In this document: positions 1 to 13,335 of the stretch, piece after piece
How positions within the stretch are numbered: the first letter of the stretch is position 1
Layout: the number at the start of each line of letters is the position of its first letter
Virus genome (UHGV): UHGV-0874476
Direction: 5' to 3' (one strand)
DNA length: 13,335 nt
From: a virus
Made by a program: the position numbers and the translations under genes
The notes under the pieces: model-generated
Told to the model about the DNA's origin: nothing
The model's database searches: none
Seen by the model: the letters and a program-made list of their open reading frames with translations, nothing else

Positions 1-32
1 AATCTAGAATCAATAAATACAGCAAACGGTTC

Positions 33-311
33 ATGGGCGTCGGAATGGATGAGACATTTGCCACAGAATTAGCTGGTCTGATCGGAGAGATTGCAGAGCC
101 GGACAAGTTCTTTTCTGCACTTGATAAATTCGTAAAAGCGACAGTTAAAAAAGCCGGTGAAGATTCCGTGGAGGCTCTTGTTAAGAGCAATCCAGGAATT
201 AAGGCCGGAAACGGAGACGGGGCTGGAGAGTCACTGGCAGTAAGAAAAGCCAAAGAGCTTTCTGGTGGTGCTAGAACAGTAAATCAAGATATTCTTAAAA
301 ATTATATGTAG
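33..311 (+). CDS. hypothetical protein, probably 5'-truncated by window edge (frame open back to position 3)
   Basis: 92-codon ORF with mixed, non-repetitive composition; no competing minus-strand ORF in 1-540; followed by AGGAGG RBS of the next plus-strand ORF. Confidence 0.45.
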   Translation: MGVGMDETFATELAGLIGEIAEPDKFFSALDKFVKATVKKAGEDSVEALVKSNPGIKAGNGDGAGESLAVRKAKELSGGARTVNQDILKNYM

Positions 312-323
312 GAGGAATGAATA

Positions 324-779
324 ATGGCAAGAGGAGATATGAGAATCGATACTCTGAAGGTTGGTGCAGAGGAAGAGATTCTTAATAGAAAAGAGTTCCA
401 AGCGGTAGCGAATACAGTAGATTTTACCGATGTTTCTGATCGTTATAGTCTTTCTCTGACTTTTTATTGTGCTCTGTTTTACGTCATTTCTCTTGACGTT
501 GCTCCGATTAACGTCTCTTCTCCAGACATATTTCTACTTCTAAACCTTATCTATGATTGGAGAATTGGATATCTGGTTTTGTGGGTCCGAAGATGTATTA
601 TTTGTTTCTGCACCAGTTTCCGCACTATTTTCATAGGCGTATTTCTGGTAGGCTTCAATTCCTTCCTTGCTATCGTTGTAAACCTGTTCAACATCGTCAA
701 ACGCATCGATATATCTGAGGGCATGTCTTCCATTGATTCCGTGAGACACAAGCGTTGCAAATGTATTTGCCTTGATTGA
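324..779 (+). CDS. hypothetical protein; last ~240 nt overlap the portal gene in antisense, so true 3' extent is uncertain
   Basis: ATG 324 preceded by taggagg at ~8 nt spacing; first ~45 aa look protein-like, remainder is Cys/Phe/Ile-rich as expected for antisense read-through. Confidence 0.3.
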   Translation: MARGDMRIDTLKVGAEEEILNRKEFQAVANTVDFTDVSDRYSLSLTFYCALFYVISLDVAPINVSSPDIFLLLNLIYDWRIGYLVLWVRRCIICFCTSFRTIFIGVFLVGFNSFLAIVVNLFNIVKRIDISEGMSSIDSVRHKRCKCICLD

Positions 780-2033
780 CATGTCCACCGATTTTTTTCT
801 AAGGAAACGAAACTCAATATCAGAAACATGAACTCTTCTTATTGGGCTGTCTGACGGAAGAACCCTTGATGGAATTGTTTTGATTGCCTTAAGTATAAGA
901 CTAATTTCCTTCCGCTTTCCCCTTTCCGTCATTTGCTGTTCTTGCAGAGCATCCAACTCCGCTGCGCTCCACCCGGAAGCCATGTCTGTTGCTGTTCCGG
1001 TGGATCCTCCACCAGAGCTCTCATACTGAATTGGAACATAGCAATCTTGGAGTATTGTAGCTCTCTGATTCTTTATGGCATCAAGAGTGCTGCTGCCATT
1101 GAAAGAACTTGACAATGGAGCGATCTTGGCAACCTTTCCGTCAGAGCTATACGTTAGAATCCAATCACCAGATTTGGGTTTTACAGGATTTCCTTTCTCA
1201 TCTTCTCTGAAATCAATGTTATCGCCCCACCAGAGCTCCTGCGTCCGTTGGCTAACATCATTTACGAAGTCAGATTCCAAAATATTCAGCGCATCAATTT
1301 CTTTGATTTTACGTTCAAAACATCCAGTCCTGTCAACCGACCGTTCATATTCTACGATCGGGATCTGACCTAAGATGTTCACCGTGTGGAATTTTATCTC
1401 TCCGGCTTCAATTTCAAAGCGTTCTGTATCCGTGAAACATGTGAAATAATTCTTTCCAGATCTTTTCACATACGATACTCCCATCATCTCACGCTGGCTA
1501 GGTCCATTGTGATACACTACAAAAGCGAATCTAGAGTCCAAAGTATAGATATTTACCAAAGATTCTGGAATTTCATTTACCGTTGCCGGAAATGTCTTTG
1601 GCTCAATCATTCTGTGTCCGATTCCACAAATTTCAAGGAATTCTGCCATTTGCTGATCTTTGAACGAAATATTTTCCCCGTTCTTAAGGATTTCATTCAA
1701 CCCAGAGATTCCAGAATCATCTATATCGGAATTGGTATTATGAATTTCTTTGTCTCCTCTTTGAACCAAAAGAATCGGACTTCCCCAGTTATATCCTTTT
1801 TTGAACTTCTTAATATAGTTCGGCAAACTTGAATTAACCCGAATATCTATATCGGCACGCACCGTCTTCTCCCTCTGTAGCGGCTGTTCTCCACGCTCAT
1901 AATCTATGAGGTATTGTATTTCCAATACATTCTGTCTATGCTTGGCATAGGCTTTTTGCAAAACTTCCACGATATTATTTTTATCTATGCTGTCAGCATC
2001 TGTATAAATCTTCTGCCTGCCAAGCAGACGCAT
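540..2033 (-). CDS. putative phage portal protein
   Basis: 497-aa ORF, ATG 2033 with GGTGGTGGG SD-like sequence; size and position downstream of terminase large subunit fit a portal; acidic C-terminus; family assignment from memory only. Confidence 0.7.
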   Translation of the reverse strand: MRLLGRQKIYTDADSIDKNNIVEVLQKAYAKHRQNVLEIQYLIDYERGEQPLQREKTVRADIDIRVNSSLPNYIKKFKKGYNWGSPILLVQRGDKEIHNTNSDIDDSGISGLNEILKNGENISFKDQQMAEFLEICGIGHRMIEPKTFPATVNEIPESLVNIYTLDSRFAFVVYHNGPSQREMMGVSYVKRSGKNYFTCFTDTERFEIEAGEIKFHTVNILGQIPIVEYERSVDRTGCFERKIKEIDALNILESDFVNDVSQRTQELWWGDNIDFREDEKGNPVKPKSGDWILTYSSDGKVAKIAPLSSSFNGSSTLDAIKNQRATILQDCYVPIQYESSGGGSTGTATDMASGWSAAELDALQEQQMTERGKRKEISLILKAIKTIPSRVLPSDSPIRRVHVSDIEFRFLRKKSVDMSIKANTFATLVSHGINGRHALRYIDAFDDVEQVYNDSKEGIEAYQKYAYENSAETGAETNNTSSDPQNQISNSPIIDKV

Positions 2034-2045
2034 ATTCCCACCACC

Positions 2046-2171
2046 TTATTTCCGTACTACATACCTTCCTCCAAAGGTTAAGCCAGATCCGCATTTTCTG
2101 TCCTTATATAATGTCGGAATATCAACCCAAACTTTATCTTTTTTAATTTCTTTTCTCTTTGTTTTCTCCAT
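2046..2171 (-). CDS. possible 41-aa basic mini-protein (MEKTKRKEIKKDKVWVDIPTLYKDRKCGSGLTFGGRYVVRK)
   Basis: ATG 2171 preceded by AGGAGAAGAT SD; lies between terminator hairpin and portal start; below ORF-track size cutoff, hand-translated. Confidence 0.2.
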   Translation of the reverse strand: MEKTKRKEIKKDKVWVDIPTLYKDRKCGSGLTFGGRYVVRK

Positions 2172-2180
2172 ATCTTCTCC

Positions 2181-2214
2181 TAAAAGAAAAAGCACCGAGA
2201 TTTCTCTCAGTGCT
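2181..2214 (-). terminator. Rho-independent terminator-like hairpin on minus strand
   Basis: minus-strand RNA AGCACUGAGA-GAAA-UCUCGGUGCU (10-bp stem with one G-U, GNRA loop) followed by UUUUUCUUUUU; the G-U is a C-A mismatch on the plus strand, so the structure is strand-specific. Confidence 0.55.
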
Positions 2215-2274
2215 CACTTTATTCTTTCACGATACTATTATATCTTAAATTAGCGCCCCCTAGGAACTCACTTT

Positions 2275-2682
2275 TTACCGTTTTTTGCTCAAAAGATAAA
2301 AGAAATACCGTCTTCGGTCAAGAAAAGAAGCTTCACTCATGGGGATTTTAGATATATCCCTAAGATACCAGAACGGTTGCTCATAACAGGCTGATTTGAT
2401 TATGTATTCCCACATTTCTGGAGATGCTTCTTTTGCAGTCTCTTCAATCATCTTAATTCTTTTTGAAACATTCGCCCTCTTAATTGCCAAGTCGCAAGTT
2501 TCATCATTGATATTGTTAGTCTGAGAATATACCATACCATCTATACACCGGCTTTTCGTTGTGGGCTCAAGTTCATTCAGTTCTTCCTTCCATTCTGGAT
2601 ACTGTTCGCAGAATCCGCATAGTTCCTTATATCTTTTGGCTGATATTCCATATTTTTGTAATGTTAATGTTCTTTTCTTCAA
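2275..2682 (-). CDS. hypothetical 135-aa protein between terminase and portal (TTG start)
   Basis: TTG start 2682 with AGGAGG SD 8 nt upstream that overlaps the terL stop codon (tight coupling); first ATG is only at codon 50; four Cys in N-terminal half, basic C-terminus. Confidence 0.6.
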   Translation of the reverse strand: MKKRTLTLQKYGISAKRYKELCGFCEQYPEWKEELNELEPTTKSRCIDGMVYSQTNNINDETCDLAIKRANVSKRIKMIEETAKEASPEMWEYIIKSACYEQPFWYLRDISKIPMSEASFLDRRRYFFYLLSKKR

Positions 2683-2694
2683 TTCTGATACCTC

Positions 2695-4407
2695 CTAATA
2701 AGGGCTTCTTACAATTCGAGATTCTTTTCGTCCAAGTGTATCTTGTACACATTCAGCTAACATACTAAGCGAATCTATTCCGTCATCATGTAGCACTTTT
2801 GCCTTTGTTGTATAAGTACAAACATTCCCCATGAATAATCCGTAATCAGATTTTGGTGTATAAAGACTCGGATCTAAAAACAGACAATGTTTCTTAATCC
2901 AGTCTGCATTAACCAATATTTTTGTTTCCTTATTTGCCGTTGTATATTTCGTTTCAATGCTTGTCCGGCACTTTCCTTTAACCATCTTTTCAATGTTATC
3001 TGCGATTCGTCCTCCGGCTTGGTTCGACTCAAATCTTACTTTATGCGGATTATGCTCAATGATTATGTCTGCTGTTTTCCTGTCCAAAGTGTCGTAATCC
3101 GTGTTATCGTCAAATACTACTGCTGGAATATAGAAATCTTCGCCAAACTGATAAGCAATGGGTAATGACTCAAAGTCTGTTCCCTTATCTTTGGTATCAC
3201 ACACGCCCCATATAGCATCTGGTTCTCTATCCGGAAAAATAGTAAATTGCATTTGTTTCTCTGGTACTTGATCTTTTGAAAAGAAAAATCTTCTCAGCTC
3301 AGATGCAGGGAGAAGCAATCCTTCTCTTTCGATCGGTTGCTGCTGATATAAACAGTTGAAAGAAATATCATCCATGGACTCTTTAGCATCCATAAAATAT
3401 TTCTTAGAAAACCCATTTACAGTAAACATGAAGTTACTTTCTCCGTTTTCATCTAAAGCCGGAATTGCTATGAATTTAGCTTTTGGATTCCCTTCGTAAA
3501 GTTGTTGTAGCTTACCTATTGGATCATGTACCGACCACCTAGTCGCTATATAAATTTCTTTACACCCCTCTAATCGTCTGGAACGTAAATCATTGACAAC
3601 CTTTGTCCAAAGGGTTTCTAATCGGTTTTTGTTCAATGCCTCTTCGATACCAGATACAAGGTCATCGGCTGTAAGAAATCTATTACATCGGGTAGCACCT
3701 GTAAGGGAACCGTCTATAGAGCGGAATGTCCATGTCTTAAATCGTCCATTTCTTTCAAGATTTACAGTTGTTTCTTTCGCATTGGTATTGGTAAGCTGTA
3801 CTGTCGGGAAAATCTCATGCCATGTATATTCCACCGGATCGTTAATGATTTCAAGCACACCATCATAAAGGGAACGTGTCAAAATGCTACTATGTGCTGA
3901 TGAAAGGTTGAAATCGTTCGGAAACCATCCGCCCACAAGCGAAAGAAAGAAATCTTCAAGTGTGGATTTTCCACATCCGGGCGGAACGCTCAGCCCAAAT
4001 ATATCCAATTCATCATCCATTAAATCTTGCAGGCTCTGTATAATTTGATGTTTTACGAACACTTCCCGTCTTGGTTCATAAAATCTTTCTTTTGGAAGTC
4101 GATTCTTCTCTAAATAAAGTAGCCCGCTGTCTACCTGATAGTTTTGGGCTTCCAATAGTAAATACTTCCAGTACAAATCATCAAATTCTCCGCTGCCGGT
4201 CTGAGCCGCCATATAAGCAGCCATCTCATGTGCATACTTGCTGATTTTCATGGCGTAGTCCCGGACTTCCTTATTTTCAGAGAAGTCAAAATCTTCTCTC
4301 ATATTCAGAAGCAAATCCAGGCAATCCCTCTGGTTAACTTTGTTCTTCAATCCGTCATTTATAATTTGTTGGAATAGTCCTTTGTACCATTCCATAGTTC
4401 CTTCCAT
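2695..4407 (-). CDS. terL: phage terminase large subunit
   Basis: 570-aa ORF; Walker A-like PPGCGKST; C-terminal nuclease-like segment ending LHDDGIDSLSMLAE typical of terminase RNase H-like domains; AGGAGG SD upstream of ATG 4407. Confidence 0.88.
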   Translation of the reverse strand: MEGTMEWYKGLFQQIINDGLKNKVNQRDCLDLLLNMREDFDFSENKEVRDYAMKISKYAHEMAAYMAAQTGSGEFDDLYWKYLLLEAQNYQVDSGLLYLEKNRLPKERFYEPRREVFVKHQIIQSLQDLMDDELDIFGLSVPPGCGKSTLEDFFLSLVGGWFPNDFNLSSAHSSILTRSLYDGVLEIINDPVEYTWHEIFPTVQLTNTNAKETTVNLERNGRFKTWTFRSIDGSLTGATRCNRFLTADDLVSGIEEALNKNRLETLWTKVVNDLRSRRLEGCKEIYIATRWSVHDPIGKLQQLYEGNPKAKFIAIPALDENGESNFMFTVNGFSKKYFMDAKESMDDISFNCLYQQQPIEREGLLLPASELRRFFFSKDQVPEKQMQFTIFPDREPDAIWGVCDTKDKGTDFESLPIAYQFGEDFYIPAVVFDDNTDYDTLDRKTADIIIEHNPHKVRFESNQAGGRIADNIEKMVKGKCRTSIETKYTTANKETKILVNADWIKKHCLFLDPSLYTPKSDYGLFMGNVCTYTTKAKVLHDDGIDSLSMLAECVQDTLGRKESRIVRSPY

Positions 4408-4446
4408 TGAAAAAGAGCCTCCTTCCCCTGTTTATTTAGGAAAGTC

Positions 4447-4468
4447 CGGCTCTTGATTTCGGCTCTTG
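4447..4468. repeat. tandem 9-bp direct repeat cggctcttg x2 (4-bp spacer) inside a weak inverted repeat, ~40 bp upstream of terL
   Basis: exact copies at 4447-4455 and 4460-4468 in the 67-bp lipoprotein-terL intergenic region. Confidence 0.5.
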
Positions 4469-4474
4469 CGACTT

Positions 4475-4837
4475 TTATCGTATTCTGATAATTTTTCTTT
4501 CTATTATTTCTCCATTTTTATATGTGTTTCGAATTTCTACAGAAATATTATCTCCTATTTTTGAGTTGTAAAATATTGGTGCACCAAATGCTCCTTTTGA
4601 CCATGAATTTTCTTCATAATGCAAATCATACGGCTCATAATAAACTTCGATATGCCACTCATACCTATGAGTAATAGCAAACCAGTGTCGCATATCCAAT
4701 TCTTGTATTTCTGCACTCACAATTTCATATTCGTATGTTAATTGTTGGTTGTTCTCAGAAACTTCTATTTCTCTTCCAGAACATCCAGTTAGGATCAATG
4801 TTAAAAATATACACAACATGATTTTCAAAAACTTCAT
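4475..4837 (-). CDS. small lipoprotein (120 aa)
   Basis: ATG 4837 preceded by GGGAGAAAA SD; N-terminus MKFLKIMLCIFLTLILTGCSG has hydrophobic signal plus lipobox L-T-G-C; the ORF-track start at 4945 lacks an RBS. Confidence 0.6.
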   Translation of the reverse strand: MKFLKIMLCIFLTLILTGCSGREIEVSENNQQLTYEYEIVSAEIQELDMRHWFAITHRYEWHIEVYYEPYDLHYEENSWSKGAFGAPIFYNSKIGDNISVEIRNTYKNGEIIERKIIRIR

Positions 4838-4875
4838 ATTTTCTCCCAACTTGTAAGAAATCCTTACAGGTTCAA

Positions 4876-5118
4876 TCATCTCACATATAATGTTCCATCT
4901 GCATTTAATCTTGGAGTAATCCCTTCCGACGTTGAAATATACCATACTCCAGTTTCTTCATCCCGAAAAGCATATACAAAGCACGAGCCAGAATTAAGTA
5001 AGATACTGTAATCTATAGCATATTCATATTCTTTACGATTTCCATTTTTACATCCAGTTAATCCAAAGGCCAAAATAACTACTACTGTAATAATCAATGG
5101 TAATTTCCAATTTTTCAT
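4876..5118 (-). CDS. small lipoprotein (80 aa)
   Basis: ATG 5118 preceded by GAGGAA SD; N-terminus MKNWKLPLIITVVVILAFGLTGCKNG has signal peptide plus lipobox. Confidence 0.6.
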   Translation of the reverse strand: MKNWKLPLIITVVVILAFGLTGCKNGNRKEYEYAIDYSILLNSGSCFVYAFRDEETGVWYISTSEGITPRLNADGTLYVR

Positions 5119-5121
5119 GTC

Positions 5122-5535
5122 CTATTCCTCAACTTTCTTCATTTCTGGTAATGGTTCATCACTCATTCTCAATGGTTCCCTAGAATCAACGCACCAATCA
5201 TTTTTATTTTCGCTGTCTTTCCATAACTGATGCCGAATTACTTGCCATATATCCTCTGCGATTAACTGTTCTTCTGACTTATCGTTCCTCTGTCCATCCC
5301 AAATAATTCGTCCGGCACATTCAAGGACTTTCCGAACCGCCTCACGTTCTGTAATATACCTCTCAAAAATTTTTTCGTGGTTCGGATTATTGGGCGAAAG
5401 GTCAATTCCTTTCATGACTAACGAATCCGCCAAATCTCCCCACTGGTTCATACGGATACGAAAGTATTCTTCCAGTGCTTCTTTGATTAAGATTGTTTGT
5501 TTTTCTGTAATTGTTAGCGTATATTTCTTTTCCAT
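5122..5535 (-). CDS. hypothetical protein (137 aa from ATG 5535)
   Basis: ATG 5535 preceded by GGAG at ~7 nt; upstream ATG 5550 has no RBS; 4-nt gap to upstream gene stop. Confidence 0.55.
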   Translation of the reverse strand: MEKKYTLTITEKQTILIKEALEEYFRIRMNQWGDLADSLVMKGIDLSPNNPNHEKIFERYITEREAVRKVLECAGRIIWDGQRNDKSEEQLIAEDIWQVIRHQLWKDSENKNDWCVDSREPLRMSDEPLPEMKKVEE

Positions 5536-5539
5536 ACCA

Positions 5540-5776
5540 TCACTCCACATTCACAATGAAACTCTGTCTGCACTTGCTTGCCTTACAAATATATGGCATC
5601 TTATGTATCTTCGTGTCTGGAAGAATCTTAATCAATTTCTTATGGCAAAAAGGACAGGTAACAAACTTCCCATCCTTGCATTCTTTTATTTCCGCTTCAC
5701 CATTCCATGTCGGAGCGTTCATGAACTCGTCAAAACTTCTCCCTGACATTTCCCGTATTACTTCTGTCATACTCAT
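5540..5776 (-). CDS. hypothetical small Cys-rich protein (78 aa, CPFC...C..C)
   Basis: ATG 5776 overlaps stop of upstream gene (ATGA coupling); zinc-ribbon-like Cys spacing. Confidence 0.55.
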   Translation of the reverse strand: MSMTEVIREMSGRSFDEFMNAPTWNGEAEIKECKDGKFVTCPFCHKKLIKILPDTKIHKMPYICKASKCRQSFIVNVE

Positions 5777-6060
5777 TCCTGTTCCTCTGGATTCTTAAAA
5801 ATTACTGTCACACCTGTTTCCCTCTCACACACTTCTACCATTTCATCTATATTCCCACTAAAGTCCTCCCAAATCTTTTGGGATTCCACAAATGCCCTAT
5901 TGATTCTCTCGTATCCAAATCCATAGGTACGGTGAAGCGCAATTGCCATGGCTGCATAAATTTGCGGGACCATCTGATCTGCGGCCTTTCCGATATTTTC
6001 TGCCTGTTTTTGTTTTGCTAATGCATTAATCGAATTTATCAGCCTATTGTTTTTCCCCAT
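5773..6060 (-). CDS. hypothetical protein (95 aa)
   Basis: ATG 6060 preceded by AAAGGGAGG SD; member of coupled operon. Confidence 0.6.
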   Translation of the reverse strand: MGKNNRLINSINALAKQKQAENIGKAADQMVPQIYAAMAIALHRTYGFGYERINRAFVESQKIWEDFSGNIDEMVEVCERETGVTVIFKNPEEQE

Positions 6061-6235
6061 AGAATTGCCTCCCTTTATTCAGCCGTTTTTCTTCGTGACC
6101 AAACTGACATTTTATCATATCAGTAATATGTGACCGTTCTTGCCGGATTCCATGTCCTTGCCGAAACAACTCGCATTGAAGAATCTCTCCACAATACTGA
6201 CATTCGTCCTTGATTTCTTTACCTGCTATTTTCAA
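6044..6235 (-). CDS. hypothetical small Cys-rich protein (63 aa, TTG start)
   Basis: TTG 6235 preceded by GGAGAAAAGAC; CQYCGEILQC motif; overlaps neighbours by 17 nt at each end. Confidence 0.35.
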   Translation of the reverse strand: MKIAGKEIKDECQYCGEILQCELFRQGHGIRQERSHITDMIKCQFGHEEKRLNKGRQFYGEKQ

Positions 6236-6416
6236 GTCTTTTCTCCAAATTCTCTGCTATTCTGAAACACTTTTTTCTGTTCCAGCACCGAATGTTATTC
6301 ACATATCTATTTGGTTCGTCAAAAGAGGAACAGTTTATTTTCTCCACTTCTGGCGCAAAGTCCTGGCAATAAGAACAGAAGTCTTGAAGTAATAAATTGA
6401 ATCCATTAACATTCAT
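6219..6416 (-). CDS. hypothetical small Cys-rich protein (65 aa)
   Basis: ATG 6416 preceded by GAGGAGGAAG SD; ATGA overlap with upstream stop. Confidence 0.5.
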   Translation of the reverse strand: MNVNGFNLLLQDFCSYCQDFAPEVEKINCSSFDEPNRYVNNIRCWNRKKCFRIAENLEKRLENSR

Positions 6417-6631
6417 TTAATCTTCCTCCTCATAGGAATCCCGTGCATTTTTCGCCAGTTATTACAGCACATACGATTTGATTCTCCAATGCAAATTTGA
6501 AAATATGTTACTTGAACAATCCCATGCGTTCTAGTCGCCATATCCTTTGCTTCTTTTCGTCTTCCCCAAACTCTCCCACACGAATGCTCTGGATATTTTA
6601 GATATGACCAATCGACTTTATTCATATTCAC
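6413..6631 (-). CDS. hypothetical small protein (72 aa; GTG start at 6631 or ATG at 6625)
   Basis: GTGA start/stop overlap with upstream gene; weak SD; Cys/His-containing. Confidence 0.4.
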   Translation of the reverse strand: MNMNKVDWSYLKYPEHSCGRVWGRRKEAKDMATRTHGIVQVTYFQICIGESNRMCCNNWRKMHGIPMRRKIK

Positions 6632-6852
6632 TCAACCTTTCTAAACCCGATAAAGTCCGAAAATCCGAAAGAACCGTCTTTGCAATTATGTACATCATGT
6701 CTATGCAACCCAATACCACAGCCTTTCGGATAGAAAAATTCTTTATTTGTAATTCCTACTATGCTTTGAAATGCTATGTTCTCTCCTATACCTACTGTGC
6801 TATATTTTTCTCCGCACATCCGGCATTTGTAGATTGCTCTGTATTCTGACAT
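6628..6852 (-). CDS. hypothetical small Cys-rich protein (74 aa, CRMCGEK...C..HxxxC)
   Basis: ATG 6852 preceded by GGGAGGAG SD at 5 nt; ORF-track start 6867 is TTG without RBS. Confidence 0.55.
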   Translation of the reverse strand: MSEYRAIYKCRMCGEKYSTVGIGENIAFQSIVGITNKEFFYPKGCGIGLHRHDVHNCKDGSFGFSDFIGFRKVE

Positions 6853-6854
6853 AA

Positions 6855-7079
6855 TTACTCCTCCCAATTCTTCAAAAACTCCTGTACGTATTCATAGTTC
6901 CAACCACCGGAACCATTGATGTCCGTATCATCTTTCAAAAGATTCCATGCCTCTTCTTTGGTTTCAGCATATCCGATAAGATAATCGGAATCTCCGCACT
7001 CTTCACAATAAGTCTGCTCGTAATCTAATATTTCATCAGATACAAACAGACCGCCCATGTGTGATTGATATATGTACAT
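6855..7079 (-). CDS. hypothetical acidic small protein (74 aa, CEECGD motif)
   Basis: ATG 7079 overlaps upstream stop (TAATG coupling). Confidence 0.55.
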   Translation of the reverse strand: MYIYQSHMGGLFVSDEILDYEQTYCEECGDSDYLIGYAETKEEAWNLLKDDTDINGSGGWNYEYVQEFLKNWEE

Positions 7080-7372
7080 TACTGTCCCACCCCAAAATGT
7101 TTCCGCAGCATTGCCAATTCATCGACTGCTTTCAGAAATGCTGTCCGCATATCGGTATACCGAATACAATCCTGCTGGTGCTGGTCTTGAAGGTCTTTGC
7201 AAATTCTTTCCAACTCTGCAATTCTGTACTTTTCTTCTTTTTCCACTTTCTTAATTTCAACAGATTCATAAACATCTTCTAGTTTTGATCTAAGAACTGC
7301 GTTTTCGTCAATAAGGTTTCTGATTTGTTCAATCATTTCCTGCTTTGTCATTTCTCTTACACAATCGCACAT
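7079..7372 (-). CDS. hypothetical coiled-coil protein (97 aa)
   Basis: ATG 7372 preceded by GAGG at 9 nt; heptad-like charged/hydrophobic pattern; first gene after the tRNA island. Confidence 0.6.
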   Translation of the reverse strand: MCDCVREMTKQEMIEQIRNLIDENAVLRSKLEDVYESVEIKKVEKEEKYRIAELERICKDLQDQHQQDCIRYTDMRTAFLKAVDELAMLRKHFGVGQ

Positions 7373-7400
7373 ATTTTTTACCTCACAAAATTATTTGAAA

Positions 7401-7426
7401 TGCGCGGGTGTGGATTTGCACCACAC
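7401..7426 (-). other. tRNA 3'-half-like remnant (T-arm-like hairpin GUGUGG-UGCAAAU-CCACAC plus CCCGCGCA tail); no matching 5' acceptor strand found
   Basis: plus-strand gtgtggatttgcaccacac; no complementary acceptor within 100 nt upstream on minus strand. Confidence 0.3.
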
Positions 7427-7557
7427 ATGATTTTCATTCCTACAAGTGTCCTCCGAATTATACATTCCCGACCACTATAAAATCTTATGTTTAAGCGTTT
7501 ACCTGTTCCGCCACCGCACATCACGCATTGATTACCGGCTCAATACGCAAAGCCTAA

Positions 7558-7671
7558 TTGCGACAGGTGGATTTGAACCACCGCTTATACCAACGCCAGA
7601 CCTTCCCAGATTTCAATGGTAGCTAGTCATATACTTTCTGTTGGGTGTGAGGATTTGAACCTCTGTCGCAA
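7558..7671 (-). other. composite tRNA-like structured element: 9-bp terminal inverted repeat enclosing two T-arm-like hairpins with identical UUCAAAU loops
   Basis: minus strand UUGCGACAG...CUGUCGCAA (perfect 9-bp complement); hairpins GAGG-UUCAAAU-CCUC and GGUGG-UUCAAAU-CCACC; neither hairpin has a canonical tRNA body around it. Confidence 0.35.
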
Positions 7672-7722
7672 ACCACGAAAGCTTTCTTCACAACAACAAC
7701 CGGATAAAATCATTGCTGTGCA

Positions 7723-7799
7723 TTGCCCTGAGTGGATTCGAACCACCGACAGCACGCCAGTTCATGTGTACGCTGCTCTACCAACTGAGCTACAGGGCA
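7723..7799 (-). tRNA. tRNA-like gene with canonical acceptor, D-arm and T-arm but non-canonical anticodon arm; identity undetermined, possibly pseudo-tRNA
   Basis: minus strand UGCCCUG-UA-GCUC-AGUUGGUA-GAGC ... GGUGG-UUCGAAU-CCACU-CAGGGCA-A; the 26 nt between D-arm and T-arm cannot form a 5-bp stem with 7-nt loop. Confidence 0.45.
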
Positions 7800-7912
7800 A
7801 ACCTTTTGATTTCGTAAACCGCCTATAATCCTCGGAAATCGTCAGAACTCCATGACGTTCCTTACCTCCAAACTAGGTTTTTAAAGCGCTTTATGGCTTT
7901 TACTTCCGCTTT

Positions 7913-7970
7913 GACATATGGATTGCTCGTCAGCAAATTACGCTCCGGATACCAGAGATCACCATATGTC
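7913..7970 (-). other. 58-nt three-way-junction structured element immediately 3' of tRNA-Thr
   Basis: minus strand GACAUAUGG...CCAUAUGUC (9-bp closing stem) enclosing hairpins CUCUGG-UAU-CCGGAG (one G-U) and UUGCU-GACG-AGCAA. Confidence 0.35.
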
Positions 7971-7972
7971 AG

Positions 7973-8044
7973 AGCCAGAAACCGGACTCGAACCGACAAT
8001 ATCAGCATTACAAGTACTGCGTTCTACCATTGAACTATTCTGGC
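7973..8044 (-). tRNA. tRNA-Thr (anticodon UGU)
   Basis: hand-folded cloverleaf: acceptor GCCAGAA/UUCUGGC, U8 A9, D-stem GUUC/GAAC, anticodon stem CAGUA/UGCUG, loop CUUGUAA, T-arm GUCGG-UUCGAGU-CCGGU, 72 nt. Confidence 0.88.
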
Positions 8045-8296
8045 TACTTAATAAACACCAGTAAACGCTATGCGAAAACCGGATTCCTTTTCTGAACCTG
8101 TCAGATAGGTAAAATATTCCCTTATAAAACCACTTGTCCAACTTATTTACCATACAGGTGTGGCACTAATAATTTACTTCCAGGAATCTTCCAGAATTAC
8201 CGACTACTGCTAATCACGGTCTATGGTCTTATCTCTCTGGAGAAGTTTTTTGCAAGGTTCTTCAGCAGGTATAAGTTGCCTTGCTATATGGAAAAG

Positions 8297-8369
8297 TACA
8301 GGGAGTAGGAGTCGAACCCACAATCGCTGGATATAAGCCAGGTGCAACGTACCGCATCACCTTCCCTGC
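8297..8369 (-). tRNA. probable tRNA, anticodon tentatively UAU (Ile, decoding AUA); atypical A8, weak D-stem, G1-U72
   Basis: acceptor GCAGGGA/UCCCUGU, anticodon stem CUGG/CCAG with loop CUUAUAU, T-arm GUGGG-UUCGACU-CCUAC, 73 nt. Confidence 0.5.
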
Positions 8370-8533
8370 AAAACGGCATTTCTGCCGTTAGCAACATGTT
8401 TTTCGTGCTATGCCTAAGCGCTAGGAAATATTTTCTATTTCCAAAACCTCCCGGCACTTGTGACGCACCTTTAATCAGCTCTCCGCTAGGAGGTTCTAGT
8501 ATAAAGGAGGTCTATCAAAAAAATGATAACAAA

Positions 8534-8605
8534 CGGGGATTGTAGGATTCGAACCTACGTATGCAAGAGTCAAAATCTTGTGTGTTTCCTCTTCACCAAA
8601 TCCCT
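8534..8605 (-). tRNA. tRNA-Gln (anticodon UUG)
   Basis: hand-folded cloverleaf: acceptor AGGGAUU/AAUCCCC (A1-C72 mismatch), 3-bp D-stem, anticodon stem CAAGA/UCUUG, loop UUUUGAC, T-arm GUAGG-UUCGAAU-CCUAC, discriminator G, 72 nt. Confidence 0.88.
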
Positions 8606-9098
8606 ATACTACGTTGCGATAAAAAGTACGATTCATAATATTTATAATTGTTGTTTTTGAAACCCCATAAACTTCCGCGATTCTCCTAGTTGATGTTTTC
8701 CCTTTTTGTTCTCTTATAAAACGAACATCTTTTTCCGTAAGTTTTCTGTTATTATATAATTCATTTTTTTTGCTTTCTTCAATCAAATGATATTTTGTAT
8801 TTTCCTTTGGTGTTACCCACTCTAAATTATCAACATAAGGATTTTTCTTATTTTCGTCTTTATGATGCACTATTTTCTTATTGTCATGATTCGGAATAAA
8901 CGTTTCAGCAACCGCCTTGTGAACTCTAATTCCTTTCACTGCTCCTCTTTTTCCAAGCGGTATATACACCATTAAGTAACCAGCCTTATTAACATTAAAT
9001 TTGTATATACGATTTGTCTTTAAATTTTTAATATTTCCATTTGTATCAATAACAAAATCCGCATATTCAATTCCCCCATATACCATAGTTTTAAACAT
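8604..9098 (-). CDS. HNH homing endonuclease-like protein (N-terminal NUMOD4-like segment, HNH_3-like core, C-terminal helix-turn-helix)
   Basis: motifs GIEYADFVIDTNGNIKNL and HHKDENKKNPYVDNLEWVTPKENTKYH; ATG 9098 preceded by AAAGGAG; stop codon overlaps first nucleotides of tRNA-Gln; ORF-track start 9173 is TTG without RBS. Confidence 0.75.
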   Translation of the reverse strand: MFKTMVYGGIEYADFVIDTNGNIKNLKTNRIYKFNVNKAGYLMVYIPLGKRGAVKGIRVHKAVAETFIPNHDNKKIVHHKDENKKNPYVDNLEWVTPKENTKYHLIEESKKNELYNNRKLTEKDVRFIREQKGKTSTRRIAEVYGVSKTTIINIMNRTFYRNVV

Positions 9099-9213
9099 AA
9101 TGCCACATTCTCCTTTACTGCGGATATTCCCAGTTTTATTCTCCGAATACCCCATTGTGCTTTTTCTTTGCAACCATTCTCTTCTGAACTCATAGCCTGA
9201 CAGGGCAAAATTT

Positions 9214-9378
9214 CTAATACCACATGCAAAACATATTCATCACAAAAAGTACATGGAGTATCCAGAAACCAAGCATTGATTCTTTTCCATTTCTGTGATA
9301 GGTCTCCCACATATAATAAATAAAAATTGCCATCATAATGACGTCGAAAGTAGTTGTCACGATTTTTAATGCATACAT
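9214..9378 (-). CDS. possible 54-aa membrane mini-protein (two hydrophobic segments)
   Basis: ATG 9378 preceded by GGAG ~11 nt upstream; sequence MYALKIVTTTFDVIMMAIFIYYMWETYHRNGKESMLGFWILHVLFVMNMFCMWY. Confidence 0.4.
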   Translation of the reverse strand: MYALKIVTTTFDVIMMAIFIYYMWETYHRNGKESMLGFWILHVLFVMNMFCMWY

Positions 9379-9382
9379 CTTA

Positions 9383-9520
9383 TTATTCAGCTCCTTTTTT
9401 ATAGCACTTAATTCCAAAATCAATAATTTTAACAATCGCCAAGAATCCAACTAACGCAAAATATAATGTAGGTGCTTCGATTATCTTTCCAATCCACCAT
9501 AATAATGCTAATATAATCAT
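9383..9520 (-). CDS. possible 45-aa single-pass membrane mini-protein
   Basis: ATG 9520 directly follows stop of upstream gene (TAAATG); MIILALLWWIGKIIEAPTLYFALVGFLAIVKIIDFGIKCYKKGAE; below ORF-track cutoff, hand-translated. Confidence 0.35.
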   Translation of the reverse strand: MIILALLWWIGKIIEAPTLYFALVGFLAIVKIIDFGIKCYKKGAE

Positions 9521-9706
9521 TTACTTCTCTTCTCCAATCAAATAGTCCAGAATCTTTCTAGCGACCTCTTCCTCTGGCTCAAACGGCAATCCGCAGCACC
9601 AATGTTCCTTCAATGCGCTGGCAATGCTGGCAGAAAATCCGTTATACAGGAAATCGTGCTTCAGAAGTTCATTCCTCAAAATGGTTATTGCCTTCTTAGT
9701 CTGCAT
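9521..9706 (-). CDS. hypothetical small protein (61 aa)
   Basis: ATG 9706; 11-nt overlap with upstream gene; weak SD. Confidence 0.45.
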   Translation of the reverse strand: MQTKKAITILRNELLKHDFLYNGFSASIASALKEHWCCGLPFEPEEEVARKILDYLIGEEK

Positions 9707-10274
9707 TTTCGTGTTCGCCTGTAATCAGTTCATGATATGGCAATGTTTCAATCCATTTACAGAAATCACGCCATTCTGGAAGGCGATGATTCTTTCTCTG
9801 TGCGTATATGGTTTTTAACTGCTGATAGTTTGTTGTAATTCCGGCAGTAAGAATTGTTCCTGTCGGGCAATTATAAAGTAGAGCCAGGTAATCTTCCGGT
9901 TCTTTGGTCGCATTGTAAACTGCTTTAAGCCGGTTCATTTCATTTTTAGTGTTATCTGTAACATACCTGCAGAAGCATTCATCATAATTCATTGAACTAA
10001 GTCTGTGCATTGTAGACTGGGAAGACACGATGTCGAACCAATGATATCGCTCAGCTTCTGTCCAGGCTTTAACTGTAAACGATAAATCAAACTGAACTAC
10101 TATCCCCTTTAAGAAATTATCATGCCCACTGCCTTTTTCAGCAGTTCCAAGCTTCTTTACTGTTTTAGTATAGTCTGCACTGCACTTATCAGAATCTACC
10201 GACATCGGGAATTTTGAAACCCTGAAGCTATTTTCTAAGCCGTAAACGCTGACATTGCTAACAATATTCTTCAT
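9696..10274 (-). CDS. hypothetical protein (192 aa); weak, unverified resemblance to ThyX-type flavin-dependent thymidylate synthase fold without the RHR motif
   Basis: ATG 10274 preceded by GGAGAGG SD; segment GSGHDNFLKGIVVQFDLSFTVKAWTEAERYH recalls the ThyX HGHxxxFEHxxxTF...W..RHR region, but the RHR signature is replaced. Confidence 0.6.
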   Translation of the reverse strand: MKNIVSNVSVYGLENSFRVSKFPMSVDSDKCSADYTKTVKKLGTAEKGSGHDNFLKGIVVQFDLSFTVKAWTEAERYHWFDIVSSQSTMHRLSSMNYDECFCRYVTDNTKNEMNRLKAVYNATKEPEDYLALLYNCPTGTILTAGITTNYQQLKTIYAQRKNHRLPEWRDFCKWIETLPYHELITGEHENAD

Positions 10275-10596
10275 TCTTAAACCTCTCCATTTCGTTCACA
10301 CTCATTCCGACAATACCAGCGCTCTCCGAACTATCTGTCGCCCGAAAATGTGCTTTCGGATGCTGAGGATACATATACTCAAACATGGCATAGTTTGCAA
10401 TATCACAAAGATAATCCCCATTTCCAGTTTCTTTGTATTTCTGCAAGCATTTTTCCAATGTTGGAATAGCATGTACATTTCCTCTGCCGAAATTCTGTGC
10501 CGCCGGGCCATATTTGTAGTAGCTTACCTCAACACGATTCCGGCGAAGCTCATCGAACCTGGTACTGTATTCTTTTGACATATCCAGTTTACTCAT
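10258..10596 (-). CDS. hypothetical protein (112 aa from ATG 10596)
   Basis: ATG 10596 preceded by GAGGAG at 7 nt; ORF-track start 10641 lacks RBS. Confidence 0.55.
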   Translation of the reverse strand: MSKLDMSKEYSTRFDELRRNRVEVSYYKYGPAAQNFGRGNVHAIPTLEKCLQKYKETGNGDYLCDIANYAMFEYMYPQHPKAHFRATDSSESAGIVGMSVNEMERFKNEEYC

Positions 10597-10678
10597 TTTC
10601 TTTCTCCTCAAATAATCTGCACTCCTGGCAGTAACCATCATATGCTACATCGGCACACATTTCGGAATCGCCATTAAA

Positions 10679-10897
10679 TCAAATCCATGTGAAATCGTCT
10701 CTCCACTTACAAGAACCCTGGATAAAATCTTCTAATCGCTGTTTTGTTTCCAGTTTCCTTTTCCTGTTTTTATGAATCCGATTCCCATGACACCAACTAC
10801 AGCTGCCATGATTCCGGCAGGTTGCGTCAATGGCTTTTGCACCACGGTACGGCTTGCGGTGTTCTTTTCTGAATTGGATGGATTTATCTAGGCTCAT
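10679..10897 (-). CDS. hypothetical basic Cys/His-rich small protein (start uncertain)
   Basis: motif ATCRNHGSCSWCHGNRIH; N-terminal part of the ORF-track call overlaps the upstream gene, so internal ATG 10897 was chosen. Confidence 0.4.
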   Translation of the reverse strand: MSLDKSIQFRKEHRKPYRGAKAIDATCRNHGSCSWCHGNRIHKNRKRKLETKQRLEDFIQGSCKWRDDFTWI

Positions 10898-11114
10898 CTG
10901 ACAGTTTTCCCCCGCAGAATGGGCAATAATTAATTTCTTTCTCTGCGATTGTTTCATCATCAATCTGTGCCATTAATTTATTTCCCTCTATCATTAAATA
11001 CCCCGTCATCTTTGTTCCGAAAATCATATGACTGTTTCCAGTGATGATTTTTCCATCTTCGCAACAATATTTGCACATAAAATTAGCCCTCCATTTCTGA
11101 AAACGCATATTCAC
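10884..11114 (-). CDS. hypothetical zinc-ribbon-like small protein (CKYCC ... CPFCGG)
   Basis: GTG 11114 or ATG 11108 start; paired CxxC motifs at both ends. Confidence 0.4.
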   Translation of the reverse strand: MNMRFQKWRANFMCKYCCEDGKIITGNSHMIFGTKMTGYLMIEGNKLMAQIDDETIAEKEINYCPFCGGKLSDEPR

Positions 11115-11421
11115 TCATTACATTATCAACAAATCGAATATTACACGGTTCAACCTCATGCACCGTACCGTCCTCATATTCCACAATCGCAAAGGTGGAA
11201 GAAAACTGTCCTGCCGAATGACCGCCACGCAAATATGATTCTCCTACAATCTCTGAACGATGTGGCCAACAATGGAATAATGCCTTAACATCTTTTTCTG
11301 GCTCAACTACTTCCCGATAAACACTGAGGTCTTGTCTCCTTTTTCTCGTAACTACCGGAATATGTACAATACATGGTCTGTAATCAATACCAATTGTGTT
11401 TTTTCTGTCCACTGCTGCCAT
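11083..11421 (-). CDS. hypothetical protein (112 aa from ATG 11421)
   Basis: ATG 11421 preceded by AGGAG at 5 nt; ORF-track start 11436 overlaps upstream stop but has no SD. Confidence 0.55.
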   Translation of the reverse strand: MAAVDRKNTIGIDYRPCIVHIPVVTRKRRQDLSVYREVVEPEKDVKALFHCWPHRSEIVGESYLRGGHSAGQFSSTFAIVEYEDGTVHEVEPCNIRFVDNVMSEYAFSEMEG

Positions 11422-11432
11422 ATAAGCTCCTA

Positions 11433-11696
11433 TCATAAATATCTAAATGGTGTTGCGATAATATCCAATATTTGAAATGGCAAAAGTAAAATAAATTCTA
11501 AAAACAATTTACCCAGATATTTCCAATCAGATTTTTTCAGCTTATCGTGGTGTTTACATATTCTGTGTGCTACCCATAGCACCTCGCCCCACCATTCAAT
11601 ATACATTTGGTTAAACCAATGGCCTTTTATGCTAAATGTTTTATTGCAATCCTTACAATGAAATTCGTGTTTCGTAATCATATCTGCACCAATCAT
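11433..11696 (-). CDS. hypothetical protein with N-terminal CxxC and hydrophobic C-terminus (87 aa)
   Basis: ATG 11696 after a 100-bp AT-rich intergenic region; no clear SD. Confidence 0.45.
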   Translation of the reverse strand: MIGADMITKHEFHCKDCNKTFSIKGHWFNQMYIEWWGEVLWVAHRICKHHDKLKKSDWKYLGKLFLEFILLLPFQILDIIATPFRYL

Positions 11697-11796
11697 AAAT
11701 TGTCTTTTTTACTTGTTTTTAAAAATTTTTTGAATTGGAATTTATGAGCGAATTGCTCTCTTTTGTGAATTATGGGCTTCAGCCCTCTTTTGTAGA

Positions 11797-12111
11797 TTAT
11801 CTTGAATATTTCTCTCGAAATGCTTTTCTCTCTTTTGTTTGATTTATTGCTTCATTTAAAATTTTTTCCTGTTCATCTAAGTTTCCATCACAACAGGAGT
11901 AAGAAACTTTTCCATCTTTTGAAATAACAATCTTATTCTTCAAATCATACAGTTCCTTGTTTCGTTTATACTCTTGGTACATAATGATGTATTTTGATAG
12001 TTTTAAAAATCCGTCTAACAATTCTAAAATCCACCACATTACTGTTAAAATTATAACTGTCAAGCCGATTATAACCAACAAATCAAATAATGTGTTTTTT
12101 ATTAGTTCCAT
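11797..12111 (-). CDS. hypothetical membrane-anchored protein (104 aa from ATG 12111)
   Basis: ATG 12111 preceded by GAGG at 6 nt; N-terminal hydrophobic helix LFDLLVIIGLTVIILTVMWWILELL. Confidence 0.55.
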   Translation of the reverse strand: MELIKNTLFDLLVIIGLTVIILTVMWWILELLDGFLKLSKYIIMYQEYKRNKELYDLKNKIVISKDGKVSYSCCDGNLDEQEKILNEAINQTKERKAFREKYSR

Positions 12112-12185
12112 TTCAAACCTCAATAGAAAATATTTTGATTGCTGTCATGTAAAACTCCTTTTTGTTTTTTGAGAAAAAATTTGGA

Positions 12186-12539
12186 TCACTTCTTTTCAAA
12201 ATAAAATTTTACCGGAGCATCATTTTCTTTTACAATTCCGAAGTTCTTCGCAAGACGATAAATGAAATTCTTTTCTAATCTTTCATGCAAAGTCTGTAAT
12301 CTTTCCCGAAATTTTTCAATCGTATAAGTCGATTTGTAAAAATTACACATTCTACAAGCCGGATTGTAGTTTTCAATATCATTCGCTCCATTATGCCAGT
12401 AAAGAGGATTGATGTGATCTACCTGCATGTCCTTGTATTCCAGTTCACAACCGCAATAGGCACAATGTCCAGAATATTTGTTATATACCTGAATCCGTAT
12501 TGGTTTTGGAATTGGTTTTCGTTTTTTCTGTTCTTGCAT
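12186..12539 (-). CDS. HNH endonuclease (117 aa)
   Basis: classic HNH motif CAYCG...DHINP...N...CRMCN; ATG 12539 preceded by GGAG at 6 nt, 1 nt after upstream stop. Confidence 0.8.
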   Translation of the reverse strand: MQEQKKRKPIPKPIRIQVYNKYSGHCAYCGCELEYKDMQVDHINPLYWHNGANDIENYNPACRMCNFYKSTYTIEKFRERLQTLHERLEKNFIYRLAKNFGIVKENDAPVKFYFEKK

Positions 12540-12540
12540 A

Positions 12541-12834
12541 TTAATCTCCACTGATGTAAATGAAATCCGCATTTCTAAAACTCACATTCGGAAACATGTT
12601 TACAGCCACATTACACAAGGCAATAAACAAATCGCCTCTGTCATCTACAGTCTTAACTTTTCCATTTGTACCCTTGCAAACTATATTCTGCCCAGAAGCG
12701 TCTTTGGTTATAAAATAATCTGATTCATCGTTTAAGATAAAATCCATCGAAAGTGTTTTGCAAAGAATCCGAAATGCTTCTTCTGGTTCTATGTCAATAT
12801 TAAATGTTTGTTTTGATGTAACGTCAACTAACAT
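12541..12834 (-). CDS. hypothetical protein (97 aa); shares an identical 18-aa / 55-nt segment with the upstream gene
   Basis: ATG 12834 preceded by GAGGAA at 5 nt; C-terminal RGDLFIALCNVAVNMFPN encoded by repeat copy 12585-12639. Confidence 0.55.
   Translation of the reverse strand: MLVDVTSKQTFNIDIEPEEAFRILCKTLSMDFILNDESDYFITKDASGQNIVCKGTNGKVKTVDDRGDLFIALCNVAVNMFPNVSFRNADFIYISGD
12585..12639. repeat. direct repeat copy 1 (55 bp, identical to 13281-13335)
   Basis: cattcggaaacatgtttacagccacattacacaaggcaataaacaaatcgcctct; flanks diverge on the left. Confidence 0.9.
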
Positions 12835-12843
12835 GTTGGTTCC

Positions 12844-13335
12844 TCATTTCGCTTCTGTCATATCATCTACCAGTTTGACCGTATTCTTCATGGCTGTTTC
12901 CAGAATCTCTGGCGTAATTTCTAGTCCTCTGATTTCTCCGCTTCTGGTTTTCCCAGCGCATACACAATCCACAATCATTTCAATCACATCCAACAGGTTT
13001 ACATCTTCCGGACATCTGGAAAGCAAGTGATGCCTTTCGGTATTAGCATGATACTGATACCATTTCCCAGATACAAAATCTATTCCGCCAGCCATAGTTT
13101 CAAGAAAGTCATCGTAGAGCATCTTTTCTTCTGTTTTCTTCGTCCAATCATGTTTCTCTCCGTTTTCACAGAACATAGTTCCAATCTCATCCATTACTGC
13201 CCTTACATCTGCAATATGGCTGTCGTTTGCTTCCTGAAATTGCTTAAAGTTAATTCCTTTCGGAGCTGTTCTTGTGTCTCCATTCGGAAACATGTTTACA
13301 GCCACATTACACAAGGCAATAAACAAATCGCCTCT
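12844..13335 (-). CDS. hypothetical protein, 5'-truncated by window edge (at least 160 aa)
   Basis: frame is open to window end; ORF-track M at 13326 is a TTG inside the repeat; stop TGA at 12844-12846 sits in the SD of the next gene. Confidence 0.6.
   Translation of the reverse strand, partial: RGDLFIALCNVAVNMFPNGDTRTAPKGINFKQFQEANDSHIADVRAVMDEIGTMFCENGEKHDWTKKTEEKMLYDDFLETMAGGIDFVSGKWYQYHANTERHHLLSRCPEDVNLLDVIEMIVDCVCAGKTRSGEIRGLEITPEILETAMKNTVKLVDDMTEAK
13281..13335. repeat. direct repeat copy 2 (at least 55 bp, truncated by window end)
   Basis: exact match to 12585-12639 at offset 696 bp. Confidence 0.9.

Follow-up and report, generated by a model that had tools for sequence, protein, structure and literature searches.

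Organisation of the terL-portal region

The locus lies within a stretch of viral DNA of 13,335 nucleotides, which was analysed as a whole and is referred to here as the window. All of its elements are carried by the minus strand, none more than a few bases away from where the original prediction had placed it, and the genes follow one another in the order of two lipoprotein genes, terL, a 135-aa ORF (hereafter X), a hairpin, a 41-aa ORF and the portal gene. Among 80 related viral contigs from IMG/VR, about 70 retain the terL-X-portal order. The features are the following.

4876-5118, minus strand: gene of an 80-aa lipoprotein, Gram-positive type, lipobox LTGC after the signal peptide (MKNWKLPLIITVVVILAFGLTGC); variable cargo 5' of terL
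4475-4837, minus strand: gene of a 120-aa lipoprotein, Gram-positive type, lipobox MKFLKIMLCIFLTLILTGC; variable cargo 5' of terL
2695-4407, minus strand: terL, 570 aa, T7-type RNaseH-like nuclease with an N-terminal extension of about 100 aa
4148-4407, minus strand: exchangeable N-terminal module of terL (first ~85 residues), recognised by its contrast in identity to the terL of locus L004
2275-2682, minus strand: X, 135 aa, TTG start; putative Ltr-like (RinA/ArpU superfamily) late transcription activator
2254-2271, minus strand: conserved 18-mer GTGAGTTCCTAGGGGGCG just 3' of the X stop; candidate X-binding site
2229-2242, minus strand: bipartite -10-like core, TATAAT (2242-2237) and TATCGT (2234-2229), no -35; probable X-dependent late promoter
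2181-2215, minus strand: intrinsic-terminator-like hairpin (11 bp, GAAA loop) and T tract, within the leader that separates the first late gene from the promoter-like element
2046-2171, minus strand: gene of a 41-aa basic protein, function not assigned; first gene 3' of the hairpin, SD AGGAG at 2181-2177
540-2033, minus strand: portal gene, SPP1 type; the structural operon begins here

Both ORFs upstream of terL carry a lipobox, and TerS profiles gave no match 5' of terL or in any window ORF of at least 76 aa, which bears out the original prediction that lipoprotein genes, and not a TerS-like gene, precede terL. The 80-aa protein has weak matches to DUF6440 and phrog_11767 and is found in few relatives only. 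For the 120-aa protein no homologue was present among the related loci that were fetched; its position is occupied in relatives by LemA, by AntA, by an RNA ligase and kinase, or by an IS605 TnpB.

The terL product matches the Pfam model Terminase-T7_RNaseH-like (PF22530, 7.6e-7) and phrog_38 (6.7e-50), and a PDB sequence search with it gave no useful match. The distant, TerS-paired TerLs of TP901-1 and Tuc2009 align to it only from residue ~104 onwards. Its residues 1-85 are ~95% identical to those of the L004 terL against ~33% for the remainder, and at the DNA level positions 4148-4485 are 86-88% identical to loci L002-L004.

The 41-aa ORF, which had been listed as a possible basic peptide, is a real gene. 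Its product has a pI of 10.1 and is conserved at the protein level in loci L002-L008 and L011-L017, the pattern WVDIPT..GSG..FGGxYV being kept through synonymous changes between lineages that are only ~70% identical in DNA. The portal protein matches PF05133 (SPP1_portal, 2.6e-25) and phrog_64 (7.2e-33), and in relatives its gene is followed by those of a scaffold, a decoration-like protein and a Phage_cap_E capsid protein. An Rfam scan of the window returned four tRNAs only, with no match at the hairpin.

The 135-aa protein and its family

The description of X as a TTG-started, basic, Cys-containing protein of 135 aa proved accurate: it has a pI of 8.9, five Cys and 25 K+R residues against 20 D+E, its TTG aligns with the Met position of its homologues, and its SD (AGGAGG) overlaps the TAG stop codon of terL. 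Size and charge agree with those of the Ltr proteins, which are small (about 100-150 aa) and basic. The Ltr superfamily, late transcriptional activators of Gram-positive phages, comprises RinA, ArpU/LlgA, LtrA (sigma70_r4), LtrB (DUF1492) and LtrC (Quiles-Puchalt et al. 2013, PMC3753634; Ferrer et al. 2011, PMC3152322), and its members bind repeats just distal to their own gene (PMC3753634, PMC3152322, PMC13123087).

X is a full-length member of phrog_11237, a PHROGs family of unknown function, and no Pfam or NCBIfam model covers it. A profile search recovered 1,566 representative clusters at 50% identity, all of ~135 aa. Among 62 diverse members of the family, 18 matched phrog_248, annotated as 'transcriptional activator' (best 9e-9), four matched phrog_36, three matched TIGR01637 phage_arpU (best 2.1e-6) and one matched a sigma-factor model; X itself reached E 0.013 only against phrog_248. 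RinA of the staphylococcal phage 80alpha, which falls into both of these PHROGs, matched phrog_36 at 7.7e-39 and phrog_248 at 6.4e-11. Direct comparison of the X family by hhalign was not significant with the single 80alpha RinA (E 0.026) or with an alignment of Listeria ArpU (E 0.065), the latter being shallow, as the homologue search with A118 ArpU yielded 26 close Listeria sequences only. Since these direct comparisons are not significant, the link between X and the Ltr proteins is transitive and runs through more distant members of the family. Comparison with lambda Q was likewise not significant, and the best PDB sequence match of the X profile had an E value of 0.21.

An AF2 model of X (pLDDT 81, pTM 0.72) was searched with Foldseek, and its named viral matches were sigma-70 region 4, ECF sigma, DUF1492 and transcriptional activator proteins. 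In the model, the C-terminal, presumably DNA-binding domain resembles sigma-70 region 4.

The classical Ltr gene lies upstream of the terS-terL-portal module (PMC3753634). Here, and in the ~70 of 80 loci mentioned above, X is directly 5' of the structural operon yet 3' of terL. In loci L075 and L043, homologues ~50% identical to X close a cluster of small genes 1-1.5 kb upstream of TerS, and the module that follows encodes TerS (phrog_83, phrog_2538), TerL and portal proteins of other families. In L090 the homologue lies 5' of a TerL of phrog_9 and no TerS was called, and in L087 it lies 5' of a terminase ORF that has both TerS and TerL matches. Distant homologues in Faecalibacterium phage FP_oengus and in MT835485 adjoin an integrase/recombinase gene, far from the packaging genes.

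The original prediction had left X as either a regulator or a displaced TerS. RinA/ArpU profiles were matched by its relatives, and together with the sigma-region-4-like model and the gene position in other phages they speak for the regulator; TerS matches were absent from both profile and fold comparisons. The X family probably represents a branch of the Ltr late activators that is new and whose gene has been repositioned.

The promoter-like element and the hairpin

Downstream of the X stop codon the 18-mer comes first, then a perfect TATAAT and another -10-like hexamer, and an A-rich leader runs up to the hairpin. The 18-mer is conserved within the window's sublineage (the TGAGTNCC block), while other sublineages carry AAGGACRT at the equivalent site. 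It is unique in the window, in L098 and in L101, and together with the -10 element it occurs in one copy in ~35 kb of this phage.

Across lineages the X stop is followed at 20-40 nt by a conserved motif, and a hairpin with a T run comes next. The consensus TATTATGATATTGT, allowing at most three mismatches, was detected in 20 of 45 lineages against a background of 1.3%; the window's own core has four mismatches to it. Most lineages have a perfect or extended -10 (TGnTATAAT or TATTAT) within the motif, and its spacing from the lineage-specific elements upstream is fixed. A -35/-10 (sigma-70) scan called no promoter at 2242-2237. Between the T tract, which ends at 2182, and the SD at 2181-2177 the window leaves no space for a promoter.

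The core is shared well beyond this family. Its 16-mer, GATATTATGATAKTGT, also occurs 3' of rinA in 80alpha and of many other Ltr-like genes. In 80alpha the same core element lies 41 nt past the rinA stop, the rinA-terS spacer carries the motif GATATTATGATAGTGT, and a hairpin is present before terS there too. When exact copies of the 16-mer were collected from IMG/VR, 77 of 120 loci had an ORF of 100-220 aa ending at most 70 nt upstream, with lineage-specific direct repeats between the ORF and the 16-mer, and 45 of these 77 ORFs matched RinA or ArpU. A literature search for the 16-mer gave nothing relevant.

The hairpin ranks first among the terminator-like sites of the window. Its stem spans 2215-2190 with 11 pairs and is followed by TTTTCTTTT to 2182; the MFE is -24.2 kcal/mol (z = -4.4 against shuffles) and none of 200 shuffled sequences folds as well. 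A hairpin and T run with differing stems occupy the same place in 27 of 45 non-redundant related lineages, compared with 10.8% of random 170-nt windows, and several more lineages have versions with a larger loop. Compensatory changes were seen in four of six aligned pairs. Because the stems are of different lengths, the hairpins of the various lineages aligned poorly by automatic means, and conservation was judged by detection in each lineage with a background control. A hairpin also follows the motif in 15 of 26 other Ltr-type loci, 80alpha included. The terminator that had been noted between X and the portal gene is real and conserved, and attenuated read-through into portal, as originally suggested from the sequence, is plausible. 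The original prediction did not mention the conserved promoter-like element that separates X from the hairpin and would place the hairpin in the leader of what is probably a late transcript.

A proposed late-gene switch, its alternatives and related systems

Taken together, we consider it probable that X is a late-gene transcription regulator, that it belongs to a branch of the Ltr superfamily (RinA, ArpU, LtrA-C) that had gone unannotated, and that it works through the promoter and hairpin scheme that follows. Rather than a packaging subunit out of place, it would most likely be a switch protein for turning the structural genes on. Since the SD of X overlaps the terL stop, X would be translated from the terL message. 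Its sigma-region-4-like C-terminal domain would bind the conserved DNA at 2271-2254, 3' of the X stop, and bound X would recruit the host sigma-A RNA polymerase to the -35-less promoter made up of TATAAT and the second -10-like hexamer (2242-2229). Transcripts would run through the A-rich leader and the hairpin (2215-2181) into the 41-aa gene, portal and the head, tail and lysis genes. The hairpin may block read-through from the upstream terL-X unit, so that the structural genes would depend on X, while transcripts started by X might pass it either by partial termination (attenuation) or because X-loaded polymerase resists termination. The terminase genes would remain outside the late unit, terL directly 5' of X and the likely terS 9.2 kb upstream of terL. 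Ltr phages do not usually keep terL apart from the late operon. As a counterpoint, the putative promoter lies upstream of the hairpin, which would end the promoter's own transcripts unless this were prevented. In 80alpha the published 5' end is located downstream of the hairpin (PMC3152322), and for that reason the motif could be a binding or pause element instead of a promoter.

Alternatively, X may be a processive antiterminator similar to Q, instead of or besides an activator of initiation, which we regard as unlikely. Here TATAAT would be constitutive or weakly regulated, X would bind next to it and load near the second hexamer, and the polymerase would then pass the hairpin. The succession of X, a promoter-like -10, a terminator within ~50 nt and the late genes is that of Q-PR'-tR' and recurs across lineages, as does the hairpin after the motif (in the X lineages and the other Ltr-type loci counted above); the lack of space for a promoter after the T tract fits this reading, and the tandem -10-like hexamers are reminiscent of sigma-dependent pause elements. 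Moreover, RinA is reported to need for its binding DNA that lies over 155 bp 5' of the mapped transcript start, beyond the terminator, and the mechanism is called 'more complex' there (PMC3152322). Against this, hhalign of the X family with lambda Q showed no significant similarity, and the second hexamer overlaps the expected start site instead of lying at +1 to +6 or beyond. For the Ltr of Phi13, mutation of the TATA box and deletion of the repeats abolish promoter activity in a 250-bp reporter, which fits plain activation (PMC13123087), and our literature search found no report tying Ltr proteins to antitermination.

The same idea can be extended to Ltr-type regulators as a class. The core element of the class, TGATATTATGATAKTGT, is an extended -10 with a second -10-like hexamer at a fixed short distance 3' of lineage-specific repeats, and more than half of the lineages have an intrinsic terminator after it. 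On this ground the regulators (RinA, ArpU/LlgA and the X family) may not be simple activators but may load onto the polymerase and carry it through the terminator, as a Gram-positive analogue of lambda Q. We give this low credence; if true, it would resolve a reported puzzle, namely that RinA binds more than 155 bp 5' of the mapped terS transcript start, with a terminator in the interval.

A further reading, which we find quite improbable, takes the hairpin as the plain 3' terminator of a terL-X operon. The AT-rich motif would then not be a promoter but might act as an operator for autoregulation or contribute to mRNA stability, X would have some other target, and portal and the later genes would be reached by partial read-through or from an unrecognised promoter. 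The upstream A tract and downstream T tract do resemble an efficient (bidirectional) intrinsic terminator, and the absence of a sigma-70 call at 2242-2237 and the 80alpha 5' end mapped 3' of the hairpin (PMC3152322) agree with it. On the other hand, a -10 at a fixed distance from lineage-specific elements is the geometry of an activator-dependent promoter, as in P23 of Phi13 (PMC13123087), and no alternative promoter fits between the hairpin and the 41-aa gene. The motif is also common to Staphylococcus and gut Clostridia hosts, which points to recognition by the conserved polymerase or sigma factor and not by each regulator.

That X is a displaced TerS which recognises the packaging site and partners the adjacent TerL is very improbable and already largely refuted: the gene is directly 3' of terL and translationally linked to it, the terL-X-portal order persists even at 25-35% TerL/portal identity, X is small, basic and helical with an HTH as in many TerS proteins, and the window holds no recognisable TerS, but neither X nor any of 62 relatives matched a TerS model in Pfam, PHROGs or NCBIfam, the model of X gave no match to the TerS fold of an HTH plus oligomerisation core, hhalign of the X family with 80alpha TerS was null (E 0.4), bona fide TerS genes (phrog_83, phrog_2538) stand beside X homologues in L075 and L043, recognised terminase genes lie 3' of X homologues in L090 and L087, the homologues of FP_oengus and MT835485 are remote from packaging genes, and the genome has a separate TerS candidate with a P22 gp3-like fold.

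The gene of this candidate encodes 196 aa and lies just beyond the window, 9.2 kb 5' of terL and near the start of the rightward operon; small genes, HNH endonucleases, tRNAs and cargo genes lie between it and terL. The protein finds its best fold match in P22 gp3 (PDB 3P9A), and its homologue in Clostridium phage Maintenon is an annotated TerS. It had no match among the PHROGs TerS profiles, a PDB sequence search with its profile gave nothing useful, and hhalign of its family with the X family was not significant. It is likely that this gene is the terS of the phage. Three other genes in the window, of 95 aa (5773-6060), 142 aa (5122-5550) and 192 aa (9696-10274), were weighed as TerS candidates and set aside; they gave no TerS match and are conserved in few relatives only. 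Exact-sequence look-ups found a contig for the 192-aa and terL proteins but none for the HNH protein of the window. The original prediction was to fall if a terS lay elsewhere and the 135-aa protein belonged to an unrelated family; its TerS half has essentially given way to the 196-aa candidate, and its regulator half is supported.

If X is a late regulator, a function can be proposed for a very common unannotated gut-phage family (phrog_11237, more than 1,500 clusters at 50% identity, no Pfam model). Its usual site splits the classical terS-terL-portal block, leaving the terminase with the earlier genes and the structural genes alone behind the late switch. With the likely terS kilobases from terL in such phages, there is a risk of mislabelling where annotators seek TerS beside TerL or name any small TerL neighbour 'TerS'. 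The 16-mer and terminator 3' of Ltr-type genes, from Staphylococcus to gut Clostridia, may serve as a simple late-promoter signature in Gram-positive phages, which makes the RinA-type mechanism (activation versus antitermination) testable; this mechanism controls the packaging of phages and pathogenicity islands.

Among known systems, the Ltr phages are a close parallel to the proposed switch. In both, a basic protein of ~135-145 aa with a sigma-region-4-like C-terminal domain is encoded by the last gene before the late operon (here the putative one), and a cognate DNA element (here a candidate) lies immediately 3' of its stop. Some X-family members match RinA/ArpU profiles, and the 16-mer of 80alpha rinA is shared. 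The single site per genome corresponds to the single late promoter of Ltr phages. Ltr systems also have a terminator in the ltr-terS intergenic region (PMC3753634, PMC3152322, PMC13123087), as is seen here after X. In contrast, X lies between terL and portal in most lineages and not 5' of terS, and the terminase genes therefore fall outside the operon that it would control. The window's sublineage has one conserved 18-mer where Ltr sites typically have three to four direct repeats, the promoter-like element of X is 5' of the terminator with no space for a promoter after it, and the X family has no Pfam or NCBIfam model and is of unknown function in PHROGs.

Lambda Q and phage 21 Q, with PR'-tR', share with this locus a regulator gene, a promoter (here putative) and an intrinsic terminator in a short late leader, in the order of the X stop at 2275, TATAAT at 2242-2237, hairpin and T tract at 2215-2182 and SD at 2181-2177, as well as a -10-like repeat near the start site. 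The position of this repeat is unlike that of known sigma-dependent pause sites, no significant sequence similarity to lambda Q was seen for the X family, and the hosts here are Gram-positive.

With regard to the terminase, Clostridium phage Maintenon (ON453900) has a TerL of the same family, N-terminal extension included (44% identity), the same order of portal, scaffold, decoration and Phage_cap_E capsid genes, a small ORF between terL and portal, and a terS displaced 5' of terL with tRNAs and small genes in between. It differs in having no X gene between terL and portal, and its terS is 2.65 kb upstream, as against 9.2 kb here, and is recognisable by TerS profiles. The 196-aa protein, for its part, differs from P22 gp3 (PDB 3P9A) in sequence, with ~8% identity, and in the distance of its gene from terL.

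Organisation of the terL-portal region

The original prediction described this region accurately: minus-strand gene calls and a hairpin scan placed every element at or close to the reported position. Read 5' to 3', the minus strand carries two lipoprotein genes, the large terminase gene (terL), an ORF for a 135-aa protein referred to here as X, a spacer, a 41-aa ORF and the portal gene:

4876-5118, minus: lipoprotein gene, signal peptide ending in lipobox LTGC
4475-4837, minus: lipoprotein gene, signal peptide ending in lipobox LTGC
2695-4407, minus: terL, 570 aa, T7-type RNaseH-like nuclease domain (7.6e-7), phrog_38 (6.7e-50)
2275-2682, minus: X ORF, 135 aa, TTG start, AGGAGG overlapping the terL TAG stop
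minus: spacer from X to the 41-aa ORF, 104 nt
2046-2171, minus: 41-aa ORF
540-2033, minus: SPP1-type portal gene

X is translationally coupled to terL. Aligned with its homologues, its TTG start falls on their Met. The basic 41-aa ORF, proposed only as a possible peptide, proved to be a real conserved gene, kept in lineages down to 43% identity (K-x-W-V-D-I-P-T...G-S-G...F-G-G-x-Y-V); its product matched no family. The cultured relative Clostridium phage Maintenon (ON453900) has an unrelated 46-aa Cys-rich ORF in the same place. At one related locus (L005:10490-10520) a run of ~21 A replaces the start of the small ORF 3' of the hairpin, and this may reflect an error of assembly or sequencing, or else a slippery tract.

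X as a probable member of the Ltr superfamily

X gave a full-length match to phrog_11237 ('unknown function', 7.8e-39) and no match to any Pfam family. A word-indexed search returned 518 homologues, nearly all from gut metagenomes, and a profile search of 1.84 billion representatives (E <= 1e-3) gave 1,566 clusters, all of about 135 aa. The family shares an N-terminal motif, Y-G-I-x2-K-R-Y-K-E-L-x2-F-C-x-Q-Y-P-E-W, and a C-terminal block, I-I-K-S-V-C-Y-E...I-P...F-Y-D-x-R-R-Y-F-F. Among 62 diverse members, 18 matched phrog_248 'transcriptional activator' (best 9e-9), 4 matched phrog_36, 3 matched TIGR01637 phage_arpU (best 2.1e-6) and one matched a sigma-factor model; none matched a TerS (small terminase) family. 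RinA of phage 80alpha itself scores 7.7e-39 against phrog_36 and 6.4e-11 against phrog_248. The X of the window alone reached only E 0.013 with phrog_248, and direct profile comparisons of the family with RinA and with a Listeria ArpU alignment, a shallow one, were not significant. Membership of the late transcription activator (Ltr) superfamily of Gram-positive phages (RinA, ArpU, LtrA-C) therefore rests on transitive homology, fold, context and the cis element. The family is Ltr-like, and X, which probably acts as Ltr activators do, behaves as a member in most tests of belonging to the superfamily. It had been suggested that X could be a displaced TerS or a regulator; the RinA/ArpU-profile matches of its relatives, the lack of any TerS match among them and the Ltr-like context uphold the second suggestion and not the first. 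The earlier interpretation is thus supported in part: X is most likely a regulator of transcription related in kind to RinA and ArpU, rather than a TerS, and four independent lines (sequence, fold, context and cis element) agree on this.

About 70 of 80 IMG/VR loci, and 7/7 metagenome loci, share the order terL-X-portal, even where TerL and portal were only 25-35% identical to those of the window. In the IMG/VR loci with X elsewhere, it is the last of a small-gene cluster, and a canonical packaging module whose proteins belong to other families lies 1-1.5 kb downstream (L075: TerS phrog_83, TerL phrog_9, portal phrog_12; L043: TerS phrog_2538, TerL and portal phrog_533; L090: TerL phrog_9). 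More distant homologues in the Faecalibacterium phage FP_oengus and in MT835485 adjoin an integrase or recombinase gene. X represents an Ltr branch without any curated model, which in most lineages has moved to between terL and portal. Whereas the regulator precedes terS in all characterised Ltr phages, X follows terL in this group; the probable late switch comes after terL, and the terminase genes fall outside the late unit. We see the family assignment and the rewired layout as helpful additions more than as surprises.

By contrast, gene content upstream of terL differs greatly from locus to locus. Between terL and a conserved zinc-ribbon gene (5540-5776, Cys_rich_KTR) there is a hotspot for cargo genes (4475-5550 in the window, with equivalents in L002-L008): in the window it contains the genes for both lipoproteins and for a 142-aa protein of phrog_36225 ('transcriptional regulator'), and relatives carry LemA, AntA, an RNA ligase with an AAA_33 kinase, or IS605 TnpB with an RHH gene.

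The probable small terminase and the packaging layout

TerS profiles matched no window ORF of >=76 aa, nor any of ten genes downstream of portal in the related locus L004. The Logan contig ERR11560439_2874 (51.7 kb), which is 99.98% identical to the window, gives 13.7 kb upstream of terL, and a PHROGs search of this stretch returned no TerS. The TerL of Maintenon is 44% identical, N-terminal extension included, and this phage has its terS 2.65 kb upstream of terL, on the far side of tRNA genes. With Maintenon TerS as query, a 196-aa gene was detected (tblastn 1e-4, BLASTP 3e-7) at L098:3956-4546 (= L101:235-822; both contig segments of the same phage), 9.2 kb upstream of terL and about 300 nt past the right end of the window. 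Its family, 1,232 homologues without annotation, matched Maintenon TerS with E 2.7e-5 over 105 columns, and the top fold match of the protein was P22 gp3. The 196-aa gene is probably the TerS. The proposed search for a terS elsewhere in the genome thus found none by PHROGs and one candidate through Maintenon TerS. The packaging module, predicted to be atypical, is so in layout (terS, 9-kb insert, terL, ltr, portal) but not in kind.

Several further features were seen. L087:4137-6254 is one 705-aa ORF, matching TerS profiles at residues 5-264 and TerL profiles at residues 285-705; terS and terL are fused here, or else the ORF results from a frameshift or from faulty ORF calling. terL is mosaic (4148-4485): its first ~85 residues and about 70 nt upstream are shared closely with relatives (L004:4673-6343; L002:7322-9988) at about 95% protein and 86-88% DNA identity, while the rest of their TerL is only 30-41% identical, so the N-terminal extension behaves as a separately exchanged module. 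The terL of L002 and L003 encodes 888 aa with a LAGLIDADG domain, probably an intein. A cluster of four tRNAs (7722-8606, minus: Thr-TGT, Ile-TAT, Gln-TTG and one with an odd 4-base anticodon call) abuts an HNH endonuclease gene (8604-9173). Another HNH gene occupies 12186-12572. Both window ends are rearranged relative to the 51.7-kb contig. Positions 1-440 correspond to the scaffold gene and the one after it, read in the opposite orientation and with 364 nt skipped (fold-back junction at about 433-440), and 13278-13335 match a segment about 650-700 nt inside the main aligned block. These ends look like an assembly artefact, which accounts for the plausible-looking plus-strand ORFs 33-311 and 324-779.

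A promoter-like element and terminator shared with known Ltr systems

Alignment of the spacer with a lineage only about 70% identical revealed conserved islands:

2271-2254, minus: TGAGTNCC block directly 3' of the X stop codon (window reads GTGAGTTCCTAGGGGGCG)
2242-2237, minus: perfect TATAAT
2234-2229, minus: second -10-like hexamer TATCGT, directly after TATAAT
minus: A-rich stretch, then hairpin and T run, then SD

The predicted strong terminator is real. It is an 11-bp hairpin (2215-2190) with a GAAA loop, and TTTTCTTTT comes directly after it. No other site in the window resembles a terminator as well, and its folding energy (-24.2 kcal/mol, z = -4.4) was equalled by 0/200 shuffles. A strict hairpin with T run occurred within 170 nt in 27 of 45 non-redundant X lineages against a 10.8% background, with quite different stem sequences; larger-loop versions occurred in several more, and an automatic alignment showed compensatory changes at 4/6 stem pairs. 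In 20/45 lineages a sequence with up to 3 mismatches to TATTATGATATTGT lies within 90 nt of the X stop codon, compared with 1.3% for random windows; the element in the window itself differs at 4 positions. In most lineages TGn precedes the first hexamer, making it an extended -10, and in most AAGGACRT lies 10 nt upstream. The cis module is conserved, and across the ~35 kb of phage sequence examined the 18-mer (2271-2254) with its -10 element occurs only once. The T tract runs to 2182 and the SD begins at 2181, which leaves no space for a promoter beyond the hairpin; a transcript initiated at the TATAAT has to run through this hairpin.

We propose that X binds the element 3' of its own gene through a sigma-region-4-like domain and would bring sigma-A polymerase to the extended -10 promoter, which has no -35. 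The hairpin would block read-through from the upstream unit, so that the structural genes would depend on X, and X-dependent transcripts may pass it through partial termination or a modified polymerase. The latter, a mechanism like that of lambda Q in which modified polymerase carries these transcripts through the hairpin, is unlikely. The order of promoter before terminator speaks for it, as does a puzzle noted by Ferrer et al. for RinA, whose binding depends on sequences >155 bp upstream of the 5' end as mapped, a terminator lying in between. Against it stand the Phi13 reporter data and a direct profile comparison in which X showed no similarity to lambda Q.

The core of the element recurs in known systems. 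In the rinA-terS spacer of 80alpha (L092:2722-2907) the rinA stop is followed by GGCAGT repeats, GATATTATGATAGTGT, the hairpin GGGTTGGCTGATTATAGCCAATCC, T6 and terS; GATATTATGATAGTGT lies 41 nt after the stop, has 1 mismatch to the consensus and is identical to the X lineage L035 over 16 nt. Downstream of the ArpU gene of Listeria A118 come two copies of TGGCACTTTTT and then TGATAAAATGTTATTAGTG. The exact 16-mer GATATTATGATAKTGT was found at >=120 IMG/VR loci (L104-L223). Among the loci listed, 77/120 have a 100-220-aa ORF ending <=70 nt upstream, of which 45 match RinA or ArpU by phmmer and 4 the X-family HMM; the interval holds lineage-specific direct repeats (GGCAGT, TAGGGTTTTTG, GGCGG, GTGAAC, TGGCAC, TGGTAC and others), and a terminator-like hairpin follows within 200 nt in 15/26 non-redundant cases. 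No report of this shared 16-mer was found in the literature searched, and what most merits experiment is this core motif, which recurs across families ahead of a terminator. The spacing is short and fixed: in RinA phages of staphylococci, in phages of the ArpU type and in the X family, GATATTATGATAKTGT stands downstream of the Ltr-type gene and its lineage-specific repeats. Published work fits the picture of repeats, core element and terminator seen here: Ltr proteins bind repeats just distal to their own gene, a terminator lies in the intergenic region, and the TATA-box promoter needs the repeats (PMC3753634, PMC3152322, PMC13123087).

What the first reader, a model, noticed from the sequence alone, without database searches (positions are those of the whole stretch)
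4475..5118. Two small lipoproteins encoded immediately upstream of terL
Both have signal peptides ending in an LTGC lipobox. Small phage lipoproteins such as T5 Llp and Streptococcus phage Ltp act in superinfection exclusion by blocking receptor or DNA entry. Their position next to the packaging genes rather than in a lysogeny module is unusual.
Basis: partly seen in the sequence, partly recalled or inferred. Interest (0 to 1): 0.45.

Follow-up and report, generated by a model that had tools for sequence, protein, structure and literature searches.

The report
Two accessory phage lipoproteins before terL
A gut-bacterial phage carries two small, unrelated surface-anchored lipoprotein genes in a swap-prone slot just before its DNA-packaging gene; they are real, conserved genes from uncharacterised phage families, they probably act at the cell surface to keep other phages out, and that function is inferred, not shown.

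Summary
On the minus strand, Lp1 (4876-5118, 80 aa) and Lp2 (4475-4837, 120 aa) each have a basic N-terminus, a hydrophobic core and an LTGC lipobox. They are the only ORFs in the window that pass two lipoprotein rules; shuffled sequence gives 0.02 on average.

Both genes are under purifying selection (dN/dS 0.08-0.35). The lipid-attachment Cys is conserved in both families, and a few relatives carry a transmembrane anchor instead.

The position reflects a hypervariable cargo slot between the early region and terL, not a link to packaging. Close relatives hold Lp1 alone, Lp2 plus other genes, an exonuclease, an HNH endonuclease or TnpB there. Lp2 is an exact ORF-sized insertion after a conserved 39-nt junction. 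A conserved terminator-like hairpin separates it from terL.

Lp1 relatives sit in early regions of unrelated phages, including phi29-like podoviruses. Superinfection exclusion during infection is the best guess (about 0.4) and is untested. Interest is modest.

The parts
4876..5118 (-). Lp1: 80-aa lipoprotein precursor. Signal peptide is residues 1-22, lipobox LTGC, Cys23 at 5050-5052. The mature part is 58 aa and acidic (pI 4.8), with a DUF6440-type C-terminal domain (F-x-D-x-x-TGVWY ... ITPRLNADG-x-LY).
4475..4837 (-). Lp2: 120-aa lipoprotein precursor. Signal peptide is residues 1-18, lipobox LTGC, Cys19 at 4781-4783. The mature part is 102 aa, acidic (pI 5.0), aromatic-rich and all-beta. 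The family has no Pfam assignment and only weak PHROG hits.
4838..4876 (-). Conserved 39-nt junction element, ATTGAACCTGTAAGGATTTCTTACAAGTTGGGAGAAAAT: an imperfect inverted repeat plus an RBS. Cargo cassettes are joined here; Lp2 begins immediately after it.
4408..4474 (-). terL leader with a conserved terminator-like hairpin (AAGAGCC...GGCTCTT followed by a T-run). The 3' arm of the hairpin contains the terL Shine-Dalgarno sequence.
2695..4407 (-). Large terminase subunit (570 aa), downstream of the slot.
5122..5550 (-). 142-aa conserved gene that bounds the slot on the upstream side (phrog_36225, 'transcriptional regulator'). Its stop lies 3 nt before the Lp1 ATG.
2275..2682 (-). 135-aa conserved gene directly after terL (phrog_11237), followed by a strong terminator-like site at 2215..2190.

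Best explanation
Shown: Lp1 and Lp2 are two unrelated, phage-encoded lipoprotein precursors. After Sec export and Lgt/Lsp processing they would be tethered by an N-terminal lipid to the outer face of the cytoplasmic membrane. The host is most likely a monoderm gut Clostridia/Lachnospiraceae bacterium.

Shown: they are accessory cargo in a recombination-prone slot between the last conserved early-region gene and terL. Lp2 is an ORF-only cassette inserted directly after a conserved 39-nt junction that supplies its ribosome-binding site. A terminator-like hairpin then precedes terL.

Inferred: with no promoter of their own, both genes are expressed together with the upstream early/middle genes during infection. 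Their folded acidic beta domains then act at the membrane/cell-wall interface to stop further phage from adsorbing or injecting DNA. This would be 'lytic conversion' logic as in T5 Llp, with the surface topology of Ltp. It could also keep progeny from being wasted on infected cells and debris.

The anatomy part is near certain (about 0.9). The stated confidence refers to the exclusion function.
For: Lipoprotein signals are specific and conserved. Some relatives in both families replace the lipobox with an N-terminal transmembrane helix, so membrane tethering of an extracytoplasmic domain is the selected feature.

Selection is purifying, dN/dS 0.08-0.35.

Distribution is patchy among phages with 97% identical terL. 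The slot holds Lp1 alone (L010-13), Lp1 plus an exonuclease (L014), an exonuclease plus Lp2 (L006), Lp1 plus HNH (L021), Lp2 or Lp1 plus RHH and TnpB (L002, L024), or LemA plus a TM protein (L077).

The Lp2 insertion is exactly ORF-sized (4479..4836 relative to L010), so it carries no promoter of its own.

Lp1 relatives lie in early regions of unrelated phages: directly after the DNA polymerase in phi29-like 16-17 kb podoviruses, beside a Cro/CI switch, and before SSB. Distant Lp2 relatives lie among accessory genes of large phages.

Both mature domains are acidic. The active domain of Ltp is also negatively charged, and those charges are important for interaction with the tape-measure protein (PMC3952083).

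Early-expressed or membrane-anchored small exclusion proteins are an established class (PMC9586334, PMC3952083).
Against: There is no homology or fold similarity to any characterised exclusion protein. There are no expression data and no target.

The genes are not next to a receptor-binding or tail gene, as llp and cor are, and not in a lysogeny module, as ltp is.

Patchy distribution and an early-region location fit many accessory functions equally well.

The host assignment is indirect.
Confidence: 0.4

Rival explanations
1. Host-benefit (conversion) factors. The lipoproteins are surface proteins that change host physiology, for example adhesion, glycan or nutrient binding, or immune interaction, and do not act against other phages.
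For: Related phages look temperate: CI-like repressor, Bro/ANT, serine recombinase, and carriage on contigs up to 412 kb. Lp1's best, weak structural neighbours are single beta-propeller blades, including fucose lectins and sialidases. Lp2 is rich in conserved aromatic residues.
Confidence: 0.15
2. Helpers of the phage's own lytic cycle at the envelope. Examples: modulating cell-wall hydrolases or lysis timing, or conditioning the wall for release.
For: The mature domains are extracytoplasmic and membrane-anchored. The genes are probably co-expressed with lytic genes. In phi29-like genomes the Lp1 homologue lies within 1.3 kb of the holin and endolysin genes.
Against: The genes are dispensable: near-identical phages lack one or both. 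They are never adjacent to holin or endolysin in the window's clade. There is no similarity to known lysis proteins.
Confidence: 0.12
3. Immunity-type lipoproteins that neutralise an extracellular toxin, bacteriocin or hydrolase, whether phage- or competitor-encoded.
Against: The hits are non-significant. No toxin gene is adjacent in any of the contexts examined.
Confidence: 0.05
4. Two-component spanin or another outer-membrane lysis lipoprotein pair.
For: Two adjacent small genes, each with a lipobox.
Against: Both are lipoproteins, and neither is a type II membrane i-spanin. They are well folded and are not in a lysis cassette. They occur separately in relatives. The likely host is monoderm.
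Confidence: 0.01
5. Chance ORFs or mis-called signals, meaning they are not lipoproteins.
For: No SignalP or LipoP run and no experimental evidence.
Against: Shuffles give 0.02 such ORFs per window against 2 observed. There are 107 and 13 close homologues, plus 93 representative clusters, with a conserved Cys. dN/dS is below 0.35. AF2 models are confident.
Confidence: 0.02

Closest known systems
Ltp of Streptococcus thermophilus phage TP-J34 (superinfection-exclusion lipoprotein)
   Same: [quoted passage not shown] The active domain is negatively charged. The genes are accessory and patchily distributed (PMC3952083).
   Different: Ltp has a serine-rich spacer and a tandem repeat domain. It lies in the lysogeny module and is transcribed from the prophage (PMC3952083). 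Lp1 and Lp2 have no serine-rich spacer, have single all-beta domains, and give no Pfam hit to an Ltp family. They sit at the early/late boundary without a promoter of their own.
T5 Llp / Cor family (receptor-jamming lipoproteins of coliphages)
   Same: Very small phage lipoproteins made during lytic infection ('lytic conversion'). They are carried by lytic as well as temperate phages (PMC9586334).
   Different: Llp and Cor are outer-membrane lipoproteins of Gram-negative hosts. They bind the periplasmic face of a TonB-dependent transporter, have a conserved intramolecular disulphide, and lie next to the receptor-binding protein gene (PMC9586334). Here the host is probably monoderm, the neighbours are early genes and terL, mature Lp2 has no Cys beyond the lipid-attachment Cys, and there is no fold match.
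Pfam DUF6440 (PF20037), uncharacterised
   Same: The C-terminal 32 residues of Lp1 match the model. 88 of 95 family members match at E <= 0.01.
   Different: The window protein scores 23.2 bits, below the gathering score of 26.5. The family has no described function, and only one paper in the searched library mentions it, in a gene list.
Phage morons / accessory cargo slots
   Same: Non-essential genes inserted between conserved modules, with a variable set of occupants that includes selfish elements (HNH, TnpB).
   Different: By the textbook description (recalled, not tested), classical morons carry their own promoter and terminator. Lp2 is an ORF-only insertion that uses the RBS of a conserved junction element.

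Membership tests
Bacterial lipoprotein precursors (Lgt/Lsp substrates; PROSITE PS51257 / G+LPP) | Basic n-region, uncharged h-region, and a lipobox [LVI][ASTVI][GAS]C with the Cys at position 15-35 | tested here: met
   Both proteins pass both rules, no other ORF in the window does, and shuffles give 0.02. The Cys is conserved family-wide.
Bacterial lipoprotein precursors (Lgt/Lsp substrates; PROSITE PS51257 / G+LPP) | Actual diacylglyceryl modification and signal peptidase II cleavage | not testable with these tools
   Needs globomycin sensitivity, lipid labelling or mass spectrometry. SignalP and LipoP were not available.
Pfam DUF6440 (PF20037) - Lp1 | Score at or above the gathering threshold (26.5 bits) | tested here: inconclusive
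   The window protein scores 23.2 bits, E 6e-5. 88 of 95 relatives match at E <= 0.01. Three relatives carry a precomputed PF20037 assignment.
Ltp-type exclusion lipoproteins | Lipid anchor on the outer face of the cytoplasmic membrane | tested here: met
   Lipobox present. The monoderm host is inferred.
Ltp-type exclusion lipoproteins | Serine-rich spacer followed by the Ltp tandem repeat domain | tested here: not met
   The linkers are KNGNRKEYEY.. and SGREIEVSENNQQ.., neither serine-rich. No Ltp-family Pfam hit at E <= 0.1. Both are single all-beta domains. Family features taken from PMC3952083.
Ltp-type exclusion lipoproteins | Located in the lysogeny module and transcribed in the prophage | tested here: not met
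   Location: between the early region and terL. Expression could not be tested.
Llp / Cor exclusion lipoproteins | Gene adjacent to the receptor-binding or tail-tip gene | tested here: not met
   The neighbours are the 142-aa early gene and terL. Family features taken from PMC9586334.
Llp / Cor exclusion lipoproteins | Conserved intramolecular disulphide and sequence or fold similarity to Llp | tested here: not met
Llp / Cor exclusion lipoproteins | Gram-negative host with a TonB-dependent transporter as target | tested here: inconclusive
   The host was not identified directly. Relatives occur in Lachnospiraceae MAGs and human-gut phage contigs, and the nearest named phage infects [Clostridium] innocuum.
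Two-component spanins (Rz/Rz1) | An o-spanin lipoprotein paired with a type II membrane i-spanin in a lysis cassette | tested here: not met
   Both genes are lipoproteins, they occur separately in relatives, and no holin or endolysin is nearby.
Known anti-phage defence proteins (PADLOC-DB) | Match to any defence-system model | tested here: not met
   No hit at E <= 1.
Classical moron | Own promoter and terminator flanking the inserted gene | tested here: not met
   The Lp2 insertion is 4479..4836 relative to L010, ORF only. No minus-strand sigma-70-like site better than 9/12 lies upstream, and the number of promoter-like sites found is no more than chance gives.

The most novel reading that the evidence does not exclude
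Lp1 (DUF6440) and Lp2 would be the founding members of two structurally new families of surface-anchored exclusion proteins of gut Clostridia phages. These families are shared by temperate siphophages, phi29-like podoviruses and large phages, and are made during lytic growth.

The Lp1 domain looks like a single beta-propeller blade. It might oligomerise on the membrane into a lectin-like ring that masks a cell-wall glycopolymer receptor or blocks the injection site.
Probability: 0.25. Interest if true: 0.55.

Novelty: new variant of a known kind. Interest (0 to 1): 0.33.

Why it matters
Phage-phage exclusion in the dominant gut Firmicutes is almost unexplored, and very few exclusion proteins are known for any Gram-positive host.

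Lp1 and Lp2 give two compact, well-folded and widely distributed candidates. Lp1 has at least 107 close clusters, and Lp2 has 93 clusters at 50% identity. Both can be tested directly by expression in culturable Lachnospiraceae.

The conserved junction and the terminator-like hairpin before terL also define a precise cargo insertion site. That site could be mined for further accessory or counter-defence genes.

If the proteins do nothing against phages, the finding reduces to two ordinary accessory ORFans.

Tried and rejected
- Megablast of the whole window against GenBank phages: only a 74% terL fragment and a 50-nt tRNA-like match.
- tblastn of Lp1 and Lp2 against 50,697 GenBank phage records: no match.
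- NCBIfam: only sub-threshold hits through the signal peptides.
- PADLOC: nothing.
- PDB profile searches: only signal-peptide matches to Firmicutes lipoproteins, plus a non-significant WD40-like blade match (Ika8, E 0.1).
- BFVD Foldseek for Lp2: best E 0.029, TM at most 0.40.
- The afdb50 library was unavailable.
- Scan of viral contigs with the broad Lp2 alignment failed because no stretch was conserved enough.
- RNA structure for the junction element: weak (-6 kcal/mol) with no compensatory changes, so not supported as an RNA element.
- Linkage of the 142-aa gene with Lp1 across lineages: seen only in 3 extra loci, so not a module.
- The long 156-aa reading of Lp2 (start 4945) was rejected because it overlaps Lp1 and no homologue supports it.
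- The spanin reading was rejected (see rival explanations).
- Literature: no paper on DUF6440 function or on these families.

Full report
**Observation**

All genes in the window run on the minus strand. Two small ORFs lie directly upstream of the large terminase gene (terL, 2695-4407). terL matches phrog_38 at E 7e-50 and has a T7-type RNaseH-like nuclease domain.

- Lp1 is 5118..4876 (80 aa). It begins MKNWK-LPLIITVVVILAFG-LTGC.
- Lp2 is 4837..4475 (120 aa). It begins MKFLK-IMLCIFLTLI-LTGC.

The mechanical ORF list gives Lp2 as a 156-aa frame starting at 4945, which overlaps Lp1. All 13 close homologues start at the MK.. position, and GGGAG lies 6 nt upstream of the 4837 ATG, so 4837 is the real start.

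I applied the PROSITE PS51257-type rule and the Gram-positive G+LPP pattern to all 251 candidate start-ORFs of at least 50 aa in six frames. Only these two genes pass. In 100 shuffles of the window the mean was 0.02 and the maximum 2. SignalP and LipoP were not available.

**They are real genes**

Lp1 has 107 homologous clusters at E <= 0.01. Lp2 has 13. A profile of the Lp2 alignment finds 93 representative clusters at 50% identity, nearly all 100-145 aa long.

The lipid-attachment Cys is invariant in the 13 close Lp2 relatives and in a 95-sequence Lp1 alignment. By the strict rule, 92 of 107 Lp1 relatives and 13 of 13 Lp2 relatives pass. In the extended Lp2 family, 68 of 93 have a lipobox. 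Most of the others are fragments or carry an N-terminal transmembrane helix instead. Two Lp1 relatives also have such a helix. So what is conserved is tethering of the folded domain to the outside of the membrane.

Pairwise dN/dS against relatives is 0.19-0.23 for Lp1 and 0.08-0.35 for Lp2.

**Families**

The C-terminal motif of Lp1 (F-x-D-x-x-TGVWY ... ITPRLNADG-x-LY) matches Pfam DUF6440 at 23.2 bits, just under the gathering score of 26.5. 88 of 95 relatives match at E <= 0.01. Lp1 is therefore a branch of this uncharacterised family. It also matches phrog_11767 and phrog_8801, both of unknown function.

Lp2 and its extended family have no Pfam, PHROG, NCBIfam or PADLOC assignment. The weak hits that appear run through the signal peptide.

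Neither protein has a tblastn match in 50,697 GenBank phage records. Both are known only from metagenomes. One nr entry is annotated merely as a lipid attachment site in a Caudoviricetes MAG.

**Structure**

AlphaFold2 with the family alignments gives confident models.

- Lp2: mean pLDDT 83.7, pTM 0.70. An N-terminal helix (the signal peptide) is followed by six beta strands.
- Lp1: mean pLDDT 84.4. A signal helix is followed by a roughly 15-residue linker and a four-stranded meander.

Foldseek against predicted viral structures gives nothing better than E 0.029 and TM 0.40 for Lp2.

Neither protein resembles Ltp or Llp. The propeller-blade likeness of Lp1 is a lead only.

**Why they sit next to terL**

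Look-ups of homologues returned many contigs of the same phage clade, with terL 81-98% identical, an SPP1-type portal and a Phage_cap_E capsid. In all of them a conserved gene run precedes a variable stretch and then terL. The run comprises a 95-aa gene, a Cys_rich_KTR gene and usually the 142-aa gene.

The variable stretch holds one of the following:
- Lp1 alone (L010-13, L022-23).
- Lp1, then a 44-aa ORF, an Rv2179c-like exonuclease and a 77-aa ORF (L014).
- A 95-aa ORF, the exonuclease, a 72-aa ORF and then Lp2 (L006).
- Lp1, then a 53-aa ORF and an HNH endonuclease (L021).
- Lp1, or Lp2 with a 70-aa ORF, followed by an RHH gene and an IS605-type TnpB (L024; L002-5).
- LemA and a 249-aa membrane protein, followed by the exonuclease (L077).

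No other locus has Lp1 and Lp2 together, so they are independent cargo.

blastn fixes the boundaries. Relative to L010, the window has an insertion of 4479..4836, which is the Lp2 ORF and nothing else. Relative to L014, Lp2 replaces 923 bp.

A 39-nt element (4876..4838) occurs once in every one of these phages, with 3-6 substitutions. This holds even where terL is only 31% identical (L002). It is an imperfect inverted repeat followed by GGGAGG. It always follows the first cargo gene and is followed by the ATG of the next cassette or by the terL leader. It does not behave as a conserved RNA hairpin. Its role, whether recombination boundary, protein-binding site or shared RBS, is open.

The small ORF after the junction in L014 and L077 starts MKFLK.. 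like Lp2, which suggests a remnant of an Lp2 signal sequence.

**What separates them from terL**

The 67-nt leader (4474..4408) folds into a hairpin, AAGAGCC...GGCUCUU, followed by U5. It ends 3 nt before the terL ATG, and the terL Shine-Dalgarno sequence lies in its 3' arm. The fold energy is -23.3 kcal/mol with z = -2.2.

The hairpin is conserved in seven relatives. In L021 a different 8-bp hairpin plus U7 occupies the same place, again with the Shine-Dalgarno sequence in the 3' arm. The simple terminator scan missed it. That scan found a canonical site only after the 135-aa gene downstream of terL.

I read this as follows. Lp1 and Lp2 lie at the distal end of the upstream early/middle transcription unit, and their adjacency to packaging genes is positional. 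This is an inference from sequence. No transcript data exist.

**Contexts elsewhere**

Lp1 relatives occur in many other phage lineages, always inside same-strand runs of small early-region genes.

- In 16-17 kb phi29-like podoviruses the homologue directly follows the protein-primed DNA polymerase. These genomes have DNA_pol_B_2, Podovirus_Gp16 and Phi29_MCP.
- In roughly 40-kb phages it lies 1.2 kb from a divergent Cro/CI pair.
- In a Lactobacillus prophage it precedes SSB.
- In a 151-kb Lachnospiraceae-binned contig it lies between a metallophosphatase and an RNA ligase.

Distant Lp2 relatives lie after an RNA ligase and a metallophosphatase (L072), near Fic and RtcB (L071), or three genes upstream of a diversity-generating retroelement cassette (L007). 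Both families are therefore mobile accessory genes of phages.

**Host and lifestyle**

Related sequences come from human and animal gut samples and from Lachnospiraceae MAGs. The nearest named phage by portal protein (29% identity) infects [Clostridium] innocuum.

Clade members carry a CI-like repressor, XRE regulators, Bro/ANT and small serine recombinases. One Lp1 cluster is found on contigs up to 412 kb. So the phage is probably temperate and its host a monoderm Firmicute. Both points are inferences.

**Mechanism**

Shown:
- Two exported, lipid-anchored (by rule), folded, acidic beta domains (pI 4.8 and 5.0).
- Dispensable and horizontally mobile.
- No promoter of their own, in the case of Lp2.

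Inferred: they are made together with early/middle genes during infection and act at the membrane/wall interface. The best-supported function is superinfection exclusion or receptor masking during lytic growth. This is the logic of T5 Llp, which is made early, blocks further adsorption and prevents loss of progeny on debris (PMC9586334). It would be combined with the topology of Ltp, a lipoprotein on the outer face of the cytoplasmic membrane of a Gram-positive host that blocks DNA injection (PMC3952083). I put this at about 0.4.

Rivals are a host-benefit surface factor (0.15), a helper of the phage's own lysis or release (0.12), an immunity-type lipoprotein (0.05), a spanin (0.01) and an artefact (0.02). 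The rest is unassigned. Nothing here discriminates sharply among the first three.

**Comparison and novelty**

The genes work like known phage exclusion lipoproteins only in format. They fail the defining features of the Ltp family (spacer, repeat domain, lysogeny-module location), of the Llp/Cor family (neighbour gene, disulphide, fold) and of spanins.

Lp1 is a borderline member of DUF6440. Lp2 belongs to an unnamed family. Both folds lack a convincing solved or predicted viral counterpart. I rate this as a new variant of a known kind, namely small phage-encoded surface lipoproteins carried as accessory cargo.

Interest is modest (0.33). A specialist would not be surprised by phage lipoproteins. 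The two families are nevertheless widespread, compact and directly testable candidates in a host group where exclusion mechanisms are essentially unknown.

Noticed in passing
window 4838-4876 (-); also L002-6, L010-16, L021-24, L077: A 39-nt junction element (an inverted repeat CCTGTAAG/CTTACAAG plus GGGAGG) is conserved at 85-92% even between phages whose terL is 31% identical. It occurs once per genome and marks where cargo cassettes join. Its function is unknown; candidates are a recombination boundary, a protein-binding site or a shared RBS.
   Followed up: partly
window 4408-4474 (-): A terminator-like hairpin plus U-run ends 3 nt before the terL start codon, with the terL Shine-Dalgarno sequence in its 3' arm and the 5' arm (AAGAGCC) duplicated 7 nt apart. 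It is conserved across the clade. In L021 a different hairpin of the same design replaces it. This may be a regulated attenuator of packaging-gene expression.
   Followed up: partly
window 12585-12639 and 13281-13335: A perfect 55-nt direct repeat with 696-nt spacing. The second copy runs into the end of the window, so the repeat may be longer. It brackets the DUF5662 gene (12844-13326). The two adjacent ORFs share the peptide FIALCNVAVNMFPN. This could be a duplication, an insertion scar or an assembly artefact.
   Followed up: partly
window 7722-8606 (-): A cluster of four tRNA genes: Thr-TGT, Ile-TAT, Gln-TTG and one with an irregular 4-base anticodon call (7722-7800). An HNH_3 endonuclease gene (8604-9173) abuts tRNA-Gln. 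A second HNH gene lies at 12186-12572.
   Followed up: no
window 2275-2682 (-) and 2190-2215: A conserved 135-aa gene (phrog_11237, with a weak RinA-like hit) sits between terL and the portal gene and is followed by the strongest canonical terminator-like site. No recognisable small terminase gene lies upstream of terL, so this gene or the 142-aa gene may fill that role.
   Followed up: no
L006 8537-11308; L002 10651-12130; L024 6275-7753; L021 6398-7117: Selfish elements cluster around terL in relatives: an intein/LAGLIDADG-interrupted terL (923 aa), RHH plus IS605-type TnpB insertions, and an HNH endonuclease in the same slot.
   Followed up: partly
L014 10280-10414; L077 (reverse strand, about 10523-10660): The small ORF after the junction begins MKFLK(I/M)L.C like the Lp2 signal peptide and then diverges. 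This is probably a remnant of an Lp2 gene replaced by the exonuclease cassette.
   Followed up: partly
L007 7737-11827: An Lp2 homologue lies three genes upstream of what looks like a diversity-generating retroelement cassette: two 207-209-aa proteins with WWW..GVRPFCIL C-termini, an Avd-like 123-aa protein and an RVT_1 reverse transcriptase.
   Followed up: no
L017 6516-9667; L072 4234-6348: In large phages the unrelated Lp1-like and Lp2-like genes occupy similar positions beside RNA ligase and metallophosphatase (tRNA-repair-type) genes. This hints that the two families are interchangeable cargo.
   Followed up: no
window 4863-4891 (+): The best sigma-70-like promoter match in 5.5 kb (CTTACA-17-TATAAT, 10/12) lies on the antisense strand, overlapping the junction and the Lp1 3' end. 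Its -10 box is not conserved in relatives that lack Lp1, so it is probably chance.
   Followed up: partly
L066 58-450, L067 4935-5327, L045 3207-3560: Homologues of the 142-aa slot-flanking gene occur about 0.5-2.4 kb upstream of Lp1-like genes in two unrelated phage lineages. This is too sporadic to call a module.
   Followed up: partly

Follow-up and report, generated by a model that had tools for sequence, protein, structure and literature searches.

The minus strand of this viral sequence (UHGV-0874476; 13,335 nucleotides, referred to below as the window) carries what we read as a single co-oriented array of tRNA and non-coding RNA genes of an uncultured gut phage, located immediately upstream of the packaging genes and with an HNH endonuclease gene inserted at its head. 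We give this reading a probability of about 0.6. The genome matches are to Clostridia, and the host is probably a member of this class. Phage tRNA clusters are usually read as devices for codon usage or anti-defence, and no notice is taken of the 'spacers' in them. In this lineage, what is conserved is the spacers and the tRNA-shaped oddities; the tRNAs are exchangeable. Y and motif 1 each represent a large covarying family, and the two families occur together in phage tRNA arrays. The families comprise at least 100 viral contigs each, a spread that may partly reflect sampling because the IMG/VR matches are mostly from one data set (3300045988), and they are found neither in Rfam 15 nor in 50,697 GenBank phage records.

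Island layout, tRNA genes and the HNH gene

Protein domain searches identified an SPP1-type portal and a terminase large subunit in the window, in agreement with its assignment to a phage in the first-pass annotation. The G+C content is 0.44-0.47 in 7380-8606, compared to 0.31-0.40 in the flanks. The island contains no ORF over a stretch of 1.2 kb, and all RNAs and genes are co-oriented on one strand. A scan of the region for promoter and terminator signals returned none above shuffles, and the transcription unit of the array is therefore an assumption.

Seven T-arm-like hairpins are present as previously noted, every one on the minus strand (8558-8542, 8321-8305, 7997-7982, 7747-7731, 7663-7649, 7582-7566 and 7426-7408). 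Three of them fall outside matches to tRNA models and are parts of X and Y, two longer RNAs with a tRNA frame. Since the hairpins at 7663-7649 and 7582-7566 share one RNA, X (113 nt), the tRNA-shaped genes number six, not seven, and the 'four further elements' of the first-pass annotation are not borne out. Their T loops had been given as UUCGAAU or UUCAAAU; the loop of Y is UGCAAAU, not UUCAAAU.

Two clean tRNAs, Thr(UGU) and Gln(UUG), and one probable tRNA had been listed. Both clean tRNAs are found, but the total is different. The scan with ARAGORN and Rfam that had been proposed as a check gives four tRNA-model matches with each program, all on the minus strand; X and Y are not among them. 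Genes were assigned as tRNAs if called by ARAGORN and scoring above gathering (29 bits) with RF00005. These are tRNA-Gln(UUG) at 8533..8606 (59.6 bits, with a mismatched 1:72 pair), tRNA-Ile(UAU) at 8296..8369 (33.3 bits, with a weak D stem), tRNA-Thr(UGU) at 7972..8044 (65.6 bits), and a 'Phe-like' tRNA body with a defective anticodon arm at 7722..7800 (48.5 bits). A decoding tRNA was defined by a 5-bp anticodon stem, a 7-nt loop, U33 and a purine at 37. In the Rfam alignments these features are all present in Gln-UUG, Ile-UAU and Thr-UGU, which are three ordinary tRNAs for A-ending codons; they do not occur together in 7722-7800, X or Y. ACA makes up 51% of Thr codons, ATA 26% of Ile codons and CAA 44% of Gln codons.

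The RNA at 7722-7800 is a tRNA body whose middle arm does not decode. It has canonical acceptor, D and T arms and a middle that is 5 nt over length and lacks a 7-nt anticodon loop; the anticodon arm is unaligned in the RF00005 match and has a 6-nt loop in the MFE fold. ARAGORN reads it as 'gaac', or as Phe-GAA with a 3-nt intron.

The earlier view that intact tRNAs are outnumbered by remnants is not supported. There are three ordinary tRNAs and an aberrant one, and Y, by comparison with its homologues, is a conserved and covarying member of a large family and not a remnant. As the first-pass annotation had suggested, the island does contain structured RNAs other than ordinary tRNAs. The annotation overlooked the spacers, which are structured RNAs conserved better than the tRNAs between them. 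Searches against Rfam 15 returned only tRNA and chance matches (whole window at E<=1, island at E<=10). ROOL, GOLLD, int-alpA and RAGATH gave no match at these thresholds; RNAs of these types occur in related loci. No tmRNA is found by ARAGORN at default or relaxed settings.

A free-standing HNH endonuclease gene of 164 aa is located at 8604..9098 on the minus strand. Its ATG is at 9098, preceded by the ribosome-binding site AAAGGAG at ~9113, and the gene ends in a TAG stop at 8606-8604 that shares the first nucleotide(s) of tRNA-Gln. The protein contains an HNH_3 domain (Pfam; 1.3e-7, 31.6 bits, cut-off 24.8) and a C-terminal HTH, and matches phrog_59 (3.8e-32). In the identical contig L205, gene calling predicts a protein of 164 aa with PF13392. 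An HNH_3-like endonuclease ending on tRNA-Gln had thus been described correctly; the NUMOD4 likeness is not confirmed, and a search at E<=0.01 did not detect this domain. The gene is a clean ~505-nt insertion between the leader motif L and tRNA-Gln. It is carried by the window, L205 and L210 and is missing from L002, L004 and L206. Its presence or absence at one site in collinear genomes is the behaviour of a free-standing mobile gene, which fits the homing-type reading proposed earlier. By these comparisons, it is a mobile endonuclease gene inserted at the head of the array, and homing is predicted.

Two tRNA-framed RNAs without a decoding arm

Family comparison placed Y, 120 nt, at 7400..7520 on the minus strand, with the discriminator U at 7400. 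Its 7-bp acceptor is UGUGCGG/CCGCGCA and contains one U:G pair. The D arm UG-GCGG-AACAGGUAAA-CGC and the T arm GUGUGG-UGCAAAU-CCACAC both fit the pattern by which we defined the family, UG-GCGR-AAURGGUARA-CGC and GUGUGG-UKCAAAU-CCACAC, respectively. Members share the 7-bp acceptor, a tRNA-Leu-like D arm and a 6-bp T stem, and a variable domain of 50-190 nt replaces the anticodon arm. In Y itself, the structured insert measures 66 nt. The D arm of Y aligns with that of E. coli tRNA-Leu leuW with 18/20 positions identical. CCA is not encoded in the family. The discriminator is A in most members, in contrast to U in the window copy, and half of the family has G at T-loop position 55.

At least 120 viral contigs carry a member of the Y family. 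Among the matches listed, 69 copies are distinct, and these range from 100 to 251 nt. Heptamers 5' of the D-arm motif and 3' of the T arm pair 7/7 in 70/73 copies, compared to 0/73 in shifted registers. Covariation encompasses ~20 acceptor types and 7 D-stem types. One subfamily (L232/L248/L285) has conserved insert motifs and a compensatory stem, GAUUUU/AAAAUC versus GAACUG/CGGUUC. In the shortest members, the arm is capped by a GAAA tetraloop. At Y loci, 293 tRNAs are on the same strand versus 4 on the opposite strand. Y has no Rfam match in the island search at E<=10, RF00005 included, and BLAST gave no match in the 50,697 GenBank phage records.

X is located at 7558..7670 on the minus strand and is closed by a perfect 7-bp terminal stem, UGCGACA/UGUCGCA. 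It contains a T arm, GGUGG-UUCAAAU-CCACC, a second T-loop hairpin at the D position, GAGG-UUCAAAU-CCUC, and a 66-nt middle. The MFE fold keeps this frame (z = -1.75). ARAGORN calls X at relaxed settings only. Rfam at E<=10 gives no RF00005 match and tRNA-Sec alone, at 16 bits. Copies of X are 100% identical and confined to near-identical contigs; the X pattern has 0 viral matches, and no homologue was found beyond these contigs. A T-arm-plus-acceptor-like fragment (GAGGUUCAAAUCCUC-ACACCCA-A) is embedded in X.

The non-canonical elements might instead be functionless, decaying tRNA pseudogenes or recombination scars, in which repeated T arms recombine to give chimeras. This would account for a 148-nt deletion in L210, which fuses the T arms of the aberrant tRNA and X over a 16-nt direct repeat, for the embedded fragment in X, which has no homologue, and for the three different and unrelated middle arms that the one body of the aberrant tRNA carries among relatives. 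It does not account for the covarying acceptor and D stems and the conserved subfamily insert motifs of the Y family, nor for X and Y being 100% identical across contigs whose neighboring tRNAs differ. Decay is a much better fit for X and for the aberrant tRNA than for Y, and we consider it unlikely for the elements as a group. Another possibility is that introns interrupt X, Y and the aberrant tRNA, which would be spliced to decoding tRNAs and sealed by an RtcB-like ligase. Relaxed ARAGORN models have introns of 3, 34 and 50 nt, the related Dulem virus 39 encodes an RtcB ligase, and U-AAG-R or CUUAG strings are found past the D arm in some Y members. However, ARAGORN calls on homologous Y copies conflict with each other (Tyr, Asn, Pro, Leu and Ile; 26-62 nt), and no consistent splice position restores an anticodon arm across homologues. 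The insert lacks a common flanking anticodon stem, and in the shortest members a GAAA tetraloop closes the arm. Inserts of 50-190 nt are also below group I intron size, and no Rfam intron family matches. Bacteria are not known to have a tRNA splicing endonuclease. We regard splicing as very improbable and favor Y as a member of a structured family in its own right.

Structured and conserved spacers

A trailer at 8496..8532 (minus strand) follows tRNA-Gln. It forms the hairpin UUAUCA-U7-GAUAG and continues in the pyrimidine tract ACCUCCUUUAUAC. Motif 1, a three-way-junction RNA of 53 nt at 8443..8495 (minus strand), starts 38 nt past tRNA-Gln. It consists of P1 (CCUCC/GGAGG), P1a (AGC-GGAGA-GCU), the linker GAUUAAA and P2 (GGUGC-GUCACAA-GUGCC). 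We defined the family by the P1/P1a/P2 junction, UAG..GGAA..CUG, UNAAG and a 7-nt P2 loop, scored with the covariance model CM R1. The window copy has all of these features and aligns at full length (72.5 bits, E 3.5e-20). The family is present in at least 120 viral contigs. Its alignment is 99.5% paired, with 8 pairs changed on both sides, and slid controls reach at most 43%. In an independent sample, 99.7% of cells are paired and P1a covaries among CG, UG, GC and UA. All three helices covary. Because G:U pairs outnumber A.C mismatches 28 to 2, we assign the structure to the tRNA strand.

Motif 1 is mostly located 43-55 nt 3' of a tRNA (43-99 nt overall), in some loci behind a protein gene, and also ~40 nt 3' of Y-type RNAs. 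The covariance model finds it in 55/100 Y loci. It corresponds to no Rfam family, and BLAST found no match in the 50,697 GenBank phage records. No description of Y or motif 1 was found in the literature; our coverage was incomplete and absence is not proven. The covariation of both families is strong, and experiments on them are therefore justified. A CAU...CCUCC arrangement is found upstream of motif 1 in 28/52 non-redundant loci, where shuffles give 2.5 on average. Read on its opposite strand, the trailer has a Shine-Dalgarno sequence and an ATG. The small ORFs that these would start were rejected; they are not conserved, and are antisense of tRNA-Gln or just 5-9 codons long. Duplex energies between the trailer and the start regions in the window are non-specific. 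A likeness of the motif 1 unit to the 3' end of 16S rRNA (GGAA loop, GUNACAAGG, CCUCCUUUC) was rejected because the order of the elements is wrong.

Like motif 1, motif L and hp60 are conserved folded RNAs. Motif L is a structured leader before the array, at 9119..9207 on the minus strand, with the long-range stem UGCCC/GGGGUA and the hairpin CGGA-[GAAUAAAACUGGGAAUA]-UCCG. L002-4 and L206 have it at 93-97% identity despite different upstream genes. In other phages, and also in a Lachnospira intestinalis genome, homologues immediately precede tRNA-Gln. The alignment is 99% paired, compared to at most 54% in slid controls; both partners have changed in 6 pairs, and only ~3 lineages are represented. 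The whole-window search gave no Rfam match to it. hp60, at 7912..7971 on the minus strand, is a three-way-junction RNA that begins 1-2 nt 3' of tRNA-Thr. Its outer stem is GACAUAUGG/CCAUAUGUC, and its hairpins are CUCUGG-UAU-CCGGAG and UUGCU-GACG-AGCAA. The fold has z = -3.16, with 0/200 shuffles equally stable. It is conserved in L002-4 and 90% identical in Dulem virus 39. Compensatory changes in the outer stem and the first hairpin were noted by eye, in 2-3 lineages. It is rare: a degenerate pattern gave 3 matches, one of them a chance match in a coding region. A hammerhead reading of CUGACGAG in hp60 was rejected by hand, as there is no stem II/GAAA arrangement, and Rfam is also negative.

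The rest of spacer 1 (8370..8442, minus strand) is 81-95% identical in relatives and contains two hairpins with GNRA-type loops, GGAAAUA-GAAAA-UAUUUCC (8442-8424) and AACGGCA-GAAA-UGCCGUU (8389-8372). Folding the entire spacer gives z = -3.25. L003 and L206 carry an insertion of ~145 nt in this region. Spacer 2 (8045..8295, minus strand) is non-coding and conserved, with 88-97% identity in relatives over 8295-8117. It has few compatible changes (ACCG/CGGU, A:U to G:U to G:C). Its fold shows no gain over shuffles (z = 0.29), and no homologues were found beyond the clade.

Motif 1, hp60 and motif L might be self-cleaving ribozymes that cut the precursor beside the tRNAs, analogous to the HDV-like theta ribozymes that adjoin gut-phage tRNA 3' ends (PMC10879173). 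The position of hp60 immediately past tRNA-Thr is consistent with this. Motif 1 and hp60 have the size and style of small ribozymes, with small three-way junctions and invariant junction and loop nucleotides, and RAGATH-27 and a sub-threshold twister occur in related arrays. Against this reading, the ribozyme families of Rfam 15 give zero matches at E<=10, and the island (7340-8640) yields 0 candidates with a permissive HDV-like descriptor, compared to 0-4 in shuffles. No cleavage site can be assigned, hp60 included, and the distance of motif 1 from the tRNA end is variable. Self-cleavage of these RNAs thus appears improbable. Slightly less probable still is that the conserved spacers act as DNA elements, such as endonuclease targets, recombination anchors or promoters, and not as functional RNAs. 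The mosaic of kept spacers and swapped tRNAs, the adjoining HNH gene and the start signals opposite the trailer would all suit such elements. The excess of G:U over A.C in motif 1 is what a helix formed by RNA of the tRNA strand should show, and would not be expected of a DNA site, and the covariation of its three helices points the same way. Neither the promoter-like signals nor the opposite-strand ORFs lend support, given the shuffles and the lack of conservation described above. A role as DNA may apply to spacer 2, which is less well supported. For motif 1, motif L and hp60, we retain folded RNAs as the preferred reading.

Cassette exchange, proposed processing and known systems

Comparison with relatives indicates that the spacers are kept while the tRNA cassettes between them get exchanged. 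Identity is 88-98% for spacers, 64-69% for tRNA-Gln and 38-55% for tRNA-Ile. tRNA-Ile(UAU) is swapped for another tRNA-Ile in L002-4 and for tRNA-Pro(UGG) and tRNA-Met(CAU) in L206/L207, and tRNA-Thr(UGU) is missing from L003 and L004. Contigs with an identical 97-aa neighbor gene carry differing tRNA cassettes.

Functions of the new RNAs we can only infer. It is fairly likely that the whole array would be transcribed as one precursor. RNase P and 3' processing would release each tRNA-shaped unit, with CCA added afterwards because none is encoded, and this release would also free the spacers as separate small RNAs. The three tRNAs would supplement decoding of ACA, AUA and CAA. As to the earlier suggestion that the tRNAs may counter tRNA-targeting nucleases of the host, the only pertinent observation is the RtcB ligase gene of one related genome, Dulem virus 39. 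Y-type RNAs are probably non-decoding; their tRNA-Leu-like frame would be a handle for processing and stability, possibly for LeuRS binding, that presents the variable structured domain. LeuRS does not read the anticodon, and leucine charging of Y is for this reason conceivable, if doubtful. Motif 1 and the pyrimidine-rich trailer may form a trailer-derived regulatory or processing RNA, for which an sRNA-like role is tentative and self-cleavage distinctly less plausible. HNH homing with co-conversion of flanks would help shuffle tRNA cassettes among the conserved spacers. Several observations weigh against this scheme. The discriminator of Y is U, where leucine identity expects A. The G55 in half of the Y family is unusual for tRNA-like handling. 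X has no comparative support, and alignment A7 was fitted to the model structure.

With somewhat less than even confidence, we suggest that a toolkit of phage non-coding RNAs not described before accompanies the tRNA arrays of phages of gut Clostridia, and that the island is a sample of it. Y-type RNAs would then constitute a new class that has no anticodon and combines the frame of tRNA-Leu with a 7/6 branch of acceptor and T stem; they would be matured and perhaps leucylated in a tRNA-like manner, yet carry a variable effector domain. Possible roles are to titrate LeuRS, RNase P or tRNA-targeting defence nucleases, or to carry an RNA domain to the translation apparatus. Motif L, the tRNA, the anti-SD-like trailer and motif 1 would be a conserved regulatory or processing unit, and among the small three-way junctions, one could represent a new class of self-cleaving ribozymes. 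The anticodon-arm-less frame derived from tRNA-Leu is a test case for whether phages make non-decoding RNAs by way of tRNA maturation and perhaps aminoacylation. The motifs are further candidates, beside theta ribozymes and ROOL/GOLLD, among the small RNAs tied to phage tRNA processing.

Homing endonucleases, such as SegB of T4, are encoded in tRNA clusters of the T4/T5 type, which also give rise to stable RNAs other than tRNAs (species 1 and 2 of T4). The island resembles these clusters in its mobile endonuclease gene, embedded or adjacent, and in the proposed co-transcribed stable RNAs processed like tRNAs. It differs in having HNH_3, compared to GIY-YIG in SegB, in the host phylum and in non-tRNA RNAs that belong to large covarying families, and there is no sequence relation. 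3'ETS-leuZ of E. coli is a small RNA derived from a tRNA precursor. The trailer and motif 1 are likewise proposed as a tRNA 3'-processing product with a single-stranded, seed-like tract, but have no sequence or structural similarity to it, and a target search for the trailer gave neither a second site in the window nor a site in 33 loci. Similar to tmRNA, the ends of Y form an acceptor and T arm with a D-loop region, and a long helix to an extra domain replaces the anticodon arm. Unlike tmRNA, Y, with family lengths of 100-251 nt, has a proper D stem, lacks the G3:U70 alanine identity pair, contains no recognised tag reading frame and is not called by ARAGORN.

Theta ribozymes, which are minimal HDV-like ribozymes adjoining gut-phage tRNA 3' ends (Kienbeck et al., 2024), have hosts that are ~90% Bacteroidota and cleave within 5 nt of the tRNA 3' end (PMC10879173). 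In both cases, uncultured gut Caudoviricetes have small structured RNAs among their tRNA genes and on the same strand as these, and hp60 also abuts a tRNA 3' end. In contrast, the descriptor finds neither the nested double pseudoknot (P1, P2, P3, P1.1) nor the catalytic C at the start of J4/2, the island has no Rfam HDV-family match (E<=10), the genome matches here are to Clostridia, and motif 1 is 43-99 nt from the tRNA end. Allo-tRNAs have 8/4 or 9/3 acceptor/T branches (Mukai et al., 2017, PMC5389517). Like Y, they have odd tRNA-frame geometries and come from metagenome mining of bacteria and their phages, and a regulatory role is proposed for some of them; they keep an anticodon stem-loop and decode, whereas Y has a 7/6 branch (13 bp) and no such stem-loop. 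ROOL and GOLLD are ornate non-coding RNAs located by phage or prophage tRNA genes (Weinberg et al., 2017, PMC5737381; cryo-EM, PMC12286853). They measure 500-800 nt without a tRNA frame, compared to 53 nt for motif 1 and 100-251 nt for Y, and both are missing from the window. Like the RNAs described here, they adjoin phage tRNA genes, and in the related locus L022 a ROOL RNA (357 bits) is located directly before tRNA-Met and motif 1.

The tRNA island and its genome setting

By its sequence, the window can be assigned to a tailed-phage genome. All of its credible genes are carried by the minus strand, among them an SPP1-type portal (540-2033, minus; 2.6e-25) and a terminase large subunit (2695-4407, minus; profile matches). 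Many small phage ORFs are also found. The island (7380-8606, 1.2 kb) is free of ORFs and has a G+C content of 0.44-0.47, compared to 0.31-0.40 in its flanks. It is 100% identical in L205, a 51.7-kb Logan contig (run ERR11560439), and its nearest IMG/VR relatives are the loci L002-L004. No close cultured or GenBank phage was found, the sole notable GenBank match being Dulem virus 39 from lemur faeces. A 192-aa protein of unassigned function (9696-10274, minus; phrog_6721, 7.6e-51) has 137 confirmed IMG/VR relatives, most of them in loci without a tRNA array nearby.

ARAGORN and the Rfam covariance model agreed on four tRNA-model matches, all on the minus strand. These are tRNA-Gln(UUG) at 8533-8606 (59.6 bits), tRNA-Ile(UAU) at 8296-8369 (33.3 bits), tRNA-Thr(UGU) at 7972-8044 (65.6 bits) and an aberrant tRNA at 7722-7800 (48.5 bits). 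The first-pass annotation had counted two clean tRNAs and one probable one; Thr-UGU and Gln-UUG stand, but the total is too low. All seven T-arm-like hairpins that it described are present, but they do not make seven elements, as those at 7663-7649 and 7582-7566 both lie inside one long RNA, X. The island thus contains six genes of tRNA shape, namely the three ordinary tRNAs, the aberrant one and two long RNAs, X and Y. ACA makes up 51% of Thr codons, ATA 26% of Ile codons and CAA 44% of Gln codons, and the three ordinary tRNAs would serve these A-ending codons used by the phage. In related arrays ARAGORN gives many tRNAs with A34 (Asn-AUU, Ile-AAU, Ser-AGA, Arg-ACG). It also calls several that resemble ochre suppressors (anticodon UUA), and SeC-UCA twice.

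The best-supported reading of the region is a tRNA and non-coding RNA array that would be co-transcribed, with host tRNA maturation enzymes releasing the tRNA-shaped units. Transcription, processing, charging and all functions proposed here are what we infer. In general terms, clusters of tRNA genes that carry mobile endonucleases and companion RNAs are already known. The families of Y and of the structured spacer RNAs motif 1, motif L and hp60 appear to be undescribed in the literature and databases searched.

Long and aberrant tRNA-shaped RNAs

Y is a 120-nt RNA (7401-7520), whose T arm is the last of the seven hairpins (7426-7408, loop UGCAAAU). Full-length relatives were found by BLAST against the fetched loci, and an IMG/VR scan with the 3' signature CATGTGTGGTKCAAATCCACACC gave at least 120 matches. 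The loci examined contain 69 distinct copies of 100-251 nt. To analyze the acceptor stem, each copy's D-arm motif and T arm were located independently, and the stem was not presupposed. The heptamers 5' of the D arm and 3' of the T arm pair at 7/7 positions in 70 of 73 distinct copies; with the register shifted by 1-3 nt, full pairing is found in 0/73. About 20 different acceptor sequences occur. The D stem also covaries (GCG/CGC, ACG/CGU, GAG/CUC, AUG/CAU, CUG/CAG, UGC/GCA, UAC/GUA). Such elements were first read as tRNA-like remnants or novel structured RNAs; the remnant reading is not borne out for Y, which belongs to a covarying family. The family is found neither in Rfam nor in 50,697 GenBank phage records. 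tRNAs in Y loci are on the same strand in 293 cases and on the opposite strand in 4.

The Y D arm (UGGCGGAAUAGGUAGACGC) matches the D arm of E. coli tRNA-Leu leuW at 18 of 20 positions. With a T stem of 6 bp, the branch is an unusual 7/6. The genes encode no CCA, and the discriminator is mostly A in the family and U in the window's copy. The D and T arms are separated by a structured domain of 50-190 nt that is hypervariable and usually opened by a covarying stem. In the subfamily of the window copy this stem is GAUUUU/AAAAUC or GAACUG/CGGUUC and encloses the conserved strings AUAGUGGUCGGG...CGGAGGAC...AGGAAUG. In short members the arm is capped by a GAAA tetraloop, leaving no anticodon loop. 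Y could also be read as a spliced, intron-containing tRNA. Relaxed ARAGORN runs do call the homologous copies as tRNAs, for Tyr, Asn, Pro, Leu or Ile with differing 'introns', and these conflicting isotypes and introns disfavour splicing. Y-type RNAs probably put a tRNA-Leu-like frame to a use other than decoding. Since the anticodon is not read by LeuRS, charging with leucine is conceivable.

In the aberrant tRNA the acceptor, D and T arms are canonical. The middle arm, 5 nt over length, was left unaligned by the covariance model. ARAGORN reports a 4-base 'gaac' there, or a 3-nt intron when introns are allowed, and the MFE fold places a 6-nt loop in this arm. In relatives the body is kept and the middle arms are of three unrelated types. 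This pattern is compatible with a pseudogene as well as with a tRNA-like RNA that does not decode.

X is 113 nt long, closed by a perfect 7-bp stem (UGCGACA/UGUCGCA) and enclosing the two T-loop hairpins. Its sequence is 100% conserved among near-identical contigs. No homologue was found beyond them, which limits its description to a tRNA-like frame with a second T-loop hairpin. Nested T-loop hairpins are present in some Y inserts as well. In the Logan contig L210 (ERR14024575), 148 nt equivalent to window 7731-7584 are missing, so that the T arms of the aberrant tRNA and X are fused across the direct repeat GGTGGTTC[G/A]AATCCAC. The deletion reflects either T-arm recombination in nature or a collapsed assembly. 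Strong hairpins are also found between the aberrant tRNA and X (7689-7720, minus; 13 bp including G:U pairs) and between X and Y (7523-7548, minus; GCGUAUUGA-8 nt-UCAAUGCGU). Both are invariant in sequence across all near-identical contigs.

Conserved spacer RNAs

Comparison of the window with L002-L004 and a related contig, L206, indicated that the spacers are the conserved part of the array. Identities are 93-97% for motif L, 81-98% for motif 1 with the trailer that separates it from tRNA-Gln (8496-8532), 88-97% for spacer 2 (8045-8295) and 85-100% for hp60; they are 64-69% for tRNA-Gln and 38-55% for tRNA-Ile.

One copy of motif 1 is found in the window by covariance model (8443-8495, minus; 72.5 bits). 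A search pattern combining the window sequence with that of Dulem virus 39 gave at least 120 IMG/VR matches. In 42 distinct sequences 99.5% of cells are paired, compared to at most 43% in slid controls, and eight pairs are changed on both sides (103 cells). G:U occurs 28 times and A.C twice, indicating that the helices form in RNA of the tRNA strand. The covariance model located copies in 55 of 100 loci gathered via Y alone. In this independent sample the small hairpin P1a covaries (CG/UG/GC/UA); the underlying alignment is fitted to the model, which biases it in favour of the structure. The motif 1 consensus forms a three-way junction, in the order P1, U, AGN-GGAAW-NCU, G(AU)UNAAG, P2 of 5 bp (loop NYCRSAM), G, P1', UUU. 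Motif 1 is usually located 43-55 nt past a tRNA, most often tRNA-Gln(UUG), and sometimes downstream of a Y-type RNA or a protein gene. Its genome matches are Clostridia MAGs and Lachnospira intestinalis.

The RNA 5' of motif 1 reads CAU-(4-12 nt)-CCUCC(UUUC), the complement of a ribosome-binding site and start codon. This arrangement is found in 28 of 52 non-redundant loci, compared to 2.5 in shuffles, and at 8499-8529 in the window. ORFs behind the opposite-strand Shine-Dalgarno and ATG are antisense to the tRNA, and none is conserved. No target for this stretch was found in the window or in 33 loci. Directly 3' of motif 1, an insertion of about 145 nt is present in L003 (7333-7480) and at the same site in L206 and L207 (window ~8442). 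Another recurrent motif, GUGRAAAUCAACC-[hairpin]-NNGUUAUAGGCNN, is found 3' of motif 1 in L090, L149, L163, L129, L105 and L100 and is absent from the window. Its short stem covaries (CAG/CUG, CUG/CAG, CCG/CGG), and it has no Rfam match in the loci scanned.

Several lineages carry motif L (9207-9119) ahead of tRNA-Gln. Its pairing reaches 99%, and six pairs have changed on both sides, in a sample of only about three lineages. hp60 (7971-7912) abuts tRNA-Thr, has a fold z of -3.16 and shows compensatory changes relative to Dulem virus 39; it is rare. Spacer 2 gives no fold signal despite its conservation. The spacer motifs fit no Rfam 15 family and show no HDV-like topology. No tmRNA was found, and neither strand has a conserved ORF.

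The HNH gene and companion RNAs in related arrays

The HNH endonuclease gene at the head of the array is real and encodes 164 aa with HNH_3 and HTH domains; the NUMOD4 domain also proposed was not detected in a domain search. As first noted, its TAG stop overlaps the 5' end of tRNA-Gln. Alignment to L002, L004 and L206 revealed a clean insertion of about 505 nt with its own ribosome-binding site, located between the conserved leader, motif L, and tRNA-Gln. This pattern is the signature of a free-standing mobile endonuclease gene. L206 and L207 have a 97-aa neighbour gene identical to that of the window; they lack the HNH gene and carry tRNA-Pro and tRNA-Met in place of tRNA-Ile. Identity falls steeply only in the cassettes adjoining the HNH gene. 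The gene and the local drop would fit homing with co-conversion; a known precedent is SegB of phage T4, located in that phage's tRNA cluster. Another HNH endonuclease gene, unrelated to the first (PF01844, 3.5e-9), lies some 3 kb upstream of the island beside a DUF5662 gene (12186-12572 and 12844-13326, both minus).

Related arrays contain the known orphan RNAs ROOL, int-alpA and RAGATH-27, and the array lineage is thus generally rich in non-coding RNAs. In L022, tRNA-Met (2866-2937) directly follows a ROOL RNA (2296-2869, 356.9 bits), and a motif 1 copy comes next (2985-3035, loop GUCGCAA). int-alpA RNAs are located in or beside phage tRNA arrays in L135 (2171-2239), L108 (1127-1194) and L128 (1395-1462), with 43-53 bits (gathering 35.8); L002 has a sub-threshold match at 2006-2073. 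Dulem virus 39 (PP511791) has RAGATH-27 (3637-3720, 77.2 bits) between tRNA-Gln and tRNA-Ser genes. The same region encodes an RtcB RNA ligase (88-1293). Several annotated 'hypothetical proteins' of 30-50 aa in this phage overlap tRNAs, motif 1 and hp60 and are probably not genes. A sub-threshold match to the type-P1 twister ribozyme is present in L003 (269-319, minus; 40.3 bits, gathering 67.2, E 1.4e-5).

Follow-up and report, generated by a model that had tools for sequence, protein, structure and literature searches.

In phage T4, the tRNA cluster is co-transcribed with small stable RNAs (species 1 and 2, rnaC/rnaD), which are excised by host tRNA-processing enzymes, and the spacers between its tRNAs are only a few nucleotides long. 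The gammaherpesvirus MHV68 makes TMERs, Pol III transcripts of the miRNA pathway in which a tRNA-like unit is followed by stem-loops that are released by RNase Z. To our knowledge, there is nothing equivalent to TMERs in bacteria. GOLLD and ROOL are phage-encoded RNAs, found “often near tRNA islands,” and the linkers of GOLLD sometimes contain tRNAs (PMC12286853). In Lak megaphages, tRNAs carry conserved “enigmatic introns,” and one of the inserts is itself tRNA-like (Devoto et al. 2019, PMC6784885).

The locus described here lies in a 13,335-nt stretch of viral DNA (UHGV-0874476; the whole of it is called the window below). It derives from a human-gut phage with an SPP1-like portal (540-2033), a large terminase (2695-4407), and two HNH endonucleases. 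Relatives of the terminase are plentiful in human-gut viromes and metagenomes, on contigs of ~75 kb, and a close relative lies within a 229-kb contig of a Blautia MAG, a possible pointer to the host and to a prophage state. Nearly all ORFs of the window are on the minus strand, and the GC skew is steadily negative. A tRNA array occupies positions 7373-8606 and consists of tRNA-Gln, tRNA-Ile, tRNA-Thr, an odd tRNA, and long structured spacers, followed by two tRNA-like elements that we designate (a) and (b). These 1.2 kb, in which standard tools call only four tRNAs, comprise six or more tRNA-type units along with several structured spacers that are conserved. Spacer lengths are 160-350 nt (the median gap to the next called tRNA in the family is 233 nt), and none of the tRNA or tRNA-like units encodes CCA in its sequence. 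Blastn of 7300-8700 against GenBank phages returned short tRNA-like matches only. The features needed below, in the direction of the minus strand, are as follows.

8533-8606, minus strand: tRNA-Gln(UUG), first gene of the array (ARAGORN; Rfam, 59.6 bits)
8296-8369, minus strand: tRNA-Ile(UAU) (ARAGORN; Rfam, 33.3 bits)
8189-8242, minus strand: 54-nt motif of spacer 2, with predicted helices P1 (8242-8235 with 8196-8189) and P2 (8220-8217 with 8202-8199)
7972-8044, minus strand: tRNA-Thr(UGU) (ARAGORN; Rfam, 65.6 bits)
7913-7970, minus strand: three-helix element of 58 nt, starting 2 nt after tRNA-Thr
7722-7800, minus strand: odd tRNA (ARAGORN, Rfam), with conserved acceptor, D, and T arms
7689-7720, minus strand: G·U-rich hairpin of 13 bp, immediately following the odd tRNA
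7558-7670, minus strand: tRNA-like element (a), 112-113 nt, from a custom acceptor/T-arm scan
7519-7559, minus strand: conserved 41-nt motif, A-GGCU-UUG-stem-GCC(N2-4)UAA-stem-UG, containing the next hairpin (63.3 bits with covariance model R1)
7524-7547, minus strand: hairpin with an 8-bp stem (7547-7540 with 7531-7524) and an 8-nt loop, GCCGGUAA (7539-7532)
7400-7520, minus strand: tRNA-like element (b), 121 nt, from sequence and fold
2181-2215, minus strand: intrinsic terminator, separating the portal module from a 135-aa ORF located downstream of the large terminase gene

The earlier note on this DNA had singled out the hairpin at 7524-7547, and had argued from its one G-U pair (a C-A mismatch on the plus strand) that the intergenic spacers are transcribed and structured on the minus strand. 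The stem is as described: the minus strand from 7547 to 7524 reads CGUAUUGA-GCCGGUAA-UCAAUGCG, and its sole wobble, U7545·G7526, has a C·A mismatch as plus-strand counterpart. The minus strand folds with -8.1 kcal/mol (z -3.24; one of 200 dinucleotide shuffles was equally good), whereas the plus strand reaches -2.5 kcal/mol (z -0.56; 50 of 200 shuffles equally good), because the U·G turns into the C·A mismatch. With two bases added on each side, the values are -10.9 (z -3.2) for the minus strand versus -3.6 (z -0.6) for the plus strand. Equal or better folding of the plus strand was thus not seen in the shuffle check, and the two companion sites of the earlier note lean the same way (-15.4 minus versus -10.7 plus at 2181-2214; -20.8, z -3.85, versus -16.6, z -2.8, at 7913-7970). 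It should be noted that z values near -3 are not rare by chance for 24-nt hairpins, given 13 kb and many windows, so that the real support has to come from homologues. Also, the tRNAs, nearly all ORFs, and the GC skew agree in orientation, so that minus-strand transcription is expected without any G·U argument. The reading of the hairpin as minus-strand RNA is supported, yet nearly trivial once the tRNAs are recognized; for the spacers, we infer transcription of this strand from the orientation of tRNAs and ORFs together with the strand-asymmetric pairing. Two things escaped the earlier reading: the “spacers” beside the hairpin are themselves tRNA-like elements that lack annotation, and a longer conserved motif encompasses the hairpin.

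A stem-loop upstream of the next protein-coding gene might terminate or attenuate transcription where the tRNA array ends, and the window holds a clear example of a terminator with which to compare it. At 2181-2215, a 10-11-bp stem is followed by UUUUUCUUUU on the minus strand; it is called by the terminator scan, and it is kept in relatives, with compensatory changes in the inner stem and with the U·G retained. Hairpin 7524-7547 resembles intrinsic terminators in being a transcribed-strand stem-loop with a G·U, and in one homologous locus (L285) a terminator does come after the motif. However, the hairpin is AU-rich and weak (-8 kcal/mol, against -15.4 and a U tract at the true terminator), its stem runs on into UGAUGUG, and the scan made no call there. 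Since no U tract follows the stem, we do not take it for a terminator, and we regard any such role as very improbable.

Comparison with homologues was made over the 41-nt motif. In ten distinct sequences, the helix can be extended to 10-11 bp; on the gene strand, 90% of its cells are paired, versus 73.6% on the opposite one. RNAalifold recovered the same helix, and slid-helix controls were only 21-48% paired. Three pairs are altered on both sides (C-G/U-A; U-A/C-G; G-U/G-C/U-A), and the covariation score was reached by 12 of 500 column shuffles of these ten sequences, a fraction that is not to be read as a probability. The U·G of the hairpin is a U·G in seven of the 10 aligned homologues and a C-G in three, hence not universal, and the middle stem pair is unpaired in five. 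Six of the eight core hairpin pairs never vary among close relatives, and they are uninformative, because close relatives have most of their sequence in common. The statistical support for the predicted helix is moderate, not strong, and its covariation is modest.

These sequences also bear on whether the site might act as DNA, either as an imperfect palindrome bound by a protein or as a recombination hot spot for the exchange of tRNA-like modules. The motif does lie precisely at the points where relatives differ in their upstream and downstream modules (see below). However, 19 of the 110 helix cells are G·U, that is, A·C mismatches in the complementary strand, so that the palindrome is poor as DNA; moreover, the conserved flank and loop are not palindromic, and the window has no gene for a recombinase or regulator next to the motif. 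We consider a DNA-level site improbable, and the preference of the earlier note for an RNA rather than a DNA palindrome is supported by the difference in pairing between the two strands of the homologues.

The 41-nt motif occurs in eight relatives of the window (L081, L082, L084, L085, L161, L259, L314, and weakly L245) and, unexpectedly, in Mammaliicoccus/Staphylococcus phages (phi6255, phi116, phi127, phi36, and PG-2021_4/67/68). L259 and L314, which are IMG/VR gut-phage contigs, were found by a looser pattern scan and blast, as were four isolate-derived UViGs with the motif. These are the six real instances among 40 matches of the looser hairpin pattern in IMG/VR, the remainder being chance; exact pattern scans of IMG/VR with the strict hairpin pattern and with the T arm of element (a) gave no match. 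One of two genome-scan matches, L162 (a Desulfobacterales MAG), was rejected as a chance match within a coding region. With a covariance model built for the motif (R1), known instances score 56-63 bits, and a search of ~200 further related loci returned nothing but the one weak variant in L245, whose changes keep the helix. About 190 more distant relatives lack the motif yet have tRNA arrays, and so it is not required for array processing.

Blast and nhmmer reveal the tRNA array as a mosaic of modules that are gained and lost among relatives. L081 and L084 both have the odd tRNA, the 13-bp hairpin, element (a), and the hairpin motif. In L082, L085, and L161, the odd tRNA is followed directly by the hairpin motif and then by a different, mini tRNA-like element (on inspection of the sequences, this mini element shows three covarying helices). 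In L314, the order is odd tRNA, hairpin motif, and a homologue of element (b), and L001 has none of these. Thus, the hairpin was retained while both neighbors were exchanged: the motif stays between tRNA or tRNA-like units despite swaps upstream (the odd tRNA or (a)) and downstream ((b) or the mini element).

Given such turnover, the motif could be a non-functional relic, left by a tRNA or spacer that decayed and passed on through recent common descent and the shuffling of modules, or simply a chance hairpin. The array plainly gains and loses modules, the middle pair is often broken, the close relatives are alike over most of their sequence (which leaves their invariant pairs uninformative), and hairpins with z about -3 do arise by chance in 13 kb. 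However, retention of the motif through the exchange of both neighbors is not what one would expect of a relic, and neither is the recurrence of a 41-nt motif with helix-preserving changes in Mammaliicoccus/Staphylococcus phages, where the surrounding sequence is unrelated. On balance, we find decay or chance a distinctly unlikely account.

In phi6255, the motif (PV389083.1, ~69,797-69,838) opens a stretch of ~1.3 kb that is annotated only with “hypothetical proteins” of 30-50 aa and ends in two tRNAs. Neither L259 nor the Staphylococcaceae phages have recognizable tRNA-like flanks around the motif, and in L285 (an isolate-derived UViG with the Staphylococcaceae-type version) it is followed by the terminator mentioned above. 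A purely “between-tRNA” role therefore does not cover every instance. The main rival to a role in cis would make the motif a small RNA or aptamer with a function of its own, freed by processing of its flanks as a ~37-nt hairpin or pseudoknot and acting in trans on a host or phage protein, as a decoy, or on a ligand. The loop and 5′ flank (GGCU, GCC, UAAUC) are conserved as sequence between unrelated phage groups, which is easier to reconcile with a specific binding partner or a tertiary fold than with a generic insulator. A sterically plausible H-type pseudoknot could form between GGCU (7554-7551) and AGCC (7540-7537); its candidate pairs are 100% paired and nearly invariant. The occurrence of the motif away from tRNA-like flanks, once with its own terminator, and its patchy distribution across genera, which resembles that of an accessory module, also point in this direction. 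Against it, there is no nameable partner, target, or ligand, the RNA would be very small, the candidate pseudoknot pairs do not covary, and no Rfam family matches the motif (in the window and L285 at E up to 10; in L322 at E up to 1). We judge a trans-acting, excised RNA to be unlikely; the relic, DNA-site, and terminator readings are less likely still. The only Rfam matches to touch the motif were chance-level ones to sRNAs, at the adjoining terminator.

Between the odd tRNA and the ORF that follows lie 349 nt (7721-7373) that are more than simple spacer sequence. The hairpin sits in a 37-nt gap between (a) and (b), nearly all of which is filled by the 41-nt motif; 10 nt separate its start from the discriminator base of (a), and 3 nt lie between its end and the beginning of (b). 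Element (a) has a perfect 7-bp acceptor-like stem (UGCGACA, 7670-7664, with UGUCGCA, 7565-7559) and a canonical T arm (GGUGG-UUCAAAU-CCACC); it has no D arm, and a second T-arm-like hairpin follows directly after the 5′ strand of the acceptor. This element is nearly identical in L081 and L084. Element (b) has an acceptor-like stem (UGUGCGG, 7520-7514, with CCGCGCA, 7407-7401), a D-arm-like hairpin, a central part of ~62 nt, and a 6-bp T-like arm (GUGUGG-UGCAAAU-CCACAC, 7426-7408) with the loop UGCAAAU, and it ends ~27 nt ahead of the start codon of the ORF at 7372-7079. In its L314 homologue, the acceptor is kept (with two one-sided changes), as are the D-like arm and the T arm, and the central part is unrelated. 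Both (a) and (b) carry the 7-bp acceptor stem and T arm (T-loop form UUCRANY) by which we recognize tRNA-like units. No anticodon arm (5-bp stem with a 7-nt loop) appears in the folds of either, and their central parts are 60-80 nt long.

Standard models do not see these elements. The Rfam tRNA model RF00005 (gathering threshold 29 bits) has no match in 7400-7670 even at E up to 10, Rfam gives only tRNA-Sec on (a) (16 bits, E 6.4), and ARAGORN with default settings calls neither (a) nor (b). Low-threshold ARAGORN with introns allowed offered “tRNA-Pro(GGG) with a 34-nt intron” for (a), and at low threshold also “tRNA-Arg(CCU) with a 76-nt intron” for 8295-8145. Both calls were set aside, as they are below the default threshold and have neither Rfam support nor an anticodon arm. 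Searches by nhmmer with (b) and with 7912-7801 had no match in any locus at E ≤ 0.01, and (b) had none at E ≤ 1 in 282 loci other than L314; the homologue of (b) in L314 was detected solely via the hairpin motif. The acceptor/T-arm scan also produced classes of 108 and 174 nt, which are artifacts (a normal tRNA plus a chance upstream complement) and were excluded, and attP-type partial tRNA copies were considered for the orphan T arms and set aside; the window holds no integrase. Among relatives there is, in addition, a family of 113-119 nt that scores 46-55 bits with the Rfam tRNA model and has an insert of ~45 nt.

The odd tRNA is unusual in another way. The core of its anticodon arm is 18 nt long, versus 13 in the tRNA model, and ARAGORN reads it either as a four-base anticodon “gaac” or as tRNA-Phe(GAA) with a 3-nt “intron.” This arm differs in length and sequence among close relatives, and the acceptor, D, and T arms are kept.

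Other parts of the array fold in the same strand-specific manner. For the 13-bp hairpin that follows the odd tRNA (7720-7689), z is -3.9 on the minus strand versus +0.5 on the plus strand; in three sequences it is 97% paired, versus 67% on the opposite strand, with two compensatory pairs. In five sequences of the element at 7913-7970, pairing is 94% and three pairs are compensatory; none of 500 shuffles reached its covariation score. For the 54-nt motif of spacer 2 (8242-8189), 20 distinct sequences are 99.2% paired with four covarying pairs (again 0 of 500 shuffles), the loops are near-invariant, and one G·U is invariant. Its sequence pattern is found in at least 120 IMG/VR contigs and at no fewer than 149 loci among those gathered, and it has no Rfam match. 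Judged from these alignments, the 7913-7970 element and the 54-nt motif clearly have the predicted character of conserved structured RNAs. Rfam models of hammerhead, pistol, twister, hatchet, preQ1, and other small ribozymes and riboswitches matched neither the hairpin, nor 7913-7970, nor the spacer-2 motif. In 7913-7970, CUGACGAG resembles a hammerhead core by eye, but the remaining core is missing, and this assignment was dropped.

In the window and 161 related loci, the median folding energy of the 45-nt stretch downstream of called tRNAs is -9.6 kcal/mol, versus -4.7 kcal/mol for random windows of the same strand (Mann-Whitney p 3e-47), and these trailers are also more stably folded than their reverse complements (Wilcoxon p 8e-7). 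As a general claim, predicted structure of the spacers on the gene strand is well supported. The spacer structure that the earlier note had proposed is thus supported, with pairing in homologues higher on the gene strand than on the opposite strand.

Taking all of this together, we propose that the hairpin is a real minus-strand RNA stem-loop, and that it is likely a cis-acting spacer element for processing or stability between (a) and (b), a reading to which we assign a probability of roughly one-half. The array (tRNA-Gln, tRNA-Ile, tRNA-Thr, the odd tRNA, (a), and (b)) would most likely be transcribed as one minus-strand precursor together with downstream genes, given the gene orientation and the fact that a minus-strand terminator scan called no terminator-like site within the array. 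By analogy with any acceptor/T-arm substrate, host RNase P would cleave each tRNA or tRNA-like unit on its 5′ side, and RNase Z probably on its 3′ side, because no unit encodes CCA; around the motif, the predicted sites are near 7558/7557 and 7521/7520. After cleavage, what remains between (a) and (b) would be the motif, a compact spacer folded on itself. Its role would most likely be exerted in cis, by stopping the neighboring tRNA-like folds from mispairing and by defining or protecting the processing boundaries. Throughout the family, a trailer structure of similar stability comes after each tRNA.

A more far-reaching variant is that the tRNA-like elements are “shells,” with acceptor, D, and T arms kept and the anticodon arm replaced, which may serve to express, process, and stabilize small RNAs. 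The shells would then be scaffolds for fast-evolving small RNAs, the 41-nt and 54-nt motifs would be further excised products, and the tRNA island would house an RNA “toolkit,” which may include, for example, decoys or inhibitors directed against host defenses that target tRNAs or are RNA-guided. We offer this as speculation, with little expectation that it will prove correct.

On its own, the hairpin is ordinary, a small conserved structure in the transcript of a phage tRNA array, and structured RNAs in phage tRNA islands are already known. Likewise, minus-strand folding and transcription of the spacers in a tRNA cluster is what any annotator would assume, and by itself matters little. The unannotated tRNA-like shells, the occurrence of the motif across genera, and the nearby 54-nt motif lend the hairpin somewhat more weight. 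Two motifs have no Rfam family, the 41-nt one, which is common to cultivable Mammaliicoccus phages, and the strongly covarying 54-nt one of gut-phage loci. Also, tRNA-like shells with hypervariable or long inserts, like the Lak “introns,” are present in a much smaller and very abundant group of gut phages. Because the hairpin motif occurs in phages that can be grown, and the shells in smaller gut phages, these questions would be experimentally approachable.

Compared with the systems introduced at the outset, GOLLD and ROOL are like the motifs of the window in that they lie in or beside phage or prophage tRNA clusters, on the strand of the tRNAs, and have conserved secondary structure. However, they are ornate, multimeric RNAs of ~600-800 nt or more, whereas the motifs here are only 41 and 54 nt, and the Rfam models of GOLLD and ROOL had no match in the window or nine relatives (gathering score), nor in 7300-8700 at E up to 10. 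The Lak megaphage tRNAs share with the units of the window their origin in gut phages, a length beyond what bacterial tRNA finders expect, and the possession of conserved inserts. The tRNA-like insert of Lak resembles element (a), in which the T-arm-like hairpin nests after the 5′ acceptor strand, and the over-long Lak tRNAs also resemble the odd tRNA, with its variable anticodon arm, and the 113-119-nt family of relatives. There are differences as well: (a) and (b) have no recognizable anticodon arm, the hairpin lies between such elements and not inside one, and the lineages differ (a Lak genome of 540 kb versus a siphovirus-like phage of ~75 kb). The TMERs offer a parallel in layout, a viral tRNA-like element directly before hairpins, where a tRNA-processing enzyme sets (here, would set) the end of the hairpin. 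With T4, the likeness is a functional analogy, that of a phage tRNA operon that also yields small stable RNAs other than tRNAs; unlike the T4 spacers, those of the window are long enough to hold several distinct conserved structures.

Both the window and its relatives carry tRNA arrays whose spacers are long and structured. Called tRNAs in the window and 161 terminase-related loci are separated by a median of 233 nt, a spacing that is very wide by the standards of phage tRNA clusters. In this same sample, the 45-nt trailers of all called tRNAs fold with a median of -9.6 kcal/mol (vs. -4.7 kcal/mol for random windows), and their stability is strand-asymmetric. The features of the window discussed here are as follows (window positions).

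8604-9173, minus strand: gene for an HNH endonuclease that has a C-terminal HTH
8370-8532, minus strand: spacer 1, between tRNA-Gln and tRNA-Ile
8189-8242, minus strand: structured motif of 54 nt, in the spacer that follows tRNA-Ile
7722-7800, minus strand: odd tRNA with conserved acceptor, D, and T arms
7558-7670, minus strand: unannotated tRNA-like element (a), 112 nt, with acceptor stem and T arm
7400-7520, minus strand: unannotated tRNA-like element (b), 121 nt, with acceptor stem and T arm

Spacer 1, which is 79-87% conserved among relatives, folds significantly better than shuffled sequences (z of -3.3 on the minus strand and -2.1 on the plus strand). Its 3' end, immediately upstream of tRNA-Ile, is a hairpin (ACGGCA-GAA-UGCCGU) followed by UUUU. 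The 54-nt motif comprises two helices that are 99.2% paired and include four covarying pairs, a score reached by none of 500 shuffles, and its loops, AGAU(R)AGACCA and GUGAG.AG...UAGU, are near-invariant. At least 149 related gut-phage loci carry this motif, and a search of Rfam returned no match to it.

The odd tRNA retains its acceptor, D, and T arms across relatives, with compensatory changes in the acceptor stem. Its anticodon arm varies in both length (~13 to 22 nt) and sequence between near-identical phages, and the "anticodons" assigned by ARAGORN have two or four bases. The tRNA-type genes of related phage loci (L numbers) that bear on this are listed below.

Odd tRNA: L001 2819-2899; L002 7760-7831; L081 603-674; L082 3659-3731; L084 1105-1176; L085 2152-2224; L161 7511-7583
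Over-long tRNA-type genes, 113-119 nt: L003 3489-3606; L014 2338-2455; L019 4700-4814; L074 3445-3561; others
Over-long tRNA-type genes, second family, 136-137 nt: L014 4342-4477; others
98-nt tRNA-type gene, 5 nt upstream of tRNA-Ile: L001 2151-2248; L002 7127-7224

The over-long genes fall into families and occur on the gene strand only. Members of the 113-119-nt family score 46-55 bits against the Rfam tRNA model and have a canonical D arm, with a conserved, internally base-paired insert of ~45 nt within the anticodon arm; as we read the sequence, removal of the insert after position 29 would leave a perfect Val(UAC)-type anticodon arm. The 136-137-nt family was found in 13 loci. The 98-nt gene (38 bits to the Rfam tRNA model in L002), carried by L001 and L002 and missing from the window, is a further case of module gain and loss in the array. 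Neither element (a) nor element (b) has a recognizable anticodon arm, and a homologue of (b) in L314 retains the shell around an unrelated central part (~62 nt).

The anticodon repertoire of the window and its relatives is also unusual. The tRNA-Ile of the window (8296-8369) has the anticodon UAU, CAU tRNAs are very numerous in relatives (106 were called among the first 80 loci), and Gln(UUG) heads nearly every array among them.

A more distant setting is provided by Mammaliicoccus phage phi6255 (PV389083.1; locus L322).

L322 2430-3900: ~1.3-kb stretch annotated solely with hypothetical proteins of 30-50 aa

This stretch begins with the 41-nt hairpin motif that separates elements (a) and (b) in the window (7519-7559) and ends with two tRNAs, one of them 83 nt long and unannotated. 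The region probably represents non-coding RNA and not genes. Within it lies UAGUCGG...GAGAGAAUAAGAACCA, reminiscent of the loops of the 54-nt motif.

The tRNA array has a close relative in a 229,663-bp contig of a Blautia sp. MAG (L161, JAPFCU010000079.1), and its location in a large contig of this MAG suggests Blautia as host genus and an integrated state. At its other end, the array borders on the HNH endonuclease gene, which stops at the first base of tRNA-Gln. Judging from the sequence upstream of its tRNA-Gln, L001 seems to have no such gene at this position; if so, the gene would resemble a homing endonuclease inserted at the border of the tRNA array.

What the first reader, a model, noticed from the sequence alone, without database searches (positions are those of the whole stretch)
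7558..7671. 114-nt element with a perfect 9-bp terminal inverted repeat enclosing two T-arm-like hairpins
Minus-strand UUGCGACAG at the 5' end pairs perfectly with CUGUCGCAA at the 3' end. Just inside each end sits a hairpin with the same UUCAAAU loop. Neither hairpin can be placed in a standard tRNA: the acceptor partner of the 3' hairpin lies 100 nt upstream, beyond the other hairpin. Candidates are a tRNA split by an insertion, a rearranged tRNA pair, or a distinct tRNA-like ncRNA.
Basis: seen in the sequence. Interest (0 to 1): 0.55.

Follow-up and report, generated by a model that had tools for sequence, protein, structure and literature searches.

The report
Anticodon-less tRNA-like gene with insertion
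The 114-nt element is a tRNA-derived gene in a gut phage's tRNA array that keeps only the acceptor stem and T-arm of a tRNA, has no anticodon arm and carries a 61-nt extra segment, so it cannot decode and is most likely a tRNA mimic or a decaying relative of one.

Summary
The perfect 9-nt terminal complement and two hairpins with UUCAAAU loops lie at 7558-7671 (-).

**What it is.** The 3' hairpin plus the terminal stem has exact tRNA geometry: a 7-bp acceptor stacked on a 5-bp T-stem, with discriminator A. There is no D-stem and no anticodon arm. ARAGORN and Rfam do not call it.

**Key comparison.** A related phage (L115) carries the same gene in the same flanks as a 52-nt form. The window's version has 61 extra nucleotides, and the 5' "T-arm-like" hairpin lies inside them.

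**Conservation.** Stem, T-arm, an 18-nt leader and a D-loop remnant (GUUGGUA) are 68/70 identical between the two forms, against 63% in the surroundings. All substitutions among long forms fall in the interior.

**Wider class.** Related phages carry many conserved 51-54-nt mini tRNA-like genes (acceptor + D-arm + T-arm, no anticodon arm) with abundant compensatory changes. A model built from them finds the 52-nt form.

**Verdict.** A non-decoding tRNA-like gene with an insertion. Processing by RNase P, RNase Z and CCA addition, and action as a tRNA mimic, are inferred. Decay of a former gene is the main rival. The terminal stem never varies, so it offers no direct covariation test.

The parts
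7558..7671 (-). Whole element as reported: the 114-nt long form of the tRNA-like gene.
   Evidence: Sequence. It is 100% identical in 9 other assemblies and 95.6-96.5% identical in 9 more.
7664..7670 (-). Acceptor 5' strand UGCGACA (element positions 2-8). U at 7671 is position -1.
   Evidence: It pairs with 7559-7565 in all folds. It is invariant in all copies, including the L115 short form.
7602..7662 (-). 61-nt segment present in the long form and absent from the L115 short form. The boundary is ambiguous by 1 nt (7603-7663). It contains the 5' hairpin and a third T-loop-like hairpin, CCA-UUGAAAUC-UGG.
   Evidence: Alignment of the window with L115. Four of the five substitutions among long forms fall in this segment; the fifth (T74A, window 7598) lies just 3' of it. 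No donor sequence was found.
7649..7663 (-). 5' hairpin GAGG-UUCAAAU-CCUC. It is T-arm-like but belongs to the indel.
   Evidence: Absent from L115.
7588..7594 (-). GUUGGUA, a remnant of the canonical D-loop motif (A)GUUGGUA that carries G18/G19. No D-stem flanks it.
   Evidence: It aligns with the GUUGG D-loop of the mini tRNA-like model. Invariant in all copies.
7566..7582 (-). T-arm GGUGG-UUCAAAU-CCACC.
   Evidence: Invariant except for one T-loop change (U to C at the U54-equivalent position) in L106.
7558..7565 (-). Acceptor 3' strand UGUCGCA (7559-7565) plus discriminator A (7558). No encoded CCA.
   Evidence: It sits flush against the T-stem, as in tRNA.
7672..7689 (-). Conserved 5' leader GAAGAAAGCUUUCGUGGU. 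It contains the palindrome GAAAGCUUUC.
   Evidence: 18/18 identical in L093, L104 and L115, although the sequence further upstream is only 70-90% identical.
7522..7557 (-). Conserved 3' trailer UUAGGCUUUGCGUAUUGAGCC... The same trailer follows a different tRNA-like gene, or none, in phages that lack the element.
   Evidence: 31-35 of 36 identical. L101 and L109 share the sequence only from the element's last base onward.
7723..7799 (-). Neighbour: the 'odd tRNA'. It has normal acceptor, D and T arms and an aberrant anticodon region. It is a paralogous shell sharing AUAAGCGGUGGUUC with some relatives.
7400..7520 (-). Neighbour: 'element 2', a second over-long tRNA-like gene with a type-II D-arm. 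Its interior ranges from 121 to 248 nt total length in different lineages.

Best explanation
**What it is.** The element is a tRNA-derived gene that does not decode. It sits at the downstream end of the phage's tRNA array.

**The conserved core.** The core is the 'top half' of a tRNA:
- a 7-bp acceptor stem (UGCGACA/UGUCGCA) with discriminator A;
- stacked on it, a 5-bp T-stem with a canonical UUCAAAU T-loop;
- a D-loop remnant, GUUGGUA.

There is no D-stem and no anticodon arm.

**Short and long forms.** One relative carries this core alone as a 52-nt gene. That form has the size and layout of the 51-54-nt mini tRNA-like genes (acceptor + D-arm + T-arm) that are conserved across this phage family. 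The window's copy has an extra 61 nt directly after the 5' acceptor strand. The 5' 'T-arm-like' hairpin is part of that extra segment.

**Likely mechanism (inferred, not shown).**
- The RNA is co-transcribed with the tRNAs.
- RNase P cuts at U(-1)/U1 and RNase Z cuts after A73.
- The RNA receives CCA. All of these enzymes need only the acceptor/T-arm half of a tRNA.
- It then acts through that half as a tRNA mimic, not as an adaptor. My preferred reading is a decoy or competitor for factors that recognise the acceptor end or elbow of tRNA. An alternative is a nuclease-resistant handle for the inserted segment.

**Shown:** anatomy, the indel, conservation of the shell, and the existence and covariation of the mini class. 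**Inferred:** transcription, processing and function.
For: **Geometry.**
- The T-stem sits flush with a perfect acceptor partner.
- The chance expectation is 0.003 per hairpin, with 0 of 300 shuffles.

**Not a decoding tRNA.**
- ARAGORN makes no call.
- The best Rfam match is tRNA-Sec at 16 bits against a gathering score of 47.

**Short form.**
- L115 2211-2262 has the same stem, GUUGGUAUAAGC and T-arm in the same leader and trailer, without the 61 nt.
- It folds with z = -3.05.

**Constraint on the shell.**
- Window against L115: the shell is 68/70 identical and the surrounding array 157/250 (Fisher p = 4e-10).
- All 5 substitutions among the long forms lie at positions 29-74 (p = 0.036).
- C29U and C46U keep predicted pairs as G.U.

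**The mini class is real.**
- M1/M2 minis: 99.1% of cells paired, 11 of 16 pairs changed on both sides, 0 of 500 shuffles, slid controls 27-53%.
- Group B minis: 98.3% paired, with three pair types at pair 1-72.

**Membership.** A covariance model built only from M1/M2 ranks the L115 short form first in 64 kb on both strands (18.7 bits, E about 0.005, full length).

**Neighbours show the same pattern.** The two adjacent genes also have a conserved shell and a variable interior, with compensatory changes in element 2's acceptor and T-stem.

**Transcription context.**
- Same strand as the tRNAs.
- No minus-strand ORF of 50 aa or more between 7373 and 7958.
- No convincing promoter or terminator inside the array.

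**Precedent.** tRNA-like modules of bacterial and phage Y RNAs are cleaved by RNase P and receive CCA (PMC4201824).
Against: - The terminal stem and T-arm are invariant in every copy found, so the element itself shows no covariation.
- High identity of a roughly 115-nt island could also come from recent gene conversion in a mosaic region.
- The element is dispensable. The closest IMG/VR relatives (L001, L002) and several lineages with the same downstream ORF lack it.
- Variants look like decay: the L086 deletion that fuses it to the neighbouring tRNA-like gene, and a U54-equivalent U to C change in L106.
- Unlike the minis it has no D-stem.
- The 61-nt segment breaks the mini layout, and its own fold is unresolved.
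- There are no expression data, and no function has been shown for any member of the class.
Confidence: 0.6

Rival explanations
1. The element is a decaying pseudogene or recombination scar. A former tRNA or mini tRNA-like gene lost its D-stem and anticodon arm and picked up a 61-nt fragment through the T-arm-mediated illegitimate recombination that is common in this array. It has no function now, and the conserved island only reflects recent shared ancestry or gene conversion.
For: - T-arm-mediated rearrangement is directly visible at this locus: the L086 148-nt deletion with its junction in GGUGGUUC, and the junctions in L109 and L120.
- Presence or absence varies among close relatives.
- There is no D-stem.
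- L106 carries a T-loop mutation.
- The 5' hairpin followed by ACACCCA looks like the 3' end of another tRNA, and the T-loops are spaced as in tandem tRNA genes.
- No compensatory change is seen in the element itself.
Against: - The shell and leader are 68/70 identical where neighbouring sequence is 63% identical (p = 4e-10).
- The 7-bp acceptor is still perfect.
- Substitutions avoid the shell.
- The long form has persisted through the divergence of at least three sublineages.
- The short form matches a class that is under clear structural selection.
Confidence: 0.3
2. The element is a real decoding tRNA interrupted by an intron or insertion. The insertion is removed from the transcript to give a functional adaptor.
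For: - The acceptor and T-arm are intact.
- The interior has a loop AUUGAAA / UUGAAAU that could be read as an anticodon loop.
- A weak tRNA-Sec match spans the whole element.
Against: - Removing the 61 nt gives the L115 form, which still has no anticodon arm or D-stem and is only 52 nt long.
- Bacterial tRNA introns are group I introns of 200 nt or more, located in the anticodon loop (general knowledge). This segment sits between position 8/9 and the D region.
- Rfam finds no ribozyme or intron.
- The candidate anticodon stems do not pair.
Confidence: 0.03
3. The region holds two ordinary or rearranged tandem tRNAs whose boundaries were misjudged.
For: T-loop to T-loop spacing is 81 nt, as in tandem tRNA genes. 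The only metagenome matches to the two-hairpin pattern are tRNA-Pro + tRNA-Met pairs.
Against: - ARAGORN and Rfam find no tRNA in 7558-7671 at any threshold tested.
- The 5' hairpin has no acceptor partner upstream.
- The 3' hairpin's partner lies beyond the 5' hairpin.
- The 5' hairpin is absent from L115 while the rest is intact.
Confidence: 0.03
4. The element acts at the DNA level: a miniature transposable element with 9-bp terminal inverted repeats, or a protein-binding palindrome.
For: - A perfect 9-bp terminal inverted repeat.
- An imperfect direct repeat in the flanks, GCTTTCGT upstream and GCTTTGCGT downstream.
- Presence/absence polymorphism.
Against: - One copy per genome, and none elsewhere in about 1.6 Mb of relatives.
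- The short form keeps both 'terminal repeats' with only 34 nt between them, so the indel is internal and is not the repeat-bounded unit.
- Loci without the element share only the 3' flank, so there is no clean empty site.
- There is no true target-site duplication.
- The repeat plus T-arm has exact tRNA geometry, and C to U changes keep G.U pairs on this strand only.
Confidence: 0.03

Closest known systems
Canonical tRNA (Rfam RF00005)
   Same: - A 7-bp acceptor stem flush with a 5-bp T-stem.
- A UUCAAAU T-loop, discriminator A and a GUUGG D-loop motif.
- Located in a tRNA array on the tRNA strand.
- No encoded CCA, like its neighbours.
   Different: - No anticodon arm and no D-stem.
- 113 nt long, with 61 extra nt after position 8/9.
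- Not called by ARAGORN or Rfam.
- U1-A72 instead of the usual G1-C72.
Mini tRNA-like genes of the related gut phages. These are the families I call M1-M4 here. I found them in neither Rfam nor the literature searched.
   Same: - Acceptor + GUUGG loop + short linker + T-arm, with no anticodon arm.
- 51-54 nt long, beginning with U1-A72 in most families, and interspersed in tRNA arrays.
- The L115 short form is the top hit of a model built from them.
   Different: - The element's D-stem is not formed.
- The window copy carries a 61-nt insertion, so it is found only locally at the T-arm (8.3 bits).
- Its acceptor sequence is unrelated to theirs.
tRNA-like module of bacterial and phage Y RNAs (YrlA), which partner Ro60/Rsr (PMC4201824, PMC12135203)
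   Same: - A non-decoding tRNA mimic with a T-arm and D-loop features.
- The Y RNA module is a substrate for RNase P and CCA addition.
- A Ro60-fold protein is encoded inside the tRNA array of 28 of 80 related phages, next to a tRNA-like RNA.
   Different: - In YrlA the RNA ends form the Ro-binding stem and the 'acceptor' is an internal stem-loop. Here the ends form the acceptor.
- No GNCGAA motif and no Rfam hit.
- No Ro60-like gene in the window or in L001/L002.
tmRNA tRNA-like domain
   Same: An acceptor stem plus T-arm, with no anticodon arm and a large insertion between the two acceptor strands.
   Different: - No G3.U70, no tag reading frame and no pseudoknots.
- 114 nt rather than 260 nt or more.
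- ARAGORN finds no tmRNA.
Stable RNAs of the phage T4 tRNA cluster (species 1 and 2, rnaC/rnaD). This rests on my own knowledge; I did not check it here.
   Same: Non-tRNA stable RNAs of about 120-140 nt, encoded within a phage tRNA cluster and matured by the tRNA-processing machinery. Their function is still unknown.
   Different: No sequence relationship was tested. They come from a different phage group.
t-elements of plant mitochondria (PMC1920247) and pseudo-tRNA 'tRNA-Other' of Bacillus cereus (PMC3399842)
   Same: tRNA-like structures that do not decode. They serve as RNase P/Z processing signals or as regulators.
   Different: These are analogies of mechanism only. There is no homology, and no evidence here for mRNA-end formation or regulation.

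Membership tests
tRNA (RF00005) | A 7-bp acceptor stem with a discriminator, stacked on a 5-bp T-stem with a 7-nt UUCRANY loop. | tested here: met
   UGCGACA/UGUCGCA + A, and GGUGG-UUCAAAU-CCACC flush against it.
tRNA (RF00005) | An anticodon arm: 5-bp stem and 7-nt loop with U33. | tested here: not met
   ARAGORN makes no call. There is no RF00005 match even at E <= 10; the best is tRNA-Sec at 16 bits against a gathering score of 47. Candidate stems do not pair. The short form has only 18 nt between the acceptor and the T-arm.
tRNA (RF00005) | A D-arm: 3-4-bp stem with a loop carrying G18 G19. | tested here: not met
   GUUGGUA is present, but the flanking bases do not pair.
Mini tRNA-like genes of the related phages (M1/M2 model R1) | Acceptor + D-arm + 4-8-nt linker + T-arm, 51-54 nt in total, with no anticodon arm. 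| tested here: inconclusive
   The L115 short form scores 18.7 bits, E about 0.005, full length and top hit, but its D-stem is not formed. The window's long form gives only a local T-arm match at 8.3 bits, E about 5. The E-values are rough.
Mini tRNA-like genes of the related phages | Helices maintained by compensatory substitutions. | tested here: inconclusive
   The class shows this. The element's own helices are invariant in all copies, so there is nothing to count.
Y RNA / YrlA | Encoded next to a Ro60/Rsr gene. | tested here: not met
   No DUF2828/TROVE-like ORF in the 13.3-kb window or in L001/L002. The rest of the genome was not available.
Y RNA / YrlA | 5' and 3' ends form the Ro-binding stem (GNCGAA motif), with the tRNA-like module internal. 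| tested here: not met
   The ends form the acceptor stem. The sequence has no GNCGAA, and Rfam gives no Y-RNA hit.
tmRNA | G3.U70, a tag reading frame, pseudoknots, and a length of 260 nt or more. | tested here: not met
   C3-G70, 114 nt, and no ARAGORN tmRNA call.
MITE / terminal-inverted-repeat element | Terminal inverted repeats with target-site duplication, several copies, and clean empty sites. | tested here: not met
   The repeats are present, but there is no target-site duplication and only a single copy. The indel is internal to the repeats.
Substrate of RNase P / RNase Z / CCA-adding enzyme | A 12-bp acceptor/T-stem stack with a T-loop and a single-stranded 3' trailer. | not testable with these tools
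   The sequence requirements are met. Cleavage and CCA addition need experiments or RNA-seq.

The most novel reading that the evidence does not exclude
Gut phages of this family encode a previously undescribed class of anticodon-less tRNA mimics. These are 51-54-nt 'top-half' mini tRNAs plus longer versions in which the same shell carries a variable interior. They would be processed and CCA-tailed like tRNAs. Their role would be to act as decoys for host factors or defences that target the tRNA acceptor end or elbow, or as partner RNAs of the phage Ro60-like protein. On this reading, the 114-nt element is a cargo-bearing member whose second and third T-loop hairpins add extra elbow mimics.
Probability: 0.3. 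Interest if true: 0.8.

Novelty: new variant of a known kind. Interest (0 to 1): 0.58.

Why it matters
Phage tRNA genes are usually read as codon-usage helpers or as replacements for tRNAs destroyed by host defences. This array holds three adjacent genes that keep the tRNA shell but cannot decode, and its relatives hold many more. That shell (acceptor stem plus T-arm) is all that RNase P, RNase Z, CCA-adding enzyme, EF-Tu and acceptor-end toxins recognise.

If these RNAs are expressed, they form a compact natural family of tRNA mimics that tRNA finders and Rfam do not detect. They would give a direct handle on what the acceptor/elbow half of a tRNA can do on its own during infection. The link to a Ro60-fold protein in the same arrays makes that testable.

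If the element is only a decaying copy, it still documents how phage tRNA arrays turn over through recombination at T-arms.

Tried and rejected
**Searches that found nothing useful.**
- Exact-substring scans of IMG/VR with four different pieces of the element, and one gapped scan, gave no hits.
- The metagenome scan that fixed only the two hairpins returned two ordinary tRNA-Pro/tRNA-Met tandems.
- The genome scan with the D-remnant/T-stem anchor returned three chance matches inside coding sequence.
- GenBank phages have no homolog of the 350-nt block, only generic tRNA-piece matches. The mini/137-nt region of L014 also has no match there.
- blastn of the element against the 80 terminase-related loci found nothing.
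- A search for a donor of the 61-nt segment found only T-loop matches.

**Analyses that were uninformative.**
- RNAalifold on the four long variants found no pair changed on both sides, so the interior fold is unresolved.
- The promoter/terminator scan was not above shuffle expectation.
- Pfam and PHROGs on the window's ORFs found no tRNA-processing or repair enzyme.
- Sequence and profile searches of the DUF2828 protein against PDB did not reach Ro60. Only the structure comparison did. The first AlphaFold model, from a shallow alignment, was unusable.

**Readings rejected.**
- tmRNA, Y RNA (YrlA), MITE, intron-split tRNA and a misjudged tRNA pair. Reasons are given in the membership tests.
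- Acceptor differences between the element and the odd tRNA as covariation. The two acceptors may come from different ancestors.
Full report
**1. The observation**

On the minus strand, 7671-7663 (UUGCGACAG) is the perfect complement of 7566-7558 (CUGUCGCAA). Two hairpins with the identical loop UUCAAAU lie just inside the ends: GAGG/CCUC at 7663-7649 and GGUGG/CCACC at 7582-7566.

ViennaRNA pairs positions 2-8 with 107-113 and forms both hairpins. The whole-element energy is only modestly better than shuffles (-31.9 kcal/mol, z = -1.69).

The nine complementary bases are not all in one helix.
- G9 closes the 5' hairpin.
- C106 closes the T-stem.
- The helix proper is 7 bp. A114 is left as a discriminator and U1 as position -1.
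- So the geometry is a 7-bp acceptor stacked directly on a 5-bp T-stem, exactly as in tRNA.

A 9-bp inverted repeat by itself is unremarkable in 13 kb: 12 observed against 9 +/- 3.4 in shuffles. What is far from chance is its position flush against a T-arm.
- The window has five T-arm-like hairpins, all on the minus strand within 7400-8606: tRNA-Gln, tRNA-Ile, the odd tRNA, this element and element 2. Shuffles give 0.19.
- A perfect partner for the bases following a T-stem is expected 0.003 times per hairpin, and appeared in 0 of 300 shuffles.

**2. Context**

The window is part of an uncultured human-gut phage.
- It encodes a portal (540-2033), a large terminase (2695-4407) and HNH endonucleases, all on the minus strand.
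- The nearest cultured terminase relative is Clostridium phage Maintenon, at 44% identity.

Positions 7372-8606 form a tRNA array on the minus strand: tRNA-Gln(UUG), tRNA-Ile(UAU), tRNA-Thr(UGU) and an aberrant tRNA at 7723-7799.
- No minus-strand ORF of 50 aa or more lies between 7373 and 7958.
- No promoter or terminator signal exceeds the shuffle expectation.

Neither ARAGORN nor Rfam calls anything at 7558-7671. The only trace is a tRNA-Sec alignment at 16 bits, against a gathering score of 47 (E = 6.4).

**3. Relatives**

Eighty terminase-related IMG/VR loci were fetched.
- None contains the element.
- The two closest, L001 and L002 (about 85% nucleotide identity), have a syntenic array but lack about 350 nt corresponding to 7372-7722.
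- Exact-pattern scans of IMG/VR were negative.

Contigs encoding the identical downstream 97-aa ORF gave nine copies of the element at 100% identity. They also gave one variant, L086, in which 148 nt are deleted. Its junction lies inside GGUGGUUC, fusing the aberrant tRNA to the element's T-arm.

Homologs of that ORF led to further lineages.
- L093-096 and L104-108 carry the element at 95.6-96.5% identity.
- L097-100, L101-103, L109-114, L116 and L120-122 lack it.

Among the long copies, the five fixed differences (C29U, A42G, C46U, A69C, U74A) all lie at positions 29-74. One contig has U to C at the U54-equivalent of the T-loop.

The terminal stem and both hairpin stems never vary.

**4. The key comparison**

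L115 (GCA_029782595.1) has a 52-nt form between the same leader (GAAGAAAGCUUUCGUGGU) and the same trailer (UUUGGAUUUGCGUAUUGAGCC):

UUGCGACAG-UCAGGAGUUGGUAUAAGC-GGUGGUUCAAAUCCACC-UGUCGCAA

Relative to it, the window has 61 extra nucleotides (7602-7662, boundary ambiguous by one G) directly after the 5' acceptor strand.
- The 5' 'T-arm-like' hairpin, the ACACCCA that follows it, and a third T-loop-like hairpin (CCA-UUGAAAUC-UGG) all lie inside this segment.
- I could not find a donor for it.
- I cannot say whether it is an insertion or whether L115 has a deletion. Because the 52-nt form matches a widespread class (section 6), insertion is the simpler reading.

The short form folds markedly better than shuffles (z = -3.05, 0 of 200).

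**5. Conservation**

Window against L115, identical positions per segment:

| Segment | Identical |
|---|---|
| Leader | 18/18 |
| 5' acceptor strand | 8/8 |
| Positions 71-114 | 42/44 |
| 3' trailer | 31/36 |
| Aberrant tRNA | 43/67 |
| Spacer | 23/33 |
| Element 2 | 71/122 |
| Stretch to the ATG | 20/28 |

- Shell against surroundings: 68/70 against 157/250, Fisher p = 4e-10.
- Against the trailer alone, p = 0.04.
- The chance that all five long-form substitutions fall in the interior is 0.036.
- C29U and C46U turn predicted G-C pairs into G.U on this strand only.

This argues for constraint on the shell. A recently converted 115-nt patch in a mosaic region is not excluded.

**6. A wider class**

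A scan for a T-arm flush with a 7-bp acceptor at non-tRNA distances found many conserved genes in the related phages.

*Mini forms of 51-54 nt* have acceptor, D-arm, a 4-8-nt linker and T-arm, with no anticodon arm.
- M1: UCCAGUG-UU-UCUC-GUUGG-GAGA-UUUA-UGCCG-UUCAAGU-CGGCA-CACUGGA-C.
- M2, M3 and M4 follow the same plan.
- For M1/M2 plus the L115 form, 99.1% of cells pair, 11 of 16 pairs change on both sides, 0 of 500 shuffles reach this, and slid controls give 27-53%.
- For M3/M4/M0, 98.3% pair, four pairs change on both sides, and pair 1-72 shows C-G, U-A and A-U.

*Over-long forms* of 91-248 nt keep the shell around a large interior.

Rfam does not recognise the minis.

A covariance model built from M1/M2 only ranks the L115 short form first in 64 kb on both strands.
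- The score is 18.7 bits, E about 0.005, over the full length.
- Acceptor, GUUGG loop and T-arm align. The D-stem is not formed.
- The window's long form is matched only at its T-arm (8.3 bits), because of the 61-nt segment.

Nearly all of these non-canonical genes begin with U1-A72.

**7. The neighbours behave the same way**

*The aberrant tRNA (7723-7799).*
- It has normal acceptor, D and T arms. Its anticodon region is 17-26 nt long and differs between lineages.
- Its D and T arms are those of a 115-120-nt tRNA-like RNA in other family members.

*Element 2 (7400-7520).*
- It has a type-II D-arm and occurs at 121, 174, 177, 178 and 248 nt in different lineages.
- Acceptor pair 6 changes G-C to U-A in L104.
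- Three T-stem pairs change compensatorily in L115.
- The stem closing the interior covaries: GAUUUU/AAAAUC, GAACAAG/CUUGUUC, GAUUAUAUA/UAUAUAAUC.

So three adjacent genes share one theme: a maintained tRNA shell and a free interior.

**8. A Ro60-like protein in the arrays of relatives**

In 28 of the 80 loci, the array contains a 483-aa ORF with DUF2828, DUF7788 and vWA domains. PHROGs files it as phrog_850, 'RNA-binding protein'.

Sequence profiles do not reach any solved Ro60. The structure comparison does.
- A high-confidence AlphaFold model (pLDDT 92.7, pTM 0.91) has Ro60 proteins as its eight best PDB matches.
- These are Xenopus 1YVR/1YVP/2I91, the two cryo-EM Ro60 complexes 9NFA/9NEP, Deinococcus Rsr 2NVO and Thermus phage 9KOP.
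- The matches cover the full length, with E from 5e-7 to 5e-5 and TM 0.50-0.60.

The 115-120-nt tRNA-like RNA always lies 160-260 nt upstream of this gene. This recalls rsr/Y-RNA loci, whose Y RNAs carry tRNA-like modules that are cleaved by RNase P and CCA-tailed (PMC4201824; phage example PMC12135203).

The window, L001 and L002 have no such gene in the sequence available. The homologous RNA there, the aberrant tRNA, has a collapsed interior. The link to the 114-nt element is therefore indirect.

**9. Interpretation**

*Shown:*
- the element is tRNA-derived;
- its conserved unit is the acceptor/T-arm half plus a D-loop remnant;
- it lacks an anticodon arm in both forms;
- the 5' hairpin is part of a 61-nt indel;
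- the shell is more conserved than its surroundings;
- structurally selected genes of the same layout abound in the family.

*Inferred from established enzymology:* RNase P, RNase Z and CCA-adding enzyme accept acceptor/T-arm minihelices. The RNA should therefore be excised from the array transcript and CCA-tailed.

*Speculative:* what it does.
- I favour a tRNA mimic acting through its acceptor end or elbow, for instance as a decoy for tRNA-directed host factors. The shell alone is conserved, the genes are numerous, and they turn over quickly.
- A role as a protective handle for the interior, or as a processing mark ahead of the downstream ORF, is also possible.

*The main rival is decay (0.3).*
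- The locus visibly recombines at T-arms.
- The element is dispensable.
- It has lost the D-stem.
- No compensatory change is available for it.

**10. Novelty**

Non-decoding tRNA mimics are known: Y-RNA modules, tmRNA, the T4 stable RNAs and tRNA-Other. This is therefore a new variant of a known kind.

I did not find the anticodon-less 51-54-nt class, or its cargo-bearing versions, in Rfam or in the literature searched.

Noticed in passing
L014 2617-4068 (+); also L003-L013, L019, L021, L029-L031, L033, L037, L042, L047, L056, L067, L072, L074, L075, L078, L079: A 483-aa DUF2828 + DUF7788 + vWA protein is encoded inside the tRNA array of 28 of 80 related phages. Its AlphaFold model (pLDDT 92.7) has Ro60/Rsr as its eight best PDB matches, over the full length. 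The family has 6,573 cluster representatives and sources name it only 'DUF2828'. It is not present in the window.
   Followed up: yes
L014 2338-2455, L003 3489-3606, L019 4700-4814, L037 2878-2995 and others: A 115-120-nt tRNA-like RNA has normal acceptor, D and T arms and a structured interior of about 60 nt. The interior has covarying stems UUGUAA/UUACAA against UUGAAU/AUUCAA, and a conserved CAGCAAU. It always lies 160-260 nt upstream of the Ro60-like gene, so it is a candidate Y-like RNA. Rfam scores it as a tRNA with an insertion (48.8 bits).
   Followed up: partly
window 7723-7799 (-): The 'odd tRNA'. ARAGORN gives it a 4-base anticodon 'gaac', and Rfam scores it 48.5 bits with 18 nt where 13 are expected. 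Its D and T arms are those of the 115-120-nt RNA above, but its interior is 17-26 nt and exists in three unrelated versions among relatives. It is probably not a decoding tRNA.
   Followed up: partly
window 7400-7520 (-): 'Element 2' is a second over-long tRNA-like gene: acceptor UGUGCGG/CCGCGCA, type-II D-arm UGGCGGAACAGGUAAACGC, and a T-arm with a UGCAAAU loop. Its total length is 121, 174, 177, 178 or 248 nt in different lineages. The acceptor, the T-stem and the stem closing the interior all covary. It ends 27 nt before the ATG of the next ORF.
   Followed up: partly
L014 4528-4578, L015 6204-6255, L015 4824-4876, L025 4934-4986, L014 1428-1481 and many others: Conserved 51-54-nt mini tRNA-like genes have acceptor, D-arm and T-arm but no anticodon arm. 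There are at least four families across the related phages, with abundant compensatory substitutions. Rfam does not have them.
   Followed up: yes
L014 4342-4478, L028 1015-1139, L001 2151-2249, L021 1679-1769: Further over-long tRNA-like families of 137, 125, 99 and 91 nt. The 137-nt one appears to have a hairpin inserted in the D-loop of a type-II D-arm.
   Followed up: no
L086 1230-1246: A 148-nt deletion variant joins the 5' part of the odd tRNA to the element's T-arm and 3' strand, with the junction in GGUGGUUC. This is direct evidence of T-arm-mediated recombination in this array.
   Followed up: partly
window about 8452-8500 (-): A conserved motif lies after tRNA-Gln: CCUCCUAGCGGAGAGCUGAUUAAAGGUGCGUCACAAGUGCCGGGAGG, closed by CCUCC/GGAGG. 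It is also present in L001, L002, L082, L097 and L101.
   Followed up: no
window about 8371-8403 (-): AAAAACAUGUUGCUAACGGCAGAAAUGCCGUUU contains a GAAA-tetraloop hairpin and lies immediately upstream of tRNA-Ile. The same motif precedes tRNA-Pro, or a 99-nt tRNA-like gene, in relatives.
   Followed up: no
window 8045-8296 (-): A block of about 250 nt between tRNA-Ile and tRNA-Thr has no minus-strand ORF and is 85-86% conserved in L001 and L002. It may be another non-coding RNA.
   Followed up: no
window 8604-9173 (-) and 12186-12572 (-): Two HNH endonuclease genes. The first abuts tRNA-Gln at the upstream end of the array.
   Followed up: no

What the first reader, a model, noticed from the sequence alone, without database searches (positions are those of the whole stretch)
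7723..7799. tRNA-like gene with canonical acceptor, D and T arms but a disrupted anticodon arm
The acceptor (UGCCCUG/CAGGGCA), D-arm (GCUCAGUUGGUAGAGC) and T-arm (GGUGG-UUCGAAU-CCACU) are textbook, yet the 26 nt in between cannot form a 5-bp stem with 7-nt loop. The best pairing is a 4-bp stem with two G-U pairs and a ~14-nt loop containing CACAUGA. It could be a pseudo-tRNA, a tRNA with an expanded anticodon loop, or a decoy.
Basis: seen in the sequence. Interest (0 to 1): 0.5.

Follow-up and report, generated by a model that had tools for sequence, protein, structure and literature searches.

The report
Anticodon-less tRNA mimic in gut phage
A gut phage carries a gene that folds like the upper half of a tRNA but has no working anticodon arm, and it is the best-conserved piece of the phage's tRNA cluster, so it is probably kept for a job other than reading codons.

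Summary
A minus-strand tRNA-like gene at 7723-7799 has textbook acceptor, D and T arms (Rfam tRNA, 48.5 bits). The 27 nt between the D and T stems cannot form a 5-bp stem with a 7-nt loop.

Homologues change the interpretation. The gene has three allelic forms with middles of 27, 18 and 17 nt. None has an anticodon helix, and all keep only a 7-nt remnant, CA[C/G]AUG[A/G], at loop positions 32-38.

The acceptor/D/T "top half" is 88-100% identical in all genome pairs. Real tRNA-Gln and tRNA-Ile genes in the same pairs are often 55-80% identical, and the flanks are unalignable. The same gene also occurs in unrelated 144-151 kb phage contigs. It is therefore neither a decaying pseudogene nor a decoder with an expanded loop.

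It always lies at the 3' edge of the decoding tRNAs, and in three unrelated contexts it sits 25-37 nt upstream of the next start codon.

Most likely it is a non-decoding tRNA mimic recognised by RNase P, RNase Z and the CCA-adding enzyme. It would act as a processing ("punctuation") signal and/or a released stable RNA. A decoy role is not excluded, and the function is untested.

The window also holds two longer tRNA-shaped RNAs just downstream.

The parts
7723..7799 (-). Whole tRNA-like gene (77 nt; RNA position p = 7800 - p); type-1 allele
   Evidence: Rfam RF00005 at 48.5 bits with the anticodon arm skipped. ARAGORN gives tRNA-???. Identical copies in L081, L082, L084, L085, L087 and L088.
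7793..7799 (-). Acceptor stem, 5' strand (UGCCCUG)
   Evidence: Pairs 7/7 with 7724-7730. 100% of cells are paired across 9 alleles, and the changes seen are C-G to U.G or G-C to G.U.
7775..7790 (-). D arm (GCUC-AGUUGGUA-GAGC) with A14 and G18G19
   Evidence: Sequence read. Invariant stem in 10 of 11 alleles.
7748..7774 (-). 27-nt middle segment in place of position 26, the anticodon arm and the variable loop. It has only a weak 4-bp stem (two G.U pairs) around a 14-nt loop.
   Evidence: Folds no better than shuffles, z = +1.0. Replaced by 18-nt and 17-nt segments in allelic forms. Its last base (C48, window 7748) is invariant in all alleles.
7762..7768 (-). Core CACAUGA at the position of anticodon-loop nucleotides 32-38. 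Conserved as CA[C/G]AUG[A/G] in all three allele types.
   Evidence: Alignment A1: A33, A35, U36 and G37 are invariant while the 5-6 nt before the core are unrelated between types.
7731..7747 (-). T arm (GGUGG-UUCGAAU-CCACU), matching the GGTTCRANYCC motif
   Evidence: 97.8% of cells paired. One fully compensated pair (G-C to A-U, with the A.C intermediate also observed).
7723..7730 (-). Acceptor stem 3' strand (CAGGGCA, 7724-7730) and discriminator A73 (7723). No encoded CCA.
   Evidence: Sequence read. Conserved in all alleles.
7689..7720 (-). Context: 13-bp hairpin immediately 3' of the gene
   Evidence: MFE fold. L100 keeps 12 of the 13 pairs despite 8 base changes in the two arms, including one double (C-G to U-A) change; pairs counted by eye on the alignment.
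7558..7670 (-). Context: candidate A, a ~112-nt tRNA-shaped RNA with a 7-bp acceptor (UGCGACA/UGUCGCA), a T arm (GGUGG-UUCAAAU-CCACC), a hairpin at the D-arm position (GAGG-UUCAAAU-CCUC) and a long middle
   Evidence: Found by my own scan for a T arm plus a perfect acceptor. MFE fold. Conserved in L099 and L100. Only a weak tRNA-Sec hit in Rfam at 16 bits.
7400..7520 (-). Context: candidate B, a ~120-nt tRNA-shaped RNA with an acceptor (UGUGCGG/CCGCGCA), a D arm (GCGG-AACAGGUAAA-CGCU), a 6-bp T arm (GUGUGG-UGCAAAU-CCACAC) and a ~62-nt middle hairpin. It ends ~27 nt before the ORF start at 7372.
   Evidence: Sequence and MFE fold. The counterpart at the same position in L099 passes Rfam's tRNA threshold at 36.2 bits.
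7973..8044 (-). Context: canonical tRNA-Thr(UGU)
   Evidence: Rfam 65.6 bits, and ARAGORN.
8297..8369 (-). Context: tRNA-Ile(UAU)
   Evidence: Rfam 33.3 bits, and ARAGORN.
8534..8605 (-). Context: tRNA-Gln(UUG), first gene of the array. It abuts the stop of an HNH endonuclease ORF (8604-9173).
   Evidence: Rfam 59.6 bits. Pfam HNH_3.

Best explanation
The element is a tRNA-derived gene for a non-decoding, tRNA-shaped RNA.

**What is shown**
- The acceptor stem, D arm, T arm and tertiary-core bases (U8, A14, G18G19, C48, T loop) are intact and under constraint.
- The whole family lacks an anticodon helix. It keeps only a 7-nt remnant of the loop.
- It exists as three allelic forms at one locus.
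- It occurs in unrelated phage lineages.
- It always sits at the 3' edge of the decoding tRNAs of the array.

**What is inferred**
- The RNA is transcribed with the array and folds into the L-shaped top half.
- It is recognised by the host tRNA-maturation enzymes (RNase P at its 5' end, RNase Z after A73, then the CCA-adding enzyme). These enzymes need only the acceptor/T-arm/elbow.
- These cuts separate the tRNA array from the downstream message. They would create an mRNA 5' end 25-37 nt before the next start codon. This is a 'punctuation' role like plant-mitochondrial t-elements or the mascRNA of MALAT1.
- The same cuts release a stable 68-77-nt tRNA mimic that cannot enter translation.
- The conserved loop remnant suggests the released RNA may also have a function in trans.
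For: 1. **Top-half integrity.** Rfam tRNA scores 48.5 bits in the window and 38-48 bits for all other alleles, with the anticodon arm skipped.
2. **Three alleles at one locus.** The middles are 27, 18 and 17 nt. All three types precede the same downstream module: the window (type 1), L100 (type 2), L090 and L099 (type 3). The middles have little or no stable structure.
3. **Conservation.** Top-half identity is 88-100% in all 28 genome pairs. tRNA-Gln and tRNA-Ile in the same pairs are often 55-80% identical, and flanks are ~45-55%, which is background. The alignment shows an island of conservation within unalignable flanks.
4. **Stem substitutions are mostly pair-preserving.** Six variant pair types keep pairing and three break it, one of which is the intermediate of a compensated double change. 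A rough binomial gives p ~0.02, using a hand count of 7 preserving against 3 breaking events and a neutral expectation of 1/3.
5. **Presence in an unrelated lineage.** The type-2 allele occurs in 144-151 kb contigs. Over the 10-12 kb held for those loci, nothing else there matches the window apart from one 59-nt non-coding module in L094.
6. **Position.** It is the last normal-sized tRNA-like gene before the next ORF in every context. The gap to the ATG is 25-26 nt (dUTPase or an 89-aa ORF) or 35-37 nt (a 684-aa ORF), and 84 nt in L093. In the window's context the gap (334-425 nt) is filled by further non-decoding tRNA-shaped RNAs.
7. **Motif.** The T arm matches GGTTCRANYCC, the motif used to find t-elements that direct RNase P/Z cleavage at mRNA ends (PMC1920247).
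8. **Processing route.** No allele encodes CCA, and neither do the window's real tRNAs (sequence). The likely host is a Firmicute, where, from general knowledge, RNase Z plus CCA addition is the normal route.
Against: - No expression, processing or end-mapping data exist.
- Any ordinary tRNA could serve as a punctuation signal, so punctuation alone does not explain why a non-decoding form is preserved. It also does not explain why the CA[C/G]AUG[A/G] core is conserved while the 5-6 nt before it are not.
- Other non-decoding tRNA-like classes in related phages are not terminal in their arrays. They are followed ~300 nt later by tRNA-Thr or tRNA-Ala.
- One contig (L086) carries a deletion fusing the gene to candidate A. 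The gene may therefore be dispensable, or that contig may be defective or misassembled.
- Formal covariation support is weak: there are only 9-11 close alleles, and the shuffle control is not significant.
- High identity across unrelated phages could partly reflect recent horizontal transfer rather than long-term constraint.
Confidence: 0.45

Rival explanations
1. Trans-acting tRNA mimic or decoy. The processed RNA binds, and so titrates or inhibits, a host or rival-phage factor that recognises the tRNA body rather than the anticodon. Candidates include a tRNA-targeting immune nuclease or an acceptor-end-modifying toxin. Because the RNA cannot decode, it would not disturb translation.
For: The top half is conserved, the gene is retained in unrelated phage lineages, and the middle segments are discrete alternative cassettes with a conserved 7-nt core. 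That pattern fits a recognition surface in an arms race.

Several defence systems that target the tRNA body or ends are known. P2-OLD cuts off the anticodon arm, and phage tRNAs with shorter anticodon stems resist it (PMC12445682). By their titles and abstracts, Cas12a3 cleaves tRNA tails (PMC12851939) and bacterial Schlafen proteins mediate phage defence (PMC13056530). Related phages carry further non-decoding tRNA-like classes that are not array-terminal.
Against: There is no direct evidence and no known partner. No consistently linked protein gene was found. A stoichiometric decoy is a weak counter to a catalytic nuclease. No report of such decoys was found in the literature.
Confidence: 0.22
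2. Non-functional relic. A tRNA gene, possibly of the CAU type, lost the 3' strand of its anticodon stem. It persists by drift or by hitch-hiking in a recombination-prone tRNA array that contains homing endonucleases. Its wide distribution reflects recent horizontal transfer.
For: The 18-nt form equals a canonical tRNA minus exactly positions 39-43. HNH endonuclease genes flank the array. A natural deletion variant exists in L086. Some alleles carry uncompensated stem mismatches: L097/L002, L112 and L099. The covariation statistics are not significant.
Against: It is the most conserved element of the array, while real tRNAs around it are replaced or diverge. The arms stay paired and the tertiary-core bases are invariant. 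Three long-diverged allele types all keep the top half at 88-96% identity while their middles have diverged to ~41-56% with indels. The gene is present in every relative recovered by the pattern scans and in the two TerL-97% relatives, and in an unrelated lineage as well.
Confidence: 0.15
3. Decoding tRNA with an expanded anticodon loop (frameshift or quadruplet suppressor), or one with a mini-intron removed before use.
For: ARAGORN can force a 4-base 'gaac' anticodon or a Phe(GAA) with a 3-nt intron. The loop remnant contains CAU or GAU triplets.
Against: ARAGORN's models break the canonical D arm and differ between alleles: '???(ac)', 'Asp(atc)', or no call at all. The loop would be 12-14 nt, without U33 and with no stable stem. 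The allelic 17-18-nt forms have no stem at all. Other tRNAs of these arrays almost all obey the U33 and 7-nt loop rules. The ORFs of the window read through normally with the standard code. From general knowledge, no bacterial mechanism for splicing 3-9-nt tRNA introns is known.
Confidence: 0.03
4. DNA-level element. The conserved sequence would serve as a recombination or integration (attP-like) site, or as a protein-binding site, and not as an RNA.
For: Mosaic breakpoints lie at or next to the gene: L090 switches from divergent to identical just 3' of it, and the L086 deletion runs between two T-arm sequences.
Against: The conservation pattern follows the cloverleaf: paired columns change in a pair-preserving way, with one compensated double change. 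The 5' half was absent from gut Firmicutes among 185,579 species genomes. It occurs only as tRNA-Asn in cyanobacteria and a Desulfovibrio, plus three unrelated hits elsewhere. No integrase was seen in the window.
Confidence: 0.04

Closest known systems
Plant-mitochondrial t-elements (tRNA-like processing signals; Forner et al. 2007, PMC1920247)
   Same: Non-canonical cloverleaf with an intact acceptor stem and T arm carrying GGTTCRANYCC. It sits next to an mRNA end, and the proposed role is as a cis-signal for RNase P and RNase Z. It is not used for decoding.
   Different: A different domain of life and genome type. Here the element lies inside a phage tRNA array, keeps a full D arm and tertiary core, and is highly conserved in sequence. 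Cleavage has not been shown.
mascRNA / menRNA (tRNA-like RNAs cut from MALAT1 and MEN-beta; PMC11693755, PMC8457004)
   Same: A tRNA mimic with a reduced anticodon region that, from general knowledge, is non-conserved. It is processed by RNase P and RNase Z. From general knowledge, it also receives CCA, is not aminoacylated, and defines the end of a neighbouring transcript while being released as a stable small RNA.
   Different: Those are eukaryotic nuclear lncRNA elements. mascRNA keeps a short anticodon-like stem-loop, while the type-2 and type-3 alleles here have none.
Bacteriophage T4 'species 1' and 'species 2' stable RNAs (RNA C/D) in the T4 tRNA cluster (own knowledge; not retrieved in the library)
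   Same: Non-decoding stable RNAs encoded inside a phage tRNA gene cluster, with tRNA-like terminal pairing and maturation by the tRNA-processing machinery. Their function is still unknown. They resemble candidates A and B of this window (112-120 nt) even more closely than the flagged gene.
   Different: No sequence relationship was tested. The T4 RNAs are longer (about 120-140 nt), whereas the flagged gene is tRNA-sized with a complete D arm, T arm and acceptor.
Nuclease-resistant phage tRNAs (anticodon-loop or stem variants evading PrrC-like nucleases, PARIS or OLD; PMC10264068, PMC11464382, PMC12445682)
   Same: Phage-encoded, sited in tRNA arrays, and with altered anticodon arms (loop substitutions or shortened stems).
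   Different: Those are still functional decoders with a 7-nt loop and a defined anticodon that replace cleaved host tRNAs. This RNA cannot decode.
Canonical bacterial tRNA-Asn(GUU)
   Same: The first 25 nt (acceptor 5' strand plus D arm) are identical to tRNA-Asn genes of Moorena and a Desulfovibrio, allowing one free D-loop base. U1-A72 is shared.
   Different: There is no GUU anticodon and no anticodon stem. The discriminator is A73 instead of G73, and the T arm differs. Probably only shared ancestry or convergence.

Membership tests
Canonical decoding tRNA (Rfam RF00005) | 7-bp acceptor stem with an unpaired discriminator | tested here: met
   UGCCCUG/CAGGGCA plus A73. 100% of cells paired in 9 alleles.
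Canonical decoding tRNA (Rfam RF00005) | D arm with G18G19 and T arm with a UUCRANY loop; score above the family threshold | tested here: met
   48.5 bits against a gathering score of 29. Other alleles score 38-48 bits.
Canonical decoding tRNA (Rfam RF00005) | 5-bp anticodon stem closing a 7-nt loop with U33, a defined anticodon and a purine at 37 | tested here: not met
   The covariance model skips the arm. The best stem is 4 bp with two G.U pairs around 14 nt. Position 33 is A. The short alleles have no 3' strand.
Expanded-anticodon-loop (quadruplet or frameshift-suppressor) tRNA | Intact anticodon stem with an 8-9-nt loop, conserved among homologues | tested here: not met
   The loop is 12-14 nt in the window. 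The middle segment is 27, 18 or 17 nt in different alleles.
Intron-containing tRNA (bacterial group I intron or archaeal bulge-helix-bulge intron) | An insert with a group I fold (>200 nt) or a bulge-helix-bulge motif at 37/38 | tested here: not met
   The excess is only 4-5 nt. No intron family appeared in the Rfam scans. ARAGORN's '3-nt intron' requires a distorted D arm.
tmRNA | tRNA-like domain with G3:U70 plus a tag reading frame and pseudoknots | tested here: not met
   ARAGORN and Rfam find no tmRNA. Pair 3:70 is C-G, and the RNA is only 77 nt.
Decaying tRNA pseudogene | Relaxed constraint over the whole gene, with sporadic distribution | tested here: not met
   The top half is 88-100% identical where real tRNAs are 55-80% and flanks ~50%. 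The gene is also present in an unrelated phage lineage.
t-element / mascRNA-type processing signal | tRNA-like top half (acceptor plus a T arm with GGTTCRANYCC) and a non-decoding anticodon region | tested here: met
   GGTTCGAATCC is present, the arms are intact and there is no anticodon arm.
t-element / mascRNA-type processing signal | Ends coincide with the ends of neighbouring transcripts | tested here: inconclusive
   Only position could be tested. The gene is the last tRNA-sized element, 25-37 nt before the next ATG in three unrelated contexts, but 334-425 nt in the window's own context. No transcript ends are available.
t-element / mascRNA-type processing signal | Cleavage by RNase P and RNase Z, and CCA addition | not testable with these tools
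   Needs in vitro cleavage assays or end-mapping by RNA sequencing.
YrlA / bacterial Y RNA tRNA-like module | Match to the Rfam Y RNA-like families; a closed acceptor-like stem with the termini in the long stem | tested here: not met
   No such hit at E <= 10 in 7300-8700. The termini are at the acceptor stem.
T4 species 1/2-type stable RNAs of phage tRNA clusters | Encoded within a phage tRNA cluster; non-decoding | tested here: met
   Fourth gene of the Gln-Ile-Thr array on the same strand. Non-decoding as shown above.
T4 species 1/2-type stable RNAs of phage tRNA clusters | Sequence or structure homology to the T4 RNAs; accumulation as a stable processed RNA | not tested
   No T4 comparison was run, and no expression data are available.

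The most novel reading that the evidence does not exclude
The flagged gene, candidates A and B in the window, and the further non-decoding classes in related phages may together form an unrecognised class of phage 'tRNA-scaffold' RNAs. In this reading the tRNA top half supplies processing, CCA addition and stability. The anticodon-arm position carries a non-decoding payload of 12-62 nt that acts in trans, for example as a mimic or inhibitor of tRNA-targeting immune effectors. That would make them RNA-based anti-defence factors encoded in tRNA arrays.
Probability: 0.18. Interest if true: 0.85.

Novelty: new variant of a known kind. Interest (0 to 1): 0.55.

Why it matters
Phage tRNA genes are currently explained by codon compensation or by replacement of host tRNAs destroyed by immune nucleases. 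Both explanations require decoding. Here a tRNA-shaped RNA that cannot decode is the best-conserved member of a fast-changing tRNA array and is shared by unrelated gut phages. Something other than translation is therefore being selected: transcript processing, or an interaction with a protein that binds the tRNA body.

It offers a compact, testable model for non-decoding RNAs in phage tRNA clusters. From general knowledge, the role of the T4 species 1/2 RNAs is a related open question. tRNA finders either miss this gene or give it arbitrary anticodons, so such genes are probably under-counted and mis-annotated in viromes.

Tried and rejected
- **First collection scan:** an exact D-arm and T-arm pattern with an expanded spacer found nothing in viral contigs, because it was too strict. 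One pattern was rejected for syntax.
- **ARAGORN's '4-base anticodon' and '3-nt intron' readings:** rejected. They distort the canonical D arm and are inconsistent between alleles.
- **MFE of the whole RNA:** it proposes a non-tRNA 9-bp helix that steals G53 from the T stem. This is not supported by the alleles.
- **Formal covariation test:** inconclusive, with too few and too similar alleles.
- **Host-tRNA mimicry:** the 5' half was found in only 9 of 185,579 species genomes. Six of these are tRNA-Asn genes (five cyanobacterial, one Desulfovibrio), and none is a gut Firmicute. A copy of a host tRNA, or an attP-type match, is therefore not supported.
- **Promoter and terminator scan:** no enrichment.
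- **Neighbouring proteins:** Pfam and PHROGs found HNH endonucleases, a dUTPase and unknowns, and nothing related to tRNA.
- **A conserved 'ORF' upstream of the gene in L002-type genomes:** there is no ORF, and the stretch is non-coding.
- **Literature searches:** no report of anticodon-less phage tRNAs or RNA decoys was found.
- **A small ORF starting at the AUG of the core:** the AUG stays in frame across the 9-nt indel. I considered this a coincidence (1 in 3 by chance) and did not pursue it.
- **The + strand ORF 7616-7828:** not coding, because its flanks are not conserved between contexts.

Full report
**1. The observation**

The flagged stretch is a minus-strand gene. The reverse complement of 7723-7799 reads UGCCCUG-UA-GCUC-AGUUGGUA-GAGC-AGCGUACACAUGAACUGGCGUGCUGUC-GGUGG-UUCGAAU-CCACU-CAGGGCA-A. 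Rfam's tRNA covariance model matches it from model position 1 to 71 at 48.5 bits (threshold 29, E = 5.5e-08). It does so by jumping over the anticodon arm: 13 model positions are replaced by 18 unaligned bases.

ARAGORN calls it 'tRNA-???' with a four-base 'gaac' anticodon, or Phe(GAA) with a 3-nt intron. In both drawings it breaks the perfect GCUC/GAGC D stem. The spacer is 27 nt rather than 26.

On its own this segment folds no better than its shuffles (z = +1.0). The equivalent segments of the window's tRNA-Thr, tRNA-Ile and tRNA-Gln give clean 5-bp/7-nt hairpins.

**2. Setting**

The window is part of an uncultivated tailed phage with 38% G+C and its genes on the minus strand. It includes an SPP1-type portal and a large terminase. 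No close deposited relative exists. The nearest cultured terminase is from a [Clostridium] innocuum phage at 44% identity, and all closer matches come from human faecal viromes.

The gene is the fourth member of an array on the coding strand: tRNA-Gln(UUG) 8534-8605, tRNA-Ile(UAU) 8297-8369, tRNA-Thr(UGU) 7973-8044, then the odd gene. An HNH endonuclease ORF abuts tRNA-Gln.

**3. Homologues**

I collected relatives by three routes:
- terminase-anchored loci from the viral collection, and contigs encoding the downstream 97-aa protein;
- a DNA pattern anchored on the acceptor and T arms;
- a pattern independent of the acceptor sequence.

This gave 11 distinct alleles. They fall into three types that share the acceptor, D and T arms but differ in the middle:

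| Type | Loci | Sequence from D stem to T stem |
|---|---|---|
| 1 (27 nt) | window, L001 | GAGC-AGCGUA-CACAUGA-ACUGGCGUGCUGUC-GGUGG |
| 2 (18 nt) | L002, L093-L097, L100, L111-L113 | GAGC-AUACAU-CACAUGA-UAAGC-GGUGG |
| 3 (17 nt) | L090, L099 | GAGC-GUCGA-CAGAUGG-CGGUC and GAAC-ACUUG-CAGAUGG-AGGUC |

Type 2 is exactly a canonical tRNA with positions 39-43, the 3' strand of the anticodon stem, missing. The conserved heptamer CA[C/G]AUG[A/G] sits where loop positions 32-38 would be. The last base before the T stem (C48, the usual partner of G15) is invariant.

Types 2 and 3 have essentially no secondary structure in the middle, at 0 to -1.8 kcal/mol. All three types are found in front of the same downstream module: the window has type 1, L100 type 2, and L090 and L099 type 3. 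L090 is 99% identical to the window (3 differences in 350 nt) from just 3' of the gene onwards and unalignable upstream. The types therefore behave as alleles of one locus exchanged by recombination.

The missing anticodon arm is thus a stable property of the family, not an accident of this copy. That excludes a decoding role.

**4. Selection**

Across 28 genome pairs, the 50 nt of acceptor, D and T arms are 88-100% identical. In the same pairs tRNA-Gln and tRNA-Ile are frequently only 55-80% identical, because they have been swapped for other versions. The 100 nt on either side are at background, ~45-55%. The multiple alignment shows the gene as an island between unalignable flanks in at least four contexts.

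Within types the middle is 93-100% identical, and between types it is 41-56%.

In the stems, six variant pair types keep pairing:
- C-G to U.G at 3:70 and at 5:68;
- G-C to G.U at 7:66;
- G.U to G-C and G.U to A-U at the first T-stem pair;
- a double change, G-C to A-U, at the second T-stem pair.

Three variants break pairing, and one of them is the A.C intermediate of that double change. With a hand count of 7 preserving against 3 breaking events, this is more pair-preserving than a rough neutral expectation of one third (p ~0.02). The formal shuffle test on so few similar sequences is not significant.

The type-2 allele also occurs in 144-151 kb contigs (L111 and L113, with L094 and L096 sharing the same context). 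Over the 10-12 kb held for those loci, nothing else matches the window except one 59-nt non-coding module in L094. Retention in an unrelated lineage argues for usefulness, although recent transfer also contributes to the high identity.

**5. Position**

In every context the gene is the last tRNA-sized element before the next protein gene.

| Context | Gap to next start codon |
|---|---|
| dUTPase gene (L002, L095, L097) | 25 nt |
| 89-aa ORF (L001, L112) | 26 nt |
| 684-aa ORF of unknown function, phrog_1735 (L094, L096, L111) | 35-37 nt |
| L093 | 84 nt |
| Window, L090, L100 and L099 | 334-425 nt |

In the last row the gap is occupied by a 13-bp hairpin (7689-7720) and two or more longer tRNA-shaped RNAs. 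No protein gene is consistently linked to the odd gene.

**6. Mechanism**

*Shown:* the tRNA top half is intact and constrained, there is no anticodon helix, the gene lies at the 3' edge of the decoding tRNAs, and no CCA is encoded.

*Inferred:* RNase P, RNase Z and the CCA-adding enzyme recognise only the acceptor/T-arm/elbow (established knowledge). They should therefore process this RNA like a tRNA. That would cut the array transcript from the downstream message and release a 68-77-nt tRNA mimic that cannot be used in translation.

This is how plant-mitochondrial t-elements are proposed to work. Those are non-canonical tRNA-like structures that carry the same GGTTCRANYCC motif and lie at mRNA ends (PMC1920247). 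The mascRNA of MALAT1 is processed in the same way (PMC11693755, PMC8457004).

I put about 0.85 on 'selected, non-decoding tRNA mimic' and about 0.35-0.4 on punctuation as its main role.

Punctuation has two weaknesses. Any ordinary tRNA could do the same job, and it does not explain the conserved heptamer.

The main rival is a trans-acting decoy for a factor that binds the tRNA body. That idea is made plausible by the growing list of defence systems that attack tRNA stems or tails (PMC12445682 for OLD; PMC12851939 for Cas12a3; PMC13056530 for Schlafens). It has no direct support here.

**7. Wider pattern**

A structural scan that leaves the middle free shows that the related phage arrays hold other tRNA-like genes with non-decoding arms. 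Most are missed by ARAGORN.
- One class has a 5-bp stem and 5-nt loop (CAGAG-UCGCG-CUCUG), with a compensatory CAAAG/CUUUG variant.
- Another has a 4-bp stem and 9-nt loop.
- Several have 4-7-bp stems with 4-5-nt loops.

About 25 of 73 loci carry one (a rough tally, after excluding canonical long-variable-arm Tyr and Ser tRNAs).

The ordinary tRNAs of the same arrays almost all have U33 and 7-nt loops. The odd genes are therefore not a sign of generally relaxed tRNA rules. These other classes are not array-terminal, which keeps a trans-acting function in play for the group as a whole.

**8. Verdict**

The closest known kinds are tRNA-like processing signals (t-elements, mascRNA) and, from general knowledge, the stable non-tRNA RNAs of the T4 tRNA cluster.

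I rate it a new variant of a known kind. It is interesting because it is conserved, allelic, shared between unrelated gut phages and invisible or mis-called by standard tRNA finders. Its function remains inferred.

Noticed in passing
window 7558-7670 (-): Candidate A, a ~112-nt RNA with a perfect 7-bp acceptor-like stem (UGCGACA/UGUCGCA), an adjacent T arm (GGUGG-UUCAAAU-CCACC), a second T-loop-like hairpin at the D-arm position (GAGG-UUCAAAU-CCUC) and a ~56-nt middle. ARAGORN does not call it and Rfam gives only 16 bits (tRNA-Sec). It is conserved, with 3 substitutions, in L099 and L100.
   Followed up: partly
window 7400-7520 (-): Candidate B, a ~120-nt tRNA-shaped RNA with an acceptor stem, a D arm (GCGG-AACAGGUAAA-CGCU), a 6-bp T arm (loop UGCAAAU) and a ~62-nt long hairpin where the anticodon arm would be. 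It ends ~27 nt before the ORF starting at 7372. L099 and L100 carry a different long tRNA-like RNA at the same place, which passes Rfam's tRNA threshold (L099 3304-3409, 36.2 bits).
   Followed up: partly
window 7689-7720 (-): A 13-bp hairpin two bases after the odd gene. In L100, 8 of its stem bases differ yet 12 of 13 pairs are kept, including one double (C-G to U-A) change, so it looks like a selected RNA structure.
   Followed up: partly
window 7905-7971 (-): A conserved non-coding module between tRNA-Thr and the odd gene. It has a 9-bp closing stem (GACAUAUGG...CCAUAUGUC) around two inner hairpins, like a three-way junction. It is also present in L001, L002 and L112, and at 95% identity in the otherwise unrelated L094 context. 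There is no Rfam match.
   Followed up: no
L086 1179-1255: A natural deletion variant. The 5' part of the odd gene is fused to the 3' end of candidate A through the two similar T-arm sequences, which removes ~130 nt. This suggests T arms act as recombination sites, and that the gene can be lost, or that the contig is chimeric.
   Followed up: partly
L014 2146, L025 5540, L026 4945, L043 5801, L048 5416, L071 5042; L039 1598, L045 5916, L052 5784, L070 6175: Two further classes of tRNA-like genes in terminase-related phages, with good acceptor and T arms but non-decoding middles. One has a 5-bp stem and 5-nt loop (UCGCG), with a compensatory CAGAG/CUCUG to CAAAG/CUUUG variant. The other has a 4-bp stem and 9-nt loop. 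Neither is called by ARAGORN.
   Followed up: partly
L065 3758, L062 3963, L021 3581, L022 5280; L029 3284: 'tRNA-Met(CAU)' genes whose anticodon loop is CGCAUAG (G33 instead of the universal U33). Two compensatory changes in the anticodon stem (GAGGA/UCCUU against GAGAG/CUCUU) indicate a real, selected stem. Another set has CCCAUAU (C33). Their D and T arms are the closest full-cloverleaf match to the odd gene, so they may be its ancestors.
   Followed up: partly
L025 5900 versus L071 5402, L047 and others: Near-identical tRNA genes that differ by one base in the anticodon: Thr UGU in most phages and Ala UGC in L025. This looks like an apparent anticodon switch.
   Followed up: no
L099 3179-3266: An 88-nt gene scoring 57.8 bits on Rfam's tRNA model but missed by ARAGORN. 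It has a normal anticodon arm with an apparent GUU (Asn) anticodon, and a ~24-nt D loop that contains its own small hairpin.
   Followed up: no
window 8297-8369 (-) and the arrays of all loci: The array composition is highly variable between close relatives. The second gene is either Ile(UAU) or a CAU-type tRNA. The window's tRNA-Ile(UAU) scores only 33.3 bits because of an unusual D arm. The odd gene always co-occurs with an Ile(UAU) or a CAU-type gene, and its own loop remnant contains CAU or GAU.
   Followed up: no
window 8604-9173 (-) and 12186-12572 (-): Two HNH endonuclease genes. The first ends at the first bases of tRNA-Gln, which suggests homing-endonuclease-driven turnover of the tRNA array.
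   Followed up: no
L002 7129-7226 and 7590-7650: Additional T-arm-bearing elements in the non-coding stretch between tRNA-Ile and the odd gene, for example GAGAGUG...AAAGG-UUCGAAU-CCUUU-CACUCUC-A with a 7-bp acceptor. ARAGORN does not call them.
   Followed up: no

Follow-up and report, generated by a model that had tools for sequence, protein, structure and literature searches.

The tRNA cluster of phage T4 encodes two small stable RNAs that are not tRNAs, species 1 and species 2 (RNA C and RNA D). Both are cut from tRNA precursors by tRNA-processing enzymes, and neither has an assigned function. ROOL and GOLLD are known to lie near phage tRNA islands (PMC12286853, PMC5737381), and theta ribozymes, which are minimal HDV-like ribozymes, sit beside the tRNAs of gut phages (PMC10879173).

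We examined a viral DNA stretch of 13,335 nucleotides (UHGV-0874476; hereafter the window) whose tRNA array contains a 58-nt RNA, E1. E1 is a new, previously uncatalogued family-level motif among the orphan structured RNAs of phage tRNA arrays. On the minus strand its sequence reads GACAUAUGGUGAUCUCUGGUAUCCGGAGCGUAAUUUGCUGACGAGCAAUCCAUAUGUC. The tRNA genes of the array and the parts of E1 are as follows.

8533-8606, minus strand: tRNA-Gln(UUG).
8296-8369, minus strand: tRNA-Ile(UAU).
7973-8044, minus strand: tRNA-Thr(UGU), as called by Rfam (7972 according to ARAGORN), with no encoded CCA.
7913..7970, minus strand: E1, the entire three-way-junction RNA of 58 nt; the MFE fold and the RNAalifold consensus of 15 sequences are identical.
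7962..7970, minus strand: 5' strand of the closing stem, GACAUAUGG, pairing with 7913-7921; its inner AUGG is invariant.
7958..7961, minus strand: junction strand J12, UGAU; the family consensus is U-G-N-U, with U, G and the final U invariant (alignment A1).
7943..7957, minus strand: hairpin 1, CUCUGG-UAU-CCGGAG, 6 bp with a 3-nt loop, variable in sequence.
7937..7942, minus strand: junction strand J23, CGUAAU, invariant (columns 33-38 of A1) and the same in 17/17 distinct sequences.
7923..7936, minus strand: hairpin 2, UUGCU-GACG-AGCAA, with almost no variation and a loop of GACG or GACA.
7922..7922, minus strand: junction strand J31, a single U, invariant (column 53 of A1).
7913..7921, minus strand: 3' strand of the closing stem, CCAUAUGUC, given by the MFE fold, covariation and RNAalifold.
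7722-7800, minus strand: aberrant tRNA-like gene.

The initial annotation had drawn a minus-strand RNA in which a 9-bp stem encloses hairpins of 6 and 5 bp with loops UAU and GACG, and MFE folding reproduced this structure exactly. The fold had an energy of -20.8 kcal/mol (z = -3.85), and none of 200 dinucleotide shuffles was as stable. The plus strand of the same positions folded more weakly (-16.6 kcal/mol, z -2.77) because the U.G pair of hairpin 1 turns into C.A. This fourth pair of hairpin 1 was U.G in 10 of 15 sequences, and across the family 19 G.U cells were counted versus 7 A.C cells. tRNA context was measured in 66 of the 84 E1 loci described below; all 200 tRNAs called there by ARAGORN were on the E1 strand, and E1 always lay within the array. 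The excess of G.U cells and the co-orientation with 200 neighboring tRNAs show that the folded strand is the tRNA strand, which the initial annotation had favored. A covariance model match over E1 spanned 7909-7974 at 81.9 bits. The 1-nt J31 suggests that hairpin 2 stacks on the closing stem. A pseudoknot between the loop of hairpin 2 (UUGCU-GACR-AGCAA) and a GUCA in the 3' flank was rejected: the pairing is present in Dulem virus 39 and in the L099 type, and GUCA is missing in the window type. The 3' flank, AAAGCGG in the window, differs among loci.

In a megablast search of the tRNA region against GenBank phages, the sole match came from Dulem virus 39 (lemur faeces) and coincided exactly with E1, with 90% identity across 50 nt. 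The TerL of this phage and that of the window phage share only 41.8% identity. Pattern scans of IMG/VR and metagenome contigs, followed by a covariance model built from the matches, yielded 84 phage and metagenome loci with one copy per locus. The copies fall into 17 distinct 66-nt sequences, a single one of which accounts for 55 of them, and one IMG/VR dataset supplied most of the contigs. IMG/VR contigs recovered with a fixed-spacing pattern account for 77 of these loci. Pattern scans of 185,579 representative bacterial and archaeal genomes gave no E1 match, GenBank phages other than Dulem virus 39 gave none either, and the pattern GGTGNTCTCN{7,18}GAGCGTAA returned only chance matches beyond three known loci. 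The carriers are probably phages of Bacillota, mammalian-gut Caudoviricetes among which E1 is patchily spread with one copy per genome.

The window phage is of the portal/TerL type. Among cultured phages it is closest to [Clostridium] innocuum phage Maintenon, with 44% TerL identity, and Maintenon is without E1. E1 was also missing from MT835477 (TerL 74%), and the closest 80 TerL relatives in IMG/VR (73-81% identity) were without it within 10 kb of TerL. E1 is therefore dispensable, and any function would be accessory.

Covariation was assessed in alignment A1, which holds 15 distinct E1 sequences. Standard pairs filled 93% of pair cells, compared to 28-42% when the 3' partners were slid by 1-3 columns, and the covariation score was reached by none of 500 shuffles. 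Changes on both sides were seen at seven pairs, of which hairpin 1 holds four (out of its six), the closing stem two (A-U/C-G and C-G/U-A, together with several G.U cells) and hairpin 2 one. RNAalifold, with no structure supplied, returned the same three-way junction from the 15 sequences, and this junction was also the MFE fold in 7 of 9 other E1 variants. Hairpin 1 was rewritten wholly among lineages (CUCUGG/CCGGAG, CUCUGC/GCGGAG, GAAUGA/UCGUUC, GAGUGA/UCACUC, GAACGG/CCGUUC) with 98.9% of its cells paired. The inner closing-stem AUGG/CCAU scarcely changed in the family. Hairpin 2 showed a single compensatory change, U-A to A-U, in L201, L115 and L319, along with two single-mismatch variants (L097 and L119), and has one covarying pair only. 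Conservation of the pairing among homologues, which the initial annotation had named as the check on its structure, is evident in compensatory changes from the 84 loci and is not due to chance.

The 25-nt core CGUAAUUUGCUGACGAGCAAUCCAU was nearly invariant, even across phages whose TerL proteins are about 42% identical. When 44 distinct array regions were aligned, the E1 core formed the conservation peak of the array, with a mean pairwise identity of 0.92 compared to 0.55-0.8 in the flanks, tRNAs included. Part of this conservation could stem from recent horizontal spread and not from selection; the family is narrow.

E1 matched no Rfam 15 family: nothing was found on it at the gathering score and E <= 10 in the window and L105, or at the gathering score in 21 related loci. 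Full-text literature searches found no description of the motif. A guanidine-II-type ACGR loop, a sarcin-ricin/loop-E motif and the 23S GTPase-centre (which has the string GCGUAAU in common) were compared by eye and rejected, since the bases they need vary or covary as ordinary pairs. A tRNA or tRNA-like identity was likewise rejected: ARAGORN and RF00005 called the four neighboring tRNAs and not 7913-7970, which has three helices and loops of 3 and 4 nt.

We are highly confident that E1 is a bona fide autonomous conserved RNA and not a trailer of tRNA-Thr; the suggestion of a small ncRNA in the initial annotation fits such a conserved structured RNA. Our overall reading, to which we assign a probability of about 0.55, is that of an autonomous RNA module of the array, with the fold and conservation observed directly, that would be co-transcribed with the tRNAs, freed by tRNA processing and able to bind a conserved partner. 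E1 would be transcribed on the tRNA strand within a polycistronic array precursor and released by the endonucleases that mature the flanking tRNAs. In the window, the 5' end of E1 could be generated by an RNase Z-type enzyme cutting 2 nt upstream, behind the discriminator of tRNA-Thr, and RNase P could cut at the next tRNA-like gene. The closing stem of 8-9 bp would then shield both ends. Hairpin 2 would be stacked on the closing stem across the 1-nt junction, with hairpin 1 presumably sticking out sideways, and the invariant UGNU, CGUAAU and U strands, hairpin 2 and the top of the closing stem would together offer a surface for sequence-specific recognition.

The proposed ligand of this surface is a conserved partner, and a component of the host machinery for RNA processing, transcription or translation is the most likely candidate, ahead of any fast-evolving phage protein. 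We consider a host partner the likelier of the two because the core is invariant at about 42% protein identity and because no co-occurring ORF was found across lineages when the 27 window ORFs were compared by tblastn with E1-positive and E1-negative loci. The lack of such an ORF favors a host partner weakly. The host-factor binding step itself is put forward tentatively. In a search of the locus flanks for 9-mers complementary to the invariant core, no site recurred, and L115 alone showed 9 nt matching the 5' end of ROOL.

A second small structured RNA accompanies E1 in most arrays.

8447..8493, minus strand: E2, companion small three-way-junction RNA, CCUCC-UAGCGGAGAGCUG-AUUAAA-hairpin with a 7-nt loop-G-GGAGG, from single-sequence folds.

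E2 consists of a 5-bp closing stem, UAG, a short hairpin, (G)AUUAA, the hairpin with the 7-nt loop, G and the second strand of the closing stem. By eye, the closing stem covaries (CCUCC/GGAGG, CCCCA/UGGGG, GCCAC/GUGGU); in a MAFFT alignment analyzed with RNAalifold the second hairpin was misaligned. E2 gave no Rfam match at the gathering score and E <= 10 in the window and L105. It was located upstream of E1 in at least 60 of the 66 loci, always in the same order, including a copy at about 3065-3110 of L001, and it occurred without E1 once, in L303. The two are separated by 53 nt in Dulem virus 39 and by 73 nt in phages of the L099/L113 type (as in L105). In the window type the gap widens to 485-624 nt and takes in tRNA-Ile, block B and, in some cases, tRNA-Thr.

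Two further sequence elements were seen in this part of the array. Just upstream of E2, at 8503-8510 on the minus strand, which is the tRNA strand, lies a tract that looks like the 3' end of 16S rRNA, the anti-Shine-Dalgarno-like (A)CCUCCUUU(C). The tract was also found at 5402-5410 of L228 and at about 10976 and 11303 of L229; in E1-less relatives it follows tRNA-Gln. Reading the CCUCCUUU tract on the opposite strand as a Shine-Dalgarno sequence with ATG yielded unrelated short ORFs. Between tRNA-Ile and tRNA-Thr lies block B (8117-8295, minus strand), about 180 nt of conserved sequence that is not tRNA and is common to the window, L002, L003, L097 and the E1-less L307. RNAalifold folded it into several stems, with AUAAGACCAU/GUGGUUUUAU as the closing helix and a variable arm that can be replaced, and it had no match in Rfam. 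With ROOL and RAGATH-27, described below, E2 and block B are orphan structured RNAs of the arrays that carry E1, and they give the module reading a precedent.

The constant order of E2 and E1, and their fixed spacing at 73 nt (L099/L113 type) and 53 nt (Dulem virus 39), would be expected if E1 were one domain of a larger composite RNA made of the anti-Shine-Dalgarno-like tract, E2, a spacer hairpin and E1, with tRNA genes inserted in some phages. There is a documented precedent, in that the GOLLD linker holds tRNAs (PMC12286853), and a composite RNA is compatible with the autonomous module favored above and does not exclude it. We nevertheless regard it as rather unlikely. Neither conserved long-range pairing nor complementary loops were found to connect E2 with E1, and the E2 loop is GUCACAA in some members but UGCGAGA in others. 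Moreover, intervening tRNAs, if processed out, would separate E2 from E1, and E2 stands without E1 in L303.

It is also conceivable, though we hold it to be unlikely, that E1, possibly with E2, is the core of a new class of small catalytic or ligand- or protein-binding RNA by which phages of gut Bacillota manipulate host RNA processing, translation or anti-phage tRNA-targeting defence. A candidate self-cleaving ribozyme or a decoy for a tRNA-directed nuclease would be examples.

The first of these examples, a new small self-cleaving ribozyme class that cuts the array transcript, can be weighed on its own. In E1 several stems meet in a compact junction where about 27 invariant bases are gathered, as is usual for a catalytic or ligand-binding core, and related phages carry known RNAs. 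Type II hammerheads were located at 10833-10901 of L100, 8768-8836 of L105 and 10865-10934 of L003, on the strand opposite to E1; RAGATH-27 was found in the Dulem virus 39 array (L001 3618-3701) and RAGATH-18 just upstream of TerL in L307 (9675-9749). Dulem virus 39 also carries an RtcB gene about 1.7 kb from its E1 copy, and RtcB joins 2',3'-cyclic phosphate and 5'-OH ends. Against this, no ribozyme model matched E1 even at E <= 10. Its position relative to tRNA ends varies, hence no processing role is obvious, and E1 has no conserved pseudoknot or internal-loop feature of known classes, the GUCA partner of the hairpin 2 loop being absent in the window type. A ribozyme therefore appears quite unlikely.

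Specific ribozyme classes were compared with E1 directly. An HDV-like or theta identity was rejected. The helix of E1 that begins at G7970, supported by covariation, has its 3' strand at 7913-7921, where conservation ends, so there is no room for P4, J4/2 and P2; HDV-type Rfam models gave no match on E1 at E <= 10. A theta-type cut no more than about 5 nt from the 3' end of a tRNA would be possible in 2 of 66 loci only. As a hammerhead E1 was rejected because its junction strands are UGNU, CGUAAU and U and not CUGANGA, GAAA and UH. The CUGACGA of hairpin 2 could not serve as a hammerhead core either: the position of 'G8' is A in 61 of 84 copies, and 'U4/A9' swap jointly as a Watson-Crick pair. 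The Hammerhead_II models matched elsewhere in L100, L105 and L003 and never on E1.

TerL was present in the flanking sequence of 50 of 83 E1 loci, with E1 upstream of it and on the same strand. Such an arrangement would suit a cis element that modifies RNA polymerase in the manner of the HK022 put antiterminator, allowing read-through of the structured array into the packaging genes, and the extreme sequence conservation would suit a conserved host partner such as RNA polymerase. However, E1 has no similarity to put or EAR (no Rfam match), no terminators were detected in the array and the 80 closest relatives do without E1, making an antiterminator improbable. E1 was also rejected as an intrinsic terminator, since it lacks a U tract and no minus-strand terminator-like site occurs in 7300-9000. 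On the minus strand of 7300-9000, the same scan placed nothing promoter-like or terminator-like closer than 140 nt to E1; the only consensus matches on that strand were weak promoter-like sites at about 8140 and 8816.

The position of E1 in the window had suggested a processing or stability element for tRNA-Thr. The discriminator of this tRNA is U7973 and the 5' end of E1 is 7970, so the reported start 2 nt after the discriminator is accurate. A cis-acting 3' trailer that directs the processing of tRNA-Thr or protects it could be argued from this adjacency, which is 1-2 nt in the window and L002, from the absence of an encoded CCA and from theta ribozymes as a precedent for RNA elements abutting the 3' ends of gut-phage tRNAs (PMC10879173). 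The adjacency is confined to these two of the 66 loci. In the other 64, the nearest upstream tRNA (Ile-UAU, Gln-UUG or Ser) was 98-188 nt off or there was none in the locus sequence, and the next tRNA downstream of E1 was 112-739 nt away. In L003, L095 and L097, the upstream block B is joined straight to E1 without tRNA-Thr, and L307 has block B and tRNA-Thr (83% identical) followed by an unrelated trailer and no E1. Because of these arrangements, tRNA-Thr and E1 are independent modules that are neighbors by chance in the window. A plain protective hairpin, furthermore, has no need of 25 invariant bases. The trailer reading is thus very improbable, and this part of the initial annotation is not supported.

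Several other features of the array were recorded. The tRNA-like gene at 7722-7800 has normal acceptor, D and T arms and an aberrant anticodon region, which ARAGORN read as a 4-base 'gaac' anticodon and Rfam as an 18-nt insert; its homologue in L002 (4613-4680) is without a proper anticodon arm. To judge from its sequence, this gene may not decode. On the same strand, 7398-7520, 7560-7610 and 7640-7700 hold a tRNA-like gene with a large internal insertion and two isolated T-arm-like relics (GGUUCAAAUCC). Neither ARAGORN nor Rfam called anything on the inserted gene or the relics in this 7398-7700 region, and the 5' and 3' parts of the gene match L113, L115 and L120. A conserved leader module, '..GCACGA(U/A)AAA..UUGCUAAC + short hairpin + UUU', is located at 8371-8424 (minus strand) directly upstream of several tRNAs and recurs ahead of tRNAs in L118, L120, L201 and L115; it may serve as a promoter of the phage or as a signal for processing. 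Two HNH homing-endonuclease-like ORFs (8604-9173 and 12186-12572, minus strand) adjoin the tRNA array and lie upstream of it, consistent with modular shuffling of array segments among relatives.

That E1 acts as DNA, as the target of a homing endonuclease or a site of recombination or packaging, or that it encodes a small protein, is scarcely credible: HNH genes flank the array, the arms hold the palindrome CATATG and PP511791.1 carries a 34-aa 'hypothetical protein' over E1, but the compensatory changes preserve pairing and not sequence, the 19 G.U cells are A.C mismatches on the other strand and speak against the double-stranded DNA palindrome that the initial annotation had named as an alternative, every sense frame contains stops and the antisense frame mostly lacks an ATG. 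Coding was assessed in all six frames, and all were rejected. Stops interrupted 3/3 sense frames in 7-15 of 15 sequences, and the open antisense frame over E1 begins right after a stop, with no ATG in most members. The substitutions are compensatory for pairing, and in hairpin 1 they would give non-conservative 'amino-acid' changes. The GenBank CDS XCD07464.1 (PP511791.1 56669-56773; L001 2960-3064), a 34-aa 'hypothetical protein' that overlies the Dulem virus 39 E1, is almost certainly a spurious ORF call.

In practical terms, PP511791.1 misannotates E1 as protein, and E1 could enter RNA family databases. Being small and well defined, E1 is therefore cheap to synthesize and to assay for cleavage, ligand binding and protein pull-down. 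A defined partner, if true, would show what phages gain from the non-tRNA RNAs between their tRNAs; otherwise E1 would be a narrow orphan motif.

Among the RNAs described from phage tRNA clusters, species 1 and species 2 of T4 are about 120-140 nt and so larger than E1, and the phage and its host are unrelated. We know of no sequence similarity between them and E1. ROOL and GOLLD resemble E1 in lying within phage tRNA clusters, in co-orientation with the tRNAs, in patchy distribution and in having no assigned function (PMC12286853, PMC5737381). In L099 the two occur together: ROOL, at 1462-2022 between tRNA-Tyr and tRNA-Ser, is about 420 nt downstream of E1. An identity of E1 with ROOL was rejected, as the full-length RF03087 match (1-574) at 1462-2022 of L099 is apart from E1 at 983-1048 and the window is without ROOL. 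ROOL and GOLLD are 500-800 nt in length, whereas E1 is 58 nt, with no similarity in sequence or structure and nothing that points to a multimeric cage.

Theta ribozymes share with E1 a small structured RNA a few nucleotides from the 3' end of a CCA-less tRNA in gut Caudoviricetes (PMC10879173). They form a double pseudoknot, however, whereas E1 is a nested three-way junction with tRNA adjacency in 2 of 66 loci. Hammerheads are also three-way junctions with conserved junction bases, and the hairpin 2 string CUGACGA of E1 fits CUGANGA. RAGATH-27 (Dulem virus 39) and RAGATH-18 (L307) are, like E1, small orphan structured motifs of the same phages and of hammerhead neighborhoods, and the Rfam RAGATH models miss E1. 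The closeness of E1 to ROOL and GOLLD, theta ribozymes and the T4 RNAs is one of niche and not of homology. Phage tRNA islands increasingly prove to hold stocks of structured RNAs that lack an explanation, ROOL, GOLLD and theta ribozymes among them, and to these E1 adds a 58-nt motif with clear covariation and a rigid 25-nt core.

Follow-up and report, generated by a model that had tools for sequence, protein, structure and literature searches.

The window, as we call the whole 13,335-nt stretch of the UHGV virus genome UHGV-0874476 that was analyzed, carries a tRNA-Ile(UAU) gene at a place where nearly all related phages carry a tRNA with a CAU anticodon. We interpret this gene as a functional elongator tRNA that sits in an AUA slot and has been swapped there as a cassette, and the hairpin lying against its 5′ end as the terminal stem of a conserved leader module (module B), which would act as a processing boundary or insulator. 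The probability that we assign to this interpretation is about 0.7.

The tRNA array and its relatives

The window is a fragment of a tailed phage (G+C ∼38%) with all its genes, including those for two HNH endonucleases, on the minus strand. ARAGORN called four minus-strand tRNAs, and the Rfam tRNA model matched the same four. The array also carries several non-canonical tRNA-like elements. The features referred to below are as follows.

540-2033, minus strand: SPP1-type portal
2695-4407, minus strand: large terminase
7722-7800, minus strand: aberrant tRNA (ARAGORN)
7972-8044, minus strand: tRNA-Thr(UGU) (ARAGORN)
8245-8296, minus strand: conserved trailer, comprising CUUUUCCAUAUA, the hairpin GCAAGG...CCUUGC (8284-8252) and an A-run (alignment with L001, L002, L096 and CAT-type relatives)
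8297-8369, minus strand: tRNA-Ile(UAU), 73 nt, with G1·U72, A8/U14 and A73, CCA not encoded (ARAGORN, Rfam, covariation)
8370-8389, minus strand: terminal leader hairpin AACGGCA-GAAA-UGCCGUU with a UU tail (sequence, folding, relatives)
8390-8414, minus strand: 5′ part of module B, the single-copy leader GGCAUAGCACGAAAAACAUGUUGCU(AA), which precedes the hairpin in all lineages
8424-8442, minus strand: spacer hairpin GGAAAUA-GAAAA-UAUUUCC (fold; conserved in L001)
8446-8495, minus strand: tRNA-like element without an anticodon arm, ∼50 nt (alignment, covariation, covariance model)
8512-8529, minus strand: hairpin H1, UUAUCA-UUUUUU-UGAUAG, directly after tRNA-Gln (fold; spacer comparison)
8534-8605 (ARAGORN 8533-8606), minus strand: tRNA-Gln(UUG), anchoring the conserved spacer on its upstream side (ARAGORN; Rfam 59.6 bits)

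A megablast search of positions 7000-9500 against deposited phages returned a 50-nt match only, so the phage has no close cultured relative there; by terminase, the nearest cultured phage is Clostridium phage Maintenon (44% identity). Comparisons were made with viral contigs related by terminase, of which the search returned 214 and 80 were fetched (single contigs are given L numbers). The tRNA-Gln(UUG) was found in 63 related loci.

A tRNA-Ile(UAU) supported by covariation

ARAGORN placed a tRNA-Ile with the anticodon tat at 8296-8369 of the minus strand, and Rfam RF00005 matched 8297-8369 of the same strand with 33.3 bits (gathering score 29; E = 8e-4 for the whole window). The match shows a cloverleaf with stems of 7/4/5/5 bp and a 7-nt anticodon loop, CUUAUAU in the Rfam alignment, with U33, A37 and the discriminator A73. 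The UAU anticodon, which had been proposed from hand folding in an earlier sequence-only reading, was therefore borne out by both programs, and the anticodon called by ARAGORN was no other than that one. The atypical G1·U72, A8 and weak D stem listed in that reading were all present on the minus strand. The D stem GUGA/UUGC, as read from the sequence, consists of the pairs G-C, U·G, G·U and A-U, two of which are wobble pairs. In addition, there is a C27×C43 mismatch, and the T loop is UUCGACU.

An exact 35-mer covering the anticodon and T region was found in eight other viral contigs, and a 22-mer in five Clostridium, Clostridiales and Bacilli genome bins; ARAGORN called tRNA-Ile(UAU) at every one of these sites. 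All 14 family members are 73 nt long and share G1·U72, A8, G9, U14 and A73, and compensatory substitutions distinguish members in the acceptor and T stems. The lack of variation at positions 26-47 is imposed by the search patterns. When 10 members were compared, 95% of the cells assigned to pairs were paired and seven pairs had changed on both sides, and 0/500 shuffles reached the covariation score; pairing was 100% in the acceptor, D and T helices and 40-50% in slid controls. The tRNA-Ile(UAU) is far beyond chance.

U8-A14 is the usual tertiary pair of tRNAs. The A8 and U14 that replace it in every family member look like a swap of this pair, which could keep the interaction. Charging with isoleucine would be expected from the anticodon, A37 and A73 and from the logic of the slot described below. 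The identity elements of E. coli IleRS are U12-A23, C29-G41 and A38, and these are absent from the window tRNA-Ile. An IleRS of the E. coli type charges UAU ∼360-fold worse than LAU (PMC3575796), so that function would hinge on the IleRS of the host.

The family is also present in gut Clostridiales genomes, and phages have probably acquired it from among the chromosomal tRNAs of bacteria. The copy in an isolate genome, that of Clostridiales bacterium VE202-15, lies with a tRNA-Leu on a 323-kb contig, downstream of a GGDEF and two-component operon and next to a Rep_trans element. By blastn, none of the deposited phages carries the window tRNA; the only partial match was to MT835477.1, which on follow-up yielded a different UAU tRNA, the fourth of the bodies described below.

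UAU and CAU tRNAs alternate in one slot

In nearly all related loci the tRNA-Gln(UUG) is followed, after 176-247 nt, by a tRNA that ARAGORN called Met(CAT), with the sequence GGAAAC..GGCUCAUAACC. A TAT tRNA stands in this slot only in the window, L001, L002, L095 and L096, and these five loci are without the CAT tRNA; the 58 other Gln-anchored loci have the GGA-type CAT tRNA and are without TAT. MT835477.1 (also L098; terminase 74% identical) is a sixth TAT case. The UAU and CAU tRNAs are thus mutually exclusive in the phage family, at 5 (+1, L098) vs. 58 loci. Four unrelated UAU tRNA bodies occupy the slot:

Window type, in the window: pair 1-72 is G1·U72
GCAAGAG.., in L001, L002 and L095: pair 1-72 is G1-C72
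GGAAACU..GGCCUUAUAAGCC, in L096: pair 1-72 is G1·U72
GGAAGUG.., in MT835477.1: pair 1-72 is G1·U72

L096 has a UAU tRNA that shares 75-80% identity with the slot CAU tRNAs of relatives but not their wobble base. A wobble C-to-T change in a tRNA-Ile(CAT) gene has been proposed as the origin of tRNA-Ile(UAU) genes (PMC3575796), and this route is visible when L096 is compared with its CAU orthologues. The window UAU tRNA is an imported gene of the Clostridiales type and not a mutated CAU tRNA. The shared slot, the mutual exclusivity and the existence of a UAU orthologue of the CAU tRNA indicate indirectly that the UAU tRNA substitutes for tRNA-Ile2(CAU). With a change to UAU, a Met tRNA would forfeit its identity but an Ile2 would not; we infer from this that the slot tRNA is an AUA decoder throughout, in all lineages, and that the slot CAU tRNA of the relatives is probably a lysidine-dependent tRNA-Ile2 rather than an elongator Met. 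Depositors labeled the nearest deposited relatives of this CAU tRNA mostly as Met, and as Ile in cyanophages. 

Codon usage fits an AUA decoder. ATA accounts for 71/272 Ile codons of the window (26%), that is 20 per 1000 codons or ∼2% of all codons, and the other A-ending codons matched by array tRNAs are frequent as well (ACA 53% of Thr, CAA 45% of Gln). In three chromosomal genes beside the bacterial copy of the tRNA, a small sample from a bacterium not shown to be the host, ATA made up 14% of Ile codons. The reading of the tRNA as an AUA decoder agrees with this usage, with the exclusivity of UAU and CAU (5 plus L098 vs. 58) and with the orthology seen in L096.

The tRNA is exchanged within a fixed frame

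The contigs L001 and L002, with terminases 97% identical, align with the window from the 3′ end of tRNA-Gln through the hairpin to position 8371; homology is then lost across the tRNA and returns in the trailer. L096 has the same hairpin, followed by UC, its own UAU tRNA and the same trailer. In L001, L002 and L095 the hairpin is followed by an uncalled tRNA-like element of ∼100 nt and then by their own UAU tRNA. The trailer runs in the order UUUUCCAUAUAGC, hairpin, A-run, and is homologous to the trailer of the slot-1 CAU tRNA of relatives. Because leader and trailer are shared and the tRNA differs, the tRNA has been exchanged as a cassette within a fixed frame. The cassette junctions would lie exactly at the hairpin end on the left and at the tRNA 3′ end on the right.

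The hairpin is part of the frame and not of the tRNA, since it is absent from the contigs that share the tRNA without the backbone (L081-L093). Where unrelated phages have the same tRNA-Ile(UAU), a hairpin again lies 5-9 nt upstream, but an unrelated one.

The leader hairpin is the terminal stem of module B

On the minus strand the hairpin consists of AACGGCA (8389-8383), the loop GAAA (8382-8379) and UGCCGUU (8378-8372), followed by UU (8371-8370) and by G1 of the tRNA at 8369. The 7-bp hairpin with a GAAA loop and a short U-run is as the sequence-only reading had described it; the distance given there needs correction, as the stem ends 2 nt, not 1 nt, before the tRNA, and the U-run touches the tRNA. 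The predicted folding energy was -9.5 kcal/mol for the hairpin alone and -13.7 kcal/mol with flanks (z = -4.3; 0/200 shuffles as stable). The window contains three perfect 7-bp hairpins, against 2.1 ± 1.9 expected. By itself the hairpin is therefore unexceptional; what makes it significant is only where it lies and how it is conserved and covaries in relatives.

The hairpin is identical in L001, L002, L095 and L096. In the wider set of relatives it belongs to module B, with the pattern GCAUARCACGAWAAAC..UUGCUAA, a 6-8-bp stem, 1-3 nt and a tRNA 5′ end, which positions 8414-8370 of the window match. There are 34 distinct genuine instances in the relatives, always followed by a hairpin and then by the 5′ end of a tRNA or tRNA-like sequence. 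The hairpin does not go with tRNA-Ile alone; in the relatives the same module precedes a second-slot tRNA, which may be Tyr, initiator-like Met, Arg(CCU) or an uncalled tRNA-like sequence, so that module B stands before five tRNA types, Ile included. 

The module B hairpin was scored by folding each sequence, as a MAFFT alignment split it into two registers. A stem of 6-8 bp was present in 19/19 distinct versions with seven different 5′ arms (AACGGCA, AACCGGC, AACCCGG, AACCGG and others) and with varying tails (UU, UC, UA, AA or C). That pairing is kept through compensatory changes indicates selection for structure and not for sequence identity. A GNRA loop is not a conserved trait of these hairpins: GAAA occurs only in the window, L001, L002, L095 and L096, and homologues have GGCUU, AUCG, UGAGU, GAAU, ACAC and other loops.

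The slot-1 tRNAs of relatives have a different leader, but in 48/52 distinct spacers it, too, closes with a stem of at least 7 bp that leaves exactly 2 nt to the tRNA. These stems comprise at least eight different sequences with CA or UA tails, and their basal part covaries (AGCAG/CUGCU, AGUAG/CUACU, AGUGG/CCACU, AGCAA/UUGCU). Counting stems of at least 7 bp that end 0-4 nt before the gene gave the following frequencies.

Slot tRNAs: 27/30
Gln tRNAs: 26/36
Other array tRNAs: 43/89
Random positions: 20%

A stem-loop that ends 1-3 nt ahead of the mature 5′ end recurs regularly among the tRNA genes of this phage family.

Alternative readings of the tRNA and of the hairpin

The Rfam score of the tRNA lies only 4 bits over the gathering threshold and, together with A8, G1·U72, the weak D stem and C27×C43, might suggest a decaying pseudogene, an outcome for which the sequence-only reading had allowed. 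However, these oddities do not vary among the 14 members, which come from different phages and bacteria, whereas the stems covary; the oddities are therefore family traits and not decay, and A8 is matched by U14. The pseudogene reading was rejected on this covariation evidence, and we regard it as highly improbable. The tRNA could also be kept mainly for counter-defence, as a replacement or decoy that is insensitive to a host anticodon nuclease or to loss of TilS-dependent modification. Phage tRNAs that evade anticodon nucleases are known; the repeated and independent replacement of CAU by UAU bodies and the several non-canonical tRNA-like elements of the array would be in line with such a role. 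Yet among the neighbors of the array no gene for defence or anti-defence was identified, and the array tRNAs fit the A-ending codons (ACA 53%, CAA 45%, ATA 26%) as codon supply predicts, which leaves counter-defence as a quite improbable main function.

For the hairpin, the sequence-only reading had offered two roles, a terminator of the tRNA-Gln transcript or a processing signal. Were it a terminator or attenuator of the weak intrinsic kind, the tRNA-Gln/spacer transcript would stop there and tRNA-Ile would be made by read-through. The stem-loop does have a GC-rich core (7 bp, 4 G-C, -9.5 kcal/mol) with UUUU after the stem in the window (8370-8373), and the module B homologues have 2-4 U there. 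A conserved run of at least 5 U in the 8 nt after the stem, as a terminator should have, is absent: the window has UUUUGCAG and the homologues have 2-4 U or CA/UA. The promoter/terminator scan, whose counts were at or below shuffle expectation, accordingly made no terminator call at the hairpin (fewer than 5 T in 8). The U-run also varies (UUUAAG in L001, UUUC in L096, UUC, UUA or UUAA in others), the UC, UA and AA tails of relatives form no U-tract, and at the corresponding position before slot-1 tRNAs the stems carry CA or UA tails and lack U-runs. Moreover, the scan found no promoter between tRNA-Gln and tRNA-Ile, and between hairpin and tRNA there is neither room nor signal for one, so that efficient termination would silence a conserved tRNA. 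Termination is thus unlikely, although the UUUU might allow some in the window lineage, and a processing signal appears to be the better reading. With a similarly low probability, leader and hairpin might matter at the DNA level only, as homology arms or hotspots for cassette recombination with no RNA function. The break of homology with L001 and L002 exactly at the hairpin end, and the presence of the same module ahead of five tRNA types and four UAU bodies, speak for this. It is at odds with the compensatory stem substitutions that keep pairing in 19/19 versions, with the unrelated stems at the same -2 position before slot-1 tRNAs, and with the unrelated hairpins that precede the same tRNA in other phages. 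A sigma-70 promoter within module B (TTGCTA as -35) was also considered and rejected, as the homologues have no conserved -10 at the right spacing.

A processing model and its known counterparts

If the hairpin is a processing boundary, as we favor, the array would be transcribed as a polycistronic precursor and cut by RNase P and a 3′ endonuclease, with CCA, being unencoded, added after cutting. The stem ending at -3 would isolate the tRNA acceptor strand from the structured spacer and so prevent folding interference. Cleavage by RNase P at -1/+1 would turn the hairpin into the 3′-terminal stem-loop of the spacer RNA, where it may shield this RNA from 3′ exonucleases. In bacteria, the RNase P protein touches unpaired leader nucleotides at positions around -4 to -7, so that a stem at -3 might hinder, not help, cleavage. 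Since leader structure can modulate the efficiency of RNase P (PMC8925977), a role of the hairpin in timing or attenuating processing is equally possible. The mature UAU tRNA would read AUA without lysidine, whereas the CAU tRNA of relatives would need host TilS, and would supply a codon that makes up ∼2% of phage codons.

The stable RNAs of the phage T4 tRNA cluster (species 1 and 2) follow the same logic of a 3′ end set by RNase P. So does MALAT1/mascRNA, in which the 3′ end of the upstream RNA comes from RNase P and a terminal structure stabilises it (PMC8457004); neither has sequence or structural homology with the window spacer. In E. coli, polycistronic tRNA transcripts are taken apart by RNase P, and the valV-valW and leuQPV operons likewise lie on one strand (PMC7049720), as does the window array, in which no internal promoters were detected. 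The E. coli spacers are short, whereas those of the window family run to 160-250 nt, are conserved and highly structured, and have a stem that stops 2 nt short of the presumed cleavage site.

Reading of AUA by tRNA-Ile(UAU) is established, though uncommon (PMC3575796). The tRNA-Ile2 UAU of Mycoplasma mobile and the redundant UAU/CAU pair of Lactobacillus casei/L. plantarum resemble the window tRNA in having UAU and A37, and replacement of a lysidine-dependent CAU tRNA is common to both the bacterial and the window cases. Unlike the bacterial tRNAs-Ile(UAU), the window tRNA is phage-borne and has G1·U72 and A8/U14. Prophages of Latilactobacillus curvatus also carry Ile tRNAs for AUA, 7/10 with CAU and one with UAU (PMC10688831). 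The window tRNA shares with phage-encoded AUA tRNAs a higher AUA use by the phage (26% vs. 14% in a candidate host-like chromosome, from a small sample), and differs from the L. curvatus case in that CAU and UAU alternate across a phage family in one syntenic slot with four UAU bodies.

Decoding of AUA by tRNA-Ile(UAU) and prophage tRNAs of the Ile(CAU) or, rarely, Ile(UAU) type are known, and the window tRNA is in essence a case of ordinary cassette swapping. Less ordinary are (i) the repeated and independent replacement of the CAU by a UAU tRNA in one slot; (ii) the recurrent G1·U72; (iii) the rule that a stem stops 2 nt short of the tRNA; and (iv) an unannotated tRNA-like spacer RNA. A tRNA-Ile(UAU) bypasses TilS, the otherwise essential lysidine enzyme, and is an uncommon route for AUA; the slot swaps are a natural experiment on change of AUA decoding and on phage dependence on the tRNA-modification enzymes of the host. 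The G1·U72 of three of the four UAU bodies is a concrete and testable candidate identity feature, possibly an identity element coupled to U34 in tRNA-Ile(UAU). It would be tempting to misread the hairpin as a terminator; the result corrects this and points to a rule for this phage family, namely a stem that lies 1-3 nt upstream of the presumed RNase P site in long, covarying, unannotated spacer RNAs. These findings extend what is understood of phage tRNA arrays, codon supply and cassette exchange and do not overturn it.

A tRNA-like element in the spacer

The spacer between tRNA-Gln and tRNA-Ile is 163 nt long (8370-8532), and its ∼50-nt tRNA-like element, a core present in all lineages, comprises a 7-bp acceptor-like P1, a small P2 hairpin, a GAUUAAA joiner (AAA invariant) and a T-arm-like P3. 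P3 has a 5-bp stem and a loop of 7 nt that reads UUCAAAU in most lineages but GUCACAA in the window, and its 3′ strand continues straight into the acceptor-like 3′ strand, as in the T arm of a tRNA. Across 23 distinct sequences, 95.4% of the cells were paired and 58 had changed on both sides, with 0/500 shuffles reaching the score and 34-49% pairing in slid controls. A covariance model (R1) built for the element scored 60 bits in the window and found one copy per genome, always just after tRNA-Gln, with no matches in unrelated contigs.

No Rfam 15 family corresponded to the element in the window or in two relatives (gathering score, and E ≤ 10 on the window and E ≤ 5 on the two relatives); the relaxed matches were only tRNAs and noise, such as plastid UTR models on the antisense strand of tRNAs. 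A hammerhead or other small ribozyme was considered for the CUGAUUAAAGG core and rejected, as the core motifs misfit and Rfam gave no match. A literature search on phage tRNA-cluster spacer RNAs or a leader hairpin found nothing specific. 

Tentatively, the spacer (8370-8532) might be a gene whose product is a stable non-coding RNA, released by processing, of a large gut Firmicutes phage family. The 5′ end of this RNA would then be set by 3′ processing of tRNA-Gln and its 3′ end by RNase P at the next tRNA, with the leader hairpin as its protective terminal stem, and it could act on the host machinery for tRNA processing, tRNA modification or tRNA-targeting defence. At the position of H1, directly after tRNA-Gln, other lineages have different stems.

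The G1·U72 pair of tRNA-Ile(UAU)

8297-8369, minus strand: tRNA-Ile(UAU) with G1·U72
6025-6100 of L096, a related viral contig: tRNA-Ile(UAU) with G1·U72
1259-1332 of L098, the sixth UAU locus: tRNA-Ile(UAU) with G1·U72
8245-8296, minus strand: conserved tRNA trailer, also found 3′ of slot-1 tRNAs in relatives

Of the four unrelated tRNA-Ile(UAU) bodies that occupy slot-1, the array position after tRNA-Gln(UUG), three carry G1·U72, and the pair was invariant across the window tRNA family (n = 14). The CAU orthologues of the L096 tRNA-Ile(UAU) have G1-C72. G1·U72 is a possible identity element, linked to U34.

Sequences flanking the AUA-decoder tRNA

The conserved trailer was present behind the AUA-decoder tRNA in all lineages, and consists of a UUUCUUCCAUAUGC-like sequence, a hairpin with a varying stem and an A-run, in that order. 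On the 5′ side, an uncalled element of ∼100 nt lies between the GAAA hairpin and tRNA-Ile in L001 (2151-2249), and also in L002 and L095. It resembles a class-II tRNA (GAGAGUG...GGUUCGAAUCC...CACUCUCA) and starts 3 nt past the GAAA hairpin common with the window, which places the hairpin against the 5′ end of a tRNA-like sequence in these contigs as well. In L081-L087, viral contigs that have the window's tRNA-Ile family but not its phage backbone, a terminator-like hairpin followed by UUUCUUUA is found immediately 5′ of the window-type tRNA-Ile. Its stem is either GGCAUCUGGC...GUCAGGUGUC or GGCACCC...GGGUGUC, and the differences are compensatory. Three of the contigs carry tRNA-Arg(CCU) 10 nt downstream of tRNA-Ile.

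The spacer between tRNA-Gln and tRNA-Ile

8446-8495, minus strand: tRNA-like element without anticodon arm, ∼50 nt, with strong covariation

The spacer element comprises a 7-bp acceptor-like helix, a small hairpin, a GAUUAAA joiner and a T-arm-like hairpin. It is also present in L001-L004, L014-L080, L095 and L096, as a single copy per genome located directly 3′ of tRNA-Gln(UUG). No family in Rfam matched the element. Most relatives' spacers also contain a GUUGCGA...UCGCAAC hairpin with a covarying stem (e.g., L026, about 4460-4500), which was absent from the window lineage in the spacer comparison. The loop of this hairpin (GAGGGCAAG or GGUGGCAAAG) is complementary to an upstream CCCUUUG or CCUUUG, suggesting a possible pseudoknot in the relatives' spacers.

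Further tRNA-like genes in the array

7722-7800, minus strand: tRNA-like gene (Rfam tRNA, 48.5 bits)
7558-7671, minus strand: uncalled tRNA-like element with acceptor-like and T-arm-like stems
7395-7530, minus strand: uncalled tRNA-like element with acceptor-like and T-arm-like stems

The acceptor, D and T arms of the 7722-7800 gene are normal and its anticodon region is aberrant (22 nt); ARAGORN assigned a 4-base anticodon, 'gaac'. The L001 copy is 92% identical, and the L002 copy has a 9-nt deletion within the aberrant anticodon arm. The two uncalled elements, both absent from L001 and L002, are closed by acceptor-like stems, GCGACAG/CUGUCGC (7558-7671) and GUGCGG../..CCGCGC (7395-7530). Their T-arm-like hairpins are GGUUCAAAUCC, present twice, and GGUGCAAAUCC, respectively, and the middle of each element is long and non-canonical.

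The HNH endonuclease and tRNA-Gln(UUG)

8604-9173, minus strand: HNH endonuclease ORF with HTH tail
8534-8605, minus strand: tRNA-Gln(UUG) with a non-Watson-Crick 1-72 pair

The stop codon of the HNH ORF overlaps the first bases of tRNA-Gln, and ∼510 nt of the HNH region (8609-9120) are missing in L001 and L002 (97% TerL identity). The ORF appears to be a free-standing homing endonuclease that has inserted at the border of the array. The Rfam alignment placed A1 opposite C72 in tRNA-Gln(UUG). When the window, L001 and L002 were compared, tRNA-Gln was found to diverge more than the spacer behind it.

Follow-up and report, generated by a model that had tools for sequence, protein, structure and literature searches.

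The window analyzed here, a stretch of 13,335 nt from the virus genome UHGV-0874476, ends in a 55-nt segment that is also present further inside it, and both copies lie in reading frames of neighboring genes. This raises the question of whether the repeat is a module shared by two genes, a real duplication, or a product of DNA handling and assembly. The exact direct repeat occupies positions 12585-12639 and 13281-13335, with a spacing of 696 nt, and is the only repeated canonical 55-mer of the whole window, which contains no repeated 56-mers; the recurrence of an exact 55-mer within 13 kb is far beyond chance. The final base of the second copy is the last base of the window. The left flanks of the copies differ at once (A at 12584, C at 13280), and the layout on the plus strand can be written as X - R - Y - R, where R is the 55-mer and R and Y together take up 696 nt. 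The left end of the window has no 55-nt self-overlap. Both copies code on the minus strand, in frame, for RGDLFIALCNVAVNMFPN. The initial annotation had reported two copies with 100% identity, diverging left flanks and an in-frame peptide, and all three observations were reproduced, the last one by translation. The features at this end of the window are the following:

12186-12572, minus strand: HNH endonuclease gene, Pfam HNH (PF01844) with 37.1 bits against a cutoff of 21.4 bits, phrog_2118 with E = 2.8e-40
12541-12834, minus strand: gene A, encoding a complete 97-aa protein; the exact protein is found on 18 public contigs
12585-12639, minus strand: native 55-nt copy, gene A codons 66-83 (plus 1 nt); identical in ten of ten related loci
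12844-13280, minus strand: main part of the DUF5662 gene (native codons 11-155) with the stop codon; identical to the 155-aa genes of loci L001-L009
13281-13284, minus strand: microhomology AATG (CATT on the plus strand), common to gene A (CCGAATG/TGAG) and the native DUF5662 gene (CCAAATG/GAGA)
13281-13335, minus strand: terminal, non-native 55-nt copy, where the contig re-enters gene A sequence and ends exactly 55 nt past the junction

In gene A, the repeated peptide forms residues 66-83 and is followed by a tail of 14 aa; the protein has a weak, sub-threshold resemblance to the Pfam family DUF4314 at residues 51-72. The upstream reading frame (13335-12844, a partial ORF of 163 aa) is open-ended, as it runs off the window end: the peptide is followed there by 145 aa. 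The tail length given for the downstream gene by the initial annotation was correct, but the 140 aa given for the upstream gene has to be replaced by this count. The open-ended ORF matches Pfam PF18907 (DUF5662) at residues 32-146 with 28.8 bits (cutoff 27), and precomputed PF18907 matches are present on nearly all of its homologs. The first 10 native codons of the DUF5662 gene and its upstream region are absent from the window. For the HNH gene, gene callers use the ATG at 12539 as the start (117 aa), directly after the stop codon of gene A (12541-12543), and the 117-aa call is also made in related loci; this explains why the 128-aa form was not on record in an exact look-up.

Searches for the functions of gene A and DUF5662 gave no PHROGs match, nothing significant in NCBIfam and nothing in a profile search of the PDB. 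The AlphaFold model of the DUF5662 protein is of mediocre quality (pLDDT 65.8) and all-helical, and Foldseek found no PDB structure matching it with E < 1. Several residues are invariant in the family, namely H32, H54-D55, H88, R93-H94-H95, D108 and D115 (numbering of P0001). Together with the predicted helical fold they are reminiscent of a metal-binding hydrolase, and an HD-phosphohydrolase-like activity may be guessed from the conserved histidines and aspartates.

Ten related loci (L001-L010) were retrieved with the exact gene A protein from the 18 public contigs. One of them, L001, differs from the window by a single mismatch in the 9574 nt of positions 3714-13287 (99.99% identity), and past 13287 it continues into the native start of the DUF5662 gene. 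A complete 155-aa DUF5662 gene lies upstream of an identical gene A in eight of the ten loci, where it has its own ribosome-binding site and is preceded by approximately 270 nt of intergenic DNA; in L010 a scaffold gap interrupts the gene but the native start is still present, and the sequence of L005 stops within the gene. In all eight loci reaching past the junction, the match to the window ceases at 13281-13287 (the alignments end at 13287), and the step leading into the repeated 55-mer is a non-native adjacency by comparison with these eight. No alternative form of the junction was found among the nine of ten related loci that cover the DUF5662 start, all of which have the native arrangement. 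In the relatives covering this region the native N-terminus reads MKIVIHKNPNGDTRT, MKIVIHKNPNGD. Thus, the proposal of the initial annotation that two genes share a module by recent duplication or swapping did not hold: in the relatives the DUF5662 gene starts with the unrelated, family-conserved MKIVIHKNPNGD, and an unrelated N-terminus of the upstream gene is just what that annotation had listed as evidence against its own proposal.

The same picture emerged from a broader search. The 163-aa open ORF retrieved 781 homologs; the best 120 of these 781 are 154-184 aa long (nearly all 155-161 aa), with query coverage not exceeding 94-95%, and RGDLFIALCNVAVNMFPN is present in none of the 781. Aligned representatives have the common N-terminus MK[IV]x[IV]HKNPNGDTRTAPK, and in the alignments of representative homologs KNPNGDTRTAPK is invariant or nearly so. 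The N-terminal MK..HKNPNGDTRTAPK conserved in the family is missing from the ORF of the window. Few homologs are longer, and these carry unrelated N-terminal extensions rather than gene A sequence. In an exact look-up among approximately 15 billion proteins, the 228-aa fusion, the 163-aa partial form and the 149-aa form starting with methionine were all absent, while the restored 155-aa DUF5662 protein (the ten native residues joined to the allele of the window itself) is identical to P0121, encoded on the 16,766-nt contig that supplied L001. The native N-terminus in the relatives and the absence of the fusion forms show that RGDLFIALCNVAVNMFPN is a native part of gene A but not of DUF5662.

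Scans of DNA collections contributed little. The 32-nt junction sequence had no matches in viral_contigs, metagenome_contigs and genome_contigs, and a control 29-mer shared by the native and chimeric forms had none either; the latter result indicates that the three collections do not contain this phage, so the junction scans are uninformative. The control 29-mer, taken from the DUF5662 gene, is conserved in five aligned related loci and absent from the three collections. In assemblies from Logan and ENA the phage is nevertheless frequent (18-22 contigs for each protein). Among GenBank phages only weak matches to parts of the region were found, with 66-68% identity, in Clostridium and Clostridioides phages.

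At the nucleotide level, the crossover can be located precisely. The relatives read ATACATAAAAACCCAAATG followed by GAGACACA, which encodes MKIVIHKNPN/GDTRT (alignment with L001; the slash marks the crossover), the window reads AACATGTTTCCGAATG followed by GAGACACA, and gene A reads CCGAATG/TGAGTTT. The two parent sequences have only AATG in common at the crossover. The junction connects codon 83 of gene A with codon 11 of the DUF5662 gene, in frame and in the same orientation, and the window retains only NGDTRTAPK of the DUF5662 N-terminus, with gene A sequence in place of MKIVIHKNP. The joined points are 696 nt apart, and the topology is head-to-tail, the downstream point being connected to the upstream one.

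A second abnormal junction was found at the opposite end of the window, where the following piece is inverted:

1-440, plus strand: C-terminal portion of the scaffolding gene, plus the next gene up to approximately codon 39

Positions 1-440 of the window correspond to L012 11965-12404 (plus), and positions 433-12033 correspond to L012 11601-1 (minus); compared with all ten loci L011-L020, the piece has the opposite orientation to the remainder of the window, and the junction at 433-440 is absent from all ten relatives compared. The join is a fold-back at an imperfect microhomology, TTTCTG[A/C]T at 433-440 (6-8 nt), with points approximately 800 nt apart and approximately 363 nt of the reference left out. 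It creates a spurious ORF of 151 aa (324-779, plus strand), which is not on record in the exact look-up, and it cuts the gene following the scaffolding gene, so that a viable genome of this form is unlikely. A real inversion was considered for this end and is unlikely as well, since it would break both the scaffolding gene and the next gene, and only one boundary is seen. The independent Logan contig L021, from another run (SRR30237475), begins within the scaffolding gene, 1 nt away from the first position of the window, and continues natively; the window start is thus a place where contigs break recurrently as well. Among ten relatives, no strain SNP that could cause this break was found immediately beyond the window start. 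A near-palindrome, AGCTCCAGGAGCT, is located approximately 10-25 nt outside the window start. Short microhomology and closely spaced joined points are thus common to both junctions of the window (696 nt on the right, approximately 800 nt on the left).

The explanation that best accounts for these observations is a chimeric junction together with a loop of the assembly graph. Neighboring segments of a de Bruijn graph overlap by k nucleotides, and a path that leads back to an already used node closes a loop, at which the contig normally ends. The window would then probably be a whole contig from a de Bruijn graph assembly with k=55, running from gene A into the DUF5662 gene. At AATG the contig would take a non-native junction back into gene A, meet its own, already used 55-mer, close a loop of 696 bp and stop, with exactly one k-mer (55 nt) duplicated. 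The junction would most likely derive from chimeric DNA that formed in vitro, e.g. through template switching of the polymerase during amplification, and the contig would carry two chimeric junctions, one near each end. The coincidence of the window end with the contig end, the value of 55 for k and the formation of the junctions in vitro are inferences. We estimate the probability that the repeat originated in vitro or during assembly (chimeric DNA or reads together with an assembly-graph loop) at approximately 0.7. The assembly artifact, which the initial annotation had mentioned as a fallback, is thus the favored explanation, but as a junction with a loop and not as a collapse.

The length and the position of the repeat agree with this explanation. 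The default graph overlap of metaSPAdes is 55 bp (PMC12133742), and a repeat of exactly this length at the last base of the window supports the reading as a loop at a contig end. As with terminal k-mer overlaps of the SPAdes type, the exact repeat equals the default k, one copy lies at the very end, and no 56-mer is repeated. In circular SPAdes contigs, however, both ends share exactly k nucleotides, whereas the partner copy in the window is internal (at 12585), which gives a tail with a loop of 696 bp; unlike a SPAdes circle, this loop needs a non-native junction to close.

The junctions themselves can be compared with the chimeras formed by phi29 during multiple displacement amplification (MDA), 85% of which are inverted with an intervening deletion (PMC1855051, Lasken and Stockwell 2007); microhomology or complementarity is found in more than 90% of those whose joined points are separated by less than 10 kb (PMC1855051). 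Both junctions of the window resemble these chimeras in joining points less than 1 kb apart at microhomologies of 4 nt and 6-8 nt, and the left one, being inverted at a microhomology and skipping a part of the reference, matches the dominant class. Fold-back chimeras like the left one are characteristic of artifacts from MDA or hairpins. The right junction does not fit as well. It is in direct orientation, and for points less than 10 kb apart this is a rare class, comprising 11 of 475 chimeras (PMC1855051), which counts against an origin in vitro. Its in-frame position would also be expected of a real, selected fusion, and counts against a chimera too, although one join in three would be in frame by chance. 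A further point on that side comes from graph cleaning: chimeric edges usually have low coverage, and assemblers tend to prune them.

The rarity of direct-orientation chimeras keeps alive the explanation that a real tandem duplication of 696 bp, formed by illegitimate recombination between gene A and the DUF5662 gene at AATG, was present in a part of the phage population of the sample. The order of genes would then be DUF5662, a 228-aa fusion of gene A residues 1-83 with DUF5662 residues 11-155, gene A and HNH, and a short-read assembler unable to resolve the 696-bp unit would stop one k-mer into the second copy. The topology of the junction (exactly head-to-tail, in the same orientation, with a 4-nt microhomology and an in-frame fusion) is that of microhomology-mediated tandem duplications in phages and bacteria, and the survival of the junction edge through graph cleaning would suggest non-trivial read support. 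A second full copy of the unit, doubled depth and recurrence in other samples, which would complete the resemblance, are unobserved. Against this explanation, the junction is absent from all related contigs examined and the fusion protein from public protein collections, and the arrangement is normal in L001, a nearly identical genome with a single mismatch in 9.6 kb. In addition, the same contig contains the other aberrant junction, which would disrupt head genes if it were real; two such junctions at opposite ends point to a problem of the library or the assembly rather than to two independent structural variants. We consider the duplication possible but unlikely.

An explanation by a true shared module of at least 55 bp, which gene A would have in common with some other, unseen gene upstream and which would serve as a point of recombination, cassette exchange or phase variation, is extremely improbable. 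The exact repeat read in frame in two ORFs agrees with it, and this identity of a segment in two nearby reading frames is also the full extent of the similarity to phase-variable and cassette loci such as invertible segments, shufflons and silent cassettes. But the ORF upstream represents a regular DUF5662 gene, with a known and conserved native N-terminus, the repeat is direct and single, and the window has no inverted repeat pairs of 20 nt or longer. No cassette array or variable cassettes were found in the window, no recombinase, adjacent or otherwise, was found among the subset of its ORFs that was scanned, and the relatives examined have no alternative forms; the neighbors of the repeat are HNH, DUF5662 and small unknown proteins. 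The cassette or phase-variation point suggested by the initial annotation is thus unsupported on each of these counts, and the 55-nt repeat is in all likelihood not a native shared module. It could also be supposed that the window boundary is arbitrary and the length of 55 nt a coincidence, the original contig running on into a longer duplicated or palindromic stretch. The absence of a k-mer self-overlap at the left end would be compatible with that, yet a cut placed by chance exactly 55 nt past the junction has a probability of about one in several hundred, 55 is the default k of metaSPAdes (PMC12133742), and the left end lies within 1 nt of the end of the independent contig L021. This makes an arbitrary boundary quite improbable.

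With regard to genomic context, the window derives from a temperate tailed phage or prophage found frequently in metagenome assemblies. Its other landmarks are:

540-2033: portal gene
2695-4407: large terminase gene
7722-8606, minus strand: four tRNA genes in a stretch of approximately 1.2 kb without protein genes

Two HNH endonuclease genes are present in the early region, at 8604-9173 and 12186-12572 (HNH_3 and HNH, respectively). In the relatives, an integrase gene lies approximately 5 kb further upstream of the locus with the repeat, and a repressor-like gene is also found upstream. Several relatives are located at the ends of contigs of 175-295 kb, which is consistent with integrated prophages.

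Some features of this phage group vary between its members. The tRNA cluster of the window comprises Thr-UGU, Ile-UAU, Gln-UUG and a fourth gene at 7722-7800, whose anticodon arm has 18 nt compared to 13 nt in the Rfam model and for which ARAGORN gives the 4-base anticodon 'gaac'; this tRNA could be unusual or degenerate, or could contain a small insertion. Many relatives (L002, L003, L011, L015, L016, L018, L020) have, directly ahead of the terminase gene, a gene for an RtcB RNA ligase of 397-411 aa, and some also encode a 189-aa protein with a faint match to an RNA ligase (RLIG1), while the window (approximately 4475-5550) and L012 have small genes of 137, 80 and 134 aa where many relatives have RtcB. 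The RtcB region together with the phage tRNA cluster looks like a variable module for tRNA repair or counter-defense. The HNH content differs among the relatives too, with proteins of 164 aa or 426 aa (the 426-aa gene being present in L002 and L003). Between lineages, the region at approximately 8300-11700 has only 74-87% identity or cannot be aligned, and it is a mosaic hot spot.

In summary, the repeat most likely is a contig-end artifact, or at most a private tandem duplication, and its biological reading is unsupported. As the window has abnormal junctions at both ends, the ORFs extending across them are unreliable, namely the open-ended DUF5662 ORF and the 151-aa ORF at 324-779. More generally, caution is advised when a repeat is as long as the assembler's k and reaches the end of a contig; such a repeat should not be taken for a biological feature. 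A real duplication would amount to a minor structural variant at the strain level, with an in-frame 228-aa fusion of gene A and DUF5662 beside intact copies of both genes. In that case it would capture the birth of a new gene by duplication and fusion in the early region of a phage, within a sub-population of a gut prophage.
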